Shown: positions 1 through 64,000 of the stretch, in pieces
Numbering within the stretch: position 1 is the first letter of the stretch
Layout of the letters: the number at the start of each line of letters is the position of its first letter
Origin: a virus
Taxonomy: Duplodnaviria; Heunggongvirae; Uroviricota; Caudoviricetes
DNA: 64,000 nucleotides
IMG/VR virus record: IMGVR_UViG_3300017705_000602
Reading direction: 5' to 3' (one strand)
Translations under genes and position numbers: made by a program
Notes under the pieces: model-generated
The model's input: the letters and a program-made list of their open reading frames with translations, nothing else
Databases searched by the model: none
What the model was told of the DNA's origin: nothing

Positions 1-2
1 GC

Positions 3-125
3 GCAAGCACTGAAGACGACAAGCCTCCGTTTAAACCGGATGAAGCTAAGAAAGAACAGCCAGTAACATCGGGCGGTTCTTCAAGCGCCGAAGATATTTT
101 GGCAAAAATCCGCAACAGACGATAA
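3..125 (+). CDS. 3' end of a gene entering from the left, probably the gp32-like ssDNA-binding protein (partial)
   Basis: Open frame ASTEDDKPPFKPDEAKKEQPVTSGGSSSAEDILAKIRNRR*. The low-complexity tail ending in SAEDILAxIR, directly before uvsX, matches my recollection of jumbo-phage SSB C-termini. Confidence 0.45.
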   Translation, partial: ASTEDDKPPFKPDEAKKEQPVTSGGSSSAEDILAKIRNRR

Positions 126-131
126 CACAAT

Positions 132-153
132 TAGCCCGGGTAACTCCGGGCTA
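132..153 (+). other. Intergenic stem-loop before uvsX
   Basis: TAGCCCGG-gtaact-CCGGGCTA, 8-bp perfect stem, no U-tract. Confidence 0.6.
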
Positions 154-174
154 TTCGAATAATGGAGTATTCGT

Positions 175-1251
175 ATGACTAAACATTTCGACCCTTCGAA
201 ATTTCGCAAATCCTTGACTAAATCAATTACCGGTGTACACACTGGTTTTCACGATCCTAGCACTTGGGTAAGCACAGGCAACTACTGTTTGAATTATTTA
301 CTTTCGGGTGATTTCCATACAGGCGTGCCGTTAGGCAAAGTAACAGTTTTTGCAGGTGAGTCCGGCTCTGGTAAAAGTTATATTTGTTCAGGAAACTTAG
401 CACGTAACGCACAAGAGCAAGGTATTTTTGTTGTTCTAATCGACACTGAGAATGCACTAGACGAAACGTGGTTGCATGCAGTAGGTGTAGATACATCGGA
501 AGATAAACTTCTTAAAATCGGTTGTTCAATGGTCGATGATGTTGCTAGAACAATATCAGAGTTCATGAAAGCGTATCGAGAAGATTATGATACTGCTAAC
601 CATGATGGTGAAGCACCAAAAGTATTGTTTATTATCGACTCGCTAGGTATGTTGTTAACACCAACTGATGTTAATCAGTTTGAAAAAGGCGACATGAAAG
701 GCGACTTAGGTCGTAAAGCAAAATCGTTAACTGCATTAGTGCGTAACACAGTTAACTTGATTGCACCTTACGATGTTGGCTTGGTAGCAACTAACCACAC
801 TTATGCATCGCAAGATATGTTTGACCCAGATGATAAAGTATCAGGTGGTCAAGGTTTTATCTATGCATCGTCGATTGTAGTAGCAATGCGTAAAAAGAAA
901 CTCAAAGAAGATGCCGACGGTAAAAAGGTAACTGACATACGCGGTATTAAGGCGTCATGTAAAATCATGAAGTCTCGCTATTCAAAGCCTTTTGAGAAAG
1001 TAGATGTATATATTCCGTATGATAGTGGTATGGATCCGTACTCGGGCTTGTTCGAATTGTTTGAAACTGCTGGCATACTAAAGAAACAGGGCAATAGATA
1101 TCGTTATGTATCGAAAGAAACAGGCGAAGAAATTGTACAGTTTCGCAAGCATATGACCAATGAGTTTTATGATCAGGTGATGGCCGAGTTCGACATTAAA
1201 GACTTAGAAGTTGAAGTCGATGATGTTGAAATTGACGAAATCGAAAATTAA
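175..1251 (+). CDS. uvsX: RecA/UvsX-family recombinase
   Basis: Walker A GESGSGKS, FIIDSLG Walker B, NHTY and GGQG motifs; GGAG RBS. Confidence 0.95.
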   Translation: MTKHFDPSKFRKSLTKSITGVHTGFHDPSTWVSTGNYCLNYLLSGDFHTGVPLGKVTVFAGESGSGKSYICSGNLARNAQEQGIFVVLIDTENALDETWLHAVGVDTSEDKLLKIGCSMVDDVARTISEFMKAYREDYDTANHDGEAPKVLFIIDSLGMLLTPTDVNQFEKGDMKGDLGRKAKSLTALVRNTVNLIAPYDVGLVATNHTYASQDMFDPDDKVSGGQGFIYASSIVVAMRKKKLKEDADGKKVTDIRGIKASCKIMKSRYSKPFEKVDVYIPYDSGMDPYSGLFELFETAGILKKQGNRYRYVSKETGEEIVQFRKHMTNEFYDQVMAEFDIKDLEVEVDDVEIDEIEN

Positions 1252-1255
1252 TATA

Positions 1256-1276
1256 CAGTGCGCTAAATGCGCACTG
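1256..1276 (+). terminator. Stem-loop after uvsX (weak terminator or 3' stabiliser)
   Basis: CAGTGCGC-taaat-GCGCACTG followed by only CTTT. Confidence 0.5.
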
Positions 1277-1291
1277 CTTTCGGAGAAATAA

Positions 1292-1519
1292 ATGACCGAT
1301 GATGCTATAATTGAATTATGGGCAAGCATGAAGCCGTTTATGAACAAGAACGATGCAATAACGGCAGCAGATGAATTTGTTGCAACACTTGACGAACACG
1401 GGCTTTTAGATTTTACTGAGCATTCTGTTTTAAGTATTGAGTGCCATTTATTAAAAGATGCAATCATTTCGTACTGTGAATTTGAATTCGAAAACGAAGA
1501 CGGTGACGAGTATGAGTGA
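1292..1519 (+). CDS. Small acidic hypothetical protein
   Basis: 75 aa, GGAG RBS, stop overlaps the next start. Confidence 0.7.
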   Translation: MTDDAIIELWASMKPFMNKNDAITAADEFVATLDEHGLLDFTEHSVLSIECHLLKDAIISYCEFEFENEDGDEYE

Positions 1520-1811
1520 TATCGAAGATGTTGCACAGCGATTGTTTGATGCAATTGATTCTGCAGATATCAAAGCTGTAAGAACAATTGTCGACGACGA
1601 ATTGTATCCAATGGTAATGCACGAACGAGATGCAGTCAATTGGATGGCTCAACCCGCAAATTTAACTAAGCTACACAAAGCACTTATGGAAAAGTTAGAC
1701 ATTCCGCAAAAGTTGCTTATGCTTAGAAATCGAATCCCTGGCACACATAGACGTTCTGTTATGTTTGTTAAGGCTATTTCAAACGCACTTAAGAGAGTGG
1801 ATGAAGAATGA
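1512..1811 (+). CDS. Hypothetical protein (start moved to ATG 1512)
   Basis: MSDIEDVAQ start overlaps the upstream stop; ATGA junction with uvsY. Confidence 0.65.
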   Translation: MSDIEDVAQRLFDAIDSADIKAVRTIVDDELYPMVMHERDAVNWMAQPANLTKLHKALMEKLDIPQKLLMLRNRIPGTHRRSVMFVKAISNALKRVDEE

Positions 1812-2272
1812 GTGTATGGTACCGAAAAGTTACTAGAGACCTTGGCATGTTGCCTGACTGTATCGATTTTTTTGAAGACGAATATGCAACAGCAAAGACA
1901 GAACTTACTCTGCGAGGCAAGTCTTTAGAAAAACACGGTTCTGAATTACCAGGTATAGTTGAACATCGATACGGGCAATTGCAAGAACTTGAAGCAATCT
2001 TAGAATACTTAAACATTGAGTTAAAGAAGAAAAAGACTGCAACTTTTCGAAAGTACCTGGAACACTATAACAAAGCACTCAGTTCTCGAGACGCAGACAA
2101 GTTTGCCGAAGGTGATGTTGATGTTGTTGACATGGCGCTTTTGGTAAACGAGTTTTCGTTAGTGCGTAATAAGTTTTTGGGCATACTAAAAGGCATCGAT
2201 CAAAAAGGCTGGATGATAGGGCATATTACCAAACTTCGTGCTGCCGGTTTAGATGATGCAGCCATTGACTAA
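1808..2272 (+). CDS. uvsY: UvsY-like recombination mediator
   Basis: 154-aa helical protein (LPGIVEHRYGQLQELEAILEYLNIEL, YLEHYNKALSSRDADKF) lying between uvsX and uvsW. Confidence 0.7.
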   Translation: MSVWYRKVTRDLGMLPDCIDFFEDEYATAKTELTLRGKSLEKHGSELPGIVEHRYGQLQELEAILEYLNIELKKKKTATFRKYLEHYNKALSSRDADKFAEGDVDVVDMALLVNEFSLVRNKFLGILKGIDQKGWMIGHITKLRAAGLDDAAID

Positions 2273-2293
2273 AGACTTCAGATAATATATAAT
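2265..2293 (+). promoter_or_regulatory. sigma70-type promoter
   Basis: TTGACT-17 nt-TATAAT. Confidence 0.8.
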
Positions 2294-2329
2294 ATCTGTG
2301 TAGTTCACACAAGTACACACAGGTATTGT

Positions 2330-2842
2330 ATGTTTGAAATTGACCAAGAGAACAAAAAGCTAAAACAGCGTTATTTAACGCTCGAGCAAAAACTGCGTGA
2401 CTTCCCGAGTAGGTTCCTTACTGATATTACTGATATATTTTTCTTTGGTTACCATATGATAATAACGGATTTTTACGATGACCCTGACGCAAGTTTTCAG
2501 TTTAGTGACATTCACAACCGAGCCGAAGTAATCGACGCTTATTACATGCAGCGGGGATTAACAGTTGAACACCGACAAGAAATCAAGTATTTTGAATCTT
2601 ATAAGCAATTCGATGGACCGACTGATTATGTAGCTGTGTATATACCAGCAAATCCAGGACCCGAAGCCAAAATTGTCGAAACCAGCGTTGACAGAAGAAA
2701 GCTAAGAAAAATATCTAACCATCTAAAAACGTACAAGCAAGAATACATTCAGCTTAAACATCAAGTCAACCAAGAGCAAGCTCAAATCAAACACGAGCTT
2801 GACATGCTTAAAACTTATGCGGAGATTGCAGGTCATGAATGA
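2330..2842 (+). CDS. Hypothetical protein
   Basis: 170-aa ORF downstream of the promoter; coiled-coil-like termini. Confidence 0.7.
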   Translation: MFEIDQENKKLKQRYLTLEQKLRDFPSRFLTDITDIFFFGYHMIITDFYDDPDASFQFSDIHNRAEVIDAYYMQRGLTVEHRQEIKYFESYKQFDGPTDYVAVYIPANPGPEAKIVETSVDRRKLRKISNHLKTYKQEYIQLKHQVNQEQAQIKHELDMLKTYAEIAGHE

Positions 2843-3179
2843 ATCTATAGACGATCTAGACAGGCGTTTACACCAGGCAACTATTGATGCCGGAGACCAA
2901 GTGCTGTATAAAGCACACGACATGAATTTTCGTATTCACACCCGGTCAACCGGAAGTCTTCGACGTTCGCACTTGTATGTAAACAAAAATGACTCTGATG
3001 TGATTATTTTTGTAGCCAACACCGACTACAATAATTGCAATTACCGTGTTGAACTGAAGTCAACCGACCCGGCGATTACAGAACAATTACAACCTTTAGT
3101 TGAGCATGCAAACGCATTAGGTAAGCAATACAGTGACTTGCTATCGCAACACCGAATGATGGAAAAATTATCTGTCTAA
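2835..3179 (+). CDS. Hypothetical protein (start moved to ATG 2835)
   Basis: In-frame ATG overlapping the upstream stop, preceded by GGAG/CAGG. Confidence 0.65.
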   Translation: MNESIDDLDRRLHQATIDAGDQVLYKAHDMNFRIHTRSTGSLRRSHLYVNKNDSDVIIFVANTDYNNCNYRVELKSTDPAITEQLQPLVEHANALGKQYSDLLSQHRMMEKLSV

Positions 3180-3184
3180 AACGG

Positions 3185-3213
3185 TAGCAATCAAGAATAG
3201 AAGATGTTATAAT
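3185..3213 (+). promoter_or_regulatory. sigma70-type promoter with extended -10
   Basis: TAGCAA-17 nt-TATAAT with TGn before the -10. Confidence 0.65.
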
Positions 3214-3239
3214 GTGCAGGAAGCACAAAAAGGACTCAT

Positions 3240-4700
3240 ATGGCAAAGGAATGCATACTGGAAGTCCGTGATGAAGTAAATGTACGATTCCACGGATTAG
3301 ACGTAGCAACTAGACGAAAGCTAGTTGACAAACTTAAATTTTTTATACCTCACGCAAGGCACACTCCCGCCTATAAGCTTGGCCGCTGGGACGGAACCGT
3401 ATCCTTTTGTGATATTGGTGGCCGCACATATATCAATTTGATTACTGACTTAATCCCTATTATCCAGCAATCAGGATACAAAGTCACAATCGATGACAAA
3501 CGTATACAGCATGAATTTGAATTTGATGATGTAGATGAAAATTCATATTCGCATGTTGTTTGGCCAGAAGGTCACCCAGCCGCAGGACAATCAATTATCT
3601 TGCGAGAACACCAAGTCGAAATGATCAATTCGTACTTAGCTAACATACAATCTATTAATGTATGTCCAACAGCCGGCGGCAAAACAATTGTGTGTGCTGT
3701 ATTATCGGACAAAGTAGAAGATTACGGCAAGTCAGTTGTTATTGTACCGTCGAAAGATCTTGTAACTCAAACAGAAGAAGATTACATTAACTTTGGGCTC
3801 GATGTCGGTGTATACTTTGGTGATAGAAAAGACTTGAGCCATCAGCATACCATTTGTACTTGGCAAAGTCTAGAGTCTCTTACTAAGAAGTCTAAAGAAG
3901 GCACAGCTGATATTACTATCCAGGAGTTCCTTGAGGATGTAATTTGTGTAATGGTCGACGAAGTGCATAAATCAAAAGCAACTGTTTTAAGAAAATTATT
4001 GTCTGGACCATTTGCCCATGTTCCGTTGCGCTGGGGACTAACAGGAACACTACCGGAAGAAGATCACGAAAAAGTAGCAGTAACTTCGTGCATCGGTCCT
4101 GCGTTAGGAAAAATCAAAGCATCTGACTTACAGGAACAAGGCTATCTTGCTAACTTAGAAATTGAAATCTGGCAAATGAAAGATTTCAATGATGTGTTTG
4201 ACAATTATCAAAGTGAACTTAAATGGTTAACCAGTAACCGCCATCGCATCGAATATATTTCGAGCATGGTAATAGATGCCGCCGAAGAAAACGGCAACAC
4301 ACTTATATTAGTCGACAGAATCGAAACAGGAAAATTGTTTAATGAGTTTATACCGGACTCTGTATTCATTGACGGATCTGTAAAGTCAACGGATCGTAAG
4401 AAAGAGTATAAAAGTATTCAAGATGTAAACGGTAAGATAATCATTGCAACTTACGGAGTTGCATCAACAGGTATCTCAATCAACCGTTTATTTAACCTGG
4501 TGCTGTTTGAGCCAGGTAAAAGTTTTATAAGAGTTATACAGTCAATTGGACGTGGCTTGCGGGTAGCCGACGACAAGGACTTTGTAAACGTTTATGATGT
4601 TTCGTCAACATGCAAGTACTCAAAGAGGCACTTAGCTAAACGTAAGAAACATTATAAAGAAGCAGAATATCCGTTTAAAATTAAGAAAATTGAATACTAA
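3240..4700 (+). CDS. uvsW: UvsW-like SF2 DNA helicase
   Basis: PTAGGKT Walker A, DEVH, GLTGT, QSIGRGLR motif VI; N-terminal GRWDG segment. Confidence 0.9.
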   Translation: MAKECILEVRDEVNVRFHGLDVATRRKLVDKLKFFIPHARHTPAYKLGRWDGTVSFCDIGGRTYINLITDLIPIIQQSGYKVTIDDKRIQHEFEFDDVDENSYSHVVWPEGHPAAGQSIILREHQVEMINSYLANIQSINVCPTAGGKTIVCAVLSDKVEDYGKSVVIVPSKDLVTQTEEDYINFGLDVGVYFGDRKDLSHQHTICTWQSLESLTKKSKEGTADITIQEFLEDVICVMVDEVHKSKATVLRKLLSGPFAHVPLRWGLTGTLPEEDHEKVAVTSCIGPALGKIKASDLQEQGYLANLEIEIWQMKDFNDVFDNYQSELKWLTSNRHRIEYISSMVIDAAEENGNTLILVDRIETGKLFNEFIPDSVFIDGSVKSTDRKKEYKSIQDVNGKIIIATYGVASTGISINRLFNLVLFEPGKSFIRVIQSIGRGLRVADDKDFVNVYDVSSTCKYSKRHLAKRKKHYKEAEYPFKIKKIEY

Positions 4701-4710
4701 GGAAAGCATT

Positions 4711-4974
4711 ATGCACACAGTTGAACAAGACAATAACGAAATAACAGCAATTGACTGGAATGAAATATCGGAACTCGGCTTGCTACAACGTATCAATCGA
4801 GAAATAATGCATCCGCTAGGTTTAGCATTATATCGCAATGTCGATGACGGTTCGAGCAGTGGCGCATTAATTGCAGACGACGGTGTGTGGGAATATTCAC
4901 CAGAAATCACAAACAAAATATTAAGCGATGACGAAGTTGTTTTACGTGTGCAACAGTTGTTGAATCAGGAGTAG
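4711..4974 (+). CDS. Hypothetical phage protein
   Basis: ATG 4711 with AAGGA RBS; 87 aa. Confidence 0.7.
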   Translation: MHTVEQDNNEITAIDWNEISELGLLQRINREIMHPLGLALYRNVDDGSSSGALIADDGVWEYSPEITNKILSDDEVVLRVQQLLNQE

Positions 4975-4977
4975 TAA

Positions 4978-5481
4978 ATGAAAATATTAACAGTAGACAA
5001 CAAGTCTTATAACCTAGATCGAATACCAGACGAAGTCGAGGATATTCGTTATTGTGTTTTCGATGCATCAGATCGTGAGCACACTGATTACTACTTTTAT
5101 CCTTTGATTTTCTTAGAGTCATTTTATGCCCCGGCGATTGTTTTGAAAATCGGTGAAAATAGAATCAAGGTACCACTAGACTGGTCAGTTCTAGTATGCG
5201 ACGAAGACATGACAGACACAGAAATTGTACCACTTACCAGTTTAAATGATCGTGGCTTTTTTACTGTAGCATTTAACCCGTTGAACCACATGGTCATTAA
5301 GCCCATGGAAGTCGAGATAGTCGACATATACGCGGAAGTTAAGTGGTTCTTTCCTAAGTTAAAAAATGGTGCATTGTTAGTAAGCCCACTTGAAGACGGC
5401 GAAAGTCCTAAGTGTGCAATGTTTGTTAAAGAAGCAAACAAAATTCCTGACAACCTAGAATTAGCGGAGTTGTTTGCATAA
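4978..5481 (+). CDS. Hypothetical protein
   Basis: 167-aa ORF, TAATG junction with the next gene. Confidence 0.75.
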   Translation: MKILTVDNKSYNLDRIPDEVEDIRYCVFDASDREHTDYYFYPLIFLESFYAPAIVLKIGENRIKVPLDWSVLVCDEDMTDTEIVPLTSLNDRGFFTVAFNPLNHMVIKPMEVEIVDIYAEVKWFFPKLKNGALLVSPLEDGESPKCAMFVKEANKIPDNLELAELFA

Positions 5482-5960
5482 TGGCACAAGGTAAAGGAAA
5501 AAAGCTCGATTTGTTTAAAGTGGTGTTGCCTAACATAGATTTGCGTAACATGGACTATTATGCATCACTTAGCGCCGAAGAAAAGAAAGAAATTGCACCG
5601 TACGTACTGATGCGATTTATGAGCAACGTAAAGCAACCTAACTTAGTTGATCATCACTTGATTATGGTTAACGAATTAGTTAATCATGAATTTTCGTCAT
5701 TAAGTAAGCATCCTGAGCTACAATGGAAACTTTTGTGTTTGTGCGGTGTCGGTACAAAACAGTTTCATCCGTGGATTGCCCCTAGTAAAAAGCAAACCAA
5801 AAGCAAAGTACAGCAAGCATTACATCAGCTTAAACCGCATTACAAGCAGGATGAATTAGAATTACTTGAATCGTTAATGACAGTTGATGAGATGCGCGAA
5901 ATGTTCTTGTCTGCCGGCTACGAGGATAAGGAGATAAATGAATTATGCAAAGACCGATAG
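5481..5960 (+). CDS. Probable clamp-loader small subunit (gp62-like)
   Basis: YVLMRFMS...NELVN...HPELQWKLLC...FHPWI pattern recalled from T4-like gp62 homologues; replication context. Confidence 0.55.
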   Translation: MAQGKGKKLDLFKVVLPNIDLRNMDYYASLSAEEKKEIAPYVLMRFMSNVKQPNLVDHHLIMVNELVNHEFSSLSKHPELQWKLLCLCGVGTKQFHPWIAPSKKQTKSKVQQALHQLKPHYKQDELELLESLMTVDEMREMFLSAGYEDKEINELCKDR

Positions 5961-6712
5961 TATTAGTCTCAGGCGGCTTTGATCCACTACATAGTGGACA
6001 TATTGCTATGTTTAAAGAGGCTGCCGAAAAAGGCGATCTCACTGTCGCTCTTAACTCAGATGATTGGCTCGAACGCAAGAAAGGCAAATCGTTTATGTCG
6101 TTTAAAGAACGCACAGCAGTCATTCGTGAGTTAAAATGCGTACAATCTGTGATTAGGTTTGATGATTCAGACGGAACAGCAAAGCAAGCAATACTGGATA
6201 CAATGGACGGATATCCACATCGCGATATCATTTTTGCAAACGGTGGTGACAGAACAGATCAGAATATTCCTGAACTCGATTTGTGTAATCAGTACGATAT
6301 TGATGTAGTGTTTGGCATTGGCGGCAAAAACAAAATGCAATCGAGTTCGTCGTTGTTATCAGAATGGAATGCTAACTTTACAGAACGCAAGTGGGGCAGA
6401 TTTAATTCGTTGCATAACAGCAAGAATGTAAGAGTGAAACAATTAGTGATTGAACCTTTCAAGTCAATTAGCTTACAATTTCACTATAACAGGGAAGAGC
6501 ATTGGTTTATCGAAGACGGTACTGCATTAGTCGAACGAGGCTGCGAACAAATTGAATTGCACCCGGGCGATGTTATCAAGATTGACAAAATGCAATTGCA
6601 TAGGGTAACCAACATATCCGTGCCAAAAAAGCCGTTAAAACTAATCGAAGTGCAAATAGGTGATATATTAGATGAGCAAGACATCGTTAGGGTCGAGGAA
6701 ACGAGATCATAA
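5945..6712 (+). CDS. Cytidylyltransferase-like (HxGH) domain fused to a mannose-6-phosphate-isomerase-type cupin
   Basis: SGGFDPLHSGH, VALNSDDWLERKKG, FANGGDR; C-terminal RKWG...ISLQFHYNREEHW...HRVTN cupin. Confidence 0.8.
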   Translation: MQRPIVLVSGGFDPLHSGHIAMFKEAAEKGDLTVALNSDDWLERKKGKSFMSFKERTAVIRELKCVQSVIRFDDSDGTAKQAILDTMDGYPHRDIIFANGGDRTDQNIPELDLCNQYDIDVVFGIGGKNKMQSSSSLLSEWNANFTERKWGRFNSLHNSKNVRVKQLVIEPFKSISLQFHYNREEHWFIEDGTALVERGCEQIELHPGDVIKIDKMQLHRVTNISVPKKPLKLIEVQIGDILDEQDIVRVEETRS

Positions 6713-7376
6713 ATGCAAATTCTGTAAAAAAGGATTTAGTTCTGAACGAACGCTTGCAAACCACATGTGCAAAAATAAAAAACGGTTTGCAGACAAAGAC
6801 ACAACTCAGTCGAGACTGGGCTTCCGTGTATTTCAGCGTTTTTTCGAATTAACTACGCACAGCAAAAAGCCCAAGTCGTTTGACGACTTTATATCGAGTA
6901 CATATTACATCGGGTTTATAAAGTTCGGACGACACTTGATAAGCATTGATCCGATTGATACTGAGCTGTTTGTTGACTTTGTGATAAAGAACGGAGTTAA
7001 ACTAAACGACTGGGACAAGGATCATGTTTACGATGCGTTCGTTGATGACTTTGTAAAGCGTGAGCCAGTTGAAAAAGCACTCGAACGATCTGTTATTTTT
7101 ATGGACAAGTGGACACAAAGCAAGCAACTTAACTTAAAGGACTTTTTTAGAGAAGTTACTACCAACGAAGCAGTGTATGTAATCAAGCTCGGAAAGATCA
7201 GTCCGTGGGTGTTATTTCTTGCAGAAAGTGCATCGGAATTACTAGGCGAATTTAATGACGAACAGTTTGGCATAATCGAAAGCAAAATCGATCCTAAGTT
7301 TTGGCAAAAGAAAATGACCAATAACAAAGATGATGTTGCGTTTGCCAAGGAAGTGCTAGGAGCATCAGGACTATGA
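6672..7376 (+). CDS. Zinc-finger-containing hypothetical protein
   Basis: CKFC-x12-HMC near the N-terminus. Confidence 0.65.
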   Translation: MSKTSLGSRKRDHKCKFCKKGFSSERTLANHMCKNKKRFADKDTTQSRLGFRVFQRFFELTTHSKKPKSFDDFISSTYYIGFIKFGRHLISIDPIDTELFVDFVIKNGVKLNDWDKDHVYDAFVDDFVKREPVEKALERSVIFMDKWTQSKQLNLKDFFREVTTNEAVYVIKLGKISPWVLFLAESASELLGEFNDEQFGIIESKIDPKFWQKKMTNNKDDVAFAKEVLGASGL

Positions 7377-7648
7377 CATCACCATACAAAAAACATATCA
7401 TACATGTTAATCAGCACAAAATAAGAAGTAACATCAAGAACAACGAAAAAGAACCAGTGCTAACTGTTAAGCATAAAAAGAACAACACTTATGCATTCCA
7501 GGCAATAATAAAAGATGATGCTGGCAACGAAATTGCCAGGGTGGTGTATTCACCCGATAAGCCATTGTCGTGCGGCGCCAGAGTTTGGATAGAAACTGAT
7601 AATGAGCCTGAGCTTGTTTTAACTAACAACATCAATGAGCCAGAATGA
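7373..7648 (+). CDS. Hypothetical phage protein
   Basis: 91 aa, ATGA overlaps at both ends; PLSCGARVWIET motif. Confidence 0.7.
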   Translation: MTSPYKKHIIHVNQHKIRSNIKNNEKEPVLTVKHKKNNTYAFQAIIKDDAGNEIARVVYSPDKPLSCGARVWIETDNEPELVLTNNINEPE

Positions 7649-8232
7649 AAAAGATAAATTTTGATATCGACATCGATTTTCCTAATCGAGACAAAGCATT
7701 AGAAAAGCTTGATCATGCTCGTGCGATTATTGTTCGCGACAAGAAAACAGAAAAGCACAACACTGGCGCTTACTTTCAAGCTATACCTAAAGACCCTGCT
7801 ACAAACCTAGCCACAATCGACTATAAAGAGGCCGAAAACCTTGGGTATTTCAAGGTAGACTTCCTGACAGCAGGTGTTTACGACGGCGTAAGATCTAACG
7901 AGCATTTAACTGAGCTTTTAAAGCAAACTCCAAGGTGGGATCTGTTGTGCGAACGCGATTTTGTTGAGTTGTTGTTCCACATTGGCGATTATGCAAACCT
8001 ACTCAAAGAATACAAACCCACCAGCGTACAACAGCTTGCAATGATACTTGCAATCATACGTCCGGGCAAAAAGCACCTACAAGGAAAGTCGTGGAAAGAA
8101 ATTGAAAAAGAAGTGTGGATAAGACCAACGGACGATACTTACTTTTTCAAAAAGAGTCACTCGATATCTTATGCAGTTGCAATAACTGTACAGATGAATG
8201 CATTAGTTGAACAATTAGAAGAAATGGATTAG
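7645..8232 (+). CDS. Minimal DNA polymerase III alpha (DnaE)-like protein
   Basis: FDIDIDF, KHNTG, KVDFL, AIIRPG and YFFKKSHSISYA correspond to DnaE palm and finger motifs, in only 195 aa. Confidence 0.75.
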   Translation: MKKINFDIDIDFPNRDKALEKLDHARAIIVRDKKTEKHNTGAYFQAIPKDPATNLATIDYKEAENLGYFKVDFLTAGVYDGVRSNEHLTELLKQTPRWDLLCERDFVELLFHIGDYANLLKEYKPTSVQQLAMILAIIRPGKKHLQGKSWKEIEKEVWIRPTDDTYFFKKSHSISYAVAITVQMNALVEQLEEMD

Positions 8233-8600
8233 TCAGTTTTTCTAATTAGTTGTATCTGTCTTCTTTTGATGCGTTTGGTCAATAAGTTATTTAAACTGGT
8301 CACTGGACCAAAAAGCACTTCTGCGTCTTTCATTGCGACTGTAGTTAAGCAAAACTGAAAGCACTTTATCTTATTTCCTATAAAAATGTTTATCGGTAAC
8401 TTGCGATTACTTTCGTACCACCACGTCTCGCCTAAGTCAAGCAAATGTTTTAATTCGCTGTCTGTTTTAATTTTCCCAAAGTCGTAAAATGTCATGATCT
8501 TTTCATCGTGATTCTGTATGATGCACACATGCTCTAGCTCGCGACATCTTACACAACTAATAAAAGGAAAGTTTTCTCTAAATTTATCTGTTAATTTCAT
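8229..8600 (-). CDS. Hypothetical protein (start moved to ATG 8600)
   Basis: MKLTDKFRENFPF...GETWWYESNRKLPINIF; 123 aa; the longer track start would overlap the divergent gene. Confidence 0.7.
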   Translation of the reverse strand: MKLTDKFRENFPFISCVRCRELEHVCIIQNHDEKIMTFYDFGKIKTDSELKHLLDLGETWWYESNRKLPINIFIGNKIKCFQFCLTTVAMKDAEVLFGPVTSLNNLLTKRIKRRQIQLIRKTD

Positions 8601-8613
8601 ATCTCTTCTTATT

Positions 8614-8621
8614 GATAAATA
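8614..8621 (+). promoter_or_regulatory. Late-type promoter motif
   Basis: GATAAATA 31 nt before GTG 8653. Confidence 0.6.
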
Positions 8622-8652
8622 CGTATAATTATATGTTTCAAAGGATCTATCA

Positions 8653-9519
8653 GTGGAAATTTCTACCCAACACCTATATTTATACAAAGATGTAAGACGC
8701 TTGTTGCTCAAGCGAGATAGGTTCACTAACGATGTTATGGATAACGCACCTATGAATAAACGACCGATGAAATTGCATAAAGGAGTCGATAACACTCTAC
8801 ACTTCAGAGTTTTCAATCCCGACCGCACACCTGCCGACGTATGTAGTACATCGGTGTATGCAAGAATAATTGATTTAGACAGTCATGAACTTTTGCTTGA
8901 GCGTAAATTGCACAATGGTACCGCCAAAGGATTTATGTCTTTGGACATTTACGAAAGCGACCTAACTGACATTCATGTTGGGTTATACAAAATTGTACTA
9001 GTCAAGTCCGACAACTTGCTTACTGGGATCGAAGGCGACTATACTAATACGCCATTCTACACAGATTATAGCAACAACATCGACATGACAGTTGAAGTAA
9101 CCGACCAAGCCAACCGTTCGCCTAGGTCAAGTATTATTGTTAAGCCCGTTGAGTGGACCGAAAGCAGATACTTTAACACTGCAATAAACAGACGAGACTC
9201 ACGTTTCTTTACTGAAGCTATACCAACACCTCGCGCAAGAGGCATGCTCAGTAATTTGCACTCGTTCTCAGTGTACGCCGATAACTATACTGGCAAATTA
9301 AAAGTTTTTGGCACCTTAGATCAAACACCAAACCCAGACATAGACCGCGGATGGTTTAACATTAAAGCATACGACGACGCCGACTTTATTGATTTTATTG
9401 AATACACTGGCACACGTTTCTTTTCGTTCGAAGGAAATTACATGTGGCTCAAGTTTGTGTATTTTCCGGACTCGGAAAATAATACTGGTAAAATTGAGAA
9501 ATTGATTGTAAGGTCCTAA
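8653..9519 (+). CDS. Hypothetical protein, probably virion structural
   Basis: GTG start with AAGGA RBS, late-type motif upstream, beta-rich sequence. Confidence 0.6.
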   Translation: MEISTQHLYLYKDVRRLLLKRDRFTNDVMDNAPMNKRPMKLHKGVDNTLHFRVFNPDRTPADVCSTSVYARIIDLDSHELLLERKLHNGTAKGFMSLDIYESDLTDIHVGLYKIVLVKSDNLLTGIEGDYTNTPFYTDYSNNIDMTVEVTDQANRSPRSSIIVKPVEWTESRYFNTAINRRDSRFFTEAIPTPRARGMLSNLHSFSVYADNYTGKLKVFGTLDQTPNPDIDRGWFNIKAYDDADFIDFIEYTGTRFFSFEGNYMWLKFVYFPDSENNTGKIEKLIVRS

Positions 9520-9525
9520 CCAATG

Positions 9526-9534
9526 TGTTATACT
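9526..9534 (+). promoter_or_regulatory. Possible extended -10 promoter for the primase gene
   Basis: TGtTATACT 7 nt before the ATG; no correctly spaced -35. Confidence 0.35.
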
Positions 9535-9541
9535 TACGATA

Positions 9542-10552
9542 ATGGATACACTAGAGAATATAATACGGGATCACCTCGGTCCCGTACAGCAGACAAGGAA
9601 AGGCTGGCTAAGCCGCAACTGCATGATGTGTCATCATCATGGAGAGTCTCCTGACAGACGAGGACGTTTCGGAATAATCTTTTCACCGGACGGCGGTGTA
9701 GCTACGAGTTGTTTTAATTGTAGTCACAAGTCAAAGTTTGTTCCAGGTGAAACCTTCAGTAAAGAGTTTTCTTTATTTCTGCAAGAAATTGGCATTCCTG
9801 CTCGCACAGTTAAGTTAATGAACTTTGACTTGTACAAGCAGTACTATGGCAAAGACGCACTTCACGAATTACAAATTGCTGAAAACATCAGCGCCAAGTG
9901 GACCCCGGCACAGTTGCCAAGCCAAGCGTTAACTATGCAGGAATGGGCAGACAACGGTTGTGCCGATCGTAATTTTTTGAATGTGGTAAAATATGCTTAT
10001 GAACGCGGAATACGCAACTTTGAGCAGTTTTACTGGACCCCTCAAACAAACGGAATGTTAAACAAAAGACTGATCATTCCGTTCTATTATCGCAACACGT
10101 TAGTTGGCTTTACAGGCAGATTTGTGGGCACGCCGCCTAGCAAACAAATAACAAAGTACTACAACATATCGCCACCGGATTTTTTGTATAATCTTGATAG
10201 GCAATCGCCACACAACGATTATATAATAGTAGCCGAAGGCGTGCTTGATGCTTATGCAATACACGGTGTTTCGGCACAAGGTAACGAAATCAACGAATCG
10301 CAGATTGCATTTATACAGTCGTTAAATAAACAAGTTATAGTATTACCGGACTTTGACAAAGACGGTAGTGCATTAGTTGAAGTTGCTGCCAAGCATAACT
10401 GGGCAGTTTCGTTTCCTTTCTGGAGCAACGAAATCAAAGATGCATCAAAAGCAGTTGAAACATACGGCAGGATAGCCACTATGCTATCGGTAATTGAAGC
10501 CGCCGACTACGACACATTTTCGGCTCGAGTAAAATGGAGAATGAAACATTGA
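9542..10552 (+). CDS. DNA primase (T4 gp61-like)
   Basis: N-terminal CxxC...CxxC zinc site; TOPRIM AEGVLDA and PDFD; adjacent helicase. Confidence 0.85.
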   Translation: MDTLENIIRDHLGPVQQTRKGWLSRNCMMCHHHGESPDRRGRFGIIFSPDGGVATSCFNCSHKSKFVPGETFSKEFSLFLQEIGIPARTVKLMNFDLYKQYYGKDALHELQIAENISAKWTPAQLPSQALTMQEWADNGCADRNFLNVVKYAYERGIRNFEQFYWTPQTNGMLNKRLIIPFYYRNTLVGFTGRFVGTPPSKQITKYYNISPPDFLYNLDRQSPHNDYIIVAEGVLDAYAIHGVSAQGNEINESQIAFIQSLNKQVIVLPDFDKDGSALVEVAAKHNWAVSFPFWSNEIKDASKAVETYGRIATMLSVIEAADYDTFSARVKWRMKH

Positions 10553-11991
10553 GTGAAATAAAGGACTATACTAAGGACATTGAAGATCTGTTTATTCAGT
10601 TTTTGATAACAGATCCAGAACTGTACATTAGATGTAAAGGGATTACACAGCCTCAGTATTTTAACAACGATGAAAATCAGGCAGTTGTAAGATTTCTAGA
10701 CGAACACAGTAACGATCATACTACATTGCCTACTATTGCACAAATTAAAGCAGTAACAGGTAAAAAAGGTTTAGAAAAACTAGACGACATCAACGAAAGT
10801 CATTCGGATTGGTTTCTAAAAGAGTACGAAACATTTGTACGACACAAAGCAATCGAAGCAGTAATATTAAACTCGGTGGATTTAGTTAAAGACCATCGTT
10901 ACGGCGAAGTTGAAAAAGCAGTTAAAGAAGCTGTACAAATCGGACTAGTCAAGAACTTGGGTACTGATTACTTTCATGATCCAGTTTCGCGTCTTGAAGC
11001 AATTAAAAACAACAGCGGCATGATCAGCACAGGCTGGCGCGATGTCGACAACAAACTTTACGGCGGACTAAACCGCGGCGAGATTTGCATTTTTGCTGGA
11101 CAATCGGGCGCAGGCAAAAGTTTGTTTCTACAGAACATGGGCGTAAACTGGGCACAGCTTGGACTGAATGTTGTTTACATCACATTAGAGTTAAGTGAAA
11201 ACTTGTGCGGTATGCGACTGGATGCAATGATTGCAGGTGTTGAAACACGCGGTGTTTTAAAAGATGTCGAAAACGTTGCTATGAAAGTTAAGAACTTTTA
11301 TCGCAAATACAAAGGCGACTTGCGGTTAAAGCAATTACCAAACGGTTGTACAGCAAACGACATACGTGCTTATGTAAAAGAGCTAGAAGTTCAAACAGGC
11401 CGCAAAGTAGATGCAATACTTGTTGACTACTTGGACTTGATGATGCCTGTGTCTGCTCGTGTTAGTCCAAGTGATCAGTTTATCAAAGATAAGTTTGTAT
11501 CGGAAGAATTGCGTAACGTTGCAGTTGAACTGAACATATTGTTAGTAACAGCTTCGCAGTTGAACAGGGGGTCATACGAAGAAGTAGAATTTGACCCGAG
11601 TCATATTGCAGGTGGTATATCCAAAGTAAATACAGCTGATAACGTAATTGGTATTTTTACTTCGCAGGCCATGCGTGAGTCCGGCCGCTATCAAATACAG
11701 TTTATGAAAACTCGTTCATCGTCTGGTGTAGGCAGCAGAGTTGACTTAGCATTTTCGCCAGTTACTTTGCGCATATACGACTTAGAAGAAGGCGAAGACG
11801 ATGCAATTACATCAAGTACAAAAAATGTAATGAGTCAGCTTAGGCAGTCGAACGTGGTTAACAATCCTGCGCCCAAAAGCCCGGCTATGTCAAACAAATC
11901 AAAAGCTCCGTCGTCAGCAAGCGATAAAGGCGAAGGTGTAGGACAACGAACTACACAATTAAGAAATATGCTCAAGAACATGGAAAAATAA
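10534..11991 (+). CDS. Replicative DnaB/gp41-like helicase
   Basis: GQSGAGKS Walker A, VDYLD Walker B, TASQLNR, KTR. Confidence 0.92.
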   Translation: MENETLSEIKDYTKDIEDLFIQFLITDPELYIRCKGITQPQYFNNDENQAVVRFLDEHSNDHTTLPTIAQIKAVTGKKGLEKLDDINESHSDWFLKEYETFVRHKAIEAVILNSVDLVKDHRYGEVEKAVKEAVQIGLVKNLGTDYFHDPVSRLEAIKNNSGMISTGWRDVDNKLYGGLNRGEICIFAGQSGAGKSLFLQNMGVNWAQLGLNVVYITLELSENLCGMRLDAMIAGVETRGVLKDVENVAMKVKNFYRKYKGDLRLKQLPNGCTANDIRAYVKELEVQTGRKVDAILVDYLDLMMPVSARVSPSDQFIKDKFVSEELRNVAVELNILLVTASQLNRGSYEEVEFDPSHIAGGISKVNTADNVIGIFTSQAMRESGRYQIQFMKTRSSSGVGSRVDLAFSPVTLRIYDLEEGEDDAITSSTKNVMSQLRQSNVVNNPAPKSPAMSNKSKAPSSASDKGEGVGQRTTQLRNMLKNMEK

Positions 11992-11992
11992 T

Positions 11993-12472
11993 ATGGACCA
12001 GGAATTTACAATAAACGATTACAATTTTAAGATGGTTTCCGAAGATGACTTCGGTGATTTAAAAACAGTCACCGAAGGGTTCGATGCATCCGGACAAAAG
12101 CGATTGTTCGAATGGTCTTTAACTAGACAATCGTGGTACGGCATTTATGTGGTTCGCCATAACAAAAAAATTGTTGGTCGATTTGAAATAAAAACAGTAA
12201 ACGGATCAATACCCGTTTACGAAGCCGGCAATCAGGTGCTGGAATCGTTGCGCAACTTAGGGCACGGTGCCGGAATGATCACAGCAGGTACCGAGTATAT
12301 CCGCGACCAACTTGGCGCAAGGCGTGTACAATGCGTAGTAGCAGTGGATAACAAATCATCAAATGCAATGATGCGCAACACCGAATACACGCTAGAAGCA
12401 ACTCTAAAAAACTATTCATTGACGGTAGCACATGACCCGTGTGATGCAAATATCTATTCTATGATTTTTTGA
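11993..12472 (+). CDS. GNAT (RimJ/RimL-like) acetyltransferase
   Basis: LRNLGHG acetyl-CoA loop; LGARRVQCVVAVDNKSS; EATLKN. Confidence 0.65.
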   Translation: MDQEFTINDYNFKMVSEDDFGDLKTVTEGFDASGQKRLFEWSLTRQSWYGIYVVRHNKKIVGRFEIKTVNGSIPVYEAGNQVLESLRNLGHGAGMITAGTEYIRDQLGARRVQCVVAVDNKSSNAMMRNTEYTLEATLKNYSLTVAHDPCDANIYSMIF

Positions 12473-12478
12473 TAAATA
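12471..12478 (+). promoter_or_regulatory. Late-type promoter motif
   Basis: TTTTT-GATAAATA at the start of the structural block. Confidence 0.65.
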
Positions 12479-12502
12479 CAGGAAACAGATTGCGAGGTTG
12501 GT

Positions 12503-12763
12503 TTGAGTTACGATAGATCAAATAAAGAAAGCATCATGCGTGCCCTTAGTAGCTATGTTCCTGAGGAAAGCAAGGAGGATGCGTATGAAATGCGTGCGCA
12601 ACATATTATTTCATCTGCTATTAATCTGCTTGAAACTTTAGAGGACGAATACTCCGATGAAGAATTCGATCAATTAAAAAAGCGTTTCATAAGCAGTATT
12701 AGGGGACAAGACCCTAAGCGATTCTCACGATCGATAATGAAAATTAAGGAATCGAAAAAATAA
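12503..12763 (+). CDS. Small hypothetical protein, probably virion
   Basis: TTG start after GAGG; TAATG junction with the next gene. Confidence 0.65.
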   Translation: MSYDRSNKESIMRALSSYVPEESKEDAYEMRAQHIISSAINLLETLEDEYSDEEFDQLKKRFISSIRGQDPKRFSRSIMKIKESKK

Positions 12764-13077
12764 TGGCGACATCATCAGAATTAATTAAAGGCTGGCTCCA
12801 GTATGCAAAGTCAAACGGTATTGCCGCAGGCAAGTTCGAAGGCCGCCCACCTGAAGATTCCGATCTTAAAGACTTTTTGGTATCTGCAGGCATCGACGAC
12901 ACTGTAGTTGATAATGTAATTGGAGATCTCGGATTACCCGAACCTGAAGCCCCACCTGCAGAACGCAAACTCAGCGACGAAGAAGTTAGATACCTAAACA
13001 AAACAAAACAAATTGTTAAGCAACTTTCGCCTGTACAAAGAAAACAACTATACAGGGAATTAAAAAGTGATTACTAA
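12763..13077 (+). CDS. Hypothetical protein
   Basis: 104-aa ORF in the late operon. Confidence 0.7.
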   Translation: MATSSELIKGWLQYAKSNGIAAGKFEGRPPEDSDLKDFLVSAGIDDTVVDNVIGDLGLPEPEAPPAERKLSDEEVRYLNKTKQIVKQLSPVQRKQLYRELKSDY

Positions 13078-14647
13078 TTTACTCGAATCTGCAAGACTTC
13101 AGCGTGCATATATCACAGCTGACGAAAATAAAGCATTAACAGAGTCGTTTGTTGTGTTATCGCAATTGCCCGATGAGCAATTACAGCAAGTGTTAGCCGA
13201 AGCCGATTTAACTGCTTCTGATGCGGCACGTATATTCAAAGCGGCAGTAGCGATGCGACAAGAAAAAGGTTTTGTAGCAAAGGCTAAAGATGCTTATGTT
13301 AATTCTGCTGACAAAATCAGTGGCATATCAAAGCAAGTAAAAAGAAAAATCAGCGCACTGATACAAAAATCCGAATCAACAACTGCAAAAATAGCCGAAC
13401 TAATCAATCAAGGCGGTGCCAAAGCAAACGAAACTATTGATATAATCGATAGTAAAGTGGATGCGCAGGTTCTGAAAACTAGATCAGCGGCACAGCGTTT
13501 GCCAGGTTCGTATGTTCCGATATCAGCTGAGATTACCGAAATACAAAAGATAGCAAAAGGTTCGCCACAATACAGTGCTTTTGCAGTTTCTTCGCTTGCT
13601 AGTGCAGAAAACATGATGCAACGTAATGTGTCGTTGCCGTCGATTGTGCTATACTTGTCTACTGTTTCGGAAGTAATGAAAGGCAAGAAGCTGTCGGCAT
13701 CTCTTGAAAAGGCACTAAGTGATATTGGCGCGACTGGCACTGCTTCTGTTAGCGAATCGGACTTTAATGAAAGTGAAGAAATCGGTCGTGTTCGAGAACT
13801 TGCCGGTCTTAGAGTAGATGAAAAGTTCGGACTAGGCAAAAAGCCCGAATTGGACTACGAAGAGCTATTGTCAACCTGGAACAAGCGTGGACGTCCAACT
13901 GACATTGACGAAATCAAACGAATATTAACAACTGCCGGATTATCCAATCGTGAAATATCTCGTGCATTTAAAAAGGCAGACGTTGACACAGGCGAAGGTT
14001 CTGATTTTAAAATTGCTAAATTGTCGGGTGCGTTAAAGAAAGCTGACTTAGCAAGCTACGTTATTGACTACTTAGAAGACATGCACCCTAAGGATATTTC
14101 GGAATCTGTTTCAGTGAACGAAGCCAAGATAAACGACAGTCAGATAAAAAAAGTGTTGTTACAAATTTCTCGTGTGTATAGTTCTTCGGATCAATCGCAA
14201 TCAAAGGCTGTTAGACGTTACTTGAAAAAGTTTACAGCACAGTTTAGTAATGCAAACGATCCTGAGGACAAAGAACGCATCGCAGGCGAAGCAGTTAACT
14301 ATTTGCACGACAGACAAAATTACGACGAGTACAACGATGCAGTAAATGCAGTAACCAAGTATATTCGTAATTCCGATTTAGAAAATGATGTCAAGCAGAA
14401 TATACTGTCTGCTATCAGTAACAAGACAACCTATAAAGCAAGACGCACAGTAAAGCAAGAGCCTGTTAAAGCTAAACCTCGTGCAAGAGTAACACCATCA
14501 GCAGACGGCAAACCACGTGTACGCCCAGCAGTTGAATCATTAACTCTTTCAGAGTTGCAAGAATTGTTTGAAGATGCTATAGTAAGAGACATGAAATCTC
14601 GATATGGCAGAATCAAACGTGAAGCACTTAGAAGACCTACCCGCTAA
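13067..14647 (+). CDS. Putative internal head protein
   Basis: GTG start; many xxES sites; RVRELAGL motif; late operon. Confidence 0.6.
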   Translation: MITNLLESARLQRAYITADENKALTESFVVLSQLPDEQLQQVLAEADLTASDAARIFKAAVAMRQEKGFVAKAKDAYVNSADKISGISKQVKRKISALIQKSESTTAKIAELINQGGAKANETIDIIDSKVDAQVLKTRSAAQRLPGSYVPISAEITEIQKIAKGSPQYSAFAVSSLASAENMMQRNVSLPSIVLYLSTVSEVMKGKKLSASLEKALSDIGATGTASVSESDFNESEEIGRVRELAGLRVDEKFGLGKKPELDYEELLSTWNKRGRPTDIDEIKRILTTAGLSNREISRAFKKADVDTGEGSDFKIAKLSGALKKADLASYVIDYLEDMHPKDISESVSVNEAKINDSQIKKVLLQISRVYSSSDQSQSKAVRRYLKKFTAQFSNANDPEDKERIAGEAVNYLHDRQNYDEYNDAVNAVTKYIRNSDLENDVKQNILSAISNKTTYKARRTVKQEPVKAKPRARVTPSADGKPRVRPAVESLTLSELQELFEDAIVRDMKSRYGRIKREALRRPTR

Positions 14648-15752
14648 AGACATACTAAAATTTATATCTGACCCATTGAGCTTTTCTTGTACTGAAAAGT
14701 TAGATGGGTCATTTATTATAATTGGTCGTGACAACAAAGGCATTTACACTCGCCGTCAAAACAAAGAAAAATATTATCAGGTAAGCGACTACGACGACAG
14801 TTTTGCAAGCAACTACCAGAAGCTTGCTCTTGCATCTGCTCTTGCACAGTCCGAGTTTGTCGAATCGTTAATTGATATTAACGAAGAAGTAGGCGCCGAA
14901 GTTCTTATCGGCATGCAGCCAAACGTGGTAGTGTATTACAATAACCACAACAAAGTGCATGTGGTATTGTTTAAGGAATTAAATCGCACCGAAAGTTCAG
15001 ATGAGAAAGTTCGCGGTATCAAGTTATTGTCTACTTTCCAAAACTCGTACACAGAGTCTGTAATAAAAGAACACGATTACAACACTACGATTTCTACAAT
15101 CGACAGCTTCAAGCGCACTCCGGAAATAAGAGAAACTGCTCAGCAATTCTTTTTGTCATTGCTTACCCTTAATCATACTATCGCAGGCGTTGAGCTTTCG
15201 TCAAACCAAATCATCGATTGGCCACTGAACAAACGCCACCCCGGTGATTTCAACAAACCTTGGCAAGAAGTCAAGCACGACTTTAAGAATTATCGAGAAA
15301 AGATAAGAGCCATTATTAAAAAAGAAAAAATGAAGCTGTCGGAATTTACCAAAGCTGACGATCCGTTTAGTTTGTATTCCCCGAGTGTTAACGAAGGATA
15401 CGTGTTTACAAATGGCGACATTGAATTCAAGTTAGTCGATCAGCAGTGCTTTACTGCTTTTAAAAATTTCGTATGGCAATACAGAGACATGTTACGCCAT
15501 GCCCGTAAACAAGCTGGCGAAATTGTTACACTTGAACAAGTACAAGATCTTCGAGATTGTTATCTTGATATTATCGATAAATACGAAGCAGAGTTGAAAG
15601 ACTCAGTTGAGCTAACAAGTACTTGCGGACGCAAGTTTAGTGAATCACGCTCAAAGACAGTAAAAACACGCGACATTAGTGCGTTTGTAACTGCATTTAA
15701 CGAATTATCAAGGATCGAAAATGAGATTAGACGAGATAACAGGAACGCTTGA
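14604..15752 (+). CDS. ATP-dependent ligase-fold nucleotidyltransferase (RNA-ligase-like adenylation domain)
   Basis: TEKLDG motif I, GAEVL (III), NEGYVF (IV), FKLVD (V); no OB domain evident. Confidence 0.6.
   Translation: MAESNVKHLEDLPAKDILKFISDPLSFSCTEKLDGSFIIIGRDNKGIYTRRQNKEKYYQVSDYDDSFASNYQKLALASALAQSEFVESLIDINEEVGAEVLIGMQPNVVVYYNNHNKVHVVLFKELNRTESSDEKVRGIKLLSTFQNSYTESVIKEHDYNTTISTIDSFKRTPEIRETAQQFFLSLLTLNHTIAGVELSSNQIIDWPLNKRHPGDFNKPWQEVKHDFKNYREKIRAIIKKEKMKLSEFTKADDPFSLYSPSVNEGYVFTNGDIEFKLVDQQCFTAFKNFVWQYRDMLRHARKQAGEIVTLEQVQDLRDCYLDIIDKYEAELKDSVELTSTCGRKFSESRSKTVKTRDISAFVTAFNELSRIENEIRRDNRNA
15576..15583 (+). promoter_or_regulatory. Possible intragenic late-type promoter
   Basis: GATAAATA about 140 nt upstream of the 15721 gene. 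Confidence 0.35.
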
Positions 15753-16011
15753 TCGTCCGTACTTTAGCACTTATTCTGCCGCTGTTCAGCATGCAAGACT
15801 GGTTGCCTCTAAAAAAGGATACGAAGTAAGCGACGACGAATGGTTTAACAGTGTAAACGCAGGACCACGTAAACCGTCAGAAGGCGAAACAGTAAGACTT
15901 GATCTCGCATTAACTAAAGACGATAAACCGGTAAATAAAATGCTTGCTATACAAGTATATAATAGAGGAACAGATACAGGTACATATGAGCTGAACTTTT
16001 ATATTACCTAA
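15721..16011 (+). CDS. Small putative virion protein
   Basis: MRLDEI N-terminus; GPRKPSEG...IQVYN...YELNFY domain recalled from T4-like phage proteins. Confidence 0.65.
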   Translation: MRLDEITGTLDRPYFSTYSAAVQHARLVASKKGYEVSDDEWFNSVNAGPRKPSEGETVRLDLALTKDDKPVNKMLAIQVYNRGTDTGTYELNFYIT

Positions 16012-16028
16012 TTTAAAAGGATTTTAGA

Positions 16029-16481
16029 ATGAAGATTAAGGATTTAACCGAAAGTGCTGTACGTGAGGACGACGATCCTTGTTGGGACGGTTACGAGCAG
16101 ATAGGCATGAAAACCAAAGACGGTAAAGAAGTGCCAAACTGTGTACCGGAAGGCATCGAAGAATATACTATACCCGATGACGCAGTTGAAATTCACGGAT
16201 CGCTTGCGGCACCGCTTGAAGAAGCCGAGTACCAAGGTCGCGAAGTAGAATTAAACAAGCCTACCCGCGGCGATGTTAAAAAATTCAAAGTGTATGTTAA
16301 AAATGACAAAGGTAACGTAGTAAAAGTTAACTTTGGATCACCTGACATGAGCATCAAGCGCGATGATCCAGAAGCTAAGAAAAGTTTTCGTGCTCGTCAC
16401 AAATGCGATCAAAAGAAAGACAAAACATCTGCAGGTTACTGGTCATGTCGTTCATGGTCTAGCAATGCCGATTGGGTATAG
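16029..16481 (+). CDS. Putative internal head protein
   Basis: MKIKDLTES N-terminus; CWDGYEQIGMK...VPNCVP and KSFRARHKC...YWSC modules. Confidence 0.7.
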   Translation: MKIKDLTESAVREDDDPCWDGYEQIGMKTKDGKEVPNCVPEGIEEYTIPDDAVEIHGSLAAPLEEAEYQGREVELNKPTRGDVKKFKVYVKNDKGNVVKVNFGSPDMSIKRDDPEAKKSFRARHKCDQKKDKTSAGYWSCRSWSSNADWV

Positions 16482-16510
16482 TTGACCATTGTATCATTCT
16501 AACGTATACT
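16482..16510 (+). promoter_or_regulatory. sigma70-type promoter
   Basis: TTGACC-17 nt-TATACT. Confidence 0.75.
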
Positions 16511-16541
16511 AAGAGCATTATTAGTCTTAAGAGAAAACATC

Positions 16542-17384
16542 ATGGGCGGCAATGCTTTTAGTAACGTTAAACCTATCAAGAAAGAACATATCAACGAAAC
16601 AGTCGAATCTGTTGTAAGTTTGTGTCTCTTACCATCAAACTATCGAGTACTTGGATCAGCAGGCAAGAAACCATTAAGTGGTGATCTTGACATTGCAGTT
16701 GATATAACCGATGCAGACAAACAACAAGAGCTGTTCAAATTTCTCAAGACGTTGATCAACGATCATGATGTGCGCAAATTTAGTGGCAATATAAGCTTTC
16801 CGTGGACTGTGCCACAAACACGAGAAAAAGTGCAAGTAGATTTTATATTCGGTGACCCCGAATGGCTTTCTTTTTATTACCACTCGCCGTCTGCAGAAGA
16901 ATCTCGCTTTAAAGGTACTCATCGCAACATTGCAATGTCAGCATTGGCATCGTTAACAGAACGCCAAGAGTTATCCACAGACGTTAACCCAGACGGCAAT
17001 TGTGTTGATGCTGTGCGTTGGAAATGGTCTGCAAAAACTGGATTAAGCAAAGTTCATCGCACATACAAGAAACGATCCGACGGTAATGGCTATGTGAAAA
17101 CACCAACAGAGCACACGCTGGCAGGCCCGTTTTATACACCGCTTACTATTGCTAGCATATTGCTCGACTTCAGTTTAAGTGATAAATATGTAACAAATGC
17201 GGAAAAGATAAATTGCTTCAACAGTCTTGAATCTATCTTGCAAGCTGTAAAAGATTTGTACAGTGAAGACGCACAGTTTACAGAGTCGTTGTATCAGCGT
17301 ATGGCAAAATACTTGTCTGAGCACCACGACTTGAAAAAATACAATTGGGATTACCCCGACGAGATTAACCGCTATATAAAATAG
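16542..17384 (+). CDS. Pol-beta-superfamily nucleotidyltransferase
   Basis: LGSAGKKPLSGDLDIAVD (GS...DxD) and a third Asp in VQVDF. Confidence 0.7.
   Translation: MGGNAFSNVKPIKKEHINETVESVVSLCLLPSNYRVLGSAGKKPLSGDLDIAVDITDADKQQELFKFLKTLINDHDVRKFSGNISFPWTVPQTREKVQVDFIFGDPEWLSFYYHSPSAEESRFKGTHRNIAMSALASLTERQELSTDVNPDGNCVDAVRWKWSAKTGLSKVHRTYKKRSDGNGYVKTPTEHTLAGPFYTPLTIASILLDFSLSDKYVTNAEKINCFNSLESILQAVKDLYSEDAQFTESLYQRMAKYLSEHHDLKKYNWDYPDEINRYIK
17181..17188 (+). promoter_or_regulatory. Possible intragenic late-type promoter
   Basis: GATAAATA about 210 nt upstream of the 17398 gene. Confidence 0.3.
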
Positions 17385-17397
17385 TAAAGGAAACAAA

Positions 17398-18465
17398 ATG
17401 TCATCAAACGGATTTGATAAAATTTTAAATGAATTCCAAAAGGATTGCTGGGAAGGCCTGGACCGAGTACTCGAATCCGAACGACCCGAGTGGCACAAAA
17501 TAATTATTGCAGGCCAACCAGCCGAAGTAAAAGGCCGCCGCACATATCGCGGCTACTTGTATAACAACACATTCTATTACATGGACGACCAAGGTGATGT
17601 AAAACAAGTTGATGCCTCGCGCTTGGGTAAGAAACTAGAACTCAACCTTAAAAAGTTAAAACCAAAGCGCGACCTAGATGCAGTATCGAGAATGCTCTCA
17701 ACTGCGGAAAGTCTAGACGAAGGGTTCATTACTAGCTTACCAACCGGTTGGGTCGACTGGAAAAAGAAACACGGTTTAACTAAAGCATTCGGCCAAAAAA
17801 AGCTGGATAAAGCAGTAGACATGTTTAAGCAACTCGCTAATCGTCCTAAGACAGTTAACCCTAAAAAACCGCTATTAATCGCCGCAGGCTTACTGGATAT
17901 TGACCCACGTATACTGTCACATGAACTTGAGAGTCGTGGCATTGACCCTGATCCAGTTCGTGTCGAAGAAGGCAATGCAGAAACCAAACAGCAACGTCCA
18001 GACCGCGGAAACCCACGCAAGCTAAAAACAACAAACACCATGGGCTTGTCTCGTGCTATCGATCAGAGCAAAGACTTTAGTGTAGTCAAGTCGCATTACT
18101 TGTCTAACGGTTTGGTTGCACTAGTAAGAGACGATAACGGTGATGCATACGAAGTTACAATAAAGCCATCATACATGGGCGATTACTTTGATGCCGAACG
18201 TGGCGTAGCCGAAGATATCAACGAAGCACAATATCCTGGTGCAATTGGATATGAAGAAGTTGTAAAGTTTCATCAGCATGCTAACCCACAAGAACTTGAA
18301 GCTTTTAACAAATTAATTGATAGCGGACGCAATGACGAAGCATGGCACATGGTAAACAGTACTGTGCAATCGCAATCTGGCATCGAAGAAGAAATAAACG
18401 ATAAGTATGCTACCATGAACAGCAAGCCTGACGACTATTTAGATGGAGATAAATTCGTCGGATAG
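17398..18465 (+). CDS. Putative internal head protein (mosaic of small domains)
   Basis: AAGGA RBS; domains separated by xxE(S/G/A) sites. Confidence 0.6.
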   Translation: MSSNGFDKILNEFQKDCWEGLDRVLESERPEWHKIIIAGQPAEVKGRRTYRGYLYNNTFYYMDDQGDVKQVDASRLGKKLELNLKKLKPKRDLDAVSRMLSTAESLDEGFITSLPTGWVDWKKKHGLTKAFGQKKLDKAVDMFKQLANRPKTVNPKKPLLIAAGLLDIDPRILSHELESRGIDPDPVRVEEGNAETKQQRPDRGNPRKLKTTNTMGLSRAIDQSKDFSVVKSHYLSNGLVALVRDDNGDAYEVTIKPSYMGDYFDAERGVAEDINEAQYPGAIGYEEVVKFHQHANPQELEAFNKLIDSGRNDEAWHMVNSTVQSQSGIEEEINDKYATMNSKPDDYLDGDKFVG

Positions 18466-18486
18466 GATACATTTTTTGCTAAAAGA

Positions 18487-18494
18487 GATAAATA
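18487..18494 (+). promoter_or_regulatory. Late-type promoter motif
   Basis: GATAAATA 51 nt before ATG 18546. Confidence 0.65.
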
Positions 18495-18545
18495 AAAGTA
18501 ACAGCAAACAAAAGTTTGTAAAAAGAATTTATAGGAGATTTAATT

Positions 18546-18896
18546 ATGGTAGCTAAGGTTAATGGTAACCCAGAGCAAGGTGTATGGTTTGAACGCGATG
18601 TTTCATTTGTAGAAATCACTTCAGACGCAACCGATTTCGAAGTAGCAGATTTTGATGTTAACGGCATTGTTGATCAAGTAGTTCGTGTTATGCAAACACG
18701 TGGTACTGTGCTAGGTATCAGTCGCGAAAGCGACACTGTTCTACATTTAGTATACGGTCATGCAGGCGGCGAATTTACAGTTGCTATCCTTGACGAACTA
18801 AAAGCAGAACTTGACGCTATTGCAGATACCGGTACGTTCTCGCTAGTACTTGGTACTGGTTGGACAACATTTGGTTCAGAAACAACATCAAGCTAA
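18546..18896 (+). CDS. Putative virion structural protein (paralogue 1 of 3)
   Basis: AGGAG RBS; own promoter and terminator; N-terminal KVNG motif. Confidence 0.7.
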   Translation: MVAKVNGNPEQGVWFERDVSFVEITSDATDFEVADFDVNGIVDQVVRVMQTRGTVLGISRESDTVLHLVYGHAGGEFTVAILDELKAELDAIADTGTFSLVLGTGWTTFGSETTSS

Positions 18897-18916
18897 ACTG
18901 ATTAGTTAGGCATACT

Positions 18917-18942
18917 AAAAACGGACTTCGGTCCGTTTTTTT
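18917..18942 (+). terminator. Rho-independent terminator with a cUUCGg loop
   Basis: AAAAACGGAC-TTCG-GTCCGTTTTTTT. Confidence 0.9.
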
Positions 18943-18963
18943 ATGACCGTAGTTTCAGAAATT

Positions 18964-18971
18964 GATAAATA
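18964..18971 (+). promoter_or_regulatory. Late-type promoter motif
   Basis: GATAAATA just after the terminator, 29 nt before ATG 19001. Confidence 0.7.
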
Positions 18972-19000
18972 CACAAAACGATTATACTTAGGAGACAATC

Positions 19001-19507
19001 ATGACTTTACGAGTACACGGCGGAATCATTTCCGACCAAACTCTAACCGGTAGCTTGCTACACTTTAAAATCACTAAAGCGGCAGGCAACTTTGGATACG
19101 TTGTAAGTGACGGATCAGTTACTATTCCGCCATCAAGCAAAGGCGGTCCTGAAGGCTCAACTGTTACTTTTTATCAGCTTATCGATGATGGCGATGCAGT
19201 ACCAGAGTCAGCAGGCGAACTTGTATTAAGGGCAATTGCAGAAAAATGCACCGTTGTTCAGATCGGTTTAGTAGGAACACCAGACGTAACCGAAATACAT
19301 ATTGCAATCGAAAATACTGCAATTGGTTGGATTGACAACGCTAGCGAAATTGACACAGATGCAATGGCCACTGCAATTGCAGATTTAGGTTCAGTAACTG
19401 TGCCTACCACAAGCGGAACACCCGACGACAATACTGCGACACCTGTTACTGAAGCAATTGACCTTAGTGACGTTGCAGTTGAACTGGTACCTTACGTACT
19501 AGCATAA
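19001..19507 (+). CDS. Putative virion structural protein (paralogue 2 of 3)
   Basis: AGGAG RBS; RVHG...QTLTGSL N-terminus. Confidence 0.7.
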   Translation: MTLRVHGGIISDQTLTGSLLHFKITKAAGNFGYVVSDGSVTIPPSSKGGPEGSTVTFYQLIDDGDAVPESAGELVLRAIAEKCTVVQIGLVGTPDVTEIHIAIENTAIGWIDNASEIDTDAMATAIADLGSVTVPTTSGTPDDNTATPVTEAIDLSDVAVELVPYVLA

Positions 19508-19519
19508 TAGGAGAAATAC

Positions 19520-19996
19520 ATGAAGCGTATAAACGGTGCCGTAACCGCACAACAATCGTTGACCGGATCATTACAGTATTACACTTTGTACGCTTCGTCT
19601 CCTTTGTCAGTAAGTGACCCAAACCCAAACCCACCGGAGAATCAAGAGCTAACACGTTTGCTTAACATTCAGACAACAGGTGAAATAAAAGACCAAAGTC
19701 AAAAAAACTTCGAAATTATATTTCAGGCTATTGGCCTACGCTCAGTTCCAAGTATCATGAACGATCCTGAAGCAGTCAGTGATCTAAGTGTTGCAGGAGC
19801 GCCAACGCTGACCGGTGAAGGTTTTATTTGGAAATTTGTTACTTCCCAAGAAAAAATATTTTACGACTTTTCAAACGACAATCCAGTCGGCTTATTGATT
19901 AGCGACTTAGACGGACTTGTCATTGATAGTGGTGTTCAGCTTGTTACCACAGGCGGCAGCATTAATGTTGAGTTTACAAGCATGGATAAACTATGA
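19520..19996 (+). CDS. Putative virion structural protein (paralogue 3 of 3)
   Basis: AGGAG RBS; RING...QSLTGSL N-terminus. Confidence 0.7.
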   Translation: MKRINGAVTAQQSLTGSLQYYTLYASSPLSVSDPNPNPPENQELTRLLNIQTTGEIKDQSQKNFEIIFQAIGLRSVPSIMNDPEAVSDLSVAGAPTLTGEGFIWKFVTSQEKIFYDFSNDNPVGLLISDLDGLVIDSGVQLVTTGGSINVEFTSMDKL

Positions 19997-20760
19997 ATAA
20001 AAAACTAGATTTGCATTCTCAAGTTAGCGACTTAAACGATCGCGAACAGTATATTGCAGAAAGCCAAGGCATCACAAAACAAGATGCGCGAGATATTATA
20101 AAAGGTAGTTCGTTTTCCGAATATGTTACCATGGTCGAAGCCAATGCTGACCGGGGCTTTGTTGGAACCCAAACTACACAATCGGGCATGGCTCAGCCTA
20201 CGTCAACGGACCAAGAAATGAACACTCCGCGAACTCCTACAACAGCAAACAAGGATACCGAAGTTGATAGCAAAGAATTAGACAATGCTATTAATGATAT
20301 TTCAAGTCCGACTAAAAGAAACGAACTCGAAAGAATACGTGATAAAATGGACACTGATCCTGACAGCGCCAAGCAAGACCTTGAAGACTTTCAGCGACTC
20401 AACCCAGACTTGGCAGACGATAACAGTGTGCTAGGACAGTTCTTTGGTAACATGAAATCTGGCTTTATGCAAGGTTTTGCTAACGGCATGCGTACAGAAA
20501 GCTACGAGTTAAACCGAATACGAGAGCTAGCAGGATTAACAGAATCGGCAACCGCTGGTGCAACTGCATCGGGCAACATTGCATCGACTCCTTCGATAGT
20601 AGGAGATACTAGCGATTCGCATAAGCCGTCGGTTAAGCTACGCCGAAACAACAGACTAGAGCGCGAAGAGAAAAAGAAAGAAAAGGCCAAGCGCGATAAA
20701 CAAAAGCAAAAAGATGACGATAATGAAGAATCGGAAATCAGCAGACTTATTAAACGATAA
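19993..20760 (+). CDS. Putative internal head protein
   Basis: RIRELAGLTESATAGATASGNIAS motif; basic C-terminus. Confidence 0.6.
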   Translation: MNKKLDLHSQVSDLNDREQYIAESQGITKQDARDIIKGSSFSEYVTMVEANADRGFVGTQTTQSGMAQPTSTDQEMNTPRTPTTANKDTEVDSKELDNAINDISSPTKRNELERIRDKMDTDPDSAKQDLEDFQRLNPDLADDNSVLGQFFGNMKSGFMQGFANGMRTESYELNRIRELAGLTESATAGATASGNIASTPSIVGDTSDSHKPSVKLRRNNRLEREEKKKEKAKRDKQKQKDDDNEESEISRLIKR

Positions 20761-21199
20761 GTTTGGTTACTTAGTTAATCACGTTTTAGAATCCGTGCAA
20801 CGCGACACGGTGCCATTTCTGTATGACAAAAAAGAAATTTATCTTGGTAAGCACCTTATACGCAAGGAAGACCAAGCTTATGTTATATACAACGGCAAAG
20901 AATTAGTAAACGAAGAATGTTACTTTTTGCTCGAATCGGCAATGTTAGTTTCGTTGTCGCTACAAAAGAACAACTACACCCTGTTTCAACGTGTGGTAGA
21001 TCTGGACAAAAAGTTTACTAAATATTATTTCGATTGCGTACACATACACAAAGCAATAAAAGAACTAAGAAAAGGCGACGATGAAGATAACTTTCGTGCC
21101 AATGCATTAGTTGACAAATACTTTTATGCAAGAGAAAAGCGAAACTACATCAAAAAGTCGATTCGCAGTGTATGTTTAAGAAACATAAAGAAAAGATAA
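20714..21199 (+). CDS. Hypothetical protein
   Basis: 161-aa ORF; the start may be ATG 20723. Confidence 0.65.
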   Translation: MTIMKNRKSADLLNDKFGYLVNHVLESVQRDTVPFLYDKKEIYLGKHLIRKEDQAYVIYNGKELVNEECYFLLESAMLVSLSLQKNNYTLFQRVVDLDKKFTKYYFDCVHIHKAIKELRKGDDEDNFRANALVDKYFYAREKRNYIKKSIRSVCLRNIKKR

Positions 21200-21202
21200 A
21201 TA
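21195..21202 (+). promoter_or_regulatory. Late-type promoter motif
   Basis: GATAAATA 31 nt before ATG 21234. Confidence 0.65.
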
Positions 21203-21233
21203 CTAAAAAATTCCGAATATCAAAGGACATAAT

Positions 21234-22598
21234 ATGCTGTTGAAAGACTTCGAAAGTGCTTCAGATCGAAGATTTTCTGTAATAACACGTACATTGAAAG
21301 AGAACTTCAATGTTGCCATTCGCCAAGATACCTCATTAAAGGATCTTGATAAAATTGCTGAGTCGGTAGTGCAGAAAATTGAGAATCTTAAGCGACAAGG
21401 TAAACAAAGTGAAAAATGCCCTGAGCTGTCAAAGTATTTGTTAATGAAAGAAGCTGTACATATTCTTCAGGCAAAGCAAGAACTTAAAGAAAGTAAACAA
21501 GATGAAGTTTACGCTCAGATCATTAAATGGTTATGCGATTGCGTAGTTAAGTCGGTCACATACGGTGACGAATTTGAAGACTCTCTACGATCAGCAATGA
21601 AAGAATATAGATCAAGCCCGTATCGTTTTGACGACGAGCGTGTAATGAACGATGTATCTCGTTTGTGCCATCAGCGACTTGAAGACATGACTGCGGACGA
21701 CACTGCAAGAATGCGCGTACAAGAAAGCGGGTGTGTGTTGTCAGACTTGCTGAACGGCGACGAATTAAATGATTGTCAAGTGTGGGTCATTGATAAAACA
21801 GGTAAAGATTTGGACGGCGACATTCGTTCAAAGCTACACGACTTTTATGCATCGTTAGGCATCATGCCTGGTGAAGCAGACGATTTAGATAATTGGTACG
21901 CCGACCGTCTACAATCAGATTTTAACGTAGGCTGCGATAGCGAAACTGCACCTGCACCACAAGAACAGCCAGTCATTTTACAACAAGGTAAACACGAAAT
22001 GAAATTTGAAAGTAAAAGTATCACTGAAGGCTTTGTTAAGGATCTACGCAAATTGTTAGAATCCGAAGTAGAAGAAGCTGAAATTGTTATTGCAACAAAA
22101 GGCTTTAGCAAAAGCTTACAAGAAATGATCGAAAAGATCGGTCGTTTACAAAACGAAGACCTGCCGCCACTAGCAGACCAAATGCGCCAAAACTACGGCA
22201 ACGCCGAAGCACATGGTTTCCACGAAAAAACTCAGCTTACATTACAAAATGTTCTTGATGCATTATACGAATCAAAAGAACAAATTGATAATGCAGTACA
22301 AGAAATGGCACGTGGCAACTTAGACTTTAACATTGACATGGACCTTGATTCAGAAAATGGCGAAGAAGTTGCAGACGTTGATGCCGATTTAGACATTGAT
22401 GTCGAAGATCCAATGCCAGAAGTTGATACAGACCTCGATGCCGAATTAGGCGACATTGAAGCAGAGCTTGGCGATGTAGTTGACGATGCCGACGAAGACG
22501 AAGCACTAGGTCGTCCACGCAACGAATCGGCTAGAAAGATACTGGCATCTAAAATTGCTAAACTTGAAGAAGCACTAAAGAAAAAGAAAAAGGCATAA
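21234..22598 (+). CDS. Putative prohead core or scaffold-like protein
   Basis: Helical with an acidic tail; LLESEVEEAEIV...EDLPPL segment; MLLKDFES N-terminus. Confidence 0.55.
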   Translation: MLLKDFESASDRRFSVITRTLKENFNVAIRQDTSLKDLDKIAESVVQKIENLKRQGKQSEKCPELSKYLLMKEAVHILQAKQELKESKQDEVYAQIIKWLCDCVVKSVTYGDEFEDSLRSAMKEYRSSPYRFDDERVMNDVSRLCHQRLEDMTADDTARMRVQESGCVLSDLLNGDELNDCQVWVIDKTGKDLDGDIRSKLHDFYASLGIMPGEADDLDNWYADRLQSDFNVGCDSETAPAPQEQPVILQQGKHEMKFESKSITEGFVKDLRKLLESEVEEAEIVIATKGFSKSLQEMIEKIGRLQNEDLPPLADQMRQNYGNAEAHGFHEKTQLTLQNVLDALYESKEQIDNAVQEMARGNLDFNIDMDLDSENGEEVADVDADLDIDVEDPMPEVDTDLDAELGDIEAELGDVVDDADEDEALGRPRNESARKILASKIAKLEEALKKKKKA

Positions 22599-22909
22599 TG
22601 AGAGCACACGAAATACTAAACGAAAACACTGCTGAACAGCTTTTAGGAACAATGAATGATATCATTGCTACTAAGTCTGCCGAAGGCGCTGAAACAGTCA
22701 GTATTCCGGAATTAGTAATGTCTCTCAGAAACATGGGCTTTAATGCAACCGAAGAAGGAATTCTTGCAATTGCACCCGATAGCCCATTTGTTTTTTCTGT
22801 TAACGGAAGTGAGTTAAGCGTAGGCGAACGTCCTGACTTGGTCGACGCCGGAGAGAACTCCGATGATCAAGTTGATCAAATGGCTTCAAGCGCGGTAGAT
22901 ATAGGATAA
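22598..22909 (+). CDS. Small acidic putative virion protein
   Basis: MRAHEILNEN N-terminus; TAATG junction. Confidence 0.65.
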   Translation: MRAHEILNENTAEQLLGTMNDIIATKSAEGAETVSIPELVMSLRNMGFNATEEGILAIAPDSPFVFSVNGSELSVGERPDLVDAGENSDDQVDQMASSAVDIG

Positions 22910-22913
22910 GATC

Positions 22914-24059
22914 ATGTCAGACAGTTTTTTAACAGCAAGCGAAGCATCTAAAATCGCAAGCACTAATAAAATTGTTTTAAGAGAAATAAACTTAATACAA
23001 GAAAAGATTTTAGATGCAGTGCATAATTGTTCATCGGATGGTATCTGTTTGACAGGTAGCCTTTGCACAATTGTAGAAGGCGATACACCGATGACTTATT
23101 ACGGTTCAGTATCTGGTATTACAGTAACCAATGGCGGCACAGACTACTTTCCGGTAGTTGCCACAGCATCGTTTACAGGTTCAGGTACAGGCGCAACAGC
23201 AGACTTAACTGTAAACGAAAGCGGAGCCATTACTGATGTTACTGTAACAAACGGTGGAACAGGGTATACCACAGGCGGTTCGCCAGGCGGGCAGATCGCC
23301 AGCATAACTATCACTAACCCAGGCACCAGCGGCGGCTATTTAACATCAACTACTAGTATAGTAATAACCGACCCGACTGGCACAGGCGCGACTGCAACAG
23401 CAACCGCTGAATTTGGAGATATAGTTTCGATTACCGTAGACAATCCTGGTTCGGGGTATACCGACCCAACAGTGACTATTGTAGATTCGGGCGGCGACGG
23501 ATTAGGTGCAACAGCAGAAGCGGTGTTAACTACTGCTACGCCTGGAACACCAGATGCCGAAATAGTTGTCAGTCACCCCTCAGGAGTCGACTTTGAAGCT
23601 ACTACACAAGTAGATACAGGCACAGGCGAAATCACCGGTGTTACTATTGTGTCAAGTGGCTCAGGATACGGACCATTACTCCCGACTATTTCGCTAGCAA
23701 ACGCCGGGAATGGACAAACAGCAGAATTTGATGTTACTGTAGACGCAGGTGTGATAACCGATGTTAGCATAACTGAGTCGGGTTTTAGCTATCCTACTGA
23801 TACAACTGCAACTGTTACTCCTGCCCCGACATCATCGGGCACTGGCGCAACTGTTAGTTTAACAGTAACTGAACCACCACTTGCTGGCGTTGACCCGTAC
23901 AACTACTATTTGTATCTAAACGACCAGGACACTTCTTGTCCAGTTGAGAAAGATATACAGCACGTCATTTCGTACTTTCGAAAGAAAGGCTATTCAATTC
24001 AAGCAAAAATCAACCCAACAACAAATACTACAATTTTGTGGGAAATTTGCTGGTGTTAG
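22914..24059 (+). CDS. Thr/Gly-rich repeat virion protein
   Basis: About 6 copies of an (I/V)x(I/V)xNxGxGY-type repeat between non-repetitive termini. Confidence 0.7.
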   Translation: MSDSFLTASEASKIASTNKIVLREINLIQEKILDAVHNCSSDGICLTGSLCTIVEGDTPMTYYGSVSGITVTNGGTDYFPVVATASFTGSGTGATADLTVNESGAITDVTVTNGGTGYTTGGSPGGQIASITITNPGTSGGYLTSTTSIVITDPTGTGATATATAEFGDIVSITVDNPGSGYTDPTVTIVDSGGDGLGATAEAVLTTATPGTPDAEIVVSHPSGVDFEATTQVDTGTGEITGVTIVSSGSGYGPLLPTISLANAGNGQTAEFDVTVDAGVITDVSITESGFSYPTDTTATVTPAPTSSGTGATVSLTVTEPPLAGVDPYNYYLYLNDQDTSCPVEKDIQHVISYFRKKGYSIQAKINPTTNTTILWEICWC

Positions 24060-24060
24060 G

Positions 24061-24089
24061 TTGACATTCGAAAAGCATCCTGTTATTAT
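24061..24089 (+). promoter_or_regulatory. sigma70-type promoter
   Basis: TTGACA-17 nt-TATTAT with TGn; ATG 6 nt after the -10. Confidence 0.75.
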
Positions 24090-24100
24090 AGCAGGATGCT
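24074..24100. repeat. Inverted repeat spanning the promoter spacer, -10 and start codon
   Basis: AGCATCCTG-ttattatag-CAGGATGCT, 9-bp perfect arms. Confidence 0.85.
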
Positions 24101-24764
24101 ATTAAAACAACGATATACCTACACTGACTACCCGAGAGTCACAAAAAAGCAAGGACGCCACTACGATGTAGGAGGAATTCGTCCCTTACCCTCTGTAACT
24201 ACTGTTTTAGATAAGACTTCTGACAAGTCGGCCATTGTTGAATGGCGAGCTCGTGTTGGCGAAAAGGAGGCCAGCAAAATTACTACCCAGTCAGCAGGCA
24301 TAGGCAGCAAGCTACATTTAAACCTTGAGCATTATATACGAGACGGAAAAGAGCCAGACGGCAATTACTTTTCGCGTGTGCTGGCTAACTTGGTAATCAA
24401 GAAAGGACTAGTCAACGTAGACGAAGTTTGGGGCCTTGAAGCTCCTCTTTTCTTGACCGACTTGTATGCCGGTACAGTTGATTGCGTCGGTATACACAAC
24501 GGTGTTCCTGCCATAATCGACTTCAAGAATTCACGTAAAGATAAAAAGAAAGAATGGATTGAAGATTACTTTTTACAGCTAGTAGCTTATGCTGAAGCAC
24601 ACAACGAAATGTTCGATACTACAATCGAAAAAGGTGTTATCATGATGGGCTGCCATTCGGGTAACTATCAAGAATTTATTATCGAAGGCGATGAGTTTCA
24701 GCATTATCGGTCACTGTGGTACGATCGTCTTTATACCTTTTATAAATCGTACGTTTTTGAATAA
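24096..24764 (+). CDS. PD-(D/E)xK exonuclease (RecB-like)
   Basis: LPSVTTVL, E...AGTVDC...IIDFKNS, YFLQLVAY. Confidence 0.85.
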   Translation: MLLKQRYTYTDYPRVTKKQGRHYDVGGIRPLPSVTTVLDKTSDKSAIVEWRARVGEKEASKITTQSAGIGSKLHLNLEHYIRDGKEPDGNYFSRVLANLVIKKGLVNVDEVWGLEAPLFLTDLYAGTVDCVGIHNGVPAIIDFKNSRKDKKKEWIEDYFLQLVAYAEAHNEMFDTTIEKGVIMMGCHSGNYQEFIIEGDEFQHYRSLWYDRLYTFYKSYVFE

Positions 24765-24767
24765 ATA
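24760..24767 (+). promoter_or_regulatory. Late-type promoter motif
   Basis: AATAAATA 31 nt before ATG 24799. Confidence 0.55.
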
Positions 24768-24798
24768 CATAAAAGATTAAATCAAGGATTGATAAAGC

Positions 24799-27700
24799 AT
24801 GGCTGACCAACAAACAATTATTTCGGCAAGGATTCAGAACAGACGAGGGTTGAGACAAAATCTTCCCCAACCGTTACTGCCTGGCGAACTTGGTCTTGCA
24901 ACCGATACAGGGCAACTTTTTATTGGTGCAGACCCAACCGATCCTGCAAGTATTACATCACCGATTGTTGAAATTTATAACGATTTCATAACTGATACAA
25001 TATCAAACGAAGCAATCGAAAATTCATATGTTGCAGTAGCAAATCAAATACTGGGAACTGTACCCGAATTACCTGCCACAGTCAGCGTTAACACCACTAC
25101 TGGCTCAGGTGCAGAATTATCAGCAACCATCACTAATGGTGGACCAATTGACACAATCGAAGTAGTCAACGGCGGTTCCGGCTACACAGTTGGAGTATCT
25201 GCATCTATTGTCGATAGTGACACCAACAATCCCGGAAGCGGTGCAGTACTGTCAGTGACACGAACCGGAACATCTATTGCATCGATATCAATTGACGTTG
25301 CAGGATCCGGATATATTGATCCAGTGGTAGTCCTCGACGACGTTGCAGGATCCGGCGCTGAATTTAGAGCTACTGCATTGCGCGGCGAAATAACTGCAAT
25401 AGTACCTGACGCAGGAGGTACTGGCTACGAAGTAGGCGACGGCATCGAAATAGGCCATCCTTACGGTACAGGATTTGAAGCCACTGTAAGCTCAGTTAAT
25501 GGCTCAGGTGCCATTCAATCGGTTAACATTAACTTGCAAGGCAGAAACTATCAGCCAGTTCAATACGGGTATGTTATACGAGTTAAGTTGCAAGAGTATT
25601 CTTTTATTGGGCCAGATTCAACCCCAGAAACTGCGTTAGCGGCACCTGATATTCCTACTGACGATTTACCAGATAACAGCGCAATTATGTTTGTTCCAGA
25701 ATACGAAAGAATTGATTCAGAATATGCTGAACACGAATGGGCATTTATTGCTTACCGTAAACCAGTTGGTAAAAATATACCTTCGTTATCCTTTACTTAC
25801 GTTGATGATTTAAGCGTGCCGGAAGGAAGTCAAACAACCACAACGCAAAGTTTCAATGATGTTCATTTGGTTCCGTACCCGTTTGCAACTACTCCGTTTG
25901 ATAACGAACCATTTTATTCGTTTACTGGTAAGACGTTAGACTTATCCATTCAGTTCCCAGGTGACGAACCTTACAATTCAGCAGATGCCGCCGCAGTAGC
26001 ACAAGCAATAAACTGGGCATTTAACAACGGTGTAAGCGGATTTGAGTATATCAACGACGGTGCAGTCACTGACCAAGGAATAACTGGCGCGACCGGCCGT
26101 GGACGTGGTCTAGTAACAGTTGCCCAGAATATCGAAATCGAAACTGATCGTGGCAACAATTACAACAACGAAATTGCAACACTGGTACGAGAACTAAGGT
26201 CAACTGCAAGAATTGCTAACAACGATGAATTTAACACAGGGCTTGAGTCGCAATTTCCTAATCCTCGAATCACAGTAACTGATGATATTTTATCTCAAGT
26301 TATCATCGATACACAAGGTTCAGGATATCTGTTTCCGGTAGTTGCTGTTGAAGACTCAGTTGCCGAAACTAGAACTCCTCTAACTGATGGTCTAGGTGAT
26401 CCGGTAGTTAGTCTAGCACTAAATCGTTCTATCACTGACATCACAGTTGATAATGCCGGCAACGGATACATTTTATCTGCTGAGGCCCCTTCGGTAATCA
26501 TAGTAGACGAACCGCTCGGCGAACCTATAGGTGCTCCAGGCGACCAGTTTGACATTACAACTTACGATGGTGTTATCGCTGAAGTAATAGTCGAGAACGA
26601 AGGCATCGGGTTTACAGAAGCCGATTATCGTGTATACTGTGCTAACGCCGATACTAATGACCCAGTTGACTTTGACGTAATTATTACCAACGGTCGTGTG
26701 TCAGGTGTAAGAGTTAATTATGGCGGCAATGGATTTTTGTTCCCGAGAGTGTTTATATTCGATAAGCCTATATGGACACAGCCAAATGGCGCACAAGTTT
26801 TCGGGGAGCTAGCAAGCGACGAGCAAATAGTTCCTGTACTTGAAGTAAGCGGAATCGATGTCGAGCCAGGCACAACCGGATTACCGACATTGACCGGTAA
26901 TGAAACTGTGTTAATCAACAACGCAGACACCGGACTAGGTTCCGTGCTAGGGTTAACAGTGACTGATGCAGTAATAGAAGCATCAGCCGGAGCAATTGAC
27001 AGCAACAGCTTTACAGTTGATAATCCTGGTGAAAATTATACACTTGATTCGCGACTAGGAAAAACAATTCCGTATCAACAGAATCAATTACACGACAACA
27101 CAATTGATTCCGGTACAGGCAATCCGACTAATGCTAAACCTTATGTTACAATCGATGGTGTTGAATACCCAGGATTGTCAGTAAAGTTTTCAGTAGTCGA
27201 TGCGTTACTGGTTAAAGGTACAACAGGCAACGAAACGGAAGTGTCAACAATCGGCAGTAACTTTTCGCCTACTCAGACTCGTACACAAATAATTGATCCA
27301 AAAGGCGCAGCCCCTGGATTAACTGCAACTGCCGATGTTGAAGTCAGTAGTAATGAAATTTCGGATATTAATATCAGTAACAACGGCGCTGGATATTATA
27401 CTGCGGAAGTGTTAATAACAGGAACAGGCACCGGCGCTACTGCTAGTCCTGTAATAAGAAATGGTGTTATATCAAGCATTGATGTAGTCGATCCTGGGCA
27501 ATATTACTCGTACGAAACATTTACTATAAACTCACAAGCTGAGATTGATTACGACGATATTGAATTTAACGGAGTCGATGGAATTACCGGACCAGGCGGA
27601 AGCACAGTTATTTCACTTGAAAATCAAGGTGCAGGTTATACTCGTGCTCCGTTGGTCACGATAACTGACAACGGACCAGGCACAGGAGCCAGCGCATCTG

Positions 27701-29031
27701 CAGATATTACAGACGGTAATGGTAACCTGTTAGGATATGTAAGAGAAATTAACATTATAAATCCTGGCTCAGGATACAGTGACCCTGTGATAACTATCGG
27801 TACTCCTAACACTGATATTGCAGTAAATATTAATCAAGTCACCGGCGAAATTGATTCTGTAACAGTTAATAACGGTGGCGCCGGATACAATGTCAATGGA
27901 GCAGGAGATACTCGTATCGAAGCCGACCTTACACTGGACGATCCAGGCCCTGGAACAGGTGCCCAAGCCGAACTAGTGTTAACCGGAATTGTCGACAGCG
28001 TAACTGTAGATAACGGAGGTTCCGGGTATACTAATCCAACTGCAACAATTGACGATCCATCTGGTACAGGTGCAACTGTTACAGTAACCGAGTCCGGCGG
28101 TGTAATTAACTCCATTACAGTTGACACAGCCGGTTCAGGGTATACTGAGACACCTACTATTACAATTTCAGATCCAACTGGTACCGGTGCATCAGCTACT
28201 GTAATTGTCGACGGTATTGTCGAAGACGTGATAATATTAGACGGCGGCAACAATTATATCAACCCGACTGTAAATATACCCGGTTCTGCAAGTGCTACCG
28301 CAACGTTCGGAGTTATACCGTCGGGTACAGTGTTACCTGATAACTTTGTGTTGTCGTTAACTCCTAATCAGCAATTGGTAATTATAGACCGATATGCCGA
28401 CTTATCGGGCTCGTATTCTGGAGGCACAGGTGCTACAATAACACCGATTGTTAACGACGGTGTTATAACAGATATTGAATTTCCTCTTGCGTCTGACTTT
28501 GGTTTAGGTTATATATCGGATCCGGATATTACAATTCAGTCTACATCGGGCATTAATGCAAGAGTAAGCGCAACCACCGACATTAACAGTCGTATTACAA
28601 GCGTACAGATTTTAAACGGCGGTGTAGGCTATCCTTCTGCAGACAGTCCTTATCAGATTGATACCGCAACTCCGAACGCACCACTGCCAGATTTATACTT
28701 GGCGTTTTCGCCACCGGACGGTTTACGTTCAACTGGTATTTGGTATGACCTTGATGAAGCAGATGTGTTCACTATACGATACAGTATCAAGAACACAACT
28801 GACTTGAGAAAAGGTGAGTTAAGTGTCGGGGCAATTAACAATGAGTTCTTGATTGAAGATAGATTTCTAGACTTAACAAACGATACTGACCCGCTCAGAT
28901 TAACGTTTGTGCCAGAAATTGATTCAATAAATAACATTATCGAAATTAAATATAGTGCAAGAAACTTGCCTAGTGAAGATGTTAATCCTACTTCACTATC
29001 TACAAACACACTGAGATGGAAGAACTTCTAA
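24799..29031 (+). CDS. Large repeat-rich virion (tail or baseplate-associated) protein, 1410 aa
   Basis: N-terminal RIQNRRG...PGELGLATDTGQLFIG resembling the Mtd N-terminal fibre domain; about 20 xVxNxGxGY-type repeats. Confidence 0.75.
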   Translation: MADQQTIISARIQNRRGLRQNLPQPLLPGELGLATDTGQLFIGADPTDPASITSPIVEIYNDFITDTISNEAIENSYVAVANQILGTVPELPATVSVNTTTGSGAELSATITNGGPIDTIEVVNGGSGYTVGVSASIVDSDTNNPGSGAVLSVTRTGTSIASISIDVAGSGYIDPVVVLDDVAGSGAEFRATALRGEITAIVPDAGGTGYEVGDGIEIGHPYGTGFEATVSSVNGSGAIQSVNINLQGRNYQPVQYGYVIRVKLQEYSFIGPDSTPETALAAPDIPTDDLPDNSAIMFVPEYERIDSEYAEHEWAFIAYRKPVGKNIPSLSFTYVDDLSVPEGSQTTTTQSFNDVHLVPYPFATTPFDNEPFYSFTGKTLDLSIQFPGDEPYNSADAAAVAQAINWAFNNGVSGFEYINDGAVTDQGITGATGRGRGLVTVAQNIEIETDRGNNYNNEIATLVRELRSTARIANNDEFNTGLESQFPNPRITVTDDILSQVIIDTQGSGYLFPVVAVEDSVAETRTPLTDGLGDPVVSLALNRSITDITVDNAGNGYILSAEAPSVIIVDEPLGEPIGAPGDQFDITTYDGVIAEVIVENEGIGFTEADYRVYCANADTNDPVDFDVIITNGRVSGVRVNYGGNGFLFPRVFIFDKPIWTQPNGAQVFGELASDEQIVPVLEVSGIDVEPGTTGLPTLTGNETVLINNADTGLGSVLGLTVTDAVIEASAGAIDSNSFTVDNPGENYTLDSRLGKTIPYQQNQLHDNTIDSGTGNPTNAKPYVTIDGVEYPGLSVKFSVVDALLVKGTTGNETEVSTIGSNFSPTQTRTQIIDPKGAAPGLTATADVEVSSNEISDINISNNGAGYYTAEVLITGTGTGATASPVIRNGVISSIDVVDPGQYYSYETFTINSQAEIDYDDIEFNGVDGITGPGGSTVISLENQGAGYTRAPLVTITDNGPGTGASASADITDGNGNLLGYVREINIINPGSGYSDPVITIGTPNTDIAVNINQVTGEIDSVTVNNGGAGYNVNGAGDTRIEADLTLDDPGPGTGAQAELVLTGIVDSVTVDNGGSGYTNPTATIDDPSGTGATVTVTESGGVINSITVDTAGSGYTETPTITISDPTGTGASATVIVDGIVEDVIILDGGNNYINPTVNIPGSASATATFGVIPSGTVLPDNFVLSLTPNQQLVIIDRYADLSGSYSGGTGATITPIVNDGVITDIEFPLASDFGLGYISDPDITIQSTSGINARVSATTDINSRITSVQILNGGVGYPSADSPYQIDTATPNAPLPDLYLAFSPPDGLRSTGIWYDLDEADVFTIRYSIKNTTDLRKGELSVGAINNEFLIEDRFLDLTNDTDPLRLTFVPEIDSINNIIEIKYSARNLPSEDVNPTSLSTNTLRWKNF

Positions 29032-29034
29032 CAC

Positions 29035-29475
29035 ATGATACACTGGAACATGCTGTCGGCAAACGAACGAACAGATTTATGGCGCCAGGAACGTGAAAAG
29101 TTACAAACGTTAAGCAATGTTGAAAGGCTGCAAAGTCTTTCAACATTCTTTTCTCACGTACCGTACGGCAGTAGAGTAATTGATTATTACACCCCGTCAA
29201 ACTGGCTCACGCCTTGGGAGATATTGCACTACGGTACATTCTGTAGAAGCACTATCAGCTTATTGATATACCATACTTTAATTATTGTTGATCCAAATAT
29301 AAATATAAAACTTTGTTTAATTGACGACAAGGAAGACCTTTACTTGGTTGTAGTCGTCGATGAAACATTTGTACTAGGATATATTCCTGGTAGCATAGTT
29401 AAAGTTTCAGAAATTAAAGATTCTGTTCAAATCAAACAATCATTTCAAACTGAACAAATTAAAACATTCGCATAG
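29035..29475 (+). CDS. Hypothetical protein
   Basis: 146-aa ORF; WLTPWEIL motif. Confidence 0.7.
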   Translation: MIHWNMLSANERTDLWRQEREKLQTLSNVERLQSLSTFFSHVPYGSRVIDYYTPSNWLTPWEILHYGTFCRSTISLLIYHTLIIVDPNINIKLCLIDDKEDLYLVVVVDETFVLGYIPGSIVKVSEIKDSVQIKQSFQTEQIKTFA

Positions 29476-29499
29476 TACAAGTACACAACAAGGAGAGTT

Positions 29500-31767
29500 A
29501 TGAAATCAATTATGGTTACTAAAGGGAGTGGCCACCGCGAACCATTCGACCCAGATAAAATACACAAAGTTCTATTCTGGGCTACGGAGAATATTACAGG
29601 AGTATCCGTATCACAAATCGAAGCAAAAGCGTCCTTACAACTCCATAACGGCATTACAACCAAAGATATACACGAAATCTTGATTGCCTCTGCAACAGAA
29701 TTAATTTCTGCAGACATGCCGAATTACCAATGGGTGGCAGCCAGGCTAAGACTTTTTCAATTACGAAAAGAAGCTTTAGGGCAGTTCGAGCCTATTCCCG
29801 TCTTTGATTTAGTCAAGCGCAACGTTGCGCTAGGAAAATACACAAACGAGTTACTCGATTGGTACACCGAAGATGAATGGGCAGAGATGGAAAAAATAGT
29901 CGATCACGAACGTGACTTTGACTATGCGTCTGCAGGCATGGAACAGCTAGCAAGAAAGTACTTGGTGCAAAACCGAGTTACTCGTGAAGTGTTCGAAACA
30001 CCGCAGTATTTAAACATTGTTGTGTCTGCATGCTTTTTTCATCGTTACCCTCAAGAAACACGCATGCAATACATTCGCGATTTTTACAATGCGTTAAGTA
30101 ACCATGTAATTTCGTTGCCAACTCCTATCATGGCAGGATTGAGAACTCCTACTAAACAGTTTTCAAGTTGTGTACTTATTGAATCTGGCGATACATTAAA
30201 GTCTATTAACGCTACATCAAATGCTATAGTCGAGTATATCAGTCGCAAAGCAGGTATCGGACTCGAAGGCGGTCATATAAGAGCAGTTGATTCTGAAATA
30301 CGCGGTGGCGATGCAAGACATACTGGTGTAACTCCATTTTATCGCATGTTCCAATCAGCAGTTAAAAGCTGTTCGCAAGGTGGTGTCCGAGGTGGTGCCG
30401 CAACATTGTATGCACCTATATGGCATCTTGAGATTGAAAACATTGTTACACTGCGTAACAATGCGAGAACAGAAGAAACCGCAGTTCGGCACATGGATTA
30501 CGGTATACAGTTTTGCGAATTGTTTTATGAGCGTTTGATCAACGACGAAGATATTACATTGTTCAGTCCGCATGAAGTAACAGACATGCACGAAGCGTTT
30601 TTTAGTGACCAAGAAAAATTCCGCGAGCTGTACGAAATGTACGAAAACAAACAAGGTATCATGAAAAAGACAATACCTGCAATTGAATTGTTTTCGTTAT
30701 ATCACACACAGCGCAAAGAGACTGGGCGCATTTATAAAATAAATGTTGACAACACCAACAAGTTCGGGTCGTTTGACGAAACAGTAGCACCAGTAAGAAT
30801 GTCTAACTTGTGTACTGAAATCACGTTACCGACTAAGCCGCTTGAATACCCAGATGATCCAAACGGTGAAATTGCACTGTGTACGCTAGCAGGTATTAAC
30901 TTTGGTAAAATGAAAGACACATCAGATTTCGAAAAGCCTGCAGAGTTACTTGTGCGTGCATTAAACGAATTACTTGATTATCAAGAGTACCCAATGCAAG
31001 CCGCACACAAGTCAACTATGGGTCGCAGGCCACTTGGCGTTGGTATCTCGAACTTGGCGTACTGGATTGCTAAAAACGGTTATAAGTATTCTGATGATTC
31101 TTCACTTGTACACTTAGGTGAAATGATGGAAGCATTCCAGTATTACTTAATGAAAGCCAGTGTCGAGGTTGCTAAAGAAAACGGACCTTGTCCAATGTTC
31201 AACGAAACCAAATATGCAAAAGGCATTATGCCAGTTGATGCATACAAAACAGCACTTGACGAAATACTGCCGCACAAAGAAGTCGTTGACTGGAATACCT
31301 TACGTAACGAAATTGCAGAACACGGAATGGCAAACAGTACATTGTCAGCTTTAATGCCAGTGGAGACATCAAGTCAGATAATTAATGCCACAAACGGTAT
31401 TGAACCACCAAGAAGCTTTGTGTCAGTTAAAGGCTCTGCAGACGGAAGACTTAAACAGGTTGTTCCAAGTTTCCAGAGACTCAAGAACAAATATGAACTT
31501 GCATGGGATATGCCAAACACACGTGGTTATCTAAAAGTTGCCGCAGTAGCACAAAAGTATGTGGATCAGGCAATTTCAACCAACACTTGGTACAATCCGG
31601 AAAATTACGAAAACAACGAAATTCCAATGATTGAACTTATCCAAGACGACTTAATGGCTTACAAGTTCGGCTTGAAAACACTTTATTACTGCAACACTCA
31701 CGATGGTGCAACAGATGATTACGACGACGGCGACGACGGATGTGCCGGCGGTGGATGTAAACTTTAA
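29500..31767 (+). CDS. nrdA: Class Ia ribonucleotide reductase alpha subunit with ATP cone
   Basis: N-terminal ATP cone; SSCVL, SNLCTE, LCTLA, TLYY; C-terminal CAGGGC. Confidence 0.97.
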   Translation: MKSIMVTKGSGHREPFDPDKIHKVLFWATENITGVSVSQIEAKASLQLHNGITTKDIHEILIASATELISADMPNYQWVAARLRLFQLRKEALGQFEPIPVFDLVKRNVALGKYTNELLDWYTEDEWAEMEKIVDHERDFDYASAGMEQLARKYLVQNRVTREVFETPQYLNIVVSACFFHRYPQETRMQYIRDFYNALSNHVISLPTPIMAGLRTPTKQFSSCVLIESGDTLKSINATSNAIVEYISRKAGIGLEGGHIRAVDSEIRGGDARHTGVTPFYRMFQSAVKSCSQGGVRGGAATLYAPIWHLEIENIVTLRNNARTEETAVRHMDYGIQFCELFYERLINDEDITLFSPHEVTDMHEAFFSDQEKFRELYEMYENKQGIMKKTIPAIELFSLYHTQRKETGRIYKINVDNTNKFGSFDETVAPVRMSNLCTEITLPTKPLEYPDDPNGEIALCTLAGINFGKMKDTSDFEKPAELLVRALNELLDYQEYPMQAAHKSTMGRRPLGVGISNLAYWIAKNGYKYSDDSSLVHLGEMMEAFQYYLMKASVEVAKENGPCPMFNETKYAKGIMPVDAYKTALDEILPHKEVVDWNTLRNEIAEHGMANSTLSALMPVETSSQIINATNGIEPPRSFVSVKGSADGRLKQVVPSFQRLKNKYELAWDMPNTRGYLKVAAVAQKYVDQAISTNTWYNPENYENNEIPMIELIQDDLMAYKFGLKTLYYCNTHDGATDDYDDGDDGCAGGGCKL

Positions 31768-31775
31768 GGAGATGT

Positions 31776-32912
31776 ATGAAGTTCCAGACTTTTAACACAA
31801 CAAAAAATGACGCTACCAAAGAGCAAATGTTCTTTGGTAGCTCTGTAAACTCAGCACGATACGACAAACAGAAGTATTCGTTCTTTGAAAAGCAGATACG
31901 AAAGCAAAACAGTTTCTTTTGGACGCCAGAAGAAATTGCAATGAACCAAGACTCGGCCAACTATCATAAAGACCTTGGCGATGCTGCCAAGCACATCTTT
32001 ACATCGAATTTGCAGTATCAGATATTACTTGATTCTGTACAGGGCCGAGCACCTAACATTGCTTTACTGCCTGTTGTTTCTATTCCAGAATTAGAAACGT
32101 TGGTTGAGACATGGTCGTATTTTGAAACAATTCACTCTAGATCGTATTCTCATATCATTCGTGGTATATACAATAACCCAGGCGATGTTTTTGATACTAT
32201 GCTTGATATTCAGCCTATACTGGATCGTGCAAGCGCAGTAACTAAATATTACGACGACTTTATTGAGTACTCGTCTTGGTACAACTTGTTAGGCATTGGC
32301 AAACACACAGTTAACGGAAAAACTGTTGATGTTAATGAATACGAATTGCACAAAAAGTTATACTTGCTTATGTCGGCAGTTAACATACTAGAAGGCGTGC
32401 GTTTTTATGTTTCGTTTGCATGCACATGGAACTTTGCAGAGTCCATGAAGGTAATGGAAAAGTCTGCCAAGATCCTGAAGTTGATTTGCCGTGATGAGAA
32501 TGTGCATTTGGCAATCACTACTTTTATCATGAAAAAGTTTGCCGACGGATCAGAAGGCACAATGCTTCGAGATATTGCGCAAGAATGTGAACCACTAGTA
32601 TATCAAATGTACGACGATGCAGTACAGCAAGAAAAGCAGTGGGCGGAGTACTTGTTTAGCGAAGGCTCGGTTATTGGGTTAAATGCCCAGATTCTGGGGG
32701 AATACGTCGAGTATATTGCAAATAAACGTATGCGCACAATCGGCCTTAAAGGACCGTACGCACAATCGAGCAACCCGTTGCCTTGGACCGATTCGTGGAT
32801 CGGATCTAAAGATACACAAGTTGCACCACAAGAAGAAGAAATTACCAGCTACACTGTTGGCGGTATCAACAACAATATTGATAAAAACGTTCTTTCAGGC
32901 TTCAAACTTTAA
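31776..32912 (+). CDS. nrdB: Class Ia ribonucleotide reductase beta subunit
   Basis: FETIHSRSY (radical Tyr), ILEGVRFYVSF, RDENVH. Confidence 0.97.
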   Translation: MKFQTFNTTKNDATKEQMFFGSSVNSARYDKQKYSFFEKQIRKQNSFFWTPEEIAMNQDSANYHKDLGDAAKHIFTSNLQYQILLDSVQGRAPNIALLPVVSIPELETLVETWSYFETIHSRSYSHIIRGIYNNPGDVFDTMLDIQPILDRASAVTKYYDDFIEYSSWYNLLGIGKHTVNGKTVDVNEYELHKKLYLLMSAVNILEGVRFYVSFACTWNFAESMKVMEKSAKILKLICRDENVHLAITTFIMKKFADGSEGTMLRDIAQECEPLVYQMYDDAVQQEKQWAEYLFSEGSVIGLNAQILGEYVEYIANKRMRTIGLKGPYAQSSNPLPWTDSWIGSKDTQVAPQEEEITSYTVGGINNNIDKNVLSGFKL

Positions 32913-32918
32913 ACAAAC

Positions 32919-32944
32919 ATAGTGTGCATAACATTGCACACTAT
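32919..32944 (+). terminator. Stem-loop after nrdB
   Basis: ATAGTGTGCA-taacat-TGCACACTAT, 10-bp perfect stem, short T run. Confidence 0.6.
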
Positions 32945-32966
32945 TTCCAAACAAACAGGACACATA

Positions 32967-33284
32967 ATGTTAAAACAAGAATATAAAAAAGATCAAGTAG
33001 TATGTTTTAAACTTTGCTCAGGCGAAGAAGTAATTGCAAAAGTCAAAAGCGAAGACAATGGTGTGTACACTCTTACTTCGGCTAGGACCTTAATTGCTGT
33101 GCAAAACGGTGCAGGCCTTGCACCTATTGCGACCATGGGCGATCCTGACACAGAACTAATGCTATTTCAAACATCTGTAATGTTTACGTACAGCCCGCAG
33201 AAAGATATCGAAAATAAATACATTAAAGAAGTTTCGAACATTCAAGTTGCTAATGCAGGCCAGCAAAGCAAAATTATTTCTTAA
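32967..33284 (+). CDS. Hypothetical protein, possibly Sm-like beta fold
   Basis: ATG 32967 with AGGA RBS; FKLCSGEEVIAKV. Confidence 0.65.
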   Translation: MLKQEYKKDQVVCFKLCSGEEVIAKVKSEDNGVYTLTSARTLIAVQNGAGLAPIATMGDPDTELMLFQTSVMFTYSPQKDIENKYIKEVSNIQVANAGQQSKIIS

Positions 33285-33291
33285 ATAATAG

Positions 33292-33320
33292 TTGGCAGAT
33301 AGGACCATAACATGTATAAT
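33292..33320 (+). promoter_or_regulatory. sigma70-type promoter
   Basis: TTGGCA-17 nt-TATAAT. Confidence 0.7.
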
Positions 33321-33365
33321 AAACGCAACAGACACAATACACACACAAACAATGGAGCGAACACA

Positions 33366-33575
33366 ATGAAAAAAACAAATCGTAGCCCTTATGAAATCCG
33401 CGCTGACCTTTTAGTTTTAGCACGAGATATTCTTACTGAGCAAGCGCACGCCAATGCTGAACGCACGGACACCGGGCAAGTACTTAACTATACTGCCCCG
33501 ACTACAGCAGACATTGTTGCAGAAGCAAAAGCACTAAACCAATTTGTTTCTTTTGACGATAAAACAACAGGTTAA
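33366..33575 (+). CDS. Small hypothetical phage protein
   Basis: ATG 33366 with GGAG RBS; SPYEIRADLL...DIVAEAKALNQFV. Confidence 0.7.
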   Translation: MKKTNRSPYEIRADLLVLARDILTEQAHANAERTDTGQVLNYTAPTTADIVAEAKALNQFVSFDDKTTG

Positions 33576-33602
33576 CACCACATTAATATGTAAGGAAATA
33601 TA

Positions 33603-34349
33603 GTGGATATCAAAAATGCAATCGATTACGAAAGCTTCAACGGATTACTTGCAATTAGCGATATCCACAATGAATATTACACTGCAAAAAAAGCCGTTGA
33701 ACTAGCTTTCGAGAAAAACTTATTAATAGTATTTTTAGGCGACATGGTCGACGGTGGTGCTTGGCCAACCGAAACTGTACTGCTAGTAAAGCAGGTACTT
33801 GACGAAAAGCTTGGAATCATGATCATTGGAAATCACGATGACAAGCTTTATCGTTATGCTATCGGAAACGATGTAAAGCTAGCACAAGCTCAAATCGATA
33901 CGCTAAATTCTACACCCGATCAAGCATTGTTTCTTGAAACCATGAGAGACATATACACTCACCCACTTGCAACTTTTTATGCATACGTTGACAACTATAT
34001 GTTTGTACACGGTGCAGTTGATCCTTCGGTATGGGGACACCCGGACGAAGTAAACAAAAAACAGAAAGCTATGTGTTTATACGGTGAAGTAGATGGTACC
34101 AGAGACGAGACGGGCTGGCCCAAGCGAACTTATTCATGGTGCGAAAGTGTTCCTGCAGGTCATTCTGTATTTGTTGGCCACGATCGATCAGCAAAAGGAA
34201 AGCCATTAACCGAAGTCGGCGTGTATGAAAATCAACAAGGTGGCAAAACTTACTTTATGGATTGTTCGTGCGGCAAGACTCCGATTAACGGTCCAGCAGG
34301 CATAGCAACTATCACCGAAAACGATATTGTGATCGCAACTATAAAATGA
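33603..34349 (+). CDS. Calcineurin-like metallophosphoesterase (PrpE/Pnkp-like)
   Basis: SDIH, GDMVDGG, GNHD, FVHG, FVGH. Confidence 0.85.
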   Translation: MDIKNAIDYESFNGLLAISDIHNEYYTAKKAVELAFEKNLLIVFLGDMVDGGAWPTETVLLVKQVLDEKLGIMIIGNHDDKLYRYAIGNDVKLAQAQIDTLNSTPDQALFLETMRDIYTHPLATFYAYVDNYMFVHGAVDPSVWGHPDEVNKKQKAMCLYGEVDGTRDETGWPKRTYSWCESVPAGHSVFVGHDRSAKGKPLTEVGVYENQQGGKTYFMDCSCGKTPINGPAGIATITENDIVIATIK

Positions 34350-34738
34350 AACTAGCTGTCGTTGGCTCACGGACATTTCTTAATAGAAATACGGTATTTT
34401 GCATTTTACTCGAATACCACAAGCACTACGGGGACAACTTAACCATTGTATCGGGCGGTTGTCCCCGTGGTCCCGATCGCTTTGCAGAAGAATTTGCAGA
34501 GCTATACGACATACCAACCGAAATATACCCCGCAAACTGGAACGAGCACGGCAGAGCAGCCGGGTTTATTCGCAACTCCGATATAGTCAATGCATGCGAT
34601 GAAGTAATTGCATTCTGGGACCGAAAATCTAATGGAACCAAAGACACTATCAACAAAGCAAAGAAGTTAAACAAAGAAGTAATTATTGTCGACACCGACT
34701 TGACATTTACTAACAAATTAGTTAAATTGTTGCTTTAG
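34346..34738 (+). CDS. DUF2493/YspA-like SLOG-family protein
   Basis: VVGSRTF, IVSGGCPRGPD, AAGFIRNSDIV, FWDRKSNGT. Confidence 0.8.
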   Translation: MKLAVVGSRTFLNRNTVFCILLEYHKHYGDNLTIVSGGCPRGPDRFAEEFAELYDIPTEIYPANWNEHGRAAGFIRNSDIVNACDEVIAFWDRKSNGTKDTINKAKKLNKEVIIVDTDLTFTNKLVKLLL

Positions 34739-34761
34739 TTAAACATCAATGCGAGAACAAC

Positions 34762-35331
34762 ATGCAAGGGTATTATCAGGACGATACTGGCTACTTGACA
34801 CACAATGGCAATCACGACCAGGCGTTAGCAATTGCGCTGACAATATTAAGTGTATTAGCCGGGACGATTATTACAATGTACCTGATTGTGCATGCTAACG
34901 CAGATTCGGTTTGGGAAGGTGATAAACGATCGGTATCAATGCCCGACGGTGTAATATGGTATCTGATGCTTGTGCCATTTTCTAGTTACTACACGGTGCA
35001 AATAAGCAGAATGACATACCGCTACATATTAGGTTATGAGCATTGGATATCTCCCTACAGCATCGACCCACTTAGCTTTCAAATACATCCGGCCGCTGAT
35101 TTGGTCAAGGGAATTTTTCTTTCATGTTTCGTGCTTGTCGGCGTTGCCGTAGGAACTCTTAGCATGAAGTTTCCTACTTCGTATACCGTTGGGTTAGCTA
35201 CATTTTACACTACTACGACTGTGCTAATAGTATCCGTGGTACTGATACCGTCGATAATCATGACAATGCAGTACATTCGTCGTGTGCGTTTGCGCAAGCT
35301 TGAAACATACCGTCGGTTAGGCGGCGAATAA
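34762..35331 (+). CDS. Multi-pass membrane protein
   Basis: About four hydrophobic segments; basic C-tail. Confidence 0.7.
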   Translation: MQGYYQDDTGYLTHNGNHDQALAIALTILSVLAGTIITMYLIVHANADSVWEGDKRSVSMPDGVIWYLMLVPFSSYYTVQISRMTYRYILGYEHWISPYSIDPLSFQIHPAADLVKGIFLSCFVLVGVAVGTLSMKFPTSYTVGLATFYTTTTVLIVSVVLIPSIIMTMQYIRRVRLRKLETYRRLGGE

Positions 35332-35344
35332 AAAAGGTGTCAAC

Positions 35345-35941
35345 ATGCCAAGAGTATTTTTAGAATTTCCAACTGATCACGCACTCGGTAAGAGGTTACG
35401 AGTAATAACTGCTATTGCTATTGCACTGCCGGTGCTTGCAATTGTGTTTACTGAGATAATGCTGTTTGTTGACCCGACTTTTCTGAACGGAGATTTCTTC
35501 GGGCACGAAGTTGACCGCCTGGGAATACTATACGGTGAATCCATATCCATCGGAGGTCTTTTTGCATCCGTTGTTGTTTTCTCAACGCTCTGTGTTATAC
35601 ATCTGGTGTACTACATACGCGGATATGATAAACCACAAAAGCCCGATCTAATAAAAGCAAACATAACAAGCGACGACGCCAATTACACAATGGTGACTGC
35701 AGAAAATTTTAGTGCGCTAGGATCGTACTTGCTCGCCTTATGGTTTATGTTGCTAGTGCTAACAATTGTACAGGGTGTAATATACGGGTTATGGAAATTT
35801 CATCCGTTGGCGGTTTTGTTACCTATTGTTATTGTGGCAGCAGTAACTGGTGTTAAGCATTTGCGCACTCGTGCCCGTAATCGAAAACTAAACGAACGAG
35901 AAATAATCGAAAGACTCAATGGAACACACCGAGCAAAATAA
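35345..35941 (+). CDS. Multi-pass membrane protein
   Basis: About four hydrophobic segments; basic C-tail. Confidence 0.7.
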   Translation: MPRVFLEFPTDHALGKRLRVITAIAIALPVLAIVFTEIMLFVDPTFLNGDFFGHEVDRLGILYGESISIGGLFASVVVFSTLCVIHLVYYIRGYDKPQKPDLIKANITSDDANYTMVTAENFSALGSYLLALWFMLLVLTIVQGVIYGLWKFHPLAVLLPIVIVAAVTGVKHLRTRARNRKLNEREIIERLNGTHRAK

Positions 35942-35979
35942 AATTCGATAATTACAAACAAAACGTCACGGAGAGACAA

Positions 35980-36843
35980 TTGCAAAATTATCACGACTTA
36001 ATGGAATACATTTTAGAGAAGGGAGTCGAACGCCCTGATCGCACCAGTGTCGGTGCATCCAAATTTGTACCAGCACAAACACTCACTTGGGACCTAGCAG
36101 AAGGATTCCCTATTATCACTACCAGGCGTGTACCATTTCGTATAGCGTTCGAGGAAACTATGTTTTTCTTGCGCGGCGAAACAGACACCACAAAGCTCGA
36201 ACAAAAACGCATACACATCTGGAAAGACAACACCAGTCGCGAATTCCTGGACAGCAAGAACTTACAGCACTTGCCTGTTGGCTCACTGGGTACCGGTTAC
36301 AGTCATCAGTGGAGAAACTTTGGCGGCGAAGTAGGCAAGCCCGACACAGGCGTTGATCAGATACGCGACATGATCAACGAAATGCAAACAAATCCAACCA
36401 GCAGACGCCATGTTGTTAGTGCCTGGAATCCAACTCAGTTGCCAGGCACTCCATTGCCACCTTGTCACTTGATGCACATGTACACAGTTGACCCTGTGAA
36501 CAATCTGTTGCACAGTTCTTTTATCATGCGATCAAACGATGTGCCGTTTGGCCTACCGTTTAATATCATGGGCTATGCCTTTTTAAACCACGCTTTTAGT
36601 GCAATTTTAGGCCTAACTCCTGGCACGCTTACATACTTCGCACAAGATGCGCACATATACAAAAACCAGTACGAAATGGTCGAAGAACAGCTGACGCGCA
36701 TACCAAAGACCTTGCCTCGTTTTAACTTTAAAAAGAAACTTGAGACGTTCGATGATTTGCTGGCTCTTGAGTTCGAAGACGTTGAGATAATAGGATATGA
36801 TCCGTATCCTGATATTGCAGACAAACCAGCAATGGCGGTGTAA
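35980..36843 (+). CDS. thyA: Thymidylate synthase
   Basis: TTG start; SRRHVVSAWNP, LPPCH, MRSNDVPFGLPFN, DAHIY. Confidence 0.95.
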   Translation: MQNYHDLMEYILEKGVERPDRTSVGASKFVPAQTLTWDLAEGFPIITTRRVPFRIAFEETMFFLRGETDTTKLEQKRIHIWKDNTSREFLDSKNLQHLPVGSLGTGYSHQWRNFGGEVGKPDTGVDQIRDMINEMQTNPTSRRHVVSAWNPTQLPGTPLPPCHLMHMYTVDPVNNLLHSSFIMRSNDVPFGLPFNIMGYAFLNHAFSAILGLTPGTLTYFAQDAHIYKNQYEMVEEQLTRIPKTLPRFNFKKKLETFDDLLALEFEDVEIIGYDPYPDIADKPAMAV

Positions 36844-37991
36844 TGACTAATACTTGCGTTATTGGAAATATTACCGAACTGACGGCAAAGTACGAATATC
36901 TATTAAGCCTAGCAGGCGTTGACGTCCTAGGAACCGATAATGCAAGTATATCATCTGGGTACTACTTACACTACCACAGCATAGCCAGCAAAAAATACGA
37001 TACTGTGGTTGCAATCTATAGCGATGTGTACGCAAAATATTCTGTTTGTGATTTCGGTAAACCATTTATTGTTACGCCTACTAGCAAGTTCAATCGCGTA
37101 TGCTTTTTACCCGAAAACGAAGGCCGAGGCCAAGAAAATGCTTGTAACATGTTCAGATTGTTTTTGCCACTTTACATGCTGTGTATAAGTAAAGACATAG
37201 ATTTGAAAGTAATCTACAAAGACAAAATGTTTCAAGCTGATCGATTTGTAAAGGACAAGATTGCCGAGTTTGGCGAAATTGAACACATAGACACAAGAAA
37301 GACATTTTCGTTATATGGGTATCACAATACCCACAATGAATACGTAACTGATATACGCAACAAAGAAAATTTGCTTATTGTTCTAGGAGACAGCTGGGCA
37401 GTCGGTGATAATCACGACACTTCGGATTATTGGCACGTTGGGCAAATGGAACAAGGTTTCGCGTATTTAGTTGCACAAGAATTGGATGCCGACTTGGTTG
37501 CATGTGCCGCACCTGGCAACAGTAATCAACTAGCCATAATCAATTTTGCAATTTGGTACTTGCACAACAAACATTTAGTTGACCAATACCGCATTGTTAA
37601 TGTATTATTTTCAACCACGTCCGCTGATCGAGACTTTGCAGTACACGGTAACTTAGGGTCGTGGTCCGAACAACGCGAATCTTGTACGTTCGTGATTGAG
37701 CAAACAACAGAGAAACTGTTGACTGAATCGAAACAGGCAATTGATACATTTGTCAGCTTTTGTAAATGGCTAAACATGCCGTTTAAATTTGTACTCAATC
37801 ATGGAACCTCGGTGCATCATTACTTGCGAGACCGCTACTCGGATTTTTTAATAGGGCCGAAAACCGAAGGAAAGTACACATATAGCCAGTTATTTAAAAG
37901 AACTGATTTAGTTGCTTCGTGCGGTCACCCAAGCGATAAAGGTAATCAGTTCTTAGCGAATGAAATTTGCAGGGAATTAAAAAGGAATTAA
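36843..37991 (+). CDS. Protein with a C-terminal SGNH/GDSL-hydrolase-like domain
   Basis: VLGDSW block I, APGNSN block II, CGHP block V. Confidence 0.55.
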   Translation: MTNTCVIGNITELTAKYEYLLSLAGVDVLGTDNASISSGYYLHYHSIASKKYDTVVAIYSDVYAKYSVCDFGKPFIVTPTSKFNRVCFLPENEGRGQENACNMFRLFLPLYMLCISKDIDLKVIYKDKMFQADRFVKDKIAEFGEIEHIDTRKTFSLYGYHNTHNEYVTDIRNKENLLIVLGDSWAVGDNHDTSDYWHVGQMEQGFAYLVAQELDADLVACAAPGNSNQLAIINFAIWYLHNKHLVDQYRIVNVLFSTTSADRDFAVHGNLGSWSEQRESCTFVIEQTTEKLLTESKQAIDTFVSFCKWLNMPFKFVLNHGTSVHHYLRDRYSDFLIGPKTEGKYTYSQLFKRTDLVASCGHPSDKGNQFLANEICRELKRN

Positions 37992-37993
37992 CA

Positions 37994-38347
37994 ATGCATA
38001 CACTTTACGATATACATTCGTTTTGTAGTCACGCAAAAGCGGAAAATCTCGATAGACTAATAACATTTTTATTAATGCATTTCGAAAAAGAAGTCGAACA
38101 ACAAAAAACATATAACGAGATTTCCAGCGAAAATGTTCAGTCAGATTACACCTTGCCAGACATAGTTAGTACATTAGATGTCCTGATACAAAATCTTAAT
38201 TATTTAAAACACAATACCGAAGAGCTCGATACCAGGACTATCAGTGTAGACTCAATGGAACACCGTATATCCAATATTGAAAACGATATGCAGTCGTTAA
38301 TGTCAAGAGTTATCGAGATCGAAAAAAAGCTCTCTAGCAACAAATAA
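37994..38347 (+). CDS. Hypothetical coiled-coil protein
   Basis: ATG 37994 with AAGGA RBS. Confidence 0.65.
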   Translation: MHTLYDIHSFCSHAKAENLDRLITFLLMHFEKEVEQQKTYNEISSENVQSDYTLPDIVSTLDVLIQNLNYLKHNTEELDTRTISVDSMEHRISNIENDMQSLMSRVIEIEKKLSSNK

Positions 38348-38348
38348 T

Positions 38349-38356
38349 GATAAATA
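38349..38356 (+). promoter_or_regulatory. Late-type promoter motif upstream of folE
   Basis: GATAAATA 63 nt before the ATG. Confidence 0.5.
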
Positions 38357-38419
38357 GTTATGTGTTCGTGTTAGGAGAACACATTACAATTTATTTTAAC
38401 CTGTAAGGAAACGGAAAAT

Positions 38420-39097
38420 ATGTCATTTCAAAAGACAAAAGTTGACGCCGCTCTCGGCGCAAAAGTTCAAGCCCACTTAGAATCAATCGGTTTACACACC
38501 CCAACAACAGACTTATTAAATGCAGATGCGTCAAGTAAAATTGGCAAAATCGAAGATCATTTAATTGAAGTTTGGAAAACGTTAGGTATGGATTTAACAG
38601 ACGACTCGTTAGTTGAAACACCAAAGCGTATTGCAAAAATGATGGTGCTAGAAAACTACTGGGGCTTACTACCAGAGAACTTCCCGAAGTGTACTACAAT
38701 CACTAACAAAATGAAGTTTGACGAAATGGTACTAGAACGTAACATTTCGGTTATGTCCAACTGTGAACATCACGGTGTAGTAATTGACGGTGTTGCTCAT
38801 GTAGCATATATCCCAGGCGAAAAAGTACTAGGACTTTCTAAACTTAATCGCGTAGTAGAATACTTTGCTAAACGTCCGCAAGTACAAGAAAGACTAACTG
38901 CACAAATTTATCATGCACTCAGCTTTATACTGGGCACTGACAATGTTGCGGTAGTAATTGATGCAGAGCATTATTGCGTTAAGTCACGTGGCGTTGAAGA
39001 TACTAACTCACACACGTTTACTTCATACCTGGGCGGCGCATTCAAGCACGATCCTGCAACACGCTCTGAATATATGTCGCTTGTAAGATCTTGTTAA
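38420..39097 (+). CDS. folE: GTP cyclohydrolase I
   Basis: SNCEHH, GLSKLNR, RPQVQERLT, HYCVKSRGV. Confidence 0.96.
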   Translation: MSFQKTKVDAALGAKVQAHLESIGLHTPTTDLLNADASSKIGKIEDHLIEVWKTLGMDLTDDSLVETPKRIAKMMVLENYWGLLPENFPKCTTITNKMKFDEMVLERNISVMSNCEHHGVVIDGVAHVAYIPGEKVLGLSKLNRVVEYFAKRPQVQERLTAQIYHALSFILGTDNVAVVIDAEHYCVKSRGVEDTNSHTFTSYLGGAFKHDPATRSEYMSLVRSC

Positions 39098-39307
39098 TTG
39101 CTTAAACGCACTATACATTTTACACAGCAAGACATGCCACCAAAATTTAGGATCCGCAAAAACAGTTTGTGGGTCCTGGACCCCGGCATCAATCGTTGGT
39201 GCTTGATTTCAAGATCTTTGTTGTACCGACTTGCTGTCCATAGACGAGCTCAGGCACGCCAAGAAATATACCAAACAAACACTATCAGAGTCTTTCGTAA
39301 GTATTGA
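39098..39307 (+). CDS. Possible small basic hypothetical protein
   Basis: TTG-start ORF filling the gap after folE; no clear RBS. Confidence 0.3.
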   Translation: MLKRTIHFTQQDMPPKFRIRKNSLWVLDPGINRWCLISRSLLYRLAVHRRAQARQEIYQTNTIRVFRKY

Positions 39308-39332
39308 TCTACTGAAGTAGATACTGTATAAT
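39304..39332 (+). promoter_or_regulatory. sigma70-type promoter
   Basis: TTGATC-17 nt-TATAAT. Confidence 0.7.
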
Positions 39333-39365
39333 GCTATAAAAGCAACAGTTGCGGTAGTAAAATTC

Positions 39366-39716
39366 ATGAAAAAGTATATATTCATAACACATGTTGAGAT
39401 GGTTGAAGTTGCCACTGAGGAATTCAGGCCTGAATATTACTGTAATTATTATCGTAGGGTTGATGATTTACTGCAAGAGTTCATGGTTGCTCAGCTAGCC
39501 GATGATGAACCGTCCAAAGAATGCACAGAGTTATCCCGTATAGTTAACCAGCTTAGTTTAGTATCCCGGTTTAATCCTCACAAAAATTACAGAATGAGTG
39601 TTGTTGTGTTCGATGACGACGATGACACTGACAAAGAAATAACAGCTTTAATGGACGAACAGCACGCGCCTACTATAAAAATGATTAGGAAGTCCGGTGA
39701 CACACACAAAATCTAA
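39366..39716 (+). CDS. Hypothetical protein
   Basis: 116-aa ORF after the promoter. Confidence 0.65.
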   Translation: MKKYIFITHVEMVEVATEEFRPEYYCNYYRRVDDLLQEFMVAQLADDEPSKECTELSRIVNQLSLVSRFNPHKNYRMSVVVFDDDDDTDKEITALMDEQHAPTIKMIRKSGDTHKI

Positions 39717-40005
39717 CGTTGCATGTTTGAACAGCAATATATTACTGTTCAACAGCTTTCACATTAACTTTTGGTATTCGTTAAATCGTAACCATATCGA
39801 ATTTAATTATTACATTGGGTACAATGCCAAGTATCAGGGTGTGCTCGAAGAAGCAATCGCTAGTGTGATAGATCACACTAGCGTATCAACCAGACGGTCA
39901 AATTCATACATATACATAGATGTCACTTACACATATAAAAATGCACTTGAACTTGATGCGGCATTAAAAGAGCTAGCTTCATACATAGGACTAAGTTTAG
40001 CATGA
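39697..40005 (+). CDS. Hypothetical protein
   Basis: GTG start after AGGA; 102 aa. Confidence 0.55.
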   Translation: MTHTKSNVACLNSNILLFNSFHINFWYSLNRNHIEFNYYIGYNAKYQGVLEEAIASVIDHTSVSTRRSNSYIYIDVTYTYKNALELDAALKELASYIGLSLA

Positions 40006-40112
40006 CACAAAAAGACAAACAGCAAGACAAAAAGAAATCAAACAAGTTGCCTCCGGATAATCCTTCTTGGAGTTGGTCAGCACGACTGGCACAGCAAACC
40101 GGCCCCAACTAA
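40002..40112 (+). CDS. Small ORF missing from the track (36 aa)
   Basis: ATGA overlap with the upstream stop, AGGA upstream; MTQKDKQQDKKKSNKLPPDNPSWSWSARLAQQTGPN. Confidence 0.45.
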   Translation: MTQKDKQQDKKKSNKLPPDNPSWSWSARLAQQTGPN

Positions 40113-40141
40113 CACATATCACAATAATATAAGGAAATATT

Positions 40142-40612
40142 ATGTACTTTTCAACAAAAACATTTGGACCTATTTCAACTGGACATAGACAATGGCGAGC
40201 CGCAGAACTTAGAGACAGCAGTCGTTGCGCTTGGGCTCACGGTTACGGTCGACACGTTGAGCTCACATTTGGTGCTAGTGAACTAGACGACCGCGGCTGG
40301 GTAGTCGACTTTGGCGGACTGCGCTTTGTAAAGAAATTCTTAGAAGACAACTGGGATCACCGTTTGTTATTGAGTTCTGAAGATCCGTTACTTGACGAGT
40401 TTTTAGCATTACAAGACAAAGGCGGTGTTAATGTTAACGTAATGGACGCATCAAAAGGATGGGGTCCTGGTATTGAGCAGTCGTGCAAGTTTGTTTATGA
40501 CAATATTAATCCTATTGTACAAGGACAAACAAACCAACGTTGCTGGATATCAAAAGTACAAATTTGGGAACACGAAAACAACAGCGCAATCTATGAGCCA
40601 ACAAGATTATGA
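40142..40612 (+). CDS. queD: 6-carboxy-tetrahydropterin synthase (QueD/PTPS family)
   Basis: GHRQWRA...CAWAHGY, WVVDFGGL, WDHRLL, VQIWEHENNSA. Confidence 0.88.
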   Translation: MYFSTKTFGPISTGHRQWRAAELRDSSRCAWAHGYGRHVELTFGASELDDRGWVVDFGGLRFVKKFLEDNWDHRLLLSSEDPLLDEFLALQDKGGVNVNVMDASKGWGPGIEQSCKFVYDNINPIVQGQTNQRCWISKVQIWEHENNSAIYEPTRL

Positions 40613-40872
40613 TTGGCTCATACAAATTAACTAATTCGTCCACTGGACAGTTAGCTACACTGTCTGAAGTCGGTAAAGAAAAATACCTGATTATTCAATT
40701 GCAGTGTCCTACTAGATCCATATCGCAAAATCGCATAAATGAAGTTGTTGTTGCTTTACGGAACATAAATGCTCACCTAGGCGATCGTGTGCTGATAGTA
40801 GGACACGATGTTGATGTATATCAGCTTACCGGCGAACAAGCTACTCTTCTTAGACTCGAAGGCGTAATCTGA
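40609..40872 (+). CDS. Hypothetical protein
   Basis: 87 aa, ATGA overlap. Confidence 0.6.
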   Translation: MIGSYKLTNSSTGQLATLSEVGKEKYLIIQLQCPTRSISQNRINEVVVALRNINAHLGDRVLIVGHDVDVYQLTGEQATLLRLEGVI

Positions 40873-40886
40873 CACTGATGTTTTTT

Positions 40887-40894
40887 AATAAATA
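40887..40894 (+). promoter_or_regulatory. Late-type promoter motif, probably giving a leaderless mRNA
   Basis: AATAAATA 5 nt before ATG 40900; no SD. Confidence 0.55.
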
Positions 40895-40899
40895 CTAGT

Positions 40900-41835
40900 A
40901 TGATTTCATACTTAGCATTAATAACATCAATTACGATTGCGGCAGTAGCGGCATGGTTTTCTATAGCTGGTCTTGTAACTATATTTTCTGCTTCGACATT
41001 AGCAATTGCTATCATGGCAGGTGTTCTCGAAGTTGGTAAATTGGTTACTGCAAGCTGGCTATACCGTAACTGGAAAGAAACCGGCGTACTGTTAAAATCA
41101 TATCTGACTCTTGCTGTAATAATTCTTATGTTTATTACTAGCATGGGAATATTTGGCTACCTATCAAAAGCTCACCTTGATCAGACTGCACCTGTACAAA
41201 ACAACTCAGCACAAGTTGAAAGGATAGATAACCGAATTGCAAGAGAACAGAATAGAATAGACAGTTCAGAGCGTGTGCTTACGCAACTTGATTCTGCACT
41301 CGACACGCTTATCGATTACGATAAGATTAACGGACCGGAAGGCATGATTGCTGTAAGACAACAGCAAGAGCCACAACGCCAGAATTTAAACAGCACTATC
41401 GACAGCGCACAACAAGTTATTGCTGATCTCGAAGACGAAAAGTTCGAACTAACTAGTCAGATCAGGGCAATTGAACTTGAAGTAGGTCCAGTAAAATATA
41501 TTGCTGAGCTTATATACGACGATGCCGAATCGAATTTAGATGAAGCAGTACGATTAGTAATAATCATTATTGTATTTGTGTTCGATCCGCTAGCAGTACT
41601 GTTATTAATAGCCGCAAACCAATCGTTGGTCAGGGCAAGTGCATCGACTACGCCACAACCTGTTAAAGAAAAACAGCCAAAGTCACAGCCTGTTAAAGAA
41701 ACCGAAAAAGAAAAGCCAGTCAAACGACGAGTGCCAAGAACTCAAGCCAAAAAAACCGAAAATGGGTTTGAGGCCAAAAAAACAACATCTGAAAGGGCTA
41801 CTCAAGTAAATAGTAACAATAACAGATTGTCTTAA
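40900..41835 (+). CDS. Membrane-anchored coiled-coil protein
   Basis: About three N-terminal TM segments, central coiled coil, C-terminal TM (FVFDPLAVLLLIAAN). Confidence 0.75.
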   Translation: MISYLALITSITIAAVAAWFSIAGLVTIFSASTLAIAIMAGVLEVGKLVTASWLYRNWKETGVLLKSYLTLAVIILMFITSMGIFGYLSKAHLDQTAPVQNNSAQVERIDNRIAREQNRIDSSERVLTQLDSALDTLIDYDKINGPEGMIAVRQQQEPQRQNLNSTIDSAQQVIADLEDEKFELTSQIRAIELEVGPVKYIAELIYDDAESNLDEAVRLVIIIIVFVFDPLAVLLLIAANQSLVRASASTTPQPVKEKQPKSQPVKETEKEKPVKRRVPRTQAKKTENGFEAKKTTSERATQVNSNNNRLS

Positions 41836-41851
41836 CATCAAGGGGATACTT

Positions 41852-43063
41852 TTGAATAAAGCCGAAGTAGTTTGCTCATTCTGTGGCAAGAACGGACGAC
41901 AAGTAAAAAAACTAGTTGCCGCGCCACCGGATGTAAACGAACACCATGCACATATTTGCGATAATTGTATAGATATGTGCAAAGACATTATTACCAAACC
42001 GGTTTTAAAAGATGTCGATCAGCTTACACCTGCAATCATACACGAAAAACTTGACCAGTATGTTATTGGACAGGAAGAAACCAAAATCACAATAAGTGTT
42101 GCAGTATACAATCACGTAAAGCGTGTAAATAACATATCAAAGGCCAAGTATGAAAAATCGAATATACTCATGATTGGTCCTACTGGCACAGGCAAAACGC
42201 TTATTGCTAAAACCGTTGCTGAAGCAGTTGGTGTACCATATGCAATTGTCGATGCAACTTCATTGACTGAGTCTGGCTATTCGGGCGATGACGTCGAATC
42301 GATTATATATTCATTGTGCGAAAACGCAGAGTGGGATATAGAAAAAGCACAACGCGGTATTGTGTTTGTTGATGAAATTGACAAGATTGCAAAATCGTCG
42401 GATAACTCTACTAGTTCAGTAAGAGATGTGTCAGGCGCAGGCGTACAGCAAGCATTACTGAAACTTGCCGAAGGCAAGATTATTACCATTGAGCAACCTC
42501 AAACGCATAATCGCATCATGTTTGATACTTCTCACATTTTGTTTATTGCTAGCGGTGCGTTCGTTGGTCTCGACGATGTAATAAACGAAAGATTAAAAAC
42601 GCCCAGGATTGGGTTTAGCACACACGATGATCAACCGTCGGTAGTAAACATTAACGAAATTGAACCGGACGATTTAGAAAAGTACGGAATGATTCCTGAG
42701 TTCATTGGTCGATTCCCGGTTGTTACTGTGCTTGAAAACTTAGACGAAGATTTGCTTTATAGAATTTTAGTCGAGCCTGAGAATTCAATTTCTTCACAGT
42801 ATCAAAGTATTTTTGATTTAGAAGGTGTTGAGTTAAGCTTTGATGATAAATACTTTAGGACATTAGCTAACAGCGGGTTCCAAAAGAAAACTGGTGCTAG
42901 AGGACTTAGATCAGTTATCGAACGCGACTTACAAACAGTGCAATACGATTTGCCCGACTTAGCTAAAAAACATGGTGTAAAGAAAATCAATGTTGATGCC
43001 CAGGGCGTCATACACTATGATAAAAAACGTACAAGAGCTAAGAAATCAGTCAATGAGAAATAA
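41852..43063 (+). CDS. clpX: ClpX AAA+ unfoldase
   Basis: CSFCG...CDNC zinc finger, GPTGTGKT, VDEIDKI, RDVSG, IGF loop. Confidence 0.95.
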   Translation: MNKAEVVCSFCGKNGRQVKKLVAAPPDVNEHHAHICDNCIDMCKDIITKPVLKDVDQLTPAIIHEKLDQYVIGQEETKITISVAVYNHVKRVNNISKAKYEKSNILMIGPTGTGKTLIAKTVAEAVGVPYAIVDATSLTESGYSGDDVESIIYSLCENAEWDIEKAQRGIVFVDEIDKIAKSSDNSTSSVRDVSGAGVQQALLKLAEGKIITIEQPQTHNRIMFDTSHILFIASGAFVGLDDVINERLKTPRIGFSTHDDQPSVVNINEIEPDDLEKYGMIPEFIGRFPVVTVLENLDEDLLYRILVEPENSISSQYQSIFDLEGVELSFDDKYFRTLANSGFQKKTGARGLRSVIERDLQTVQYDLPDLAKKHGVKKINVDAQGVIHYDKKRTRAKKSVNEK

Positions 43064-43295
43064 CAACAACAGATTCCCGGTAAGTGTATCGGGAGTTTCG
43101 GTCGAAATTACAGATGACAATTTTAATCGTGCTATGCGCCAGTTCACCCGAAAGGCACAAGAAGCAGGAATTGTAAAAAGTTGTAAAGACCGTATGCATT
43201 ACGAAAAGCCTTCGTCTGTCAAACAACGAAAACGAAAGGCAGCTCGTAAACGTTGGCTCAAAAAACAAAGTAAAATGGAGCCAACAAAAAGATAG
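43053..43295 (+). CDS. rpsU: Ribosomal protein bS21
   Basis: NFNRAMRQFTRK...GIV...RMHYEKPS...RKRKAARKR; start ATG 43053. Confidence 0.85.
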   Translation: MRNNNNRFPVSVSGVSVEITDDNFNRAMRQFTRKAQEAGIVKSCKDRMHYEKPSSVKQRKRKAARKRWLKKQSKMEPTKR

Positions 43296-43323
43296 CGATT
43301 GCGGATGGTCCGGATCGCTTTTT
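43294..43323 (+). terminator. Hairpin plus T-run after rpsU (terminator, or 5' hairpin of the hsp20 leader)
   Basis: AGCGAT-t-g-CGGA-tgg-TCCG-g-ATCGCT-TTTT. Confidence 0.55.
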
Positions 43324-43329
43324 AAAATA

Positions 43330-43356
43330 AAACTTGCTTAAAAGGAGTTTACAATG
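43330..43356 (+). promoter_or_regulatory. ROSE-like RNA thermometer hairpin over the hsp20 SD
   Basis: AAACUUGCU-UAAA-AGGAGUUU: UUGCU pairs with the SD leaving a bulged G. Confidence 0.7.
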
Positions 43357-43788
43357 AAGCAACGTAGAATCAATGCAGATAGTGTTAATAGTTTTCTATT
43401 AGGGTTCGAGAACATGTTCGAAGATGTGTTTAACAAAGGATACCCAGCAAACAACTATCCACCTCACAACATTTACAAATTGTCCAAGGATGATCCGTAT
43501 TCCGATATGGTAATCGAGATTGCACTTGCAGGCATGCGTAAAGAAGATATATCAATTACACTCACTGACCACGATACACTCAAAGTAGAATACGATAAAG
43601 AAGACACACCACACACTGACTTCAGCTTTATCCATAAGGGTATTGCAAATCGTAAATTTACACTCGAGTGGCGTGTTAACAAAGACCTTGAAGTCGAAGA
43701 AGCGGAGTTCCGCGACGGCATTCTCAAGATCAAGATTGCAAACCACGCAGGTCAAAACAAGCACACACAAAAAATTAACATAAAGTAG
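43354..43788 (+). CDS. Small heat-shock protein (Hsp20, IbpA-like)
   Basis: NYPPHNIY, IEIALAG, HKGIANRKF, AEFRDGILKI. Confidence 0.93.
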   Translation: MKQRRINADSVNSFLLGFENMFEDVFNKGYPANNYPPHNIYKLSKDDPYSDMVIEIALAGMRKEDISITLTDHDTLKVEYDKEDTPHTDFSFIHKGIANRKFTLEWRVNKDLEVEEAEFRDGILKIKIANHAGQNKHTQKINIK

Positions 43789-43817
43789 TTGACTCATCTC
43801 TAGTTGTACTTTAGTAT
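43789..43817 (+). promoter_or_regulatory. sigma70-type promoter
   Basis: TTGACT-17 nt-TAGTAT. Confidence 0.65.
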
Positions 43818-43850
43818 AAAAACAGTCGAAATATACTGAGGTATAAGATT

Positions 43851-44153
43851 ATGTCGTCAAGTGTAATAACTAAACCAAAGGTCGAAGTGCAAGCTGTTAA
43901 AGCAATGCCCTGGACTGTAACTTTTCACAATGACGACCGTACTACATTTGATTGTGTAGTAGAAATCTTAGTATCAATAATTGGCAAGTCTTATAACGAG
44001 GCTTGCCAATTAACACTTCGTATACATAATGACGGTGCCGCAGTAGTTGCACGCGAAACACAAGAAATTGCCGAAACATTTAAAACCGAAGCAATCTCTT
44101 ACGCTCGCCAACATGGATATCCGTTAAAAATTACAATAGAACGCGATGACTAA
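43851..44153 (+). CDS. clpS: ClpS N-degron adaptor
   Basis: VTFHNDDRTTFDCVVEIL, IHNDGAAVV, YPLKITIE. Confidence 0.9.
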   Translation: MSSSVITKPKVEVQAVKAMPWTVTFHNDDRTTFDCVVEILVSIIGKSYNEACQLTLRIHNDGAAVVARETQEIAETFKTEAISYARQHGYPLKITIERDD

Positions 44154-44157
44154 AAAA

Positions 44158-44165
44158 GATAAATA
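44158..44165 (+). promoter_or_regulatory. Late-type promoter motif, probably giving a leaderless mRNA
   Basis: GATAAATA 5 nt before ATG 44171; no SD. Confidence 0.6.
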
Positions 44166-44170
44166 TTTTT

Positions 44171-44716
44171 ATGAAACTCAGGGATGTTTCGGACAAAGAG
44201 CTAATCTTTGAATCCGACAAAGACTTTAAACAGGTTTCACTACCTGTTAAATCAGACGCACTAGATCCAGTATTATCTAAGGCTAATGTAGACTATCATT
44301 ACCGAACCTTGCACAGAGGTTACATAGATAAAGCAAACGATGGATCGGACGATGCGTTTATTATCGGCGGCGCCGAACTGCATAATCTTTATTTCGAGCA
44401 ATTAACTACTCCGCATACTAAGAAGCCAAAAGACCGAATTCAGTTTTTAATTGAAGATCGCTTTGGCAGCTATTCCGATTTCCAGCTACTGTTCAAAGAC
44501 CAAGCATCGTCTATACAAGGTTCAGGTTGGTGTTATCTTAGTAAATCGGGCGAAATAAAAACAATAAAAAATCACGCACCGAAAAATGATGTGTGCCTTA
44601 TCATAGACATGTGGGAACATGCCTATTATTTGGACTACGGTCCGGATAAAAAGAAGTACATTGACAACTCTTGGAAGATTGTAAACTGGGACATTGTCAA
44701 TGGTAGACTATCGTAA
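44171..44716 (+). CDS. Fe/Mn superoxide dismutase-like protein
   Basis: YHY, LHNLYF, GSGW, DMWEHAYY: all four metal ligands present. Confidence 0.9.
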   Translation: MKLRDVSDKELIFESDKDFKQVSLPVKSDALDPVLSKANVDYHYRTLHRGYIDKANDGSDDAFIIGGAELHNLYFEQLTTPHTKKPKDRIQFLIEDRFGSYSDFQLLFKDQASSIQGSGWCYLSKSGEIKTIKNHAPKNDVCLIIDMWEHAYYLDYGPDKKKYIDNSWKIVNWDIVNGRLS

Positions 44717-44789
44717 TCACACAACGCTAAAGTAACTACACAACACACAATGCGTAATATAAATGTTCTGATAAATTATGGAGAATATT

Positions 44790-45116
44790 ATGAGAACAAA
44801 ACGTCATTGGGAAGAATGTAAACTGTTACCATCGTATTATGCCGCTCAAAGAGTTGCATTGCACCTTAAAGAACTTGCAAAAGGCAAAGGGTATGATCCG
44901 AAGGGTATAAAGGTACTGACAAAGGAAGATGCTCACAAGCGTGGCAGAATTTCTGACTCAGAAGTGTTATGGGACGAAGGCCCAGTTGGCTGGCCTCGTG
45001 AATTAGACTTTGTTGAATACCCTGGTGTTTGGCTCGAGTCGCACGCAACTAATTCAGTATCGTTTTATGATATTGCACAACAAGGACTTAAAGGAATTGA
45101 ACATGAAAGTAACTAA
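44790..45116 (+). CDS. Hypothetical protein
   Basis: ATG 44790 with GGAG RBS (track start 44778). Confidence 0.65.
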   Translation: MRTKRHWEECKLLPSYYAAQRVALHLKELAKGKGYDPKGIKVLTKEDAHKRGRISDSEVLWDEGPVGWPRELDFVEYPGVWLESHATNSVSFYDIAQQGLKGIEHESN

Positions 45117-45426
45117 TATAAAAAACATAGGAAGTCCATATCATGTGCTAGACAACGATGGTAATCAGACTAATGTTATAGTAGTTGATCGTCGAGAACT
45201 TTTAGATGAACTTGAGTTACCAGAGTTTAACATGCACGAACAGACGTACGGTGAATACCTTGACACTTGCCGCATACGAATCCGCGGCAATGACTTTAAA
45301 TATAGCGAAATACTGTGGTACAAAACCACTGAGGAAGATTATGACCTACACGATGTATTCGCTCTCTGTCTTTATTACAATTATAACTATGTAATTGTCG
45401 ATTTAGAGTTGACAGAAGAAGCATAA
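45103..45426 (+). CDS. Hypothetical protein
   Basis: ATG 45103 with AAGGA RBS. Confidence 0.65.
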   Translation: MKVTNIKNIGSPYHVLDNDGNQTNVIVVDRRELLDELELPEFNMHEQTYGEYLDTCRIRIRGNDFKYSEILWYKTTEEDYDLHDVFALCLYYNYNYVIVDLELTEEA

Positions 45427-45437
45427 ACATTTATAAT
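45409..45437 (+). promoter_or_regulatory. Consensus sigma70 promoter for the ligase gene
   Basis: TTGACA-17 nt-TATAAT. Confidence 0.9.
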
Positions 45438-45468
45438 GCATGCTTGTTAAGATTGAGAGGTCACAAGC

Positions 45469-46854
45469 ATGCAACCTGTTTACCAGGTGTTAGAACTATT
45501 AGCTAACACAACCAAGCGCAATGAAAAAATTGCAATCGTTGAGCAAAACAAAGACAACGAACTATTAAAGCAAACATTCAAACATGCTTTAGATCCTTTC
45601 CACGTATACGGTATACGTGCAATCCCATCATATATTCACAACGCTTCGTGTTCGGTTACACTACAAGAGTTTATCGACTATTTGCCCAACTTCATGGAAC
45701 GCAAGATTACAGGTCATGCCGCCTTGGACAAACTAGCAGATTTGCTGTGTAACATGTCGGTTGACGATGCAGGTGTTGCAGAACGCATTATCAAGAAAGA
45801 TTTACGTTGTGGTGTACAAGGCTCAACTGTAAACAAAGTCTGGAAAGACCATATCTTTAGTTATCCGTGCTTGCTTGGCAAATCGTTTGACCCGGACACC
45901 ATCGACAAGCACATAAAATGGCCTGCTATCGCACAGCTCAAACTGGATGGACTACGTGTAAATGCCTTTGTTGATTCCGAAACAATGCAAGTGTCTTTGT
46001 TTACACGAGCTGGCAAACCTATTGATATCCACCACCGACTAGACGCAGACTTGTGTCACTTGCACATAAACGATGACAAAACTACGCCAATGATGTACGA
46101 TGGCGAATTATTGGTTGTTGATAACAACGGTAATGTATTGCCTCGCAAAGCAGGTAACGGTATACTAAACAAAGCAATTCGCGGAACTATATCGTTTGAA
46201 GAAGCGTGTCGAGTGCGTATCCAAGTATGGGATAGAGTGCCCGAGGTAGAATTTTATCGCAAGAAAAGCGACCTCGAATACAAAGATCGATTCAGTAAAC
46301 TTGTTGATGCAGTTACACGAGCAACAGGCACACAAGACAGCACCATGAACGCACTTGCTAACGGTCCGTGCAAATACAAGCTGGTTGATTACCGATACGT
46401 AGATAACCTTGATCAGGCAAATGAATATTATCATGAAGCATTAGCCAACGGCGAAGAAGGCATCATGCTCAAGAATATTGCACACTTGTGGCAAGACAAA
46501 CGCAGTAACGACCTAATCAAGTTCAAGTGCGAAAAACTGTGCGAACTACGGGTAGTTGCTTGGCTCGAAGGCACCGGCAAATACACAGGCTACTTAGGCA
46601 AACTATCGTGCGTGTCCGAAGACGGTGAGCTCGAAGTAAATGTCGGGTCCGGATTTTCAGATCATTTTCGACAAACAGTCAAGCCCGAGGACATTGTCGG
46701 CAAGATTGTTACTGTTAAGTTTAACGAAGTCATCGACTCCGAAGACAAGCCGGGCAAGTACAGTTTGTTTTTAGGACGTTATATTGAAACACGCGAAGAC
46801 AAAGACGTTGCTGACGATCTAGCAACTGTACAAGCGACCAAAACGGTGAAATAA
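45469..46854 (+). CDS. ATP-dependent DNA ligase (T4 gp30-like)
   Basis: QLKLDGLR, YDGEL, EEGIMLK, KFK, OB domain with VGSGF. Confidence 0.94.
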   Translation: MQPVYQVLELLANTTKRNEKIAIVEQNKDNELLKQTFKHALDPFHVYGIRAIPSYIHNASCSVTLQEFIDYLPNFMERKITGHAALDKLADLLCNMSVDDAGVAERIIKKDLRCGVQGSTVNKVWKDHIFSYPCLLGKSFDPDTIDKHIKWPAIAQLKLDGLRVNAFVDSETMQVSLFTRAGKPIDIHHRLDADLCHLHINDDKTTPMMYDGELLVVDNNGNVLPRKAGNGILNKAIRGTISFEEACRVRIQVWDRVPEVEFYRKKSDLEYKDRFSKLVDAVTRATGTQDSTMNALANGPCKYKLVDYRYVDNLDQANEYYHEALANGEEGIMLKNIAHLWQDKRSNDLIKFKCEKLCELRVVAWLEGTGKYTGYLGKLSCVSEDGELEVNVGSGFSDHFRQTVKPEDIVGKIVTVKFNEVIDSEDKPGKYSLFLGRYIETREDKDVADDLATVQATKTVK

Positions 46855-47129
46855 TGAGTAAAGTTTACAAGATAATGCTTGAGGGTAAATTCTGGACGTT
46901 AAAGGACACTGTCGTTCCTACATGGACTGACACTGGTGACTTTTTTACTGCAAATCAAATTGACCGGTTGTTAACGCGATTCAAGTATCAGCGAAAGCTT
47001 TGGCCCACAGGCGCCAAAATAATTTCGTACACTATTTCAGATGAAACTGAAACCGACTTGGCACAAGAGATTTTTGACCAACTCGATAAAGAAATAACAT
47101 TCGAAAGTCTTCAAGGGAGTGCATACTAA
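46854..47129 (+). CDS. Hypothetical protein
   Basis: 91 aa, TAATG junctions. Confidence 0.65.
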   Translation: MSKVYKIMLEGKFWTLKDTVVPTWTDTGDFFTANQIDRLLTRFKYQRKLWPTGAKIISYTISDETETDLAQEIFDQLDKEITFESLQGSAY

Positions 47130-47953
47130 TGGGCTGTTTTAATATGTCATGCGCAATCACTAACATGCCAATCATGCACGGTGATGAAATTGTTGTTGCA
47201 CTTGCCGGTGACGGCAGTCAACTGAATGTAACTGTACTGCCATTGTTTTTTGAAGCAGAGTACAACGATTACGGTACTTTCGAAAACCCATCCGAGGACA
47301 CATTGTCATATCGGTGGTTTCGGAACTTTGTTAAAGGCAACGGATCGGTGGAATCTTTACAAGAAGTGGTCAGAGACGGTATCGAACGCGAACTAGAGAA
47401 CATTACTTATCCATCAAGTTACAATGTGTCGGGTACTCGAGTAATTTTTGTTTTAAAGACTGTGTGGGAAAATATAATTAGATATCAAGCCGACAGGTGC
47501 GAAGGCTCGTTCTATTATCATAATCCGAAATATGCCAGAAAGACTGATGCACGACAGGAAATCGCAGACGCCCTGCACCGCAAGATAGAATTAGAGAATA
47601 TGCAAAGTCGTGCAAAAGACGATATGTCAGCAGAGGATCAAGCGAAGCTGATAAGATTAATGGCAGAAAGTATCAGTGTACAGCTAGATTCGAGCATCAG
47701 CGGAAACATAGTTGACCACATACACGAGTATTGTAAAAAGTACAAAATCGATTGCGATGATTTTATTGCACCGTACAGTGAAATTATTGAACAATCGAAC
47801 CAGGTGTCAGTGTTTGCAAATGCAACAAATTCAAACTTGAATTCTCGGTATGCCGGACAAGACTCAAACGATGAGTATTATGATGTTTTAATTGGCGAAA
47901 TGCAAAAGCGAATGATGGCAGTGAGATGCCGATGGGACGATCTCGAAGAATAA
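47129..47953 (+). CDS. Hypothetical phage protein
   Basis: MGCFNMSCAITNMPI...YNDYG N-terminus. Confidence 0.7.
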   Translation: MGCFNMSCAITNMPIMHGDEIVVALAGDGSQLNVTVLPLFFEAEYNDYGTFENPSEDTLSYRWFRNFVKGNGSVESLQEVVRDGIERELENITYPSSYNVSGTRVIFVLKTVWENIIRYQADRCEGSFYYHNPKYARKTDARQEIADALHRKIELENMQSRAKDDMSAEDQAKLIRLMAESISVQLDSSISGNIVDHIHEYCKKYKIDCDDFIAPYSEIIEQSNQVSVFANATNSNLNSRYAGQDSNDEYYDVLIGEMQKRMMAVRCRWDDLEE

Positions 47954-47980
47954 AATATAAAGGGTCGCCTAGTACTTTTT

Positions 47981-47988
47981 GATAAATA
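47981..47988 (+). promoter_or_regulatory. Late-type promoter motif
   Basis: TTTTT-GATAAATA 26 nt before ATG 48015. Confidence 0.65.
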
Positions 47989-48014
47989 ATACAAACGAGT
48001 AAAAGGAATTACGA

Positions 48015-50000
48015 ATGTCGGACATTAGAAAATGGATGCAGATTTTATCCGAAGACAGTATCGAACAAGGTTCCGCGGTCAAGTTGTCCGATGACTATGG
48101 CGGCGGAATTGGAACATTTGAACGACTGTCTGAAGATAATCCTGATATCGCAGTTATAAACGTTAAAGGTACTGCACAAGAGATACCTTTAACTTCTCTA
48201 CAAAAGGTTCTTGATCAAGATCACGAATACGGTGAAGACCCTTGTTATAATATAACCCCTGATCTTTTTGAGCCAGGCGCTAGTGTTCGTGTTAAAAACC
48301 TTTACGGTGGTGGTACTGGCGATGGCTACGGTGTGTTTGTTGCTTATTCAACAGACGGTCAAACAGCAATTGTTAATGTTGACAGCGAAGAAAGATCAAT
48401 ACCAGTTGATTTAGTGTATCCTGCAGACGAACAATGTGCAAAAGATAATTTTGCATCTGTTGGTAGCGATGGATCACAGTCACCTTTCACATCAGCTGGA
48501 GATAACGTACAAGATAAAGGAATATCAAAAATGAGCGACATGGAACGCTGGATGGATGCAGTATCGAATCCTAAGCAAGCCCCAGTTCAAGAAACTGAGT
48601 GCAACGATTGCGATTGCGGAGATTACGAGTGTACTACTTGTTTTCCGTTGTCCGAAGATGAATTAAGTTACGAAAGTATGTGTTCTGAAGAACCTGCCGC
48701 TGAAGAAGAAGATCTAGTTGAACTAGACATTGACAACAGCGAACATTACCCAGAAGACGATCTTGAAGACGAACCGGAACCACGTGTTGGCGATGACGAA
48801 GCAGTTGATATCGATTTAGGCGATGCAATGCCGTATGATAACACATTCGATGAACCGGACGCAGGTGTAGAATTAGGTGCATCAGAAGACGTTTCGGATT
48901 TACTTAGCAAGATCGATTATGTGCAAAACATGGGCATGTCAATGACTGATAGACATTACGATGTCGACCAGTTAATGAAAATGAAGCCGGACGCTATTAA
49001 ACGTATCTATGCTAAGGTAATTGGCGAAGCAATGGGCGAAAGCATCGAAGCAGATTTATTTGCAGAAGATCTTGGAAACAGCAGTGACGACGGTTCGGAC
49101 AGCTTATTAGTTGGCGACCCCGACGAAGGCAGAACATACACTTTAGTTGAGCCAGGTGACACTGTAATGTTTAAAGGGCATCAACTGGTTTATCAAGGCT
49201 TTTATCCTAAAGATGAAAACTATGCAGTTGTTGAGCTTAAAGGTCAACGAAAAATAGTTCCGATTGTGGACTTTACCAAGCATGCGGTACCAGGTGAAAT
49301 GGTTGAAACTGCATCAGGGTCAGTCAGTGTCGGTCCAGGTCTTGGTAAAATTCAAGATCGAGCAGGCGTATACGAAGCAAGCTCAATTGACCCTGCTGAA
49401 CTTAAATCGCTAGAAAGAATGGATGTCGAATCAGCTAAAGCAAAAGCCGCTGAAATGATACAAGGTTCTAAAACTTCCGATAAGCGTAAAGCACAGTTAG
49501 TACATAACGTGAGCAAATCGCGCAATGTTGTACAAGTATTACAGTTGATGTATAACTTGATGCTGTCGGGCGATGGCTTATCTACTGTAGGCTCTAAATG
49601 GCAGAAGAAGTACAACGAAGCGGTACAACCGCACCGCGGGAACGATACCGAAATATTCCGTGAGTTCAACGACGATGGCGAACTAGATCGTATGCGCCAG
49701 CTTGCTGGACTACGCGACGACGGCATTAACTCTGGTGCGCTTACACGCGATGACTTTAAAGATATGTTCTGGGATTACTGGGATAAGTCTAGCCCATCGT
49801 CACAGCATCAGTATCTAACAGCAGTGTTAGGCGATGACACTAATATCGAAGACTTTAGTGATGCGGCAGTTGAAGTGCTTGATCACATATTGAATGCTCA
49901 AGATCCAGCAGTTGTAGACAAGCAATTGCACATGCTACGTAGAATTGGAATGCCATTAATGTCAGTTTGTCCTGACACCGGCGAGTTTTATCCTGCATAA
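48015..50000 (+). CDS. Large acidic putative internal head protein
   Basis: Late motif upstream; three SH3/KOW-like beta repeats; RMRQLAGL motif. Confidence 0.6.
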   Translation: MSDIRKWMQILSEDSIEQGSAVKLSDDYGGGIGTFERLSEDNPDIAVINVKGTAQEIPLTSLQKVLDQDHEYGEDPCYNITPDLFEPGASVRVKNLYGGGTGDGYGVFVAYSTDGQTAIVNVDSEERSIPVDLVYPADEQCAKDNFASVGSDGSQSPFTSAGDNVQDKGISKMSDMERWMDAVSNPKQAPVQETECNDCDCGDYECTTCFPLSEDELSYESMCSEEPAAEEEDLVELDIDNSEHYPEDDLEDEPEPRVGDDEAVDIDLGDAMPYDNTFDEPDAGVELGASEDVSDLLSKIDYVQNMGMSMTDRHYDVDQLMKMKPDAIKRIYAKVIGEAMGESIEADLFAEDLGNSSDDGSDSLLVGDPDEGRTYTLVEPGDTVMFKGHQLVYQGFYPKDENYAVVELKGQRKIVPIVDFTKHAVPGEMVETASGSVSVGPGLGKIQDRAGVYEASSIDPAELKSLERMDVESAKAKAAEMIQGSKTSDKRKAQLVHNVSKSRNVVQVLQLMYNLMLSGDGLSTVGSKWQKKYNEAVQPHRGNDTEIFREFNDDGELDRMRQLAGLRDDGINSGALTRDDFKDMFWDYWDKSSPSSQHQYLTAVLGDDTNIEDFSDAAVEVLDHILNAQDPAVVDKQLHMLRRIGMPLMSVCPDTGEFYPA

Positions 50001-50012
50001 CATGCAATAACA

Positions 50013-50038
50013 AAAAAAGGCGCATTTGCGCCTTTTTT
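50013..50038. terminator. Bidirectional rho-independent terminator
   Basis: AAAAAAGGCGC-attt-GCGCCTTTTTT. Confidence 0.9.
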
Positions 50039-50039
50039 A

Positions 50040-50068
50040 TTGACTTTATTTTAGGACTCGTGTATACT
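50040..50068 (+). promoter_or_regulatory. sigma70-type promoter
   Basis: TTGACT-17 nt-TATACT right after the terminator. Confidence 0.8.
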
Positions 50069-50093
50069 AGCTAGGTAATACAAGGAGTATCGT

Positions 50094-50363
50094 ATGCAAG
50101 TATCTAAACATGCTGAAAAAAGAATACGTAAACGCTTAGGGATACCACGTAAAGCAATTGCAAAGTTTATCGATGAAGCCGAAACACGCGGCACACCTTT
50201 AAACCAATTCAAGGGCAGAGTAAAGAAATTTTACGATGCAATATCAATTAGACACAGTGCCGGAAACAAAACATTTAGTTATCGTGACTATCTGTTTATT
50301 ATGCAAGACGATATATTAATCACTGTGTACGAAGTTCCAAAATATCTACAAGGAAAAGTATGA
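50094..50363 (+). CDS. Small basic hypothetical protein
   Basis: AAGGAG RBS; SKHAEKRIRKR...ILITVY. Confidence 0.7.
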   Translation: MQVSKHAEKRIRKRLGIPRKAIAKFIDEAETRGTPLNQFKGRVKKFYDAISIRHSAGNKTFSYRDYLFIMQDDILITVYEVPKYLQGKV

Positions 50364-51145
50364 CAACACAACGAGAAAATTTCTTGTCTCGTTTAGCAAT
50401 GCTAGACACAGAGACCACAGGCAAAGACTACAAGACTTGCGAAGTTATCGAAATGGGCTTAGCCTATAAAGAAAACGGCAAGTGGGTCGAAGCATCTAAA
50501 CTGTACAAGCCTGACGAACCTATCAAGCCAGAATGCTCCGCAGTAACAAACATCACAAATCGCATGGTTGAAGACAGCCCTAGCTTTTTCGAAGAAGTTA
50601 CAGCTTGGGACACTATTGTAAAAGAAGCAGTACAAAACATTCCGGTTATTGGTGTTGCCCACAATTCGTTTTATGACCAAAAAGTACTAGAACGATATGG
50701 CTTTACTATGGGTCAGTGGCTATGCACACTCAAAATTGCCAAAAAACTATATGCAGACGATGACACTGTTACTGCCGCTAACTTACCTTACTTGAGATAC
50801 TACTTTGACGTTGAGCTCGACGAAGGATTGTCCAATCACCGCGCTGGCACAGACTGTGTTATTACAGCACTTGTACTTGAACGCATGCTTGACGATATGG
50901 AAAGTAAAGGTATTATCGACCCTGAACTTGATTATTACGATCAAATTCAAGATTGGCTGATGAAACCGACACTGTTAAAGAAAGTGCCTTTCGGAAAACA
51001 TCGTGGATTAAGTTTCGAAGAAGTGCCAATGAGTTATTGGTCTTGGGCGTTAGACAACATGGAATCGCTTAACGAAAACAGCGAACAGTACGACCCTGAT
51101 TTGGCAGCAAGTGTTATTGCTGCCGTTGAAAAGACAATGGGTTAG
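50360..51145 (+). CDS. DEDDh 3'-5' exonuclease (ExoX-like)
   Basis: LDTETTG, AHNSFYD, HRAGTD; C-terminal PFGKHRG module. Confidence 0.9.
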   Translation: MTTQRENFLSRLAMLDTETTGKDYKTCEVIEMGLAYKENGKWVEASKLYKPDEPIKPECSAVTNITNRMVEDSPSFFEEVTAWDTIVKEAVQNIPVIGVAHNSFYDQKVLERYGFTMGQWLCTLKIAKKLYADDDTVTAANLPYLRYYFDVELDEGLSNHRAGTDCVITALVLERMLDDMESKGIIDPELDYYDQIQDWLMKPTLLKKVPFGKHRGLSFEEVPMSYWSWALDNMESLNENSEQYDPDLAASVIAAVEKTMG

Positions 51146-51426
51146 TCGAACATTTCTTTGTCGTATGGTAAACCGGCTCTGCGTTGAGTAACCTGTTTAC
51201 CTCTATAGCCTGCTGATTGTCGTGTATCTTCTGCAGGCTTAGTAGTCATTGGATCTTGCGTAGGCGCATGATCATCGGTATCGTACACAAACATTTCGCC
51301 GCGCTTGTAAAAGTCACGAAATAACTTTCTGTACCTACCTTTGTTTTGGTCTGCATACTCGTTGGCTTCGGCATTGTCTGCTTCGTAGCTTTGGTAAGCT
51401 TCATTTAAAATGTCAGTAACTTTCAT
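51142..51426 (-). CDS. Small putative virion protein
   Basis: AGGAG RBS, late motif upstream, MKVTDILNEA N-terminus. Confidence 0.7.
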   Translation of the reverse strand: MKVTDILNEAYQSYEADNAEANEYADQNKGRYRKLFRDFYKRGEMFVYDTDDHAPTQDPMTTKPAEDTRQSAGYRGKQVTQRRAGLPYDKEMFD

Positions 51427-51444
51427 AATAACTCCTGTATAACG

Positions 51445-51452
51445 TATTTATC
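51445..51452 (-). promoter_or_regulatory. Late-type promoter motif (minus strand)
   Basis: TATTTATC = GATAAATA on the minus strand, 18 nt before ATG 51426. Confidence 0.7.
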
Positions 51453-51455
51453 TTG

Positions 51456-51484
51456 TTGACAAGGTAACTGATGTTTGTTATACT
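51456..51484 (+). promoter_or_regulatory. sigma70-type promoter for clpP
   Basis: TTGACA-17 nt-TATACT with TGn. Confidence 0.85.
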
Positions 51485-51528
51485 GTGTTTCTAGTTTAGT
51501 ATTGTAAACACAAAAGAGAGAGCACAAT

Positions 51529-52149
51529 ATGTCATTAGTTCCAATGGTTATCGAACAAACTTCTAAAGGTGAGCGTTCATACGACATCTTTTCTCGCTTG
51601 TTAAAAGAACGTATTATCTTTTTAACCGGCCCTGTTGAAGATCACATGGCAAATTTAATTGTCGCACAGCTTTTGTTTTTAGACAGTGAATCAAAAACAA
51701 AGCCAGTTAGCATGTACATTGACTCACCCGGTGGCGCAGTAACAGCAGGTTTGAGCATTTACAACACCATGCAAGCAATTGGTGCTCCGGTGTATACGTA
51801 TGTAACCGGTCAAGCTTGTTCCATGGGCTCGTTTCTTGCACAAGCAGGTCATGCAGGCAATCGTTATGTAATGCCCGAATCTCGTACAATGATACATCGT
51901 GTTAGCTCAGGTACGCACGGTACAAAAGGTTCTGTGCATGTACAGGAACTTGAGATCGAAGATATCAAACGATCGTTCGAAGAAAGTCAGCGCATTAACC
52001 AGCGCCTAACTGAACTTTACGAAAAGCATAACAGCGCAGGCAAAAAATACGATGAGTTGTTTAGCACCATGAAGTTCGATACATTTATGTCGGCGCAAGA
52101 AGCTGTTGATTTCGGTCTTGCCGATAAAGTGTTTGAGAACGGTCAGTAA
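51529..52149 (+). CDS. clpP: ClpP protease
   Basis: [21 protein letters not shown] (Ser), MIH (His), DTFMS (Asp). Confidence 0.96.
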
Positions 52150-52151
52150 CA

Positions 52152-52439
52152 GTGAACGTTATCGATTACGACACTGAGGCGACTTTTCGCCTCAGTGACG
52201 AGTTGAAAATGCTAGTGCAATTTGCAGAAACAAAGTACTTTAGGTTTTCGTTAGCAAACAGAACAGATGTACTTGACTACAAAGAAGAAACAGCAGAAAA
52301 TATCAACAGTCAGGATTATGTTGTTAGACTTGATAAGACTTCGCACGTTGTTTTGTCAGGGCAAGTTTATTCGAAAGTGGTTGATCGTGCAATTGGTGTA
52401 ATACACGGACTAACAGGAACAACAATAACACTTAACTAA
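52152..52439 (+). CDS. Hypothetical protein
   Basis: GTG start, 95 aa; the start may be downstream of the hairpin. Confidence 0.55.
   Translation: MNVIDYDTEATFRLSDELKMLVQFAETKYFRFSLANRTDVLDYKEETAENINSQDYVVRLDKTSHVVLSGQVYSKVVDRAIGVIHGLTGTTITLN
52172..52197. repeat. 11-bp perfect inverted repeat downstream of clpP
   Basis: CACTGAGGCGA-cttt-TCGCCTCAGTG. Confidence 0.85.
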
Positions 52440-52450
52440 GGATTTTTGAT

Positions 52451-52621
52451 ATGGACATCAAAGATAAAGCAAAAATTATATACTCTGCACCACGCGAGGA
52501 CCTTGAGATATTGCTCGAGAACTATCGCGCATTGCTTCGTGTTTCCGAGACACACAATGAGCGTTTGTCGTTAATTGCATTAAAAAATGCAACCAAGCAC
52601 CAACTCAAGGTGATTAAATAA
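52451..52621 (+). CDS. Small ORF missing from the track (56 aa)
   Basis: AAGGA RBS, MDIKDKAKIIYSAPRED..., TAATG junction with the next gene. Confidence 0.6.
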   Translation: MDIKDKAKIIYSAPREDLEILLENYRALLRVSETHNERLSLIALKNATKHQLKVIK

Positions 52622-52938
52622 TGGCTTATATTCGCTCTTCCATATCATCGCCTTTGTCAGATCGACTACACCAAAACGGTCTAGGACAGCTAATAAGTGT
52701 TAATGTAGCATCCGAAACCGCCATGTATGGAAATCATCAGGGGTCACCATACGGTACTCAGATTGAATATTGTATTTCAATTCGAAATGCATCGATTTCG
52801 GATATTCATACATTTGAGGATGCTTTGCTGATTGATCATGAATTTGTTCGCATGAAACGAATCGTCGAGTCAAATCCCGAACTTAAAGAATTGTACGAAA
52901 AGTACGAGACGTTAGACGCACTTGAAGGTAACCAATAA
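52621..52938 (+). CDS. Hypothetical protein
   Basis: 105 aa, TAATG junctions. Confidence 0.65.
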   Translation: MAYIRSSISSPLSDRLHQNGLGQLISVNVASETAMYGNHQGSPYGTQIEYCISIRNASISDIHTFEDALLIDHEFVRMKRIVESNPELKELYEKYETLDALEGNQ

Positions 52939-53789
52939 TGGCAAAATTTGCATTTGCATCTGATCTGCATCTTGAATTCATGGCCGAAGACAACGATGCT
53001 ATGGACGCTTTAATACAAGCACTTGCACCGAATACAGAAAATGCCGATGCATTTGTGTTAGCTGGTGATATTATTGAAGCTCGTCTTTTAGTGCTCACTG
53101 CCGACTCATCCAAGTACAACATGACACAGAATGCACTTCGCTTGTTTGAAGCTATTGCTAACAATTATCCACAGGTGTTTTATATCATGGGCAACCATGA
53201 GCATTATCGCGGAAAACTGCAAAAGTCAAAACAGCTGATTGAACAGGCCATGTCGCATGTGCCGAACTTTCGTGTGCTTGATAATGACGTTGACCAAGTC
53301 GGTGATGTGCATGTGTTTGGTTCGACATTCTGGACAGATTGCGGTGGCCCAGCAAACGAATGGTTTGTGCAACGCGGTATGAATGATTATAGATTGATAA
53401 CCACTGCAAACCCTACATATCGTAAACTACGTGCTTCTGACACAGTATTGGAACACAGTCGCAGTGTTACTATGCTGAGAGAGTTCTTGAGGCAAAAAAC
53501 CGACGAAAAAGTAGCAGTTTTTACACATCATGCACCCCATATTGGCATGATAGATGCGTTTTATCGCAACCAGACAAACAACTACCTAAACTACGCTTTT
53601 TACTCTGATCAGAGCAAGCTGATCGAAGCGCACGATAATTTACGACTTTGGATATCAGGTCATACCCATTCTCGTATACGCGACAAGATAAGTAACACCG
53701 ACACTGTATCGCATGCACTGGGATATTATCGTCACGAAATAAACTTGTCGGACATTAAGAATTATCAACCTGGGATAATACAAATATGA
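52938..53789 (+). CDS. Calcineurin-like metallophosphoesterase
   Basis: SDLHLE, LAGD, GNHEHY, THHAP, SGHTH. Confidence 0.9.
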   Translation: MAKFAFASDLHLEFMAEDNDAMDALIQALAPNTENADAFVLAGDIIEARLLVLTADSSKYNMTQNALRLFEAIANNYPQVFYIMGNHEHYRGKLQKSKQLIEQAMSHVPNFRVLDNDVDQVGDVHVFGSTFWTDCGGPANEWFVQRGMNDYRLITTANPTYRKLRASDTVLEHSRSVTMLREFLRQKTDEKVAVFTHHAPHIGMIDAFYRNQTNNYLNYAFYSDQSKLIEAHDNLRLWISGHTHSRIRDKISNTDTVSHALGYYRHEINLSDIKNYQPGIIQI

Positions 53790-54301
53790 CATTTGTTGAG
53801 TATTTAAAAATTACAGACGAAATGGGCGACAGTGTAGCAATGGTTGTTATAAGCTGTTCGGCATTGATAATTGGCTGCAACATGGACAGCAATACAGCGT
53901 CTGTGGTGTGGTGGTTTATCGCAATTATTTTTGGCTTTTTTGGACTCGGTAAAATACGCCTGGAGTTTCAGCGTTACAGTGAGCTATCGTATCCGGTAAT
54001 TGAAATATACAACAAAATGAAAAGTGATACTGCGTCATTCACAGTCACTGATACACTGGCTGTATATCACGGCGAAAACGGTGACATTGAATATACCCGG
54101 TATATACCCGGCGGCATAGTCAATTACGACATGCAGTGCTTTACTCTTAACGAAAGGACTGTGCTAGAAAAGCCTTTCCGAGACGTACTTGTTGCCGCAA
54201 ACGAAGCAACAGATAAAAAACAGATACAATGTGAAAAACGCGAAGGGTTCGCGAATATATTTGGCATAAGCAAGGATAGCAATGAAAAAAACAAATTTTG
54301 A
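53786..54301 (+). CDS. Membrane-anchored hypothetical protein
   Basis: Two N-terminal hydrophobic segments. Confidence 0.65.
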   Translation: MTFVEYLKITDEMGDSVAMVVISCSALIIGCNMDSNTASVVWWFIAIIFGFFGLGKIRLEFQRYSELSYPVIEIYNKMKSDTASFTVTDTLAVYHGENGDIEYTRYIPGGIVNYDMQCFTLNERTVLEKPFRDVLVAANEATDKKQIQCEKREGFANIFGISKDSNEKNKF

Positions 54302-54788
54302 AAATGTAGCAGAATTGAACCGTGTGTTCAACATGTCAGTAACCGAAGCCAAGGATATCAATTGGGATGTACTTGAGCATCAGTTTAATGTAATACGCGA
54401 AGAATTCGAAGAATTGCGCGACAAAGGCTTAGGCGCTAAAAACTGGAAAGAAGTCAAAGACGGCATCGGCGATATACTTGTGGTTGCATATGGCATGGCA
54501 TATCGTTGTAACCTAGACGCTGATTTACTTATGGACAACATCAGTGACAGCAACTTTTCTAAGCTATGCAAAAACGCAGACGAAGTTACTGCCACAGTTA
54601 AGTATTACGATTCAATTGGTGTTGTTACACGAGTCGAAGAAACTACGCTTAACGGTGTTCGTGTCTGGGCAATCAAGAGTGCCAAAGATCAGCATTATGT
54701 CGAAGGCGGCGAAGACAAGTTTGCCAAAGATGGCAAGTTTCTCAAGTGCGTTAACTGGCATGAGCCTGACTTGAATGTCGAACTTTGA
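54282..54788 (+). CDS. MazG/PRA-PH-like nucleotide pyrophosphohydrolase
   Basis: REEFEEL...EVKDGIGDILVVAYG...SNFSK. Confidence 0.8.
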   Translation: MKKTNFENVAELNRVFNMSVTEAKDINWDVLEHQFNVIREEFEELRDKGLGAKNWKEVKDGIGDILVVAYGMAYRCNLDADLLMDNISDSNFSKLCKNADEVTATVKYYDSIGVVTRVEETTLNGVRVWAIKSAKDQHYVEGGEDKFAKDGKFLKCVNWHEPDLNVEL

Positions 54789-55085
54789 TTACAAAGATTG
54801 CACGCTAACTTATTTTGTTGAGCACATATCGTACATGTTCGAAGACGAAGTATCACAAATTGTAAACCGTGCAATCAGCAAAGTTGTAACAAATTATGCA
54901 ATGGCTATTACGCCAACTATTACACGATTAGAAGGTGCCACCGATCGTCGCCATGCAAACATAAAATACATAGGGTATTATTGCGTAGTGATATTTGAAT
55001 CAGACGAAGACCGTGCATACTTTAAGCTGGCAGTTCCAAGCCATGTAGAGTTTCATCGCCGAATTAGCGAGGTCATGCACGAATT

Positions 55086-55089
<4 letters not shown>
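54775..55089 (+). CDS. Hypothetical protein
   Basis: 104 aa; IFESDEDRAYFKL. Confidence 0.6.
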
Positions 55090-57121
<2,032 letters not shown>

Positions 57122-57125
57122 AAGG

Positions 57126-57145
57126 ACAGGGGCGCAAGCCCCTGT
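57126..57145 (+). other. GNRA-capped stem-loop after groEL
   Basis: ACAGGGGC-GCAA-GCCCCTGT, no U-tract. Confidence 0.7.
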
Positions 57146-57151
57146 AATCTT

Positions 57152-57736
57152 ATGGACATTGATACAGTAGTACAAGCGCAACTGAACACAAAATATTGGC
57201 GTCCACGAACGTTAGAGCATGCAGTACAGTACATTTACGGTACTTACGAAATTGATGATTACCAAATTCTATTGCTCGATGGCAGTTTAAAACAAGATCT
57301 AAAAGACGATTCGCACCCGGCAACCTGGAAAGAGTTTGAAATACACAGCCGACTTGACAAAGTTGCTTATGATCTAAACCTCGACGAAAAAGGCAGATCA
57401 GTTCGGGCGTATGAAGGGATTCATCATACTGGCTTTTACACTGAACTTGAAGACGATCAGGATCATGTTTATATCGAACTTTCTGTTATCGAAGAAGCCA
57501 CGCAACGAATATCATCGTCCTCGATACGTAAAGTAATAAAAAGAAACTTTAGTAAATATCGCATAACTGAAACTTCTAGTGTAATTGATCCTGAAACTAG
57601 TACTTACTTTAGTCAACTATATGCCTTTGTGAAAAATACATTGACAAGGCGTAAATTCGTTGTTAAAGTTACTAAACAAGAATTAACATATCATATGTTA
57701 ATCGGAAAATTCAGGAAGATGACGTGTACGCGATAA
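57152..57736 (+). CDS. Hypothetical protein
   Basis: 194-aa ORF. Confidence 0.65.
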   Translation: MDIDTVVQAQLNTKYWRPRTLEHAVQYIYGTYEIDDYQILLLDGSLKQDLKDDSHPATWKEFEIHSRLDKVAYDLNLDEKGRSVRAYEGIHHTGFYTELEDDQDHVYIELSVIEEATQRISSSSIRKVIKRNFSKYRITETSSVIDPETSTYFSQLYAFVKNTLTRRKFVVKVTKQELTYHMLIGKFRKMTCTR

Positions 57737-57739
57737 ATA
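57732..57739 (+). promoter_or_regulatory. Late-type promoter motif upstream of nadM-Nudix
   Basis: GATAAATA immediately before the leader hairpin. Confidence 0.5.
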
Positions 57740-57742
57740 AAC

Positions 57743-57795
57743 TTAGTTGGATAGACCGACTAACTTCACAAACATATAAGAGGAATTCTTATGAA
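57743..57795 (+). promoter_or_regulatory. NAD-salvage leader element, copy A
   Basis: TTAGTTGG-ATAGA-CCGACTAA hairpin, then AAACATATAAGAGGAATTCTTATGAA. Confidence 0.7.
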
Positions 57796-58879
57796 TAAAT
57801 CGCACGACATGGCCGTGTTAATTGGCCGCTTTCAACCGTTTCACATCGGGCATAAAGAAAACTTAAAATACACAATCGAGAATTGTACAAAAAATATTCT
57901 TGTTATTGTTGGCTCGAGTTTTCAGCCGCGCACTATTAAAAACCCATTTACATTTGAAGAACGCAAGCGCATGATCGAACAAGAAGTTCGCAGCATCGAC
58001 CCTGATGTAAATTGCACTATAGTTCCGCAACGTGATTATCTTTACGAAGATACCAAATGGGTAAAAGAAGTTCAAGAGCAAATTGCCGAAAATTACAAGA
58101 TATTTAACTATCTTGATTTAACTTCAAGCGACACTGCTAGAAAAAATGTGTGTATTGTCGGTCACGACAAAGATGAATCCACCTATTACTTGTCTTTGTT
58201 TCCGATGTACGATGTAGTCGATCCTGGCAAATTTGTTTGCATTGGCGATCATCAGATCAATGCAACACAAATACGCGAATTGCTGTTTGACAAAGGCATA
58301 GTGTTTGCCAAGTCAGCTGTGCCTCCAAGTACATACAGCATGATCGAAGACTTTGTAGAACAAGGTACCCATGCGCAACTGGTAAAAGAATATCAGTTTA
58401 TTCAAGGTTACAAAAAGCAATGGGAACACTCACCGTATCCACCATCGTTTAACACAGTTGATGCAGTTGTAGTTCAAGGTGGTCACATACTGCTGGTCAA
58501 ACGCAAGGCAGAGCCGGGCAAAGGTTTGTGGGCATTGCCGGGCGGTTTTGTTGACCCGGACGAAACGCTTGAGCAAGCAATGTTACGCGAGTTAAAAGAA
58601 GAGACTCGTATCAGTGTGCCAATGCCAATACTAAAGTCTGGGATCACATATCGTAGACAATTTGATCACCCCAAGCGCAGTTTGCGTGGACGCACATTTA
58701 GCGAAGCATTTTTACTGGAAATACCACTTGACCACAACGGACAGTTGGCCAAAGTCAAGGGCAGTGACGATGCAGAAAAAGCACAATGGATTCCAATAAA
58801 CGAAGCACTTGACATGAGCGAATGCTTGTTCGAGGACCATCATTCAATCATTAGCATGTTAGTTGCAAGGGCAAAATAA
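57791..58879 (+). CDS. nadM: Bifunctional NMN adenylyltransferase / Nudix (ADP-ribose) hydrolase
   Basis: GRFQPFHIGH; INATQIR; Nudix box GGFVDPDETLEQAMLRELKEET. Confidence 0.93.
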   Translation: MNKSHDMAVLIGRFQPFHIGHKENLKYTIENCTKNILVIVGSSFQPRTIKNPFTFEERKRMIEQEVRSIDPDVNCTIVPQRDYLYEDTKWVKEVQEQIAENYKIFNYLDLTSSDTARKNVCIVGHDKDESTYYLSLFPMYDVVDPGKFVCIGDHQINATQIRELLFDKGIVFAKSAVPPSTYSMIEDFVEQGTHAQLVKEYQFIQGYKKQWEHSPYPPSFNTVDAVVVQGGHILLVKRKAEPGKGLWALPGGFVDPDETLEQAMLRELKEETRISVPMPILKSGITYRRQFDHPKRSLRGRTFSEAFLLEIPLDHNGQLAKVKGSDDAEKAQWIPINEALDMSECLFEDHHSIISMLVARAK

Positions 58880-58882
58880 ATT

Positions 58883-59620
58883 ATGTCGAAACTGTTAGCG
58901 AAGTATATAAAGAAGGATCTGAAAGAAAACTACAACGGAGACTTCGTTAAGTATGTGATGAATCTTTCTGCACAAGATTCCATTAATGACTTTCGGGATG
59001 CAGTGTATGCATGTTCTTCGTTAACAGCCAAGCATTTTAATGAAATATTTAACAATCAAAACCGATACAGAACTGACAAGAAAATAGCTGGCGTTTTATT
59101 GTGTCGCGCATTAACGCACGCGGGCATAAAACGCCATGTTGTTACTAAATTCAAGTACAAGTCAGTGCCAATTACTGCACTGTACGACAAAGACGCCGCA
59201 CAGATTGTTAACAGTCCTAGTCTTTACAAATATGTTTACTTGTCTGACAATGGCTGGGGCGCTTATCGTTTGCGAGAATTTTACACAGCCAGGAGCAGCC
59301 TCGAAGTATTAGTTCCTATGCTAGATTGTGTTTCTACTTCCAGGCACGGTGGTGTTGACGTAGTGGTCAATTTAATAAAAATGAAACCGCGTATAATTGA
59401 ATGTCTCAGGCGACGACACCTCGAAGAGCTCACCGACAGAAACATTTCGTATCTGTTTGCAAGTATAAACAAGCCAGCAGTTATTAAAACTGTGTTAAGC
59501 GATAACATTACACTGGATGCCGAAGCATCAAAATATGCCGGTGAAGTATTCGCAATGATGGAAATGGCCGGCGAGCACGTCAGAAAAGAAGCAGTACACA
59601 TGCTTCGTTTATTAAGGTAG
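58883..59620 (+). CDS. Hypothetical helical protein
   Basis: 245-aa ORF. Confidence 0.65.
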   Translation: MSKLLAKYIKKDLKENYNGDFVKYVMNLSAQDSINDFRDAVYACSSLTAKHFNEIFNNQNRYRTDKKIAGVLLCRALTHAGIKRHVVTKFKYKSVPITALYDKDAAQIVNSPSLYKYVYLSDNGWGAYRLREFYTARSSLEVLVPMLDCVSTSRHGGVDVVVNLIKMKPRIIECLRRRHLEELTDRNISYLFASINKPAVIKTVLSDNITLDAEASKYAGEVFAMMEMAGEHVRKEAVHMLRLLR

Positions 59621-59624
59621 CATT

Positions 59625-59861
59625 ATGTCAGCATCAAGATCTATTAAATATCAACACTTTGTAGCAACCAAGCAATTACAGGTCGCGGCAGAATGGGGCG
59701 AGAATATCGCTACTGGAAATTATTTTATTGACAACGGGGGCTGGAGAGATTACAACCCTCGCGAACAAGCCGGTATCGAATTTGAATTTGAGCACGATGC
59801 TTTAACTTTTGTAAACCGCGTAGGTGGTACATATGAAGTACGAATGTTACCCGTTGAATAA
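59625..59861 (+). CDS. Small hypothetical protein
   Basis: 78 aa, AAGG RBS; IEFEFEHDALTF. Confidence 0.6.
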   Translation: MSASRSIKYQHFVATKQLQVAAEWGENIATGNYFIDNGGWRDYNPREQAGIEFEFEHDALTFVNRVGGTYEVRMLPVE

Positions 59862-59887
59862 GAATTTGGCATTTGCCGAATGCAAGC

Positions 59888-59933
59888 CCCTGGATAGACC
59901 AGGGCATTAAACATTAAGAGGAAATCTTATGAA
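59888..59933 (+). promoter_or_regulatory. NAD-salvage leader element, copy B
   Basis: CCCTGG-ATAGA-CCAGGG hairpin, then AAACATTAAGAGGAAATCTTATGAA. Confidence 0.7.
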
Positions 59934-61476
59934 CACTGAACTTTTTAAAAATGGCATCTTAGCGGCAATACGCGAAGAATACGGATCACTATCAGACACT
60001 GACTCATACAAATATACTCACCCTGCTCAGTTTCCGAAAGGTACTAAGAAAATGGTAAGTTATATTGAGTCACGCGGCGGAAAGTACAGCGAGACTGTTT
60101 GGGTGGGCGTTCAAGCGATTGTTGTTGATCAACTGCTTAAACCAGTTGAACGCAAGCACATTAAAAACTTGCTGGCGTTCGTGGAAGCACACTTGATGGG
60201 CAACACTGACCCGGGTCTCGAACTTGCGTTCGAAACTGTGGTAGACGAGTACAATGGTAAATTGCCAATACGTATTCGAGCTGCCAAAGAAGGGCTGGTA
60301 ATACCTGTTAAGAATGTGTTAGCAGTAGTCGAAACCACAGTTGAAGACGAACGGATCTTTCCGTTAACAAGCTACGTCGAAGCATTGCTTTTGCGTGTTT
60401 GGTCACCAACTACGGTTGCCACTGAAAGTTACAAGATCAAGCAATTGATCATGGAGTACTTAAAGTTTACAGCAGACGATCCTTCTGCAGAGATTGATCT
60501 AAAACTGCATGACTTTGGTTCTCGCGGTGCGTCAAGTTCATTGACTGCCGCATTAGCTGGGTTTGGTCACTTGGTGTCATTTATGGGCAGTGACAACACT
60601 ATTGCAAACTTCTTGGCTAAAATGGTTTATCAATCAGATACTGCGGTGGATGACTTTACTAACGTACCTTCTGTGTCGATTCCGGCCACTGAGCACAGCA
60701 CAACAACGTCACATGGTTTAGATAACGAAATCCAGATTGTGGAACAGATGTTTGATGCTTATGCTAAGCCAGGTGCATACTTTGCAACTGTTATTGACTC
60801 GCGTGATTTTCTTAGATTTATCCGCGAAATTGCCCCTAAATTTAAGCAACGTTTGATCGATTCGGGAGCCACGTGGGTCTTTAGACCCGACTCAGGTGAC
60901 GCAGTAAAAGTCCCTGTAAAAGTGGTTGAAGAACTGGACAAAGTGTTTGGTCACACAGTTAACTCAAAAGGTTACAAGGTACTAAACAATGTTCGAGTTA
61001 TTCAAGGCGATGGTATTGCTCACCAAGAAGTGAAAGAAATACTTGCAACCTTGACTTCGCCTGTGTTAAAATGGTCTGCAAGCAACATAGCTTTTGGGAT
61101 GGGCGGCGGCCTACTTCAAAAGAACGATCGTGATACTCAAAAGTTTGCGATGAAATGTTGCGCTATTTTAAACAACGGCACATGGATCGACGTTTACAAA
61201 AGTCCTGCAATTTATGATCCTGAAACTTGGGAAGTTGATCCTTCAAAAGCAAGTTTTAAGAAATCGAAAATGGGCAGACTCGAGTTGCTTTATAACACGC
61301 AAACACACAGTTACCAAACTGTAACTGCCGAAGACCTTGATAGTTTTGACGGTCAATTTGGTTGGGAACATGCACTCGAAACAGTTTACGAAGATGGTGA
61401 GCTTATAAGAGTCATGACACTCGACGATTTAAGGAAAAACTGTGCATTGGAAAAAGCAGTCACCAGCAGTAAGTAG
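59929..61476 (+). CDS. nadV: Nicotinamide phosphoribosyltransferase
   Basis: DTDSYKYTH, LHDFGSRG, PATEHS, RPDSGD, QGDG, FGMGGGLLQK. Confidence 0.95.
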   Translation: MNTELFKNGILAAIREEYGSLSDTDSYKYTHPAQFPKGTKKMVSYIESRGGKYSETVWVGVQAIVVDQLLKPVERKHIKNLLAFVEAHLMGNTDPGLELAFETVVDEYNGKLPIRIRAAKEGLVIPVKNVLAVVETTVEDERIFPLTSYVEALLLRVWSPTTVATESYKIKQLIMEYLKFTADDPSAEIDLKLHDFGSRGASSSLTAALAGFGHLVSFMGSDNTIANFLAKMVYQSDTAVDDFTNVPSVSIPATEHSTTTSHGLDNEIQIVEQMFDAYAKPGAYFATVIDSRDFLRFIREIAPKFKQRLIDSGATWVFRPDSGDAVKVPVKVVEELDKVFGHTVNSKGYKVLNNVRVIQGDGIAHQEVKEILATLTSPVLKWSASNIAFGMGGGLLQKNDRDTQKFAMKCCAILNNGTWIDVYKSPAIYDPETWEVDPSKASFKKSKMGRLELLYNTQTHSYQTVTAEDLDSFDGQFGWEHALETVYEDGELIRVMTLDDLRKNCALEKAVTSSK

Positions 61477-61477
61477 C

Positions 61478-61532
61478 AGTAGAATAAATTTCTACTATCA
61501 GCCTAGCATGGACGAGATTGCGTCCATGCTAG
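61478..61532. repeat. Two tandem hairpins after nadV
   Basis: AGTAGAA-taaat-TTCTACT (61478-61496) and CTAGCATGGACG-agattg-CGTCCATGCTAG (61503-61532, 12-bp perfect). Confidence 0.85.
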
Positions 61533-62143
61533 CATCTTCGCCCGAATCATTTGATTTCGAGTACGTTAAACAAATTAACAGTGAACAACAATACAGGTTA
61601 CTTGAACATTTTGAAACTGTGTATGATTGTTATAGTAAAGCGCGTAACAATATTGATCATCTGTTAGGAACAATTGAATTTTCAACTCGCGCAAAATGTC
61701 AATTTATAATAGGCGGCGAACGATACGAAAAGTTTAAAACTGTAACAGTAAATCGAATCTCAGATACACACGATCTGCTTAAATTGCAGTTAGACTACAG
61801 CGAATACAAAAACTCAATTGATAATATTATCAGACAAGTATTATTGTCAAACGGTCAGGGCACAAAGATACAAGCCGCTGTAAAAAAATCTTCTACAATT
61901 AAACAACTGTTTCAAGCCAACGCTGACCTTGCAATTGAAATGTTTGAAAATAGCCCGCATATGGATTATGATCCGGTGGTACTCGCAAGGAACATAAGTA
62001 AAACCGGAGTAGCATTATCTACACACAGTTACAACACGTTGTCGTCTTATATAACAATGTCTGTGCTTACAGATGACTTAGCAGTACGCACAAAAACTGC
62101 CAACTTGCACATGAGCAAGATAAAAAGGAATGCAACACAATGA
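61508..62143 (+). CDS. Hypothetical protein (start uncertain: 61442, 61508 or 61526)
   Basis: Long ORF; ATGA junction with the next gene. Confidence 0.6.
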   Translation: MDEIASMLASSPESFDFEYVKQINSEQQYRLLEHFETVYDCYSKARNNIDHLLGTIEFSTRAKCQFIIGGERYEKFKTVTVNRISDTHDLLKLQLDYSEYKNSIDNIIRQVLLSNGQGTKIQAAVKKSSTIKQLFQANADLAIEMFENSPHMDYDPVVLARNISKTGVALSTHSYNTLSSYITMSVLTDDLAVRTKTANLHMSKIKRNATQ

Positions 62144-62913
62144 ACGGAAAGAACAAAACGTTTTTTAAAATGCTTAACAAAGCTTTTGCTCAAAGTCAAA
62201 CAAACTTCGTCCAGTACTTTAGCACACTATCGATTACAGAACAGACACAGTTTATAAGACATTTTCCTGAGTTTTTTGCTTCAAAGGCAGTGTTTAGCTC
62301 AATGATTGAAGCTGGCATGAGTTCGACAATTATGCAAGTTGTAAATGCTAACCCGGAATTGTATGTTGGGCTGATACAGAAGCACAATCTCAAGGTTGAA
62401 ATACCAACCGAGGAATCGGCAGGATGGGGAGATACTGCCAGGGTACGAATTGTTTCGGATTTTCATCATGCTCATCCCGAGCTCGTAAGTTTTAAAAATG
62501 GTGCCGATGTCAAGGGTTGGTTAGAAGATGCAGGAAAGAATGCATCGTGGCCAGCACTAAAATATGTTCTCAAAGAAGTAGTACCGAATCATGCTAAGAA
62601 TCCCACTACCGCTTTTGGATCTCTTGTGAGAAGATCAATAAAGCATGAGTATATTCCGGTACTTGTAGCAGATGATTTCGACTTGCTTTGCTCAGATGGC
62701 GACACATTGCTCAATGAACTGTTTGACTCCAAAAGCTTCAAAATGTGTATTGCAAACAGTCACTATCCGAATAATGATTTTATCGAGACGCTTGAGCTAA
62801 ACTGTACAATGTCAGCCATGGAAAAAACGCGCACTTCAAGACACAGCAAGCGTGTAGCAAGAAATTTAAAGCGAGCAAAGTTGTTGCTCGAAATAAAAGA
62901 ATTACAAAAGTAG
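62140..62913 (+). CDS. Hypothetical protein
   Basis: 257 aa, AAGGA RBS. Confidence 0.65.
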   Translation: MNGKNKTFFKMLNKAFAQSQTNFVQYFSTLSITEQTQFIRHFPEFFASKAVFSSMIEAGMSSTIMQVVNANPELYVGLIQKHNLKVEIPTEESAGWGDTARVRIVSDFHHAHPELVSFKNGADVKGWLEDAGKNASWPALKYVLKEVVPNHAKNPTTAFGSLVRRSIKHEYIPVLVADDFDLLCSDGDTLLNELFDSKSFKMCIANSHYPNNDFIETLELNCTMSAMEKTRTSRHSKRVARNLKRAKLLLEIKELQK

Positions 62914-62935
62914 AACTTATATTAAGGAGGTTACT

Positions 62936-63112
62936 ATGATGTTATGCGACTGTGCCGAATGTTCCGGCAACCAAGATTCTTTCGAACCTTGTATCAACGC
63001 ACAAATGGAAGCCGAAATAGAATTAAAAAAGCATGAAATGAATCAGTACAATTTTTGGATATGGTTTGCGGTAATTGTGTTTGTTATGTTTCTAGCAGGA
63101 GCAATTGCTTAA
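62936..63112 (+). CDS. Small Cys-rich membrane-anchored protein missing from the track (58 aa)
   Basis: AAGGAGG RBS; MMLCDCAEC...FWIWFAVIVFVMFLAGAIA; TAATG junction. Confidence 0.7.
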   Translation: MMLCDCAECSGNQDSFEPCINAQMEAEIELKKHEMNQYNFWIWFAVIVFVMFLAGAIA

Positions 63113-63339
63113 TGTCAAAAACATGTGACGAATTTATGAAAGGCTACACCGACGCAGGCGCAACTAGTAAAGAAAAACTAGAGTATGCACAATGCGTTAA
63201 TGAAAACGTATATATTGTTGGACAGAATAATGTGTATGACAACGAACCGTTAATGTTCGGTATTATCTTTATTGTTATACTAGTTGTTGCATTTGCACTG
63301 GGAACTTATATCAAGTACAACCGTAAAGAGGAGAAATAA
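63112..63339 (+). CDS. Small membrane protein
   Basis: Start moved to ATG 63112; C-terminal TM segment. Confidence 0.65.
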   Translation: MSKTCDEFMKGYTDAGATSKEKLEYAQCVNENVYIVGQNNVYDNEPLMFGIIFIVILVVAFALGTYIKYNRKEEK

Positions 63340-63340
63340 A

Positions 63341-63601
63341 ATGAATAACAAACCTCAAACAAAAAAGCAATACAGTGACCCTTTGCATCGATTTCAACTT
63401 AGCATCCGAGACCGCACTCACTTTACATCTATAATTTCTATACTCGATCGAAACTGCGGCAAAGGAATCAAGAACTGGACCATGACCAAGAAAGTGGGTA
63501 AATTTTTACGCATGGGCAAAGTGCCAGTTAATACCGAGTTATTAATATTTAATCGAGAAACCAATTGCAAAGAGCTTGAAACTTTAATCAAGCTACTATA
63601 G
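63341..63601 (+). CDS. Hypothetical protein
   Basis: ATG 63341 with GAGGAG RBS. Confidence 0.65.
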   Translation: MNNKPQTKKQYSDPLHRFQLSIRDRTHFTSIISILDRNCGKGIKNWTMTKKVGKFLRMGKVPVNTELLIFNRETNCKELETLIKLL

Positions 63602-63608
63602 GTGTAAC

Positions 63609-64000
63609 ATGAAAATTGTTAATTTGCATAGGAAGCAAGCAATAGAAATTTTTACCGATATGAGGTTTGTAACATTCAAGCCACGCATCGATAAAGACAC
63701 ACCCGAAACTTTCAGACCGGCAGCCTTTGGATACAACTATAATGCTATGATGCAAAGTCAGCATCGATTTTCTAAGGAACTAAAACAATTCCTTAGAGAA
63801 ATGAACATCAGTTATGCCTGGTCAAACAGTCCCGGAGTCGATTATTCTAGCATGATAACAGTTGTAATTGTCAACTCGTCGGACTATGCCTATATAAAAT
63901 TAATGAGCGATGAGTACGAAATTACAACATCGTATATGTTACCAGTAAAAACTCCGTCGTATATGTTTATGCTATCCGACACAGACTATGAGAAATACAA
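63609..64000 (+). CDS. Hypothetical protein running off the window end (partial)
   Basis: MKIVNLHRKQ... open to position 64000. Confidence 0.6.
   Translation, partial: MKIVNLHRKQAIEIFTDMRFVTFKPRIDKDTPETFRPAAFGYNYNAMMQSQHRFSKELKQFLREMNISYAWSNSPGVDYSSMITVVIVNSSDYAYIKLMSDEYEITTSYMLPVKTPSYMFMLSDTDYEKY

Follow-up and report, generated by a model that had tools for sequence, protein, structure and literature searches.

The hsp20 gene of a large uncultured phage is preceded by a leader (positions 43294–43356) that we interpret, with a probability of roughly two in three, as a divergent RNA thermometer of the short, two-hairpin ROSE_3 type. A labile hairpin in this leader would occlude the Shine-Dalgarno (SD) sequence in a temperature-dependent manner and would be tuned to low temperatures. 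We accept the family membership because the comparative evidence is decisive; the copy in the window (the whole 64-kb stretch of phage DNA analyzed here) is weak when taken alone. We infer the temperature response, its set-point and the occlusion of the SD in vivo, and the proposed gating by temperature follows from homology. ROSE-like leaders as such are known; their setting in a phage is undescribed in the literature that we found, and the thermometer function of the present leader is putative. The first-pass annotation of this DNA was aware of no characterized phage ROSE elements, and a literature search likewise brought up no account of ROSE-type elements in phages.

If this reading is correct, phages import a chaperone together with its post-transcriptional control, and phage Hsp20 output would respond to temperature or protein damage independently of host transcription, which would bear on infection outcomes that shift with water temperature. 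The element is conserved across hundreds of aquatic phages, including cultured cyanophages and pelagiphages. Among these, the window copy provides a useful extreme, as it has the weakest and most AU-rich sensor hairpin of those examined and lies right behind a phage ribosomal-protein gene.

Gene neighbourhood and predicted folding

The window encodes a UvsX-like recombinase, helicases, virion and baseplate proteins, a ribonucleotide reductase and a DNA ligase. Within it, hsp20, whose assignment as a small heat-shock gene in the first-pass annotation is upheld by Pfam, is part of a co-directional block (Table 1). Within the open reading frame of the preceding S21-like gene (42990–43295), an ATG lies in frame at 43053, overlapping the clpX stop codon. 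The TAG stop codon of the S21-like gene (43293–43295) shares two bases with the start of hairpin I, and 58 nt separate this stop codon from the hsp20 AUG.

The proteostasis set of this phage is unusually full, comprising ClpX, ClpS, ClpP, Cpn60/GroEL, Hsp20 and a Fe/Mn superoxide dismutase, in addition to ribosomal protein S21. A 103-aa ORF (55188–55499) overlaps the groEL start in the way a co-chaperonin gene would, and has no Pfam match at 1e-3. Searches for DNA similarity between 42900–44200 and cultured phages found none, and the protein encoded at 17398–18465 had no match in phages.

Table 1. Positions of the leader elements and neighbouring genes in the window
Feature	Positions	Strand	Description
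clpX	41852–43063	+	First gene of the co-directional block with the S21-like gene, hsp20, clpS and sod
S21-like gene	43053–43295	+	Pfam Ribosomal_S21, 1.5e-14; directly 5′ of the hsp20 leader
Hairpin I	43294–43319	+	RNAfold, −11.9 kcal/mol at 37 °C
A/U spacer	43320–43329	+	UUUUAAAAUA; between hairpins I and II
Hairpin II	43330–43350	+	Proposed thermosensor; 5′ arm AAACUUGCU, loop UAAA, 3′ arm AGGAGUUU
ROSE anti-SD CUUGCU	43333–43338	+	Faces the SD AGGAG
Shine-Dalgarno AGGAG	43343–43347	+	6 nt 5′ of the AUG
hsp20	43354–43788	+	144 aa; Pfam HSP20, 3.4e-9
AAGCAAC, hsp20 codons 2–4	43357–43363	+	Alternative partner of the anti-SD CUUGCUU (43333–43339)
clpS	43851–44153	+	Same co-directional block as hsp20
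Fe/Mn superoxide dismutase gene (sod)	44171–44716	+	Same co-directional block as hsp20
Proteostasis genes	41852–44716, 51529–52149, 55188–57121		Within the window

The leader is predicted to form two hairpins. Hairpin I has a 7-bp outer stem (A43294–U43300 with G43313–U43319) with U43300·G43313 as its closing pair, a bulged G43301, and an inner stem (C43302–A43305 with U43309–G43312, the first pair being C43302–G43312) capped by a UGG loop. Hairpin II starts with three A–U pairs (A43330–A43332 with U43348–U43350), followed by C43333–G43347, U43334–A43346 and a U43335·G43345 wobble; above the wobble G43336 is bulged, and C43337–G43344 and U43338–A43343 complete the helix. This agrees with the first-pass annotation, which had described UUGCU (43334–43338) paired to the AGGAG, G43336 bulged with a U·G wobble alongside, and a second hairpin just upstream. 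The AUG (43354–43356) is unpaired in this ROSE fold. The calculated energy of hairpin II is −5.8 kcal/mol at 15 °C, −4.2 at 25 °C and −2.6 at 37 °C, and deleting the G43336 bulge in silico stabilizes it by 3.5–4 kcal/mol.

The same anti-SD can also pair with codons 2–4 of hsp20, in a helix that would place both the SD and the AUG in an open loop. Of the temperatures computed, only 5 and 15 °C give the ROSE fold as the minimum free energy structure, and the helix with codons 2–4 takes this place at 25 and 37 °C, the two being isoenergetic within 0.4 kcal/mol. In a nearest-neighbour ensemble that includes the coding sequence, the ROSE register accounts for 6–12%, versus 32–60% for the codon helix. 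The closest relative (L001) keeps a 6-bp anti-SD/codon helix (1461–1467 with ~1489–1494) despite a different N-terminal protein sequence, and the alternative helix is absent in the other clades of relatives. Only ~10 of 53 leaders of the relatives have an ensemble dominated by the exact ROSE register, although in most cases the predictions show a paired SD at 5 °C that opens as the temperature rises.

The bare motif occurs at close to its chance frequency in the window: CTYRCT-N3-9-GGAG occurs 3 times (1.2 expected), and its extended form CTYRCT-N3-9-GGAG-N4-10-ATG once (0.21 expected per shuffled window). The predicted SD occlusion of the hsp20 leader ranks 18th among 72 leaders in the window. 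Judged on the window alone, the leader is not beyond chance, given the weakness of hairpin II, the near-chance motif counts, the rank of its SD occlusion, a ROSE_3 score below the gathering threshold (see below) and the competing helix.

Conservation of the element in phage relatives

The relatives comprise 80 IMG/VR loci with Hsp20 homologues (29–57% identity), for which 265 kb of sequence was fetched. CUYRCU-N3-9-GGAG directly precedes the hsp20 start in all 80 loci and matches only once elsewhere in these 265 kb on both strands, and CUYRCU is invariant in an alignment of 53 leaders. The core of hairpin II is fixed across 34 distinct versions, as expected from one of its arms being the SD. 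Among these 34 unique hairpins, the pair below the core covaries (A–U 5, U–A 21, C–G 5, G–U 1), as does the pair above it (U–A 25, A–U 3), and the third core pair is U·G in 30 and C–G in 4. All 34 have a purine bulge (G 22, A 12), and none forms a perfect, bulge-free helix. Hairpin I shares one geometry in 52 of 59 relatives, with a closing pair that is U·G (34) or C–G (12) and a single purine bulge. Its inner C–G pair is present in 47 of 47, and the outer pairs all covary among G–C, A–U, U–A and C–G. The window's hairpin I matches this family shape exactly.

These pair counts were obtained as anchored counts in Python with no covariance model, and model-fitted alignments were used besides. 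Three MAFFT alignments (A1, A2 and A3) were dropped for pair counting because gaps were misplaced in both hairpins. A first covariance model (R1), with a training set of a single clade, proved too narrow and was used just to seed a second one (R2). For the latter, 38 hits were taken, among which neither the window nor its nearest relative (L001) was included. R2 has a single match in the 64-kb window (43319–43359; 22.8 bits, E 0.016), which lacks hairpin I because the window's spacer is longer than that of the training clade. A second R2 match in one relative (L056, 1349–1401) was rejected as not ROSE, being a G/C hairpin after the preceding gene without an anti-SD/SD pair. In alignment A6 (53 sequences), the proportion of paired cells is 98.8%, and compensatory changes are seen at 9 of the 14 pairs. 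None of 500 shuffles reach the observed values, and slid controls are 49–80% paired; A6 was fitted to the model and is therefore biased towards structure, with the anchored, model-free counts in agreement. The combination that the first-pass annotation took as the ROSE signature (U(U/C)GCU, a bulged G and an extra 5′ hairpin) is present in the window, and its architecture is conserved with compensatory changes before distant phage hsp20 genes.

The closest relative is syntenic with the window (membrane protein, clpX, hsp20, clpS, sod) and has no S21 gene, its leader beginning 12 nt 3′ of the clpX stop codon. The presence or absence of S21 (window 43053–43295 versus 1408–1425 in the relative) is an indel whose position coincides exactly with the 5′ edge of hairpin I, which indicates that the leader travels with hsp20 regardless of the upstream gene. 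Of eight cultured phages that were checked, seven carry the element on hsp20: P-SSM2, S-SKS1, HTVC008M, HTVC115P, Melnitz, Mosig and Campylobacter phage A11a. Several of them have a late-type promoter (TATAAATA) just 5′ of the element. In Vibrio phage PWH3a-P1 (L085), the region 5′ of the hsp20 start at 398 lacks both the CUYRCU anti-SD and a bulged hairpin I, so the element is not universal on phage hsp20 genes. Ten relatives (L005, L012, L014, L022, L026, L027, L041, L046, L047 and L056) have three-hairpin leaders, in which a small extra hairpin of the GGGCAUAGGGCCC type is located between the bulged hairpin I and the sensor, recalling classical multi-hairpin ROSE elements.

A composite descriptor was written from the relatives, combining a family-type hairpin I (closing U·G or C–G, single purine bulge, inner C–G) with CUYRCU-N3-9-GGAG, a paired flank and ATG. 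Its sole match in the window, on both strands, is 43296–43356. A family-type hairpin I lies near only ~0.25% of random positions, and the composite is expected ~2e-4 times per window (the product of the motif and hairpin rates, with ~0.4 assumed for the flanking pair). The composite of hairpin I, motif and flanking pair is beyond chance. Further copies in the window, for example before groEL, clpP, clpX or clpS, were found neither by motif nor by model R2 nor by Rfam scan.

These comparisons also bear on a terminator reading of the leader. Starting at the S21 stop codon, hairpin I runs directly into UUUU and then A-rich sequence, which gives it a terminator-like look, and the spacer between the hairpins contains a −10-like TAAAAT (43323–43328). 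Hairpin I might accordingly be an intrinsic terminator of the clpX–S21 transcript, with hsp20 transcription starting 3′ of the hairpin and the SD complementarity arising by chance in an AT-rich leader, as the near-chance frequency of the bare anti-SD motif in the window would allow. We consider this highly improbable: the hsp20 genes of the relatives, including the S21-less one, likewise have the anti-SD and the bulged hairpin I in front of them, there with no U run, a terminator scan of the window did not call hairpin I, and the composite is far rarer than the bare motif. A true T run after hairpin I is found in the window alone among 51 unique relatives. With this UUUU run peculiar to the window copy, hairpin I may perhaps also act as a partial terminator of the S21 transcript. 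An internal promoter using the TAAAAT at 43323 was judged unlikely, as its −35 region is poor and the relatives have no room for one between the hairpins.

The mRNA probably starts 5′ of 43294, in or before the S21 gene, making the element probably intercistronic. In the window, a late-promoter-like ATAAATA is absent directly 5′ of hairpin I; the nearest one (42846, inside clpX) was set aside as uninformative because it falls in a conserved coding stretch (FDDKYF). In 34 of 51 relatives, there is no promoter-like hexamer within 30 nt, and hairpin I follows an upstream stop codon at a distance of a few bases, so that an intercistronic position is common in the family.

Across the window, the (T)TGATAAATAC / ATAAATA motif has 17 sites on the + strand (e.g. 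8615, 12472, 18965, 21196, 24761, 40888, 44159 and 47982) and 2 on the − strand. About 11 of the 17 + strand sites are positioned 12–70 nt 5′ of a gene start, and the motif resembles a T4-type late promoter (TATAAATA-like). One base past the hsp20 stop codon and ahead of clpS there is a sigma-70-like promoter match (43789–43817; TTGACT, 17 nt, TAGTAT). No terminator-like hairpin was seen 3′ of hsp20, and the clpS leader contains a predicted hairpin (CAGU...ACUG) that extends into its SD.

Relation to known RNA thermometers

RNA thermometers are known as bacterial devices, with lambda cIII as the classic phage example. Lambda cIII and the present leader share a setting in phage mRNA, where translation is set by temperature-sensitive alternative structures around the start site. 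However, cIII is unrelated in sequence and design, has no ROSE motif, and controls a lysis–lysogeny gene rather than a chaperone.

The first-pass annotation had proposed a search with the Rfam ROSE models as a check. ROSE_3 (RF02523) was the sole thermoregulator family with a match, its alignment covering the full model (1–69) at 43292–43359. The 17.5 bits of this match fall short of the gathering score of 43, and its E value of 0.31 reflects that only 401 nt were searched. An Rfam scan of the whole window with E values up to 10 returned no ROSE match, and neither did the classical ROSE (RF00435) and ROSE_2 (RF01832) models against the window at the same limit. At the same place in relatives, ROSE_3 aligns along its whole length and scores 38.9, 32.0, 29.4, 27.6 and 23.5 bits, including the GAUGCC...GGGUC core of hairpin I, and one relative (L006) reaches 26.5 bits on ROSE_2.

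Judged by its consensus, ROSE_3 corresponds to the ROSE-like thermometers of Pseudomonas ibpA, which are short and have two hairpins. For these elements, the two-hairpin design is a proven thermometer in which hairpin II alone is sufficient, hairpin I does not melt and the AUG is unpaired (PMC3669281). Their sensor hairpins have energies of −4.1 to −7.6 kcal/mol, with G–C clamp pairs flanking the core (Krajewski et al. 2013, PMC3669281). Disruption of hairpin I derepressed the thermometer, and a stabilizing role for hairpin I has been discussed (PMC3669281). The phage leader shares with them the two hairpins before a small heat-shock gene, a G+C-rich hairpin I with a U·G pair, a bulged G and a C–G pair, a U(U/C)GCU anti-SD imperfectly paired to the SD in hairpin II, and an unpaired AUG. 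Hairpin I of the window thereby provides the stable hairpin 5′ of the sensor, in the bulge geometry of ROSE_3. In contrast to the Pseudomonas elements, the SD/anti-SD core is flanked by A43332–U43348 and U43338–A43343 in place of G–C clamps, and hairpin II is ~2–5 kcal/mol weaker at 37 °C, falling within the Pseudomonas range only at lower temperature (15–25 °C). The phage spacer is also longer (10 nt plus an A–U extension), the element adjoins an upstream ORF and not the mapped start of a sigma-32 promoter, and the bulge can be an A in the phage family. Classical ROSE elements (Bradyrhizobium hspA, RF00435) and ROSE_2 of enterobacterial ibpA (RF01832) likewise have U(U/C)GCU, a bulged G opposite the SD and small heat-shock genes, but differ in having three or four hairpins with a long final hairpin (PMC3669281).

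Hairpin II of the window copy is very weak, and the predictions leave it mostly open whatever the temperature, which would also suit a leader that acts as a constitutive translational damper or mRNA stabilizer. Hairpin I would then protect the transcript or a processed 5′ end, compatible with the stabilizing role discussed for Pseudomonas (PMC3669281), and the weak SD hairpin would do no more than hold translation at a low, fixed level, without any temperature response of physiological relevance. The frequent location of the element right after an upstream stop codon, with 34 of 51 relatives having no promoter-like hexamer within 30 nt, fits such a role as well. We regard it as unlikely, since the labile bulge and wobble are conserved, the bulge always being a purine and the helix never perfect, a pattern expected from selection for meltability, and since its design is homologous to that of proven thermometers.

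Proposed operation and possible Hsp20 self-repression

As a ROSE_3-type thermometer, the leader would operate as follows. Hairpin I would be a stable, temperature-insensitive scaffold or 5′ stabilizer, and hairpin II would pair the anti-SD with the SD, being kept labile by the G43336 bulge, the U·G wobble and the A–U flanks. At low temperature the SD would be occluded, resulting in little Hsp20. Warming would melt hairpin II, or move the anti-SD onto codons 2–4, thereby allowing 30S subunits to bind. The low stability of hairpin II suggests a predicted set-point well below that of the Pseudomonas elements, which would fit a cool-water host. Ribosomes that terminate at the S21 stop codon should open hairpin I, as this codon and the base of the hairpin overlap. 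Together with the derepression seen in Pseudomonas when hairpin I is disrupted, this makes it conceivable that hsp20 output is coupled to S21 translation.

Besides temperature, the Hsp20 protein itself might act on the leader. IbpA represses its own translation via its ROSE-like 5′ UTR, for which R93 and an aromatic residue at position 34 are required (PMC10474464). R100 and Y35 of the window's Hsp20 align to R93 and Y34 of Escherichia coli IbpA, and both are invariant in 21 phage Hsp20s; IbpB has a Q at the R93 position. The phage system shares with IbpA self-repression a small heat-shock protein with R93 and Y34 equivalents behind a ROSE-like leader (PMC10474464). The leader could even be mainly an operator for Hsp20 self-repression, as for gamma-proteobacterial IbpA: free Hsp20 would bind the leader and block translation, aggregates would relieve the block by titrating Hsp20, and temperature would be sensed only indirectly. 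This reading, which we think improbable, draws on the two invariant residues, but the basic residues of IbpA at R97 and K98 are not kept in the window's Hsp20, where L104 and E105 take their positions. Self-repression could coexist with thermosensing. Searches for bacterial relatives of the phage Hsp20 found none in two contig scans, with the single protein and with alignment A7.

Joining these elements, the leader might form a phage-owned, two-input proteostasis switch, in which a cool-tuned ROSE hairpin that toggles with the helix at codons 2–4 is combined with aggregate-relieved Hsp20 self-repression (R100, Y35) and possibly with S21 coupling. As a whole, this scheme is speculative and rather doubtful. 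If true, it would enable the phage to raise its chaperone supply without the host heat-shock sigma factor.

Other intergenic regions of the window also contain predicted structures. Both strands of 49969–50083, in the gap between genes ending at 50000 and starting at 50094, give sub-threshold Rfam matches to STnc40 (35.8 and 29.1 bits), Leu_leader, STnc320 and isrK; this region is most likely a strong, palindromic terminator-like hairpin rather than one of those RNAs. The leaders of the genes at 57791 and 59929 (NAMPT-like), located at 57743–57790 and 59885–59928, have a common UGGAUAGACC within a hairpin whose outer stems differ, and share a near-identical AUUAAGAGGAAnnCUUAUG start region.

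Follow-up and report, generated by a model that had tools for sequence, protein, structure and literature searches.

The two NAD-salvage genes of this phage locus, nadM-Nudix and nadV, are separated by two other ORFs and are preceded by matching leaders, which raises the question of what these leaders are and how they could act. The window (the whole stretch of DNA analysed, 64,000 nucleotides from a Caudoviricetes virus, IMG/VR record IMGVR_UViG_3300017705_000602) had been the subject of a preliminary description, which reported two copies of a leader with a GG-AUAGA-CC hairpin (P1). Both copies are located where they had been reported, and their resemblance far exceeds chance. The features of the locus are as follows.

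57641..57669, + strand: sigma-70-like promoter candidate, TTGACA-17-TAAAGT with TG extension (consensus match only)
57743..57763, + strand: P1 of the nadM-Nudix leader (copy A), 8-bp stem with one U.G, AUAGA loop, G-C closing pair
57775..57793, + strand: P2 of the nadM-Nudix leader, UAUAAGA / UCUUAUG stem and GGAAU loop, with the SD in the loop and the AUG (57791-57793) in the 3' arm
57791..58879, + strand: nadM-Nudix (NMN adenylyltransferase and Nudix), 362 aa, CTP_transf_like 7.6e-9, NUDIX 3.8e-21
58883..59620, + strand: 245-aa ORF between the NAD genes, no leader, no family match, conserved in the related locus L001
59625..59861, + strand: 78-aa ORF between the NAD genes, no leader, no family match
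59886..59905, + strand: P1 of the nadV leader (copy B), G-(bulged C)-CCCUGG / CCAGGG-C, AUAGA loop, G-C closing pair
59912..59931, + strand: P2 of the nadV leader, UAAGA / UCUUA core and GGAAA loop, with the AUG (59929-59931) in or abutting the 3' arm
59929..61476, + strand: nadV (nicotinamide phosphoribosyltransferase), 515 aa, NAMPT_N 9.9e-20, NAPRTase 7.3e-38

Copy A reads TTAGTTGG-ATAGA-CCGACTAA, with eight pairs including one U.G, and the core of copy B (59888-59904) reads CCCTGG-ATAGA-CCAGGG, which reaches G59886-C59905 if the C is bulged. TGGATAGACC occurred exactly twice in the window, both times on the + strand. Downstream of both copies there is a near-identical block, AAACAT(A)TAAGAGGAA(T/A)TCTTATGAA; the start-site block described earlier was therefore recovered for the two window copies, although its AAACAT part is only semi-conserved outside the window lineage. 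The minimum-energy folds of both window leaders consist of P1 and P2, with the AUG inside P2 (-11.5 kcal/mol, z -3.3, and -13.3 kcal/mol, z -2.7). When a covariance model of the leader (R1) was run on both strands of the 64-kb window with filters off, only the two leader sites were scored (36.0 and 32.6 bits), the next-best score of 16.7 bits being the SD portion alone, in agreement with the earlier statement that there is no third copy. The possibility that P1 is an intrinsic terminator, a G+C-rich hairpin with a U run, was ruled out: the stems are followed by CUUCAC and AUUAAA, with no U run, and neither P1 site was listed in a terminator scan.

The promoter candidate falls within the last part of the preceding ORF, with P1 of copy A about 75 nt downstream, and the count of sigma-70-like consensus sites in the region was not above that in shuffles. 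The 245-aa and 78-aa ORFs were considered as candidate readers of the leader and rejected, as they had no family match and no informative Atlas neighbour. The 78-aa ORF is dissimilar to the 117-120 aa ORFs that bear the leader in other loci, and in L001 its counterpart continues across the P1 that belongs to the nadV leader. When cultured phages were searched at the DNA level for near and distant relatives of the window region, a 53-nt nadM stretch of Klebsiella phage K64-1 was the only one obtained. The window genes encode the same two-enzyme pathway as NARP2 (NadV and NatV/NadM-Nudix) of Vibrio phage KVP40. NARP2 was shown to counter NAD+-depleting defence, at the cost of overproducing NAD+ and consuming PRPP; that paper covers the enzymes and does not mention a UTR, hairpin, riboswitch or promoter (bioRxiv 10.1101/2024.02.11.579819).

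Leaders of related loci were collected and a covariance model was built from them, as the preliminary description had suggested, and the motif was conserved in the orthologous leaders. About 50 nadV and about 20 nadM leaders were detected in metagenomic loci with this model. In a complete 328-kb relative with terminal repeats, P1 was only found at nadV (39.8 bits) and nadM (26.3 bits), and the lower-scoring R1 matches were the SD portion alone. By scanning IMG/VR with an exact pattern, at least 120 viral contigs were matched and, among the matches listed, 87 of 121 were directly 5' of a NadV homologue; another exact scan, for the 10-mer together with TAAGAGGAA, gave two matches, both of which were discarded as chance hits inside a coding region. 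The gene immediately downstream of the leader is nadV, nadM-Nudix or a small ORF that opens the nadM operon. Direct reading also identified the motif before both genes in the cultured phages BUCT-ZZ01 (Synechococcus), RcXuper (Rhodobacter), and LucasX and RTH11 (Xanthomonas). The window, the 328-kb relative and the IMG/VR matches listed support a leader nearly restricted to NAD-salvage cistrons, in keeping with the NAD regulon that had been proposed.

Only three of 50 bacterial or MAG nadV loci carried the motif (L105, L111 and L119, with L105 being a short phage-like contig), and genome-wide searches of five of these assemblies detected no further motif. As R1 is AT-biased, with GC-rich true examples scoring just 14-17 bits, the low bacterial count does not establish absence from bacteria. 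The Rfam scan that had been called for showed that no existing family covers the motif: in Rfam 15, no family matched the window at gathering score, and the leaders of the window, L061 and L003 gave noise only at E up to 10. Literature on NAD+ riboswitches, nadV/NAMPT and hairpin translational repression gave no account of the leader either. The leader is an uncatalogued RNA family, absent from Rfam and from the literature searched, and it is almost certainly a real, conserved and NAD-specific RNA leader.

The conserved part of P1 is its cap, which throughout the family has a G-C closing pair and an R-N-A-G-A loop, usually AUAGA, on a stem of free sequence. In 69 distinct leaders, 85% of P1 cells pair compared with 56% in shuffles (0/500 shuffles reached 85%), two-sided changes were found in 147 P1 cells against 44 expected, and the closing G-C was kept in 63/63; with slid registers, P1 pairing was 22-43%. 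An independent IMG/VR set of 71 distinct leaders, fetched by a pattern without a complementarity requirement, gave 91% pairing versus 66%, with the closing G-C in 70/70. P1 was also recovered by RNAalifold on a plain MAFFT alignment, with two-sided changes in all 5 predicted pairs. The nadM orthologue in L001 retains P1 as TTAGCTGG-ATAGA-CCAACTAA, while P1 of its nadV is CCAGGG-AAAGA-CCTTGG, in which two pairs are altered on both sides.

Loop position 2 is variable, and the RNAGA loop is held across NadV proteins that are just 42-47% identical. Some lineages have their own caps, such as C-AGAGA-G (L003 and L040), GUAGA (RTH11 and L080) and UGAUGUAG or GUAG loops (K64-1 and Munch), and R10Z, a KVP40-like phage, is without the AUAGA cap. 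The excess of G.U pairs over A.C pairs in the stems is only modest (27 vs 16), so the strand assignment depends chiefly on the asymmetry of the loop and on the constant placement relative to the SD and AUG. Together with the covarying stems, these two properties support an element that acts at the RNA level, as had been argued earlier in preference to a double-stranded DNA operator.

P2, defined as an SD-in-loop hairpin of at least 5 bp ending at the AUG, was present in 68 of the 69 distinct leaders with 32 different arm pairs, compared with 2.3% in shuffles. The UAAGA/UCUUA pairing around the SD and start codon, noted earlier for the window, is part of P2 in both window folds. P2-type hairpins were also found at 15% of 164 other genes from the same loci and at 9 of the window's other genes; since about 10-15% of unrelated genes carry such a hairpin, P2 by itself lacks specificity. 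The linker between P1 and P2 is 7-22 nt long and variable in sequence. Pairing of the P1 loop (AUAGA) with the 3' arm of P2 (UCUAU) as a pseudoknot is perfect in L002 nadM and L007, and was rejected because it is not conserved elsewhere: in the window and in L009, L010 and L014 it is reduced to 3-4 bp or missing. An anti-SD in the 3' arm of P1 was ruled out too, as the P1 arms have no constant sequence. No alternative pairing or fold conserved across the leaders was found.

The placement of the leader is informative where nadV is split. In L181, L233 and L252, nadV is interrupted by a GIY-YIG/SegE-like (homing) endonuclease ORF, and a full leader is present on each half, with differing P1 stems, while the endonuclease ORF and an 81-aa ORF in these loci have none. 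Each half has its own leader copy without a promoter, which favours translational rather than transcriptional control, the mode that had been proposed from the window. In the window lineage, P1 is within a polycistronic region, and in L001 the preceding ORF ends inside it. A sigma-70-like promoter that places the start of P1 at about +2/+3 of the mRNA, with A as the predicted +1 base, is present in roughly two thirds of nadV-type leaders; the -10 hexamer has its 3' end exactly 6 nt upstream of AAGUCC in 69 of the 80 leaders whose promoter could be recognised. Structure, conservation, NAD-gene specificity and per-cistron placement are observed properties of the leader.

As for its function, we infer that the leader regulates translation, that a reader exists and which protein this could be. 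On balance, we think that it is a translational control element read in trans by a protein, a reading that we hold with some reserve. The leader would control translation cistron by cistron, at nadM-Nudix, nadV and, in some phages, the small ORF before nadM. P2 could be the effector: in this 5-8 bp A/U-rich hairpin the SD is confined to a 4-5 nt loop while the spacer and start codon are paired, so it would have to open for initiation. P1, 7-22 nt upstream, may be the specificity element, as a free stem with a fixed cap is the pattern expected of a hairpin that is read externally by a trans-acting partner. This partner could be a protein travelling with the module, which, when bound to P1, either keeps P2 closed or aids its opening, with the outcome that both enzymes would be produced in step and in proportion to need.

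NadM-Nudix is the most plausible partner, followed by NadV, and its assignment as the reader of P1 is tentative; to our knowledge, neither protein is known to bind RNA. The P1 label requires 3 changes on the NadM tree (0/500 shuffles were as low) versus 15 on the NadV tree, and the loci without P1 have one deeply divergent NadM clade in common, which is a hint that P1 tracks NadM. Incongruence between the NadV and NadM trees was set aside as a proof of this, as a single clade of P1-less NadVs was not rejected by the AU test (p 0.27). The association between NadM and P1 may reflect one evolutionary event, and P1 may simply be co-inherited with the neighbouring nadM.

Another explanation for the same structure is a new small riboswitch, in which P1, perhaps with P2 or the linker, would bind NAD+, NMN, ADP-ribose, nicotinamide or PRPP and shift the balance between open and closed P2. 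Restriction to NAD-salvage cistrons fits this explanation, and a metabolite could account for the spread of the element among phages of hosts from different phyla without any protein. The metabolic cost of NARP2 would be a reason for feedback, and guanidine-II is a precedent, a riboswitch made of hairpins of about 16 nt in which the loop is conserved and the linker varies. However, invariance in the leader is limited to a 5-nt loop, of which position 2 varies, and one closing pair, and the linker varies in length (7-22 nt) and sequence. The one tertiary pairing tested, P1 loop with the 3' arm of P2, is lacking in L009, L010 and L014, although perfect in L002 nadM and L007. There is neither a conserved alternative fold nor a constant anti-SD sequence in the P1 arms, no Rfam family matched, and the lineage-specific caps resemble co-evolution with a protein more than binding of a fixed ligand. 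We therefore consider a riboswitch unlikely. Slightly less doubtful is the broader proposal of a new class of metabolite-responsive RNA switch for NAD status, which could be either a minimal riboswitch with the ligand in the G-AUAGA-C cap or an RNA-enzyme-metabolite circuit, where substrate-free NadM-Nudix or NadV would bind the cap and be released by substrates or products.

It could also be that the leader has no dedicated reader and is a constitutive module. P1 would then stabilise the mRNA from a 5'-proximal position or bar processing, countering 5'-end-dependent decay, and P2 would hold translation at a set rate, giving the NAD proteins in matched amounts. The position of P1 at about +2/+3 in 69/80 nadV-type leaders with a recognisable promoter suits a stabiliser, identical cassettes on the split-nadV halves suit stoichiometric matching, and P2-like start sites are found at other genes too. 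A stabiliser, however, needs a stem rather than an invariant cap, whereas the closing G-C is kept in 63/63 and 70/70 leaders along with the RNAGA loop. P1 also lies within the transcript in the window lineage and where nadV is split, and the restriction to NAD genes is left unexplained, making such a module improbable. The least probable explanation by far is a double-stranded DNA operator for a dimeric NAD transcription factor (NrtR, NadR or NiaR). In its favour, nadM and nadV are each preceded by an inverted repeat, 17-29 bp in length; NrtR governs nadM-nadV and prs-nadV via 21-bp palindromes (PMC2330246), and copy A is exactly 21 bp. Nevertheless, the half-sites are wholly different within one genome (TTAGTTGG vs CCCTGG) and from one genome to another, yet they still pair; the conserved centre lacks symmetry, and the stems include G.U pairs. 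In addition, the NrtR core GT-N7-AC is off-centre in copy A and absent from copy B, and each split-gene half has its own copy without a promoter. Reading of the leader by a protein remains our preferred explanation.

Thoeris and SIR2-type systems are forms of NAD+-depleting immunity. If the leader is regulatory, it would be the first known control layer of the NARP2 counter-defence, one carried by each part of the pathway that is translated on its own. The phages that have it infect cyanobacteria and alpha- and gamma-proteobacteria or belong to many uncultured lineages. If the NAD-status switch is true, NAD rebuilding would be on only while a defence system destroys NAD+. A leader read by a metabolite would be a third NAD-related riboswitch class, one read by the enzyme would be a bacterial example of enzyme-mRNA autoregulation, and either could serve as a compact, portable part for NAD-responsive gene control. 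At about 50 nt, the leader is a prospective Rfam family that is abundant and easily tested in cultured phages.

Among known systems, the NAD+-I (nadA motif) and NAD+-II (pnuC motif) riboswitches likewise regulate genes of NAD metabolism in cis from the leader, and the SD is a target of NAD+-II as well. The leader differs from them in having no bulged tandem domains and no conserved pseudoknot, and in its genes, nadV and nadM in phages. Their models had no match in the window (gathering score) or in the leaders of the window, L061 and L003 (E up to 10), which is consistent with the preliminary view that it is neither. The guanidine-II riboswitch (mini-ykkC) also has two tiny hairpins with a linker of variable length, conservation in the loop and closing pairs, and the second hairpin at the ribosome binding site. 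However, both of its loops are ACGR and pair around the ligand, whereas in the leader only P1 has a conserved non-SD loop and the P1 and P2 loops are non-complementary; the window loops are AUAGA and GGAAU/GGAAA with no ACGR, and no Rfam match was obtained. Lambdoid boxB, which is read by N proteins, shares the short covarying stem, the purine-rich pentaloop (GAAAA or GAAGA, compared with RNAGA) and a location near the 5' end of early transcripts, but works with boxA and Nus factors in antitermination of whole operons, while the leader is tied to single cistrons beside the SD. The boxB loop is GNRA-like and starts with G; the first loop base of the leader is A in the window and G only in RTH11 and L080.

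The NrtR operators of nadM-nadV and prs-nadV operons control the same genes, and sensing of ADP-ribose would suit a phage facing NAD+ cleavage. NrtR, however, recognises a palindromic DNA site in which the half-sites are conserved and the core is GT-N7-AC (PMC2330246), whereas the leader has no conservation of its half-sites and the evidence favours RNA. Translational operators that are read by a protein beside the SD, namely the PyrR binding loop and the operators of T4 gene 43 and E. coli thrS, resemble the leader in having a variable stem and a fixed loop just 5' of the SD of the regulated gene. The minor cap C-AGAGA-G (L003 and L040) is the same as that of the PyrR loop (purine-rich AGAGA closed by C-G, inside an anti-antiterminator), while the main cap, G-AUAGA-C, is unlike it, and the PyrR binding site RF00515 gave no Rfam match even in L003, which has the C-AGAGA-G cap. 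NadV is a type II phosphoribosyltransferase unrelated to PyrR. All three are read by the encoded enzyme or by a homologue of a pathway enzyme, whereas the leader has a candidate reader only, and it differs from them in being common to two or more unlinked cistrons.

On re-reading the window sequence, the sequence and coordinates of both leader hairpins in the preliminary description proved correct. In each leader the upstream hairpin (P1) is followed by AAACAT and then by a second small hairpin (P2), whose arms are UAUAAGA/UCUUAUG in the nadM leader and UAAGA/UCUUA in the nadV leader. The loop of both P2s is the Shine-Dalgarno (SD) sequence GGAA, and the start codon lies within the 3' arm. For both leaders the RNAfold minimum-energy fold was exactly P1 plus P2, at -11.5 kcal/mol (z -3.3) and -13.3 kcal/mol (z -2.7). 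The features of this region are:

55496-57121, + strand: GroEL/Cpn60-type chaperonin gene (Pfam 2.6e-70), two genes upstream of nadM
57641-57669, + strand: nearest promoter-like site, ~75 nt upstream of copy A
57743-57763, + strand: P1 copy A, 8-bp stem including one U.G, loop AUAGA
57791-58879, + strand: NMNAT-Nudix fusion gene (nadM), behind the first leader
59888-59904, + strand: P1 copy B, 6-bp stem, loop AUAGA; a bulged C lengthens the stem to a G59886-C59905 pair
59929-61476, + strand: nicotinamide phosphoribosyltransferase gene (nadV), behind the second leader

Every gene in the NAD part of the window is on the + strand, and neither of the two ORFs between the NMNAT-Nudix gene and nadV had a family match. 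The order of chaperonin then nadM was also seen in L001, the nearest relative of the window; no close cultured relative was found in our searches. The sequence TGGATAGACC occurs exactly twice in the 64-kb window, both times on the + strand. That there is no third copy of the hairpin, as had been judged by eye, was upheld by a covariance model (R1, built from 45 leaders, its annotated pairs being those of P1 alone), which gave the two copies 36.0 and 32.6 bits when run on both strands with filters off, the next match (16.7 bits) covering the SD part only.

Relatives were chosen on their proteins, irrespective of the motif, so that loci lacking it would also be seen; the sample comprised NadV loci from IMG/VR and 80 from metagenomes. 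In L001, with a NadV 87% identical, the gene order is unchanged and both leaders are kept; its nadV P1, CCAGGG-AAAGA-CCTTGG, has two pairs altered on both sides compared with the window, and its nadM P1 is TTAGCTGG-ATAGA-CCAACTAA. In L002 (55%) and in L007, L009, L010, L014 and L028 (42-61%) the stem differs, the cap is unchanged and an SD-in-loop hairpin follows P1, its arms different again. Most metagenome loci at 44-47% identity likewise have a new P1 stem, the common cap and the SD-in-loop hairpin, so the motif is kept in orthologous leaders. Across 86 loci, R1 found 50 nadV leaders (37-66 bits) and about 20 weaker matches, which precede nadM or a small ORF heading the nadM operon. The model is AT-biased, giving only 14-17 bits for three of the four leaders of phages RcXuper and LucasX and none for those of phage BUCT-ZZ01. 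GC-rich leaders were also seen in bacterial assemblies, namely an Acetobacteraceae MAG (L119:2928-2979) and a Methylococcaceae MAG (L111:1854-1908); one example reads CCGGCG-GAUAGAC-CGCCGG, then an SD hairpin.

In the one relative that is complete (G002; 328 kb, terminal repeats, CheckV 100%), P1 was present only at nadV and nadM, and the lower-scoring R1 matches lacked the hairpin; an extra match on the L009 contig was the leader of its nadM. An exact pattern fixing AAGTCC, GATAGAC and GGCA (flanks and cap) and leaving the arms free matched at least 120 IMG/VR contigs. Among the 121 matches listed, 87 were directly before a NadV homologue, and most of the others were non-hairpin sequences inside coding DNA.

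The compensatory stem changes proposed from the two window copies were borne out among the relatives. In 69 distinct leaders fitted to R1, standard pairs filled 85% of P1 cells, compared with 56% when the 3' partners were shuffled, a level attained in none of 500 shuffles, and two-sided changes were found in 147 P1 cells (44 expected). Pairing fell to 22-43% once the partner was shifted by 1-3 columns, and the closing G-C was invariant (63/63). As this alignment was fitted to the model, two model-free checks were added. RNAalifold on a plain MAFFT alignment recovered the P1 helix, with two-sided changes in all five predicted pairs, and in 71 distinct IMG/VR leaders retrieved by the pattern the free arms were paired in 91% of cells (66% shuffled), with the closing G-C in 70 of 70. 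The caps in the first leader set were GAUAGAC (58), GAAAGAC (4), AAUAGA (3) and GACAGAC (1); G-GUAGA-C was found in L080 and phage RTH11, and in L003 and L040 the cap in front of each of the two genes is C-AGAGA-G. The loops thus conform to R-N-A-G-A, position 2 being unconstrained. At the fourth stem position, counted from the loop, ~30-40% of leaders have no pair, most commonly an A.A (alignments A5 and A6); the apical helix is then 3 bp long and stands on an internal loop of 1x1 or 2x2, and this position may belong to the recognised feature.

A P2 hairpin with a minimum of 5 bp, in most cases 6-7, and with its end at or within the AUG was found in 68 of the 69 distinct leaders, which have 32 different arm pairs and a loop of 4-8 nt containing GGA or GAG. 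Such hairpins arose in 2.3% of mononucleotide shuffles, in 15% of 164 other SD-bearing ORFs of the same loci and at nine other genes of the window. P2 is therefore strongly enriched and belongs to the leader unit, yet it is not unique to it; the NAD-specific part of the leader is P1.

A -35/-10 pair was found in 80 of 118 distinct nadV-type leaders, and in 69 of these 80 the end of the -10 hexamer lies exactly 6 nt upstream of AAGUCC. In those 69, P1 would therefore begin at about +2/+3 of the mRNA, with the A at the foot of P1 as the predicted +1. Near-consensus sigma-70 promoters (TTGACA-17-TATACT) lie upstream of nadV in L019-L089, for example at L061:2880-2930. The window differs: the promoter scan found no promoter-like site before copy B, the one nearest to copy A lies ~75 nt upstream of it, and in L001 the preceding ORF extends across P1; a 5'-terminal P1 is thus common but not required. 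Elsewhere in the window, the intergenic regions 18894-19006 and 49998-50099 contain clear intrinsic terminators, with a GC stem and a T run, and sigma-70-like promoters behind them; host RNA polymerase therefore appears to read at least some of the genes of this phage.

The level at which the leader acts can be approached through loci in which nadV is split into two ORFs, each with a P1-P2 leader:

L181:4181-6865, split nadV
L181:4938-6074, the splitting homing-endonuclease ORF, 378 aa, with GIY-YIG/SegE-like matches just below Pfam cut-offs
L233:7269-9909, split nadV
L252:7010-9650, split nadV

L264 is split too, judged by its identical junction. NAMPT_N and the beginning of NAPRTase fall in the N half, and the remainder in the C half. 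Each half has a full leader (51 and 59 bits in L181, whose nadM carries a third copy), and neither the endonuclease ORF nor an 81-aa ORF in these loci has one. The end of the endonuclease ORF extends into the C-half leader, in front of which no promoter was found. The two P1 stems of L233 differ and share an identical cap, and a leader-led C-terminal half occurs in at least four IMG/VR contigs. Since the leader recurs on each separately translated piece, even within a transcript, this argues for control of the translation of each cistron and against action at operon transcription. In other loci, small ORFs of unknown function directly before nadM carry the leader instead of nadM:

L041:451-813, L066:333-686, L074:1554-1910 and L191, ORF of 117-120 aa with a GGYPYW stretch
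L051:287-613 and L172, ORF of 108 aa (phrog_12218)
L201, ORF of 155 aa

We infer that P1 is bound by a reader, either a protein or a metabolite. By direct reading, the leader stands before both genes in the cultured phages BUCT-ZZ01 (Synechococcus elongatus), RcXuper (Rhodobacter capsulatus) and LucasX and RTH11 (Xanthomonas), so a reader specific to one host is unlikely, and one would expect it to be universal, to move together with the module or to be a metabolite. A free stem, a fixed cap and a variable linker without conserved alternative pairing are typical of protein-read hairpins. The one tertiary pairing proposed was rejected, as it was not conserved across the compared leaders. Two-hairpin leaders with other caps precede nadM and nadV in the enterobacterial jumbo phages K64-1 (Klebsiella; L159, 2480-2560 and 3620-3700) and Munch (Salmonella; L287, 2400-2483 and 4100-4187), with the loop UGAUGUAG before nadM and nadV loops ending in GUAG. 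Their stems covary between the two phages, and they may be a sister class of the NAD leader. Caps that differ by lineage in this way are more readily explained by a protein that co-evolves than by a ligand that stays the same.

A candidate for such a protein is hinted at by loci with nadM and nadV and without any P1 (L018, L024, L025, L027, L030, L031, L033, L039, L046 and L052). The NadMs of these loci all fall in a single, deeply divergent clade (support 100/100, branch length 2.57) and share no more than 30-34% identity with that of the window. Their NadVs are ordinary and intermingle in the tree with NadVs from loci that carry P1; the P1 label requires 3 changes on the NadM tree versus 15 on the NadV tree. 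The divergent NadM has both usual domains, without an inter-domain segment of ~18 residues and without the RS-RGR motif of the Nudix domain, which may differ in specificity. This pattern is taken as a hint that NadM-Nudix is tied to P1. However, a single origin of the P1-less NadVs was not rejected by the AU test (p 0.27), and therefore the association may stem from a single event, and mere linkage could account for it.

To summarise, the observation of a leader common to both NAD-salvage genes was confirmed; this leader RNA is real, widespread and specific to NAD salvage, and it likely controls translation. It was found in no catalogue or paper among Rfam 15 and the literature searched; no Rfam 15 family matched the leaders at the gathering score or at E up to 10, including both NAD+ riboswitch classes and the PyrR site. 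The paper describing the NARP2 pathway established the enzyme functions, noted the PRPP cost and NAD+ overshoot, and is silent on leaders (bioRxiv 10.1101/2024.02.11.579819). In bacteria the same genes are controlled by NrtR operators, but these are palindromic DNA sites that have a GT-N7-AC core and half-sites of conserved sequence (PMC2330246), a description that the leaders do not fit. Functionally, the nearest analogues of the NAD leader are protein-read translational operators adjoining the SD, the guanidine-II riboswitch with its two mini-hairpins, and boxB-type pentaloop hairpins.
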